NCBI GenBank assembly: GCA_045837725.1
Contig: JBEWZL010000247.1
Location: 46,730 to 66,729, forward strand
Length of the DNA stretch: 20,000 bases
From: Vermamoeba vermiformis
Lineage: Eukaryota
Reading direction: 5' to 3'
Shown here: piece by piece, positions 1-20,000 of the stretch
Position numbering within the stretch: the first letter of the stretch is position 1
Layout of the letters: the number at the start of each line of letters is the position of its first letter
Position numbers and translations under genes: made by a program
Notes under the pieces: model-generated
Database searches by the model: none
Seen by the model: only the letters and a program-made list of their open reading frames with translations
Told to the model about the DNA's origin: nothing

Positions 1-853
1 CGCACTAATGTCTTTAATTCTCCTATAGACTCAGGTATGGTACCACTAAGCCGATTGTACGCAAGGTCGAACGCCATCAGATTTTGTAATTGGTTGATCT
101 TGTCGGAGATCGTCCCGGAAAGTTCATTGTGTGCTGCGCCGAAGTACGTGAGATTTGTTTGATAAATAGATTCTGGTATTGTTCCACTGAGTTCATTTCG
201 CGACAAATGTAATTCTTGAATTTTTTTAAGCTGTCCAAGTTCTGGTGGTATCGAGCCTGTCAATTTGTTCCCCGCTAGGAAAATGATCTCCAAGTCTGCA
301 TTTGCTGCTAGTGACGCTGGAATTGTTCCTTTTAATTGATTCGTGTTTAGCAGAAGACGCTGGAGGCGAGGAACTCCGCTAAAATCCGGTATGGTGCCAG
401 AAAATGATTGGAGGATAAATAAATATAAAATAAATTCGGTAAATTAATCCATGTTGGTATTATTCCACTAAGCTGATTTCCACCAAACCAGAGTCGTTGA
501 AGCATTGACAAATTTTTGATCGACTCGGGTAATGTTCCCGATAAGTGGTTGCCTTCTAAATTGATAACGTCAAGCATCAATAAATTGCCAATTGATTCTG
601 GAAGCGTTCCAGTCAGTTGGTTGCTTGGCAGAATGAGCTGGACGACGCGCGAGTTGATGCACGCGATCCCCGCCCAATAACAAGCTGAAACATTGTTTGA
701 AAGCCAATTATCTGATCGAAGCCAATATTGTCCATTTGTGGAGTGGTAAAGTTGAGTTAATATTGCACGCTCTTCCTCTTGTGGATCGCATCGTGCGCAA
801 TTTGTCAAAAATAAAACAAATACTACCAACACACGTTTAAATGATGCGTTCAT
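1..853 (-). pseudogene. 5' part of an LRR receptor(-kinase) paralog with a 1-bp frameshift at ~404/405; runs off the window's left edge (pseudogene or assembly error)
   Basis: ATG at 853 gives a signal peptide (MNASFKRVLVVFVLFLTNCARC), an LRRNT cap (W..C.W.GI.C) and LRRs nearly identical to the gene starting at 5629. It reads AAT CA TTT TCT GGC where the paralog has AAT CAA TTT ACG GGC. After the missing base the shifted frame stays open and LRR-coding (GTIPDFSGVPRLQRLLLNTNQLKGTIPASLAAN...) to position 1. Confidence 0.75.
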
Positions 854-1169
854 CTTGCAGTCATGCTTATGGTATCTGTAATGAAGATCGTTACAAACGA
901 AGAATGATTGAGAGGATATGTGACAGGTATTCGAGGCAATCACAACGTTTTACGTTTGACACCATTTTAAATCTAAGCAAGCTTCCTGAACAATCTCAAA
1001 GTCGTAACGAACCAATTTTTTAAGGAAAAAATGCCTCAATTGGCTATTTGTGACTTATGACGATAAAGAACAAATAATTTTGCACGAATTGCATTGGTTG
1101 TTCACTTTTTAAGTCCCAGATCTACGATTACTATGATGCAATTAAACAATATTATGATGTTTTTTTGCC

Positions 1170-4100
1170 TTATTTGGTGCTCAAATACACAGTTTCAATA
1201 GTTTTTACGACTTCACCAATGAGTGGTCTGTCGTTCGGTTCTTGCGCCCAACACTGCGAAATCAACTTGCTAATTTGATGCGGGCAGTCTTGCGGCACGG
1301 CCATTCTTTTGCCTTGCAGAACAAATTCAGCCACGTCCCAGCTGTACTTGAACTCTTTGTATGGCTCATCTTGTGTTATAATGGCCCAGAGCAACACGCC
1401 GAAACTGAAAATATCTGCGCTTCGGGCGTAATTTTCATTCTTCAATATTTCTACAGAAGCCAAAATTAGAAAAATTTAAAACTATTCGTGAAAAAGCCGT
1501 AAATGAATGCTCAGAAAAGAAAAATATTGCCAAAGATAAGTGTACGTGCCTACGGCCATAAAGATGGGTGTTCCAACGCCCTTTGTGAACTTCGAAGTGA
1601 CCGAATCTGACACTGATCGTGCAGTACCAAAGTCTGCAAGTTTGACATTGACAATGGCGTCTTTTGAAGTTGACACTACCAATGCATTTTCAGGCTTAAT
1701 ATCGCGGTGTAAAATATTGTTCAAGTGCAAGAACTTCAGCGCTTCAGCAATGTCTAGTGCCAACTTAAGCTTGAACTTCATATCTAACTGTTGCTTTTGC
1801 AATAAATGTTTCAAATCTCCGTTGGTGATAAACTCGGTCAAAATCGCTCTTTTGCCTGTGACTCGTGACGCACCGATGAACTGCACGATAGATTTGTGAT
1901 GCAAATTCATCATCATGCGCACTTCTTGCTCGAACTCACGTGTAATCTCCTCGCCGAGATCTTGCATCTAAATTAGGAAAAAAATTAGTACCGTGAAAAT
2001 TCGAGTTTTGCGAGTGCCTTACTTTGAGCGTCTTAAACGCAACTCGTTGACCACGATACATCGCCTTATAAACAGCACCAAATCTACTCGTCGTTAGTAA
2101 CGCTATATAATATGAATCAATAAGCTACTCACCCTCCTTCGCCAATCGCATCGCCTTCAACTTGCACCTCGTCAACATCGATCCATGGCGAGTGTTCGCT
2201 TGCTGCATCGAATTCAATCAGCGAATAGATTTCTTCTTCAGGCAGCTCTATCCAGAATGACACTTGACACTTTGTTGTCATTTTCATTGTCAGCACAAGT
2301 TCGACTTCGGTACTTCCGCCGTCAGGCACTTCGAACACTTGTGGTGTTGCAATGAGGTCGTATTTGGGTGATATAATTGGTCTGATTTGCACGACAGTGC
2401 GGTGCTGTACGAGTTTGTCGTAAAGAGATCCGACGCTGATCACTTTGGACTTGCGTAGTGACACGGTAAAGCTGTCCCTGACCGGGTGATCAACAATCAA
2501 CAGATCACCTTTCGTGCCAAATTTGAAACTCGTCTTTGACAGCTTGATCGGCAAGTCATCAGGCAGTTTGAACTTGAACTCTTCTGGTGGCGCTGAGTTG
2601 TTTTTGACATGTGACGCTGACAGTGTCAACATTTCGACACGTGATTTGAGTTGGTCTTCTCGTTTTCTTCGCGCACTCATAGTAACTATGAGCAAGATCA
2701 TGGCTGCAATAAGAAGTATGCCAAGCGGTACTGTCAAGCCAACCACTAACGCTATTGACGTCTTGTCTTGTGGACAGCTCAACGTGAATGTGATTGTTTT
2801 GGAGACGGATCTGATGGACGGTGAATGGCAGGTACGTCCTTCACTCGATATCTTCATCATAGAATCAAAATTACTGCCGCCACATGTTGTCGTGATGTAA
2901 AACACTGGTGTCTCTACTTCTGACTCGGCCATGTCGAACACAATCTCGCCTTCAAATTGCATGCAATCAATGACCAGAGTGTCTTTGTTGCGTACCACGA
3001 GCGTGGCGTTAGGTTCAACAATCAAATCTGAATAAACGAAGGAACTTTAGTCCGTGATCGGATCAGATTCGCAATAATTGGTTGGACTTACTATGAAACG
3101 CCACCAAGTTATGTATATCCGATAGTCTTAATGTTGTTCCTGAATGTACATAAAGCGTTGACTTGGCAGGACAATAAGCTGTTGTTTGACGGTTAGTACC
3201 AAAAAAGACAGATCGGATGCGTAGATTCAGTACGTACAGTCGTAGCACTTGAACTCTTCTGTAGAGCAACAAAACGCGTTTCCATCAATATTACATTGGC
3301 TGGCTTCACTTTTGAAGGTCGAAGGTAGCGCCAAACATCCGCGAAACAAATTGTCTTGGATGTGGAGCTGTTGAAGTGTTCTCATATTGTTCATCGCTGG
3401 CAACGTGCCAGTAAACCAATTCGAAGAAATATTACTTAAATATCGTTAGTTTGACGCTAGTAGCGTTTGTAGTATTACTTACAGTTTTCTCAAATTTTGC
3501 ATCGAAGTGATTCCGTGCCCTATTGTACCATTCAAGTTGTTGTTAGACAAGTCCCTAAATAATAATATACGTTAGTATGTGTAGCTCAATGCGATATCTC
3601 CAACGTACAGCTCGGCTAGAGGCAGTTCGAAAAGTTCGACTGGGATCGTGCCAGCGAGGTCATTGTTGGCCATGTGCAGCTCTTGCAAGCGAAACAATCG
3701 AGACAGCGTTGACGGAAGTGTGCCACTGAACGCGTTGTTGTCAATTTGCACGTAGTTTAGAGAACTCAATTGTCCAAATGACTCCGGAATCGTGCCGCTG
3801 AATCGATTGTTGTCGATCTTTAAAATTCGTAGTAGACCTCTTGTAGTCAATCCTGGCGGGATAGTTCCGATGAACTTGTTGTCACTTAAGTATAGTTCAG
3901 CAATAGTGTTGGTCAAATCAAATAAATGCAACACAGATCCGGTTAGCTGATTGTTCGACAAGTCGACAGTGCGCAATCTGTTCAGCAACCCGTAAGTGAT
4001 GGGCACGGTGCCTGTCAGTTGATTGTCATTTGCCGTGAAGTAACCAAGCCCTGAGGGTAGAAATCCGGGTGATTCGAATGAAGGCAAGGGACCCGAGAGT

Positions 4101-5629
4101 CTGTTGGCGCCAAGTGTCAGATCCGTCAATCGTCTGTTTCTTCCGAGAGCTCGAGGGATAGTACCAATCAAGTTATTGTTGTTCATTATGAGGCTAACGA
4201 TCGATGGAAGTGATCCAAATGACTCGGGAATGACACCGCTGATGCGATTGTGTGCCACTGCGAAGGTCGTTAAAGACGCCATGCCACCAATGCTCTGTGG
4301 CAACGTGCCAGTGAGATTATTGAACACTATGTTGACGATCTGGAGTTGTTGTAGGTTTCCTATTGTGTTGGGTATAGGACCTTCCAGTTGGTTAGCGTAA
4401 GCGTGGAAAGACTGAAGTGCGGTGAGCTGTCCAATGCTCTCAGGAATTGTTCCAGAAAATCTGTTGAAGCTCAATAACAGTTGTTGAAGCTGCGTTAGCT
4501 GGCCTATATCGTTGGGTATCGTTCCTGTGAGCTCGTTATTTTCTACTTGAAGCCAGAGCAAGTTGTGCAGATTCGTGATCGAGTTCGGAAGTGTTCCGCT
4601 AAGACGGTTCCTGGACGCCAAGAAGTGCGTCAGCCCGACCATATTTCCAATATCATTTGGTATTGTGCCAGTAAGCTGATTGTCTGCGATTAAGAACTGC
4701 GTGAGTGTTGTTGTGAGCTGCGTAACAGATTTGGGGATCGTGCCGGTCAAATTGTTTGAAAGGGCTTCAAAGCGCACTAATGTCTTTAATTCTCCTATTG
4801 ACTCGGGTATTGTTCCACTAAGCTGATTGTATGCGAAGTCGAAGGCTAGAATGTTCTGAAATTGGCGAATCTTGTTGGAGATCGTGCCAGAGATTTTGTT
4901 GTGTGATATGCTAAAGATCCCAAGACTCGTTATTTGATAGATTGACTCTGGTATTGTTCCACTAAGTTCATTACGGCCCAAGAGTAATTGTTGCAGTTTG
5001 GTTAGCGTTCCTAGTTCCGCTGGGATCGAGCCAGTTAGCTTATTTCCAGCGAGAAAAATGGTGTCCAAGTAGGTGTTTGCTGCTAAAGATGCTGGTATCG
5101 TTCCTTCAAGCTGATTGGTGTTGAGATAAAGATGCTGAAGGCGCGGAAGGCCACTGAAATCCGGTATCGTGCCCGTAAATTGATTTGAGGGCAAAAATAA
5201 ATAAAATAAATTCGTTAAATTATTGATCCACGTTGGTATTGTTCCACTAAGCTGATTTCCACCAAGCCAGAGTCGTTGAAGCATTGACAAATTTTTGATC
5301 GACTCGGGAATTGTTCCCGATAAGTGGTTACCTTCTAAATTGATGAGATCGAGCATTAATAAATTTCCAATCGATTCTGGAAGTGTTCCAGTCAGTTGGT
5401 TGCTTGGCAGATTGAGCTGGACGACGCGCGAGTTGATGCACCCGATCCCCGCCCAATAGCAGGCTGAAACATTGGTTGAAAGCCAATTATCTGATCGAAG
5501 CCAATATTGTCCATTTGTGGAGTGGTAAAGTTGAGTTAATATTGCACGCTCTTCCTCTTGTGGATCGCATCGTGTCCAATTTATCAAAAATAATACTGCG
5601 ACGACCAACAAAGGTTTAGGTACTTGCAT
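1170..5629 (-). CDS. LRR transmembrane receptor kinase (signal peptide, >20 plant-type LRRs, Cys-rich stalk, TM, Entamoeba-TMK-like juxtamembrane domain, TKL-like kinase); model complement(join(1170..1450,1550..1967,2023..2083,2133..3027,3092..3178,3238..3434,3483..3554,3609..5629)), ~1343 aa
   Basis: LxxLxLxxNxLxGxIPxxIG repeats and a hydrophobic TM (IALVVGLTVPLGILLIAAMILLIV). Kinase motifs after splicing: GEGGFG, VAFK, HRDIKPEN, DFG, TKGVGTPIFMAVE, DIFSFG, CW...RP. Six GT-AG introns of 48-64 nt with CTAA branch motifs plus one GC-AG intron. Summed exon length of 4032 nt is divisible by 3. Confidence 0.9.
4773..5600. repeat. Segment homologous to 1..~830 (tandem LRR gene duplication)
   Basis: Direct nucleotide similarity, e.g. 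cgcactaatgtctttaattctcctat at both 1 and 4773; 480-800 is near-identical to 5260-5580. Confidence 0.95.
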
Positions 5630-6162
5630 CGTGCGTTTAAATAATAAGGTTGCTCAGTTTCGTCCCAATGACGAGTTTTGACGTTTGTCTGAGGACACAA
5701 TATTGCGAAGCACAAGATGGATCAAGCAACAACATTTAATACTGAGATTTATGACCAATATAGTACGTACATGTTTGAATATATCAAGAATACACAGATT
5801 AAAGTCGATTGGCGAAGTAAAGATTTCGATTTAGAAAACCCTAAATCGAATTTTTTTTTTTTCCTTAATCATTTAATTAATTATTTAATATTCAAAAGAC
5901 AAAACTTCAAGCTGCCCATTCTCCTAAACAGCTTCAGTAGATAAAACGCTTGCCGCAAAAAACACTTGCTCAACGATCGTTGTTGGTCGTGCTCTCAGAA
6001 CGGGTGCGTAGCTTCTATTTTGGTTGTGACCGTGCTCGTAGAAATAACCAAACTTTCTTTAGTTAGTTTGTCCGCTCCGCAGTGTCTTCGCGTCGAGCCG
6101 ATTTGTCCACGATTGTTCCCTCCGCACCACCAAAGAACAACAAACAAGGTGAAGTTGTTTGA

Positions 6163-9100
6163 ATGAATCCTAAAGAAGAGCCTCGTCGACTGTCTGAGTT
6201 GCAATTGATAGAAGTCGTGGACGAGCTGTGTTCCAGTCCCGGCTCTAACTGGCGTCACATCGGCCTATTTTTCGAAGAAAAGCATCGATTTAAAATATCT
6301 TACGAACTGTTGAAAGCCTACGCTCCGCAAGCCACACCGGACAGAGATCTTTGTAGGAATTTAATTGCAAACCTCATGGAACGCGGCGTCACAATAGAAG
6401 AATTTGTCACTGTGTTAGAAGACAGAAGAATAGGTCTCAACGCTCTTGCTTCTGATTTACGAAAACGATTTGGATTAAAATTGGCCCACTTTTCAGATCC
6501 GAACAGTTTAACTTCGAAACCTTTTTATTTCGAAGTCACTAATGACTTGACGCTGCAAATAGCGGGTAACGATACCATTGAAGAACTTGATGCCTTGCTG
6601 CAACAGAAGCGTCAAGTCATCATCAACAACGAGATTTCTGCGAGCGGAACAACTCTGGCTAATGTGCGTCCTATTCTTTATGACTTTAAGTGCTTATTTA
6701 ACGCCATTTATATGCAGGAGTTTTGTCGCAAAGCGAAAGGGTACACTTACGTTTTGTGGCTCGATGGTGCGGATGATACGAGGCTCCTTGCAAGTTTTCT
6801 CCGCTTGGCTGATTGGTTCAAGATTCCTATTCCAGACGTATCATCTCTTGACATTTTTGCTGCCAGTTATCTGAAACAAATATTCGATCGACTTGGCGAA
6901 AGACCGACGCTCTGGGTGTTTGATAGCTGCACATCCGTTAACGCAATGCAAAGGTTTTTTCCTACCCGGTCAGAAGCCTACCACGTAATTCTGACAGTTA
7001 AATCCATCCCTGCTGTCGAAAAGGACTTGGTAGATATTTGGCCCAAGCCAGATCTAAAATCATTTGACGAGAAATGTCTTCTCTTTGTGCGAATGATAGC
7101 TATGCTCGACAAGCCCGAATTCCCAGCAGCCATACTCTTTAACACTGACGTATTTGTACCACTTGCTAGCACAACGAAAGAAAGTGATCTACAAAAACTT
7201 CTTCAGCCATTGACCGAAAGGCAATTCGTCAGCTTCACAACAGCAAAGAACAGAACGATGATCCAAGTTAACGAGCAGTACCACCAGTTTTGTAAATCAG
7301 TTGCTTTACCTGAAGCCTTAGAAAAATGGATTGATGTGCTTGCATCGACGAACAGCAGCTTCAACGATTGGACATTTAACCAGGCGAAAGCAAACATCTT
7401 TGCAGCAATAAGTCCCTACGCTAGCAAATCTACTCAAGAAGCACCAAGATACTTGAACACAGTCGCTCAATTTCTTGGATTTTGGAATGCAACTTACAAA
7501 TTTCCACCAGATTTCTTTGTGAACTCAGCATTCAACACCATAGATCCCAACACTGTGGCACTAATCAAGGCACTTTGTGTTATTGAACAAGATCCCCACT
7601 TTGATCCATTCCCAAAGCAATCAAACACAACAAATCAGTTATTAGAGCGTTATTGCCATGCTCGACAGATTCTCTATTCGTGCAACTTTGATGATGCATA
7701 CAATGTACTCAAAAAGTGCAATGACTCTGCAGTCACAATGTTAGGCCCTTGTCATCCATTCACACTAAAGCTTGTCTACTGGTTGATCAGAACTCTGCTA
7801 TCGAAACGCCAGCTAAGAGTGGCGAAAGAAATGCTTGAAGAGAAGGTTTATGACAGCCACACCATTCTTGATTTCATTTTCTTGAAGTTTCACAAGCAGT
7901 TAGAAGACCCAACTGTAACCAAATGGATGATCTGCGTTGCTGATACCCTTCTTTATTGTGGTGAATTGGAAGAATCATACAAGATATACAAAGAGAGTCT
8001 CAAACACCAGCTCACATTTGATGTTCTGTTTGACAATTACCTGATTAGAACACTAGTTGGCTTGCTTTGTTATGAAATGGAAGTTCGATTGACCAATGCT
8101 GCACGACAGAGTGAAATCATATCAAATGGTGCAATTAGTTGGGAAGATGTAATGTTGCATGTCAAATCAACATTGGTTGAAGAGAAATTCAAAGATTTCT
8201 CCATTTCACCATATTACTACCACTTAATTGCACTATGTAATCAATATCCATATCGCATACCACCTAGGTCAGACCCAATCATCAGACACCAACTGCACTT
8301 GAAAGATCAATTCATGGAAGTGACTCTTTACAACCAATCCTTAGTAATGTGGAAAGAAGGCCCACAATACAGTGTAATCTATACACATGCATTATCAAAC
8401 TTGGACAACAATTGTCTGAAATTTCTCCAAAGACTTGCATTGGTCACGCTAGCACCACCACCAGTGCTTTTGAATTCAATTTTCAATCAAAAATGCAATC
8501 CAAGAAAGTATGATAGACTGACAGATTTGTTCAAACAAAACTTTCTCTCCAACAAGGAAAATCCAATCATTCAGTTAAAAATCAACATGTATATTCCATT
8601 ACTGAGGAGTACAATGAATGTTGAAGACGCAGTGAGATGGTGGACAAAGAAATTGAAGGCAGCAATTACATGTAAAGCCTCAAATGATCACTATCTGCAA
8701 CAAAGTGTCATATTTCATGATCTGTCTGACATTGTTAGAAATATCATGAATGATGAAGTTGCCATGGAGTTTTGGACAACACTTTTGGAGTTTCTTGTGA
8801 TTTGTAAAGAGGTGCCAGCGATTAGAGACATCAATAATTTCAAGCACACAGCCATCAAGAATCGCTTTCCAGTCCATTCAAGATTAATTGAAGGTGTTTG
8901 CCTTCGATCAATTGGCAAGTGGAAGGAAGCTGTAGAATGTTTCACAGGACAAGTGACATTACAATCCCAGAATTTCCCAGATAAGCAGAAGCTACTTCAG
9001 CTCTCTCAGTTTTTGTTAGCACGATCTTTATCAGAACCAGATGACAAAGACAATCCAAACTTGACAAAGGCCAAAAAGCTGTTTGAAAACTGTGTGGATA

Positions 9101-9672
9101 CTTGCATACATTTCAAGTACACTAGGCTGCAGTGCCTTGGATTATGCTTAACAAAACTTGGTCAATTTGAAGAAGCAAAGACTGTGCTCTTGCAATGCTA
9201 CAATGAGTGGACTAATGGTACTGACATGCACAACTACAGCCTTCTTGCTGAGACAACTTTCTACCTGGCTCAGTGCGAGAAACAAACTGCCTCTGCAAAT
9301 GCTTCACAACTGTTTACACAGTCTTTAATTTTACAATTAAGACATGATGTGCAAATGCATTTTAGAATGATTACAGCAGAGCTTATCTTAGTTTCAAGAC
9401 AGCCAAACAAGAGTGAGTTGGCTCCGATTGTGTTACTACACTCAGAGAATGAAGACCAGGTTAACATAGAAAACTTTGAAGCTCTGTATGAAGAGAAGCT
9501 ACTGACTGCAAGCTTTCAATATGCCACTGGCTGTCAATTTGTCTACTACACACCAGCAACACGTGGCAAGTTCTGTTCTTTGGTTCAAGTGCGATACAAC
9601 AACCAGACACTCGTTGTCTATTACGAAAGTGCAAACAACTTTGCAATTGCCATTGTAAACTCATCACTTTAA
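6163..9672 (+). CDS. NLR-like protein: N-terminal Death-like domain, degenerate NB-ARC/STAND-like domain, winged helix and TPR region (1169 aa, intronless)
   Basis: The N-terminal ~95 aa are shared with the genes at 12678, 14384 and 15936 (W..IGL.F...Y...D..LC...L.E.G.TI.E....LED.RIGL..LA..LR). NB-ARC-like motifs: YTYVLWLDG, LLASFLRLA, TLWVFD (Walker B-like), FFP...HVILT. Winged helix-like LLFVRMIAMLDKPEFPAAIL. Kinesin-light-chain-type TPR motif LGPCHPFTL and further TPR-like helices (LGLCLTKLGQFEEAK). Confidence 0.8.
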   Translation: MNPKEEPRRLSELQLIEVVDELCSSPGSNWRHIGLFFEEKHRFKISYELLKAYAPQATPDRDLCRNLIANLMERGVTIEEFVTVLEDRRIGLNALASDLRKRFGLKLAHFSDPNSLTSKPFYFEVTNDLTLQIAGNDTIEELDALLQQKRQVIINNEISASGTTLANVRPILYDFKCLFNAIYMQEFCRKAKGYTYVLWLDGADDTRLLASFLRLADWFKIPIPDVSSLDIFAASYLKQIFDRLGERPTLWVFDSCTSVNAMQRFFPTRSEAYHVILTVKSIPAVEKDLVDIWPKPDLKSFDEKCLLFVRMIAMLDKPEFPAAILFNTDVFVPLASTTKESDLQKLLQPLTERQFVSFTTAKNRTMIQVNEQYHQFCKSVALPEALEKWIDVLASTNSSFNDWTFNQAKANIFAAISPYASKSTQEAPRYLNTVAQFLGFWNATYKFPPDFFVNSAFNTIDPNTVALIKALCVIEQDPHFDPFPKQSNTTNQLLERYCHARQILYSCNFDDAYNVLKKCNDSAVTMLGPCHPFTLKLVYWLIRTLLSKRQLRVAKEMLEEKVYDSHTILDFIFLKFHKQLEDPTVTKWMICVADTLLYCGELEESYKIYKESLKHQLTFDVLFDNYLIRTLVGLLCYEMEVRLTNAARQSEIISNGAISWEDVMLHVKSTLVEEKFKDFSISPYYYHLIALCNQYPYRIPPRSDPIIRHQLHLKDQFMEVTLYNQSLVMWKEGPQYSVIYTHALSNLDNNCLKFLQRLALVTLAPPPVLLNSIFNQKCNPRKYDRLTDLFKQNFLSNKENPIIQLKINMYIPLLRSTMNVEDAVRWWTKKLKAAITCKASNDHYLQQSVIFHDLSDIVRNIMNDEVAMEFWTTLLEFLVICKEVPAIRDINNFKHTAIKNRFPVHSRLIEGVCLRSIGKWKEAVECFTGQVTLQSQNFPDKQKLLQLSQFLLARSLSEPDDKDNPNLTKAKKLFENCVDTCIHFKYTRLQCLGLCLTKLGQFEEAKTVLLQCYNEWTNGTDMHNYSLLAETTFYLAQCEKQTASANASQLFTQSLILQLRHDVQMHFRMITAELILVSRQPNKSELAPIVLLHSENEDQVNIENFEALYEEKLLTASFQYATGCQFVYYTPATRGKFCSLVQVRYNNQTLVVYYESANNFAIAIVNSSL

Positions 9673-9795
9673 CTTAGCAAAACTTATTTTCGGCAAAACA
9701 ACAAATACTCTATCAACCTAAAGCAATAAATTTTAATTATTCACAGTTTCATTATGATTCAATATTTACACAGTAGTATGTAAAGTCTATTTTAT

Positions 9796-10010
9796 TTAAG
9801 CAGTAGTTTGCAACTCATGCTCCATCTGTGCAGAAGGTAGTGTGCACTAAGTAATCCTCTTGCATTGTTTGGCAGCTTCATCTTTGTCAAAGCCTTCGAA
9901 CTCATCCTGTGGTGACTGCGCCACTTTCATTTTGTGCACTTGCATGATCCCCCGGGCACTACAACTGTGGCAACTCCAACCACGATGATCACGATCATAA
10001 CGCCTTTTGA
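9796..10010 (-). pseudogene. Decayed copy of the terminal (TM plus cytoplasmic tail) exon of the membrane-protein gene at 18154..18375
   Basis: Aligns to 18156..18369, with a premature TAG (CAG>TAG), a 1-bp deletion (atcccccggg vs atcaccacggg) and many CpG transitions. Confidence 0.85.
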
Positions 10011-10051
10011 ATTGTGATGCCTAAACTGGGGAATTTGCAGCAGTCATTCAA

Positions 10052-10670
10052 CTTAATGAGACCTCCACAAAAAGCAGCTCAGGACTTTGTCGCCGGGTTG
10101 GGCAGTCAACATGGTCGCCAGTTGATGATACTCCTCGACTTGGCGGTAGAGGAACTCGAACAACTCGCCCATATACTCATTTCAGTCGCGACACAGTGTC
10201 TCTTCTTCAGACGTGAACTGCAGAGTCGTCAACTCGTTTTGAGTAACTCGTTGCTTGATGCTCAAACGCTCCTTCTCGATGTTAGCGCACTCCTTGTACA
10301 GCTTGTTCAGTACGCTCCAAACGGCCCAATTTCTCGCGAATAGTTTGCAGTTGGCGGCTCCACTGTTGTTCAGAAAACTCAAGGTCGCGCAACTCTTGTT
10401 CGAGGTCTTGGATCATTTGTCGCTGTGGGCCTTTACTTCGTCCTTGCGTGCAAACTCAGCAGCAGTCAATTCGAGCAATTGCATTCATCCTTTGAGGTCC
10501 TGAAATCAACGGTGAGATGCTCGTACGACACTATTGCACTTCAGGCTTACGTGATTGATTCATGTGATCCACACGGGCTTGTAACTCGCGTTGTTTGCCT
10601 TCGTAGTCCAAGGTCATCTTGCGCTCCTTCTCCAAGCTGACTGCCATCTCTTCAATATCGCTTGGCCTTC
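10052..10670 (-). pseudogene. Fragment of a coiled-coil protein gene with an intron remnant, in-frame stops and frameshifts
   Basis: Minus-strand pieces DIEEMAVSLEKERKMTLDYEGKQRELQARVDH, MIQDLEQELRDLEFSEQQWSRQLQTIREKLGRLER and KLYKECANIEKERLSIKQRV...CRD*NEYMGELFEF lie in different frames. An intron-like GTAAGC...TTTCAG is at ~10500-10550. Confidence 0.55.
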
Positions 10671-10677
10671 TCTGGTG

Positions 10678-10750
10678 ATTGCACGATCACCACGGGCACT
10701 ACGCCTGTTGCAACTCCGACACGATAATAACGATCAAAACACCTTTTGAA
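10678..10750 (-). repeat. Third, partial copy of the TM exon of the 18154 gene
   Basis: ttgcacgatcaccacgggcactacg...gcaactccgac-acgataat matches 18298..18369 and 9940..10010. Confidence 0.85.
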
Positions 10751-12677
10751 GATACTATCAAATCAATTCGTTTGCGCATGATTGTGTTCAGTTATTGAAT
10801 TAACTGTGGCTCGCGATCCGACTCGAATTTGGTCCGCGATCTCAGATGGCTCAGCTTAATCCTAGAATACTTCGTTAGAATATTGATGAAAAGATCATAA
10901 TACGTGCCATTAGTAGCAGATGATGTGCCAAAGAGTACCGTTAGTCAACGTTGTTAGGATCTAACTCCGTTGATTTCGGCAAACGAGTTTCCTTCTCGAA
11001 TAACTTTCCTTGCTTAAGCTGTGCTTATTCCGATTGAATGCCCATCTTGCTGATGAACTCAGTCTTATTGACGTTGCTGCTCCAAAGAAGTTGTCGGTTC
11101 TGGTGATCGCGGATGCGTTCAATGCCTGGTGCGAAGAGTCTCTTCCTGTTAACAATACACTTCATATTGCAAGAAGAGGCCTCTAGATCGTTGGGGCGTT
11201 TGTCCAAGTACTGACAGATGAGATGATTGGTCTACTTAGGGCAGCCAAATCAATTGGCCATGCCACAATGATACGTGCCAAATAAATTACGTAGTATTCT
11301 TTCTGCTCGTGCAATTTACGTGTTTCTTTAAGCATCAACTTTGCTAATGTCGATAGTTAGATAAGTATCAGTTTATGACCATATTTAAAGTTTGTCTGTC
11401 TGTCTTACCTCGTGCCAGATTGCTGATGCTTTCAGAAACGAGATATAGGCACAACTTGCCGCGGCGATCAATAACAACCTGAAATTAGTTCGTTAAAAGG
11501 TGGATTAGATCCCGGAATAATGTTTTTCATTTCAGTCAATGAATGTACCTCAAAAGGCTGCAGTATTATACATTTAATTTTAAAAAAAATTACGGCTTCT
11601 TGCAAATTAGGAGCCAAAATAAAACTGACGAGCTCCCAAATCCTGCATCGATATTAAACGGATCGGCAAGCGGACACTGGAAGCCTTCGCAAAAAATATT
11701 ATTAATTTATGGTAATAATATTACTAGGAGTAAGTTTCAAATCGCAAAAGTCTAGAGATGAGATGAAAAACTCGTTATTTGACCTTACCTTACGCAAACG
11801 AAAATATTGCTAGTATATAATTAAAGCAAGCAAGTTTTTGCCGTCCTCCATAGTGTTGAAAATGCTAAATGTCTTTCTGGCTCTAAACACTGATCTGGAA
11901 ACTTTTCGCGGTTGGAACGTCCAACACAGGGATCAACACCACCCGCTTGCAATTTAACAATTTAAGCTACGTAGTTCAATTTTTAATTATTGAAGAGCCT
12001 GGACAAGCTCGATGCGTGGCAACCGTTGCTTGCACAAAGTAGTCATGACTACCCAAGGTTCAGTAGGTGTTTCGCACCCACGCGAAATACAATCTAAGAG
12101 CGTATGTATAAATAAGCATATTTCTAATTTTGGTTTAGTCGAGCCAAGTTCTATAATATTATAGAAAAATTATTTAATATTTTATTCTAATTAATTGAAA
12201 CCAGTTATGGCGATGAACTATCCCATAAATCCCATCCGAATTAACAATAAAGATTGGTGAAGATTAAGACTAAATTTGGACCCGGGAACCCGAAACTCAA
12301 TCACATCCCACGCTGACCGACGAGATCCAATGCTGAAAATAGATAGTTTGTGACGAACCTCGCTAAGAGCATTCAAGTGCAATAGGGAGTTAACAATTAG
12401 TACAAGTGGAAAGAAGAAGCATCGCGATCCCAGGCAAAATTCCGCGTGTCAATCACAAAAGTCGGCACAAGCAGAAATACCGTATATAAGGTACAATTCG
12501 CGGCAAAATGCACACCAATATACTGGTACTAATGCTTGGCAGCGTTATTGAAGCTAAAATGAAGTTTTGAGTTGAAGCGGAATAACTTGGGACCCAAGTG
12601 CTCAATTTAATCGTTAATTAATTCTATCGTCAACTTTTGAAGCAACAACCACAAGTGTGATAGTTTAGAGGTTAACA

Positions 12678-14028
12678 ATGTCGATTGTAATCGCCGAAGA
12701 TGGTACGTACGCATCTGTTACTGCTCGGGCTGACTAGCGTTTATTTAGAGTATCTTGCAAACTTGCCAGGCACTGCCGTTACAGAAATGGCCAGTGAGAT
12801 TGGTTACAAAGATGGATGGAAAAAAATTGGCTTGCACTTTCAACCAGAAGTCAAGTACGAAATCTTGACAAAACAACATCCGCATCTGATGTTTAATGGC
12901 GGCGACATCGCTTACTGCAAAGTAATGATCGACGAAATTGCAAAACAAAATGTGACAATGGGTCAATTTCTGAAAGTTGTGGATGAGGTTGGCCTCAAAT
13001 CCTCTGCGCATAATTTTCGACAAAAATATGTTCTAAAACCGTAAGCGAATAACCTCAAACAATTTTTTAAACTCATCTCTAATCATTTTGATAGGGGCCA
13101 TGCTCGGGCACATCCGCCTCCACCAAACAACAATAACAATGCTCCCGGTCCAGCCCTGCAAGCACCCGAAGTCAAGGAGCCTGACTTTACAAAAGAAGAG
13201 TGGTACGTGAATAAGAACCCATTGATTCGTAGCGTGTCAAACGAAGAGTTCGCCGAGCTCCAAACTGTGCCAGTCGCGATCTTCGTTGTCAACGACATTG
13301 AAAGAAACGCCGTTCTGCGTGACTTCAATCCTCTTCAAGGCAAGGAGTGCTTGGTCAGAGTCAAGAGAAGCGGCCAGTACTACATTGTAGGTCGCTTTGG
13401 AAACTACAACGCAGTTCTCGTTCAAACAGACATGGGCGGAGATTCTGTGCTGTCATTTGACCGAACTATTTCAGACTGGCAATGCAAGATATTAATTGCC
13501 ATTGGCGTTGCCTGGGGAAGCGATCCAAATAGACAAAAACTCGGCGATGTGCTTGTTGCCAAGGAGGTCGCAGTGTACGGTGACAACGACAAGGTGCAGA
13601 ACGGAACGTACAACATTCGTTCACACATCCCCAAGGCCGGCACCAACATCTTGAAGAGCTTGAAGGAGTACCAAGGCGATTGGGAATTCAAGTACGACAA
13701 CAAAAAGTCAAAGGTTCATATTGGTCGAATCATCTCCGCTGGCTTGTTGGTGAATGATCAGGCAATGAAGACGCAACTTCTCCAAATTCCTCAGCACGAA
13801 TTAGTCGACATCATTGGAGGCGACATGGAGGCCAAGGCACTTGCTCACGTCGTTGCTGAAAACAACCTCAAGGTCCAAGAGTGGGTCATGGTGAAGGGTA
13901 TTTGCGACTGGGCTGATGGCAACAAGCACAAGGGATACCAGCCACTTGCTGCCGCTGCTGCCTCAGACTTCGTGAAGTTTGTTCTCTCTCAGCCAGACGT
14001 GTTAGACGATATCATTCACCCGAAATAA
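12678..14028 (+). CDS. Death-like domain (subtype B) fused to a PNP_UDP_1 nucleoside phosphorylase/nucleosidase; join(12678..12702,12749..13040,13095..14028), 416 aa
   Basis: Introns GTACGT..TTTAG (46 nt) and GTAAGC..TGATAG (54 nt) join the two track ORFs in frame (1251 nt total), via a Pro/Asn-rich linker. PNP-family motifs: IGVAWG..QKLGDVLVA, VHIGRIISAG, GGDMEA, KGICDWADGNK..YQPLAAAAA. Confidence 0.9.
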
Positions 14029-14383
14029 TAGAAAAGAACACGAGTTAGTGCACACTAAATAAATAAATTCATTCTAGAATATCTGCACAATTCTCCGCCG
14101 ATAAATTTAAGTCATTACCCTTGCAACTTGCAAGGCAATTATTAACCTACGCATATATTTACTTTCTTTACAACCATAATATAAGAATAGCAAAACCAAC
14201 AATTTATAGCGGAACAACTACAAAAACTAGCTAGATGTCACTATCGTCACTTGATTGAAAGCGGCGCAAGATACAAACACAATCGCAGCGTTACAATAGA
14301 AAGGCAGAAATTTTCTCTGGTCTGAACGGTCAAGCTTTTCGGGTAGTTCCGTAGCAACTCAAGCGTATTATTTCTAGTTTCAG

Positions 14384-15175
14384 ATGGCAAAATTCCTTTC
14401 AGAAGTACCGCATCTGGACCTCGACATAATTGCCGAAAAATGCTCTACTGGCGAATGGAAGCGGATTGGTCTCAGTTTTGAGAAAACACACGGCTTTGTC
14501 ATTAAATATAACCAGCTGAAAGCCAAGCACTTGCACGCTGACGACGAAACCTTGTGCAAAGAAATGTTTGCTGAATTGGCTAATAGAGCAATTAAAATTA
14601 AGCAACTTGTGTCCGTTCTTGAAGACTCGCGGATAGGTCTGTCCTCCGTGGCGGGATATCTCCGTAAACTTATGAAGAAGAGCCAAGAAGATGAAGAGAG
14701 TGATGACGAAGATGAGGATGAAGACGAAGATAGTGATGAAGAAGACGATGATGAGGAAGAAGAAGACTCCACCGATATCGACGATGTTGCGGAGTTTCTG
14801 GCGCTAAAATACTTGTCAAAGAAAAGAGCCCGAAAGGAAGAAAGCGACGAAGATGAGCCGCCAAAAAAAAAGAAAAAAACCGGCTCGATAAGCACAACCA
14901 AATTAGTGAAGTTGCTAAATCACCTCACCAAAGATGAAGTCTCCGCAATATATGAGGCCAGCAATAAGAACAACAGCGCTGGAAGAAGTTCGAAAGGAGA
15001 GCTGATTGATTTGATTGAACTCGAAGTCACCACCGCACAAAAGTTAAAAAGAGTGTTATTGGAGGCTCTTTACAGAGATTCGTTGGTAGACTACGCTCGC
15101 CACATCGGTGTAGGTACGGCAAAAATGAAAGCAGGCGAAGCTGCTGACGCAATTGTTGCCCATTGCAAAACGTGA
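14384..15175 (+). CDS. Death-like domain (subtype A), acidic tract, NLS and two putative helix-extended-helix (SAP/Rho_N-like) repeats, 263 aa
   Basis: aa 1-97 align with the 6163 and 15936 N-termini (WKRIGLSFEKTH...LEDSRIGL). Followed by a D/E tract, basic motifs KKRARK and PPKKKKK, and C-terminal LNHLTKDEV..I....SSKGELIDLI and LEALYRDSLVDYARHIGVGTAKMKAGEAADAI. Confidence 0.85.
   Translation: MAKFLSEVPHLDLDIIAEKCSTGEWKRIGLSFEKTHGFVIKYNQLKAKHLHADDETLCKEMFAELANRAIKIKQLVSVLEDSRIGLSSVAGYLRKLMKKSQEDEESDDEDEDEDEDSDEEDDDEEEEDSTDIDDVAEFLALKYLSKKRARKEESDEDEPPKKKKKTGSISTTKLVKLLNHLTKDEVSAIYEASNKNNSAGRSSKGELIDLIELEVTTAQKLKRVLLEALYRDSLVDYARHIGVGTAKMKAGEAADAIVAHCKT
14686..14790 (+). repeat. Low-complexity GAW/GAN codon tract encoding poly-Asp/Glu
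   Basis: gaagatgaagagagtgatgacgaagatgaggatgaagacgaagat... inside the 14384 CDS. Confidence 0.8.
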
Positions 15176-15935
15176 AAGTGACCAACATGTCATACCTAAA
15201 ATAGCTTGCAACACGATCACGATACTTTGTATCATCTAAATCATAAACGGTCTATATTAGATAAAAATTGTAAACGAACACAAAATTGACGACAAAGAAC
15301 TCAGATCTAAAACTACTACAATCAATAACCCTTAATTTAGCTAAGATACAACGATTTACTACAATGACAAAGGACGAGATATCGCTCCGTGTGGATCGTC
15401 GATGGTGATCGTATTTCCGCCGGCCACTTGCTGGTATCTGAACAAAGAATCATTTTTGTATTGCAGACGCCACGGTTTTACGTTTTGTATGAACATCGTA
15501 CTGGTTTAGCTCGCCGGCTGAAGTAATTAATTTCGTTTGGCCGTCATTTTTGCGAGACAACTGGTAGAGTGACCATTATACCACTCTCAATGCATTTATT
15601 ATCAATAGTAAGAGGAAAAGAATGGAAAACGAATATGCTGCAATGGCGAACAAAGCGGAACAACTCATATTATATTTTAAACTCCGCATGTAGAAGTCAC
15701 TTGAATAAAAAGAGCACTATTACAATTTGCAATTGAAGGTAATTATTTAGCATCATCGATATATTTAAAATAAAAATCGAAATGGTGTTATTAATAAATC
15801 TGGAAGAGGCTCATCTATGTTTGAAAATTTTTCTAATGACATGGTTATCCTGATACGGTTGGCCATTCTAAAATAAATAGTATGCAGATTTTTGATTGAC
15901 CACTTTTTAGGATTTCGATTTTACAGACGTCGTGG

Positions 15936-18144
15936 ATGACGGAAGCTCGAGCTGAGTCACTTTCAGAACTTCTGGATATTGACCTGGAAGAAATTGCCGA
16001 TCAATGCTTGGGTGGCAATTGGCAACGCATTGGTATTTACTTTCAGAAAACACACAGTGGATTCACCATTAAATACAAGGAAATTCAATCCAAGCATCCT
16101 ACCGGAACTCCCGATGATATACTTCTACGAGATATGTTTTATAAGCTGGCAGAACAAGGAATAACTATTGAAGAACTGGCGTCGGCGCTGGAAGATTCCC
16201 GGATCGGCCTCGGTTCACTCGCCAAAATACTCCGAACGACACCCTTCACAAACAAAAACAAACTACAACCTCGAGCCGACACTAAGCCAATTTCATCGCC
16301 TGCTAGAATCAATACCGATCAAACGGCACGGGCAACAGGAGATCTACTCCAAGCTCCGTTTAGACAGACTTCAACAGAAGAATATTGCGTGAAAGTACTG
16401 CTTGTTCCGAGCGACGACGAGCTCTCTTCGACCCTGGACAATATGTTGAAAAGCTTCGGACTCCAACAGCTCCATGACTGCAAGACTCACGTTGTCTGGG
16501 TTAACTCTAAGAAGACTGCGTACGAAATGCTTCGTTACGTTATCAAGTTTCTGGTTGGAGACCGGGCCTCACTATTCAGTATCAATGACGCTCTACAACA
16601 CGTGAGTGAAGTGCTGTTCTTACTTCGGAACCAACATGAGGAAGCGAAGTGGCTTACGGTCGAAGAGTTTGACACTGGTGATTTACTTTCTGATGACGTT
16701 AGATTTTGCTTTCAAATCTTGTTCGAAACTCTAAAAGAGACCCTCAAGAGCGCAATACCACACCGCGTCTATGGAGTTTGCAAGCAATCATTGGATTCAT
16801 TGAAGTACGACGCCAAACTGGCACATTGGTTTTATGATACCACACGCAAAACAACGAAACGATTCTATTGCTGCGTCAAATTAGAAGAAGTAGATCGTGA
16901 ATTGAGAGACGTTGGCAACACCACTCAATCCGCTGTAATGCAGTGCACGTCCATCCCCACAAGAAAAGAAGCGACTTCATTCAGCAGCATCAATGTCTAC
17001 CTTTCCAGTTCGCTAGTGTTGCCGATCATGCTCAAGCTACATAAACGTGACATAGCCGATGCACTCAAAAAAAAAGGTCTCACGGTGAGATCCATCCATG
17101 AAGCGTGCATTCAAGATGTCATCGAAGCGCTTGCCAACCCAAAGAACAAAGACTGCCAAGTGGAACTCGAGGCAATGATTGAACGGATGGAACGAGATCA
17201 AGTTCCGTACTCGGCTGAATCAGCAAAGTGGGTAGCGATTGCAAGCAGCTATTGTCAGCGGCTAACTTTAGTCACTTACTACAGGCTTAAAATCGAATTT
17301 AATCATGCACGCTCACTAAAGCTAAAAATAATGGAGGAATTACCTCACAATGAAGGCCCAATTGATGAGTAAGTCATACTTGTATGTCTCATACAAAGTA
17401 ACGGTTTGTTTAGACCCGTAGTGAATAACCTCAAACAATTTTTTTTAACGTATCGCTAATCATTTTGATAGGGGCCAAGCTCGGGCACACCCGACTCCAC
17501 GAAAAAACAATAACAATGCTCTAGGTCCAGCCCAGCAACCCGAAGTCAAGGAGCCTGACTTTACAAAAGAAGAGTGGTACGATAAGGAGAACCCAATAAA
17601 TCATAGCGTGCCAAAAAAAGGGTTCACCAAGTTCCCAAAAGTGCGAGTCGCAATCGCCGAAGATGGTACGTACGCATCTGTTCCTGCTCGGGCTGACGGG
17701 AATTTATTTAGAGTATCTTGCAAACTTGCCAGGCACCGCCGTGACAGAAATGGCCAATGAGATTGGTTACAAAGACGGATGGAAAGACATTGGCTTGCAC
17801 TTTCAACCAGAAGTCAAGTACGAAATCTTGACAAAACAATATCCGCATCTGATGTTTAATGGCGACATCGCTTACTGCAAAGTAATGATCGACGAAATTG
17901 CAAAACAAAATGTGACAATGGGTCAATTTCTGAAAGTTGTGGATGAGGTTGGCCTCAAATCCTCTGCACATAATTTTCGACAAAAATATGTTCGAAAACA
18001 GTAAGTCAACCTCAAAGAATTTTTAAACACATCTCTAATCATTTTGATAGGGGCCTAGCTCGGTCACATCCACCTCCACAAAACATCAATGTTGGGCGTG
18101 GCGCAATAGCTAAAGCCGGAGTTATTTTCCATACCTACAAGTAA
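15936..18144 (+). CDS. Death(A), unknown central domain, linker, Death(B) protein; proposed join(15936..17368,17472..17665,17712..18000,18051..18144), 669 aa (unspliced form ends at 17372, 478 aa)
   Basis: The 478-aa ORF's stop overlaps a perfect donor (GA|GTAAGT). The acceptor CGCTAAT..TTTGATAG at 17471 restores the frame, the three downstream exons are stop-free, and the total of 2010 nt is divisible by 3. The ORF 15936..17372 is high confidence; the splice extension is moderate. Confidence 0.65.
17414..18080 (+). repeat. Rearranged duplication of the 5' part of the Death-PNP gene (17414..17650 ~ 13037..13280; 17651..18080 ~ 12688..13125)
   Basis: Shared strings include cccgaagtcaaggagcctgactttacaaaagaagagtggtac and atcgccgaagatggtacgtacgcatctgtt; the Death(B) exon is near-identical. 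Confidence 0.92.
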
Positions 18145-18153
18145 ATACAATTT

Positions 18154-19972
18154 TTATGCAGTAGTTTGCAACTCGTGCTCCATCTGCGCAGAAGGCAGCG
18201 TGCTCTGAGTGATCATCTTGCGTTGTTTGGCAGCTTCATCTTCGTCAAAGCCTTCGAACTCGTCTTGTGGTGACTGCGCCGCCTTCATTTTGTGTACTTG
18301 CACGATCACCACGGGCACTACGACTGCTGCAACTCCGACCACGATAATCACGATCAGAACTCCTATTGATGCTCCCTAAAGCGTAATACAATGTCGTTAG
18401 TTTCACATCAAAACACCGAAGCGGAACGAAAATTTCAAATTGTTGTTCGGTAATGAACAAGTTAGTTAATGCTAATTTGATATCCATATTCGATTATATT
18501 CCTGCTGGAATGTAGCTCGACATTTCGGGTTTCAACAGCATCAAAAATCGATTCCATCAATTTAAAAGGATGTGTATTATTTTTTACGGCCATTATTGAC
18601 GACGCCGTTTATACCAATAAATTAATTGAGGCACTTCAATAAGTTATATAATACCACAAAAGTATATAACTTACCTCACCAATGCCAAACAATCCACCCG
18701 AGTTGTTATTACTGTCGCCGTTGTTCGGAGATTGAGTGCCCATGCCTGGCTGTTGAGTCGTGATCAGCACGGGATACGACAGTGCAATTGACTGCGCGTA
18801 TTGTTTGCCCAGCGAGGACCAGCAGTACGCCAATCCACCGAATGATTGTGAAACTGAAGCACTTAACGAGCACTCAAGTGTTTGTGCACTGAGATACGAC
18901 GTGTTTGTGCGAATGGTCAGTGTCACCGTGCAGTTCATGTCACGTGACAAGTTAGTGCATTCTGCTTGTGGCGTGGAGGTGATCAACAGTGATTGGTCCG
19001 AACACGTCAGATCTGCCGTGAAGTTCGCACTTGATGGACCTAAATTAAGGAGCATAATGTTACTAAATTATATTCAATAAAACTAGTATTGATAATAGAG
19101 TTTGGAATAAATCCGTTTTGAAAATGCATCCGAATCTACTACAGACGAAGATATTTTGATTGTAACGTACCACTATTACGTATCTGAGCTGTTAAGAACT
19201 TTGTAAATGCAACTTGATCACTCGTTGACCATTCAACTTGACTCCAGCCAATCAAGTTCATTGACGACAACTCCGGATCTGACTCGTGTTGTGACCACCA
19301 CTCTTTGTCCATCAGCAAGTACGACTCACTCGCAATGACATCATCGCTGTAGTCCAAGCAGTAGTTGTACGGTGCTTGCATGGTGATAGACTGCGTGAAC
19401 TGTTTGCCTTTTGAGGACCAGCAAGTGGCACGTGTCACACTCACTTGCCAGTTGCACGTGATTGACACGTTGCTCAGACCTGGCGAGCCCAAGTACAGCA
19501 CTGGCACTTGAACTGTCAACGTGGCACCAGCGTCAATGAGAACTGTCACTGAACTTCCATAAATGGAAATAGTGTTATCTCCCGTCGAGATCTGACACTG
19601 ATCGACAGTGACGTTGAACTCGCCTTGAAGATTGCCTCCGTTTTTGACTGACGATGACACTAGCACTGTGAAGTTCTGAGGATTGTTTGCTGAAGTCCAT
19701 GCGAGAGGTGTGATTGCGAACGGATTCTACGGGACGTGTTAGCATCGATACTTCCATTTATGGTAATAATGTATCGTACCTGCTGAGCAGCAAATGGATT
19801 AGGATTGACGCGCCAAACAGACTCGCTGTACACGAGGAATGGTTGACCCAATGCAGTGACTGTACTCGAGTCCGTGCAGCCGTTCTCGAGTGAGAAATCC
19901 ATCATCGATGTAACGTACTTGTTCGATGAACTCCACAACTTTTGTTGCGGAATTGAAATGAAAAAACTGCAG
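18154..19972 (-). CDS. 3' part of a type I single-pass membrane protein with two Cys-containing Ig/CARDB-like repeats; complement(join(18154..18375,18675..19062,19143..19726,19780..19972)), 5' end beyond the window
   Basis: GT-AG introns at 19727..19779, 19063..19142 and 18376..18674 join the track ORFs in frame. The repeats share N.G....F...C...C...CWSS.GKQ..QSI. TM is GASIGVLIVIIVVGVAAVVVPVVIV, followed by a short charged tail. Confidence 0.75.
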
Positions 19973-20000
19973 CTGTACAGCAAATATTAATTAGAATTGC

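Follow-up and report, generated by a model that had tools for sequence, protein, structure and literature searches.

A three-exon gene of Vermamoeba vermiformis coding for a Death-type adaptor fused to a PNP_UDP_1-family nucleosidase

The window analysed here, a stretch of 20,000 nucleotides of Vermamoeba vermiformis contig JBEWZL010000247.1, contains at 12678..14028 of its plus strand a coding region that appears as two separate open reading frame tracks. The question raised by this locus was whether both tracks belong to one gene, and whether its product joins a Death-type adaptor to an effector nucleosidase or is a housekeeping MTA/SAH nucleosidase. Death-PNP fusions have been published before, computationally in 2021 (PMC8195603) and, with the ATP nucleosidase activity of DDAN, in 2023 (bioRxiv 10.1101/2023.01.24.525353), as described in the portions of these papers drawn upon here. 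To this, the present analysis adds that four genes clustered here carry Death-like domains related to each other, and that a chimeric paralogue lacking the PNP domain is among the four.

Gene structure and transcript-like contigs

The region at 12678..14028 is a genuine three-exon eukaryotic gene, hereafter the target, in which a Death-type adaptor is joined to a nucleosidase (Table 1). The spliced coding sequence of 1251 nt runs from the ATG at 12678 to the TAA stop and encodes a protein of 416 amino acids, with an in-frame TAG at 12666-12668, 12 nt 5' of the ATG. Transcript-like contigs of three public runs (X1, X2, and X4) from three studies omit precisely the predicted introns. In X1, three contigs were aligned, all of them at least 99% identical, and both joints were present. 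The three contigs aligned from X2 contained the second joint and a loose end of 13 nt that corresponds to the tail of exon 1, while X4 gave two aligned contigs, one of which, 90-95% alike, had the two joints and lacked 9 nt, in frame, at 13126. Depth was zero over the flanks 12300-12583 and 14075-14216 in X1, X2, and X4, and this, together with the skipped introns, gives a contig pattern that fits transcripts, the three runs having been taken as RNA by automatic guess and not by record. The raw RNA reads of run X18 were uninformative on splicing, as 0 of 12,966,262 records aligned to the gene.

Two homologous proteins, P0001 (79% identity) and P0017 (35%), are continuous and colinear with the target across both junctions, and each combines a Death-like N-terminus with a PNP domain. 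The preliminary description, which had read the two tracks as a single 416-aa gene interrupted by two short introns, was thus exact in its coordinates, and both of its proposed junctions, 12702/12749 and 13040/13095, were found in the contigs of the three runs. A bacterial contaminant gene was ruled out, since the gene has spliceosomal introns and is covered by contigs that are spliced. Genes of this kind are broken up by open reading frame tracks in intron-bearing genomes.

Table 1. Coordinates in the window of the target gene, its parts and the neighbouring genes with Death-like domains
Feature	Position	Strand	Evidence or remark
Death-like N-terminal domain and C-terminal TPRs, 1169-aa ORF	6163..9672	+	Shares 28% identity with the target domain at its N-terminus
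5' UTR, minimum extent	12650..12677	+	Contig starts: X1 at 12650, X4 at 12654
Exon 1, coding part	12678..12702	+	ATG, 8 codons and 1 base; X1 and X4 show joint 12702/12749, X2 a loose end
Intron 1, 46 nt	12703..12748	+	GT..AG; GTACGT...CTGAC...TTTAG; skipped in X1 and X4 contigs
Exon 2, Death-fold adaptor domain (predicted)	12749..13040	+	Six helices, about 12769-13029
Intron 2, 54 nt, phase 2	13041..13094	+	GT..AG; GTAAGC...CTAAT...ATAG; skipped in X1, X2, and X4 contigs
Exon 3, linker and PNP domain	13095..14028	+	TAA at 14026-14028
Low-complexity Pro/Asn-rich linker, start of exon 3	13095..13176	+	pLDDT 52-53 over the first 20 residues
Pre-core motif EPDFTKEEWY	13177..13206	+	Fits bacterial consensus YxxExQxW just N-terminal to the PNP core (36-sequence alignment)
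Glu175, corresponding to Glu12 of E. coli MTAN	13300..13302	+	Aligned to E. coli Mtn; 77/78 clade rows have Glu
PNP_UDP_1 (MTAN-fold) nucleosidase core	13324..13962	+	Pfam PF01048
Glu351 in GGDMEA, equivalent of MTAN Glu174	13828..13830	+	78/78 clade rows; PDB alignment
Asp377 in KGICDWAD, equivalent of MTAN Asp197	13906..13908	+	78/78 clade rows
Stop codon TAA	14026..14028	+	Sequence; AATAAA at 14058; X1 contig extends to 14050
Death-like domain, acidic/basic low-complexity region and C-terminal region	14384..15175	+	32% identical to the target domain
Predicted four-exon gene without PNP domain	15936..18144	+	Prediction from sequence, no RNA support

The N-terminal domain and its neighbours

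The AF2 model of exon 2 (pLDDT 93, pTM 0.85) is predicted to be a six-helix bundle. Comparison of this model with 48,161 PDB chains by VIA-align gave Death domains at all of ranks 1-14 (Z 10.8-8.2, rmsd 2.3-3.4, 80-93 residues aligned), although Z values of 8-11 on a small helical bundle lie in the range where a shared common arrangement alone may account for a match. The best match was Tube (1d2z_D; Z 10.8, rmsd 2.3, 93 residues aligned), and further matches included the Death domains of IRAK2 and ankyrin-G (both Z 10.2) and those of PIDD and FADD (both 9.5). The other death-fold subfamilies scored lower, with CARD from Z 7.7, DED from 7.1, and PYD from 5.8, and the bacterial death-like domain 8ss1 reached Z 5.9. 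Death domains were also the top Foldseek matches of the model (TMq 0.67-0.71, with the IRAK4 Death domain at 0.71), the best E value being 0.07 and no match reaching E ≤ 0.001. The nearest ESM-Atlas clusters carried PF00531 (score 0.89), which is taken as a lead only.

Sequence models, in contrast, did not recover the domain. Exon 2 matched no Pfam family at E ≤ 1, Death (PF00531) included, none of the seven related domains of the alignment matched Death or bDLD in Pfam at E ≤ 10, and the PDB profile search with the domain gave nothing relevant, only PPR and triosephosphate isomerase noise. A phmmer search against 1.84 billion representatives returned six matches. Just two of these, P0001 and P0079, can be trusted; the other four, P0080-P0083, are repeat, TPR or Ig-like proteins and were judged spurious. 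Among longer proteins, the profile search for the domain returned P0001 and P0017 only. The predicted fold thus supports a divergent Death-fold six-helix bundle at residues 10-105, so that the Death domain named in the preliminary description stands by fold and fails by sequence models. A Death domain too divergent for such models means that Pfam-based surveys undercount proteins of this kind.

Related domains occur in the neighbourhood, where the N-terminal domains of three other genes are 25-32% identical to that of the target. In the 1169-aa protein, the TPR matches were weak and below cut-off, and the motif scan revealed neither a Walker A motif nor any recognisable NTPase motif. An X2 contig covers 14266-14400, at the start of the gene at 14384..15175. 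The predicted product of 15936..18144 would consist, in this order, of a Death-like domain, an unknown region, a linker of the target type, a second Death-like domain that is 95% identical to the one of the target, and a short tail. The introns predicted for this gene are 17369-17471, 17666-17711, and 18001-18050, where the final donor, like the position of the stop, was read by eye. As a side observation, the introns of the gene at 12678 are very short and fungal in style, and plant-type LRR receptor kinases adjoin it.

The nucleosidase domain and its relatives

The exon-3 translation matched Pfam PF01048 at residues 77-289 with 46.1 bits (gathering cut-off 25.1), and the best Foldseek matches of the exon 3 model were MTANs (E 3e-17, TMt 0.82-0.86). 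A tree of 83 rows placed the target, paired with P0001 (support 100), inside a clade of 78 rows that is set apart from four MtnN references by a stem of 2.9 with an SH-aLRT support of 99, a clade that is partly defined by the search, since similarity to the target was the basis on which every P row had been gathered. The references were the four MtnN rows and DeoD, as the sole other housekeeping reference, with Cap17, DtcC, and DDAN left out; the MtnN set is small, as the TIGR01704 search of 31 genomes gave only two MtnN above cut-off. The clade includes PNP domains fused to TIR, NB-ARC, NACHT, CHAT, and TPR. Its placement supports the assignment of the target domain, as predicted from sequence, to the effector PNP domains of NLR-, TIR-, and CHAT-type proteins and not to housekeeping MtnN.

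Wider searches returned relatives of similar architecture. The closest relatives of the PNP module are bacterial (Kouleothrix, cyanobacteria, and Planctomycetes; 34-36% identity) and have the pre-core motif in common. The fusion partners of the relatives were TIR_2, EAD-type domains, REC, and TPR, and 19 further matches showed the PNP domain fused to NB-ARC with TPR, NACHT, CHAT, Ras with WD40, or reverse transcriptase. In a pattern scan of the prokaryotic genome collection, relatives were encoded by 521 of the 572 matching stretches. The metagenome contig scan gave 20 loci, which were distant relatives only (at most 31% identity over long matches), and no orthologous genomic locus among them. 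Comparison with plasmids by tblastn gave 20 records, none exceeding 30% identity; their annotations are hypothetical or HNH protein, and in no case Cap17. The PADLOC model of the Cap17 type (PDLC00759) scored the target at 32.5 bits and the housekeeping Mtn of E. coli higher, at 37.7 bits, and this match is therefore without discriminating power. With the same model at E ≤ 1e-20, none of the 401 genomes searched, all from a single class, gave a Cap17-type match.

The motifs GGDMEA (aa 347-352) and KGICDWAD...K..YQ..AA (aa 373-393) form invariant or near-invariant columns of the 36-sequence alignment, and the equivalents of MTAN Glu12, Glu174, and Asp197 are all present, in agreement with the earlier reading of these catalytic-looking motifs as intact. 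The equivalent of MTAN Met173 is conserved likewise (77-78 of the 78 clade rows). Asp377 lies within the matched PDLC00759 model positions 412-491, the region that holds Cap17 position 472, which is a match at the level of the region and not of the residue. The C-terminal module (aa about 150-416) is accordingly predicted to be an MTAN-fold N-glycosidase that keeps the MTAN acid/base machinery in Glu175, Glu351, and Asp377, and to come from the clade that serves bacterial conflict proteins of the NLR, TIR, CHAT, and EAD types as effector. Compared to MTAN, the clade has specific changes of Arg193 to Lys (78/78), Ser196 to Cys, Val198 to Trp, and Gly78 to Trp or Phe. At the position of E. coli Ala150, 67 of the 78 clade rows have the Lys of SGEK, a conserved motif near the active site; the target and P0001 carry SAGL in its place, and this replacement may reflect a changed substrate or regulation.

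Proposed function and comparison with known systems

The target protein is read here, with moderate confidence, as a two-module intracellular effector in which a Death-fold adaptor would be combined with an adenine-removing ATP/dATP nucleosidase activated on Death-domain assembly. The ATP/dATP substrate, the activation by assembly, the partners, and the immune or cell-death role are what we infer from the literature on analogous systems. The N-terminal module would most likely act as a homotypic adaptor. The 1169-aa TPR neighbour could serve as sensor or scaffold, and the PNP-less neighbour, with its near-identical Death-like domain, as adaptor or decoy. The C-terminal modules, brought together on Death-domain assembly, would most probably strip adenine from ATP/dATP, by analogy with Cap17, DtcC, and DDAN, and the loss of these nucleotides would lead to energy depletion, upon which the affected cell would stop growing or die. 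The three neighbours (the Death-like TPR protein, the small Death-like protein, and the PNP-less chimeric paralogue) are candidate partners through which it may be learned how Death-fold assemblies activate a nucleotide-destroying enzyme.

The same architecture might instead act on another adenine-containing substrate, such as AMP/ADP, NAD-derived or signalling nucleotides, or MTA/SAH-like metabolites, and would then be a metabolic switch or signal generator and not an ATP depleter. This is thought unlikely. The adenine-recognising Asp and the catalytic Glu are common to MTAN and hence imply only adenine specificity, and the SAGL sequence of the target and P0001 is consistent with a different substrate; however, the fungal NLR PNP domain, the sponge DDAN, Cap17, and DtcC all preferred ATP or dATP in the results of Rousset et al. 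that are cited here. Quite improbable, in turn, is a Death-fold nucleosidase effector that serves non-immune programmed cell death, allorecognition or development instead of pathogen defence. Death-fold networks also run apoptosis and allorecognition, according to the sections of Kaur et al. (2021, PMC8195603) used here, the window contains nothing that ties the cluster to a pathogen sensor, and the 1169-aa neighbour is without a recognisable NTPase motif. Against this, the architectures of the relatives (TIR, NACHT, NB-ARC, and CHAT) are of the conflict-system type, and tandem duplication and chimeric paralogues suit fast-evolving immune loci, both of which are circumstantial. A housekeeping MtnN with an incidental N-terminal extension, finally, is hardly credible: MTANs are the best solved-structure matches by sequence and fold and an MtnN model is the top NCBIfam match, but the scores are far under the MtnN equivalog cut-offs (47.2 against 169 for NF004079 and 24.7 against 73.8 for TIGR01704), the 99%-support branch parts the target from the four MtnN references, the Lys, Cys, and Trp changes are specific to the clade, and the target carries a Death-fold fusion as its relatives carry immune-type ones, which upholds the earlier rejection of an MTA/SAH housekeeping role.

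The preferred reading of a Death-fold effector may be extended, in a doubtful and tentative manner, to the whole cluster. This could be a compact, fast-evolving Death-fold signalling locus, maybe in a lineage without a described system, where the exon of linker and PNP domain, with a conserved phase-2 acceptor at its entry, would be a shuffled effector cassette of bacterial origin. Tandem duplication would then have given the PNP-less protein with two Death-like domains, which might bridge the sensor-type Death domains (6163, 14384, and 15936) to the effector-type one, or be a decoy like cFLIP or CARD-only proteins.

Among known systems, MtnN/MTAN resembles the target in fold (TMt 0.82-0.86), in the catalytic Glu/Glu/Asp, and in Met173, whereas the identity is 16-22%, the clade is separate, and the target has an extra N-terminal segment and an adaptor domain. 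Cap17 of type III CBASS and DtcC of Detocs are triggered immune proteins with a PNP_UDP_1 effector and an Asp in the C-terminal motif, and the same chemistry is proposed, by analogy, for the target. In the published descriptions excerpted here, the catalytic Asp is D472 in Cap17 and D353 in DtcC, and the D472A change abolishes Cap17 function. Their sensors differ from the target: Cap17 has a cyclic-oligonucleotide-binding domain and DtcC a receiver domain. NLRs with PNP_UDP as an N-terminal effector domain are also described from fungi and corals (Dyrka et al., 2014, PMC4986451, in the part cited), and the bacterial relatives found here include NB-ARC/NACHT proteins with TPR or WD40. As compared by description, the PNP domain of the target is, by contrast, C-terminal and placed on a Death-fold adaptor, not on a NOD module.

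In the cited sections of Kaur, Iyer, Burroughs, and Aravind (2021, PMC8195603), computational analysis describes bacterial bDLD3-PNPase fusions and, from a sponge, Death-TRADD-N-PNPase proteins. The bacterial bDLD3-PNPase and EAD-PNPase proteins, which belong to conflict systems of multicellular bacteria, likewise link an adaptor to a PNPase effector of the kind present in the target. The target differs in its spliceosomal introns, in matching neither bDLD nor EAD in Pfam, and in an adaptor whose model is nearer to metazoan Death domains (Z 10.8-8.2) than to 8ss1 (Z 5.9). Also close is DDAN, which stands for Death-domain-associated ATP nucleosidase and comes from the sponge Amphimedon queenslandica; for its PNP domain, cleavage of ATP/dATP and toxicity in E. 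coli have been shown (Rousset et al., 2023, bioRxiv 10.1101/2023.01.24.525353, in the passages cited). Both DDAN and the target are eukaryotic proteins with an N-terminal Death and a C-terminal PNP_UDP_1 part, assigned in the target by fold and by Pfam, respectively. DDAN is longer, with the PNP domain at residues 248-518, and is likened here by its partial published description and not by sequence, and the Death-like domain of the target is too divergent for Pfam PF00531. The present picture of immune PNP effectors is unchanged by this gene, which would represent a second kind of eukaryotic Death-plus-PNP effector beside DDAN, the sole biochemically studied example.

Gene structure and transcript-like contigs

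Positions 12678-14028 of the forward strand hold a single gene, and its spliced coding sequence of 1251 nt encodes a protein of 416 amino acids, in agreement with the preliminary description, which had read one 416-residue gene after removal of two short introns. Contigs of public sequencing runs from three studies (X1, X2 and X4) were aligned to positions 12300-14400. The three X1 contigs, each at least 99% identical, contained both exon joints, while the three X2 contigs showed the joint 13040|13095 together with an unaligned 13-nt end ahead of 12748 whose sequence is that of the exon 1 end. One of the two X4 contigs (90-95% alike) also had both joints, with an in-frame 9-nt deletion at 13126. 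The junctions proposed earlier as a check (12702/12749 and 13040/13095) were therefore both recovered in X1 and X4. Contig coverage ended at about 12650 and 14050, with zero depth in the intergenic flanks, and this pattern is what cDNA would give, the RNA label of the runs being a guess. From the raw RNA run X18 no read aligned, an outcome with no weight either way. Two protein homologues, P0001 (462 aa; 79% identity over exon 3 and 61% over exon 2) and P0017 (a eukaryotic transcriptome protein, 35% identical), were uninterrupted across both junction positions, which lends independent homology support to the splice model.

Features of the target gene and its surroundings
Feature	Position	Strand	Remarks
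Two tandem plant-type LRR-TM-kinase receptor genes	1-5653	-	
1169-aa ORF	6163-9672	+	Death-like start, weak C-terminal TPR hits, no Walker A motif
Start ATG, target	12678	+	in-frame TAG 12 nt upstream
Exon 1	12678-12702	+	
Intron 1	12703-12748	+	46 nt; GTACGT donor, CTGAC branch-like site, TTTAG
Exon 2	12749-13040	+	
Intron 2	13041-13094	+	54 nt; GTAAGC, CTAAT, ATAG; phase 2
Exon 3	13095 to TAA 14026-14028	+	
Death-like gene	14384-15175	+	
Death-like gene	15936 onward	+	domain 15936-16238; appears to continue into target duplicate
Rearranged partial duplicate of target	17407-18090	+	
ORFs resembling exons of a type I membrane protein	18150-19986	-	repeated Cys-containing extracellular modules, one TM segment, short acidic tail

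The nucleosidase domain and its clade

Exon 3 opens with a Pro/Asn-rich linker, followed by the motif EPDFTKEEWY (13177-13206, +) and a PNP_UDP_1 core (Pfam 46.1 bits versus a cut-off of 25.1). The motif fits the bacterial consensus YxxExQxW just before the PNP core. As members from eukaryotes and from bacteria share it, this N-terminal extension appears to belong to the effector module. The predicted structure of exon 3 (pLDDT 87) was closest to MTANs (E 3e-17, TMt 0.82-0.86, 16-22% identity). Alignment with E. coli Mtn of NC_000913.3 revealed that Glu12, Met173, Glu174 and Asp197 correspond to Glu175, Met350, Glu351 and Asp377 of the target, residues kept in 77-78 of the 78 rows of its clade. 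Compared to the same enzyme, the clade-specific changes were Arg193 to Lys (78/78), Ser196 to Cys (75), Val198 to Trp (76) and Gly78 to Phe/Trp. The target and P0001 carry SAGL at aa 320-323 (13741-13752) in place of the SGEK of the clade (67/78 rows with the Lys), a lineage-specific change adjoining the adenine-binding strand.

The target scored below the NCBIfam MtnN cut-offs (47.2 versus 169; 24.7 versus 73.8), and by this criterion it is not an MtnN. In a quick IQ-TREE analysis (83 rows, LG+C20, DeoD outgroup, four MtnN references; Cap17, DtcC and DDAN not among the rows), the target grouped with P0001 (100) inside a 78-row clade (SH-aLRT 99, stem 2.9) whose extent in part reflects the search, the homologue rows having been collected by similarity to the target. 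All four MtnN references fell outside it, and the earlier proposal that the enzyme is not a housekeeping MtnN thus held on both counts. The Cap17-type model of PADLOC, PDLC00759 (CBASS PNP-type effector), gave 32.5 bits for the target and 37.7 bits for the housekeeping Mtn of E. coli, the K-12 mtn product being matched through the C-terminal 76 positions of the model. Because the housekeeping enzyme scores higher, the match of the target is without weight, and weak matches to PDLC00759 do not indicate an immune PNP.

Clade members were fused to TIR_2, EAD-type domains, receiver domains and TPRs, and further fusions among 19 longer hits included NB-ARC+TPR, NACHT, CHAT, Ras+WD40 and reverse transcriptase. 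A pattern scan of a prokaryotic species-genome collection matched 572 stretches, 521 of which encode relatives, from cyanobacteria, Chloroflexi, Planctomycetes, Acidobacteria, Myxococcales, Clostridia and one Heimdallarchaeote MAG.

The Death-like domain and its genomic neighborhood

Sequence models did not recognize the exon 2 domain: it had no Pfam match at E ≤ 1, none of seven related domains matched the Pfam Death/bDLD families at E ≤ 10, and a PDB profile search returned noise only. In a phmmer search over 1.84 billion representatives, P0001 and a further homologue, P0079, were the sole credible relatives. AlphaFold2 predicted six helices from a seven-row alignment (pLDDT 93, pTM 0.85), and VIA-align of this model against 48,161 PDB representatives placed Death domains at all of ranks 1-14. 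The best match was Tube of the Pelle/Tube complex (Z 10.8, rmsd 2.3, 93 residues aligned), followed by the Death domains of IRAK2 and ankyrin-G (Z 10.2), PIDD and FADD (9.5) and Fas (8.2), with CARDs from 7.7, DEDs from 7.1, PYD at 5.8 and the solved bacterial death-like domain 8ss1 at 5.9, although such values for helical bundles can mean a common arrangement only. Foldseek gave the same ranking (IRAK4 Death domain TMq 0.71), with no match at E ≤ 0.001. The nearest ESM-Atlas clusters carry PF00531 (score 0.89), which is a lead. Since one superfamily fills the top ranks, the whole domain is covered and this lead agrees, the modeled domain probably adopts a death fold. The Death domain of the preliminary description is thus upheld by fold, without a sequence-model match.

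Three further forward-strand genes begin with Death-like domains related to that of the target (25-32% identical to it, 40-49% to each other, the three being of one subfamily), and with the target they form a four-gene Death-like cluster on one strand. A scan of metagenome contigs yielded no close genomic relative. An X2 contig spanning 14266-14400 covers the stretch preceding the ATG at 14384, as expected if the 5' UTR of that gene is transcribed. The 15936 gene has a consensus GTAAGT donor at 17369, through which it appears to run on into a copied segment of the target. Target positions 13029-13281 and 12689-13134 were 84 and 93% identical to 17407-17655 and 17652-18090, respectively. The duplicate consists of the intron-2 tail and exon-3 start, directly joined to the exon-1 tail, intron 1, exon 2, intron 2 and exon-3 start; the two parts meet where exon 3 (VAIF) and exon 1 (VIAED) briefly resemble each other. 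In X4 contig 7 (12654-13310), 10 of the 17 differences mappable to the duplicate show its base, which points either to a related strain whose copies underwent gene conversion or to a contig that is a mosaic. In frame with the duplicate, the predicted 15936 product comprises a Death-like domain, an unknown region, a target-type linker with EPDFTKEEWY, a second Death-like domain 95% identical to that of the target and a short tail, and thus two Death-like domains without a PNP domain. In this gene model the duplicate is entered by the same phase-2 acceptor as target intron 2, which suggests that the linker-PNP exon may have moved as a cassette.

In the reverse-strand receptors, a plant-type LRR N-terminal cap (C.W.G..C) and about 25 LRRs are accompanied by a signal peptide, a TM segment and a protein kinase domain interrupted by short introns; such receptor genes are unusual next to Death-fold genes.

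Proposed mechanism and published relatives

The target joins a Death-fold adaptor, through a flexible linker, to an MTAN-fold N-glycosidase with intact acid/base residues, and the enzyme is a member of a clade that serves as a triggered effector. The Death-like domain would recruit the enzyme into a homotypic assembly, possibly nucleated by one of the neighboring Death-like proteins. MTANs are obligate dimers with shared active sites. Proximity or dimerization may release the nucleosidase activity, and the enzyme would then strip adenine from ATP/dATP. When separated from the rest of their proteins, the PNP domains of Cap17, DtcC, DDAN and a fungal NLR are reported to be toxic in E. coli (Rousset et al., 2023; bioRxiv 10.1101/2023.01.24.525353).

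The same study defined a Cap17-like clade, described Death-PNP fusions in Amphimedon and reported ATP and dATP as the sole substrates cleaved by the DDAN PNP domain. Kaur et al. (2021; PMC8195603) described bacterial bDLD3-PNPase fusions, loci with such genes in tandem, and sponge proteins combining Death-like units, TRADD-N and PNPase. PNP_UDP ranks among the four most frequent annotated N-terminal domains in fungal NLRs and is also present in coral NLRs (Dyrka et al., 2014; PMC4986451). Given these precedents, the Death-PNP fusion is already known and the novelty of the target is modest; what it adds is a Death domain that sequence models miss, a short-intron gene structure supported at junction level, and a local cluster containing a predicted PNP-less chimeric paralogue.
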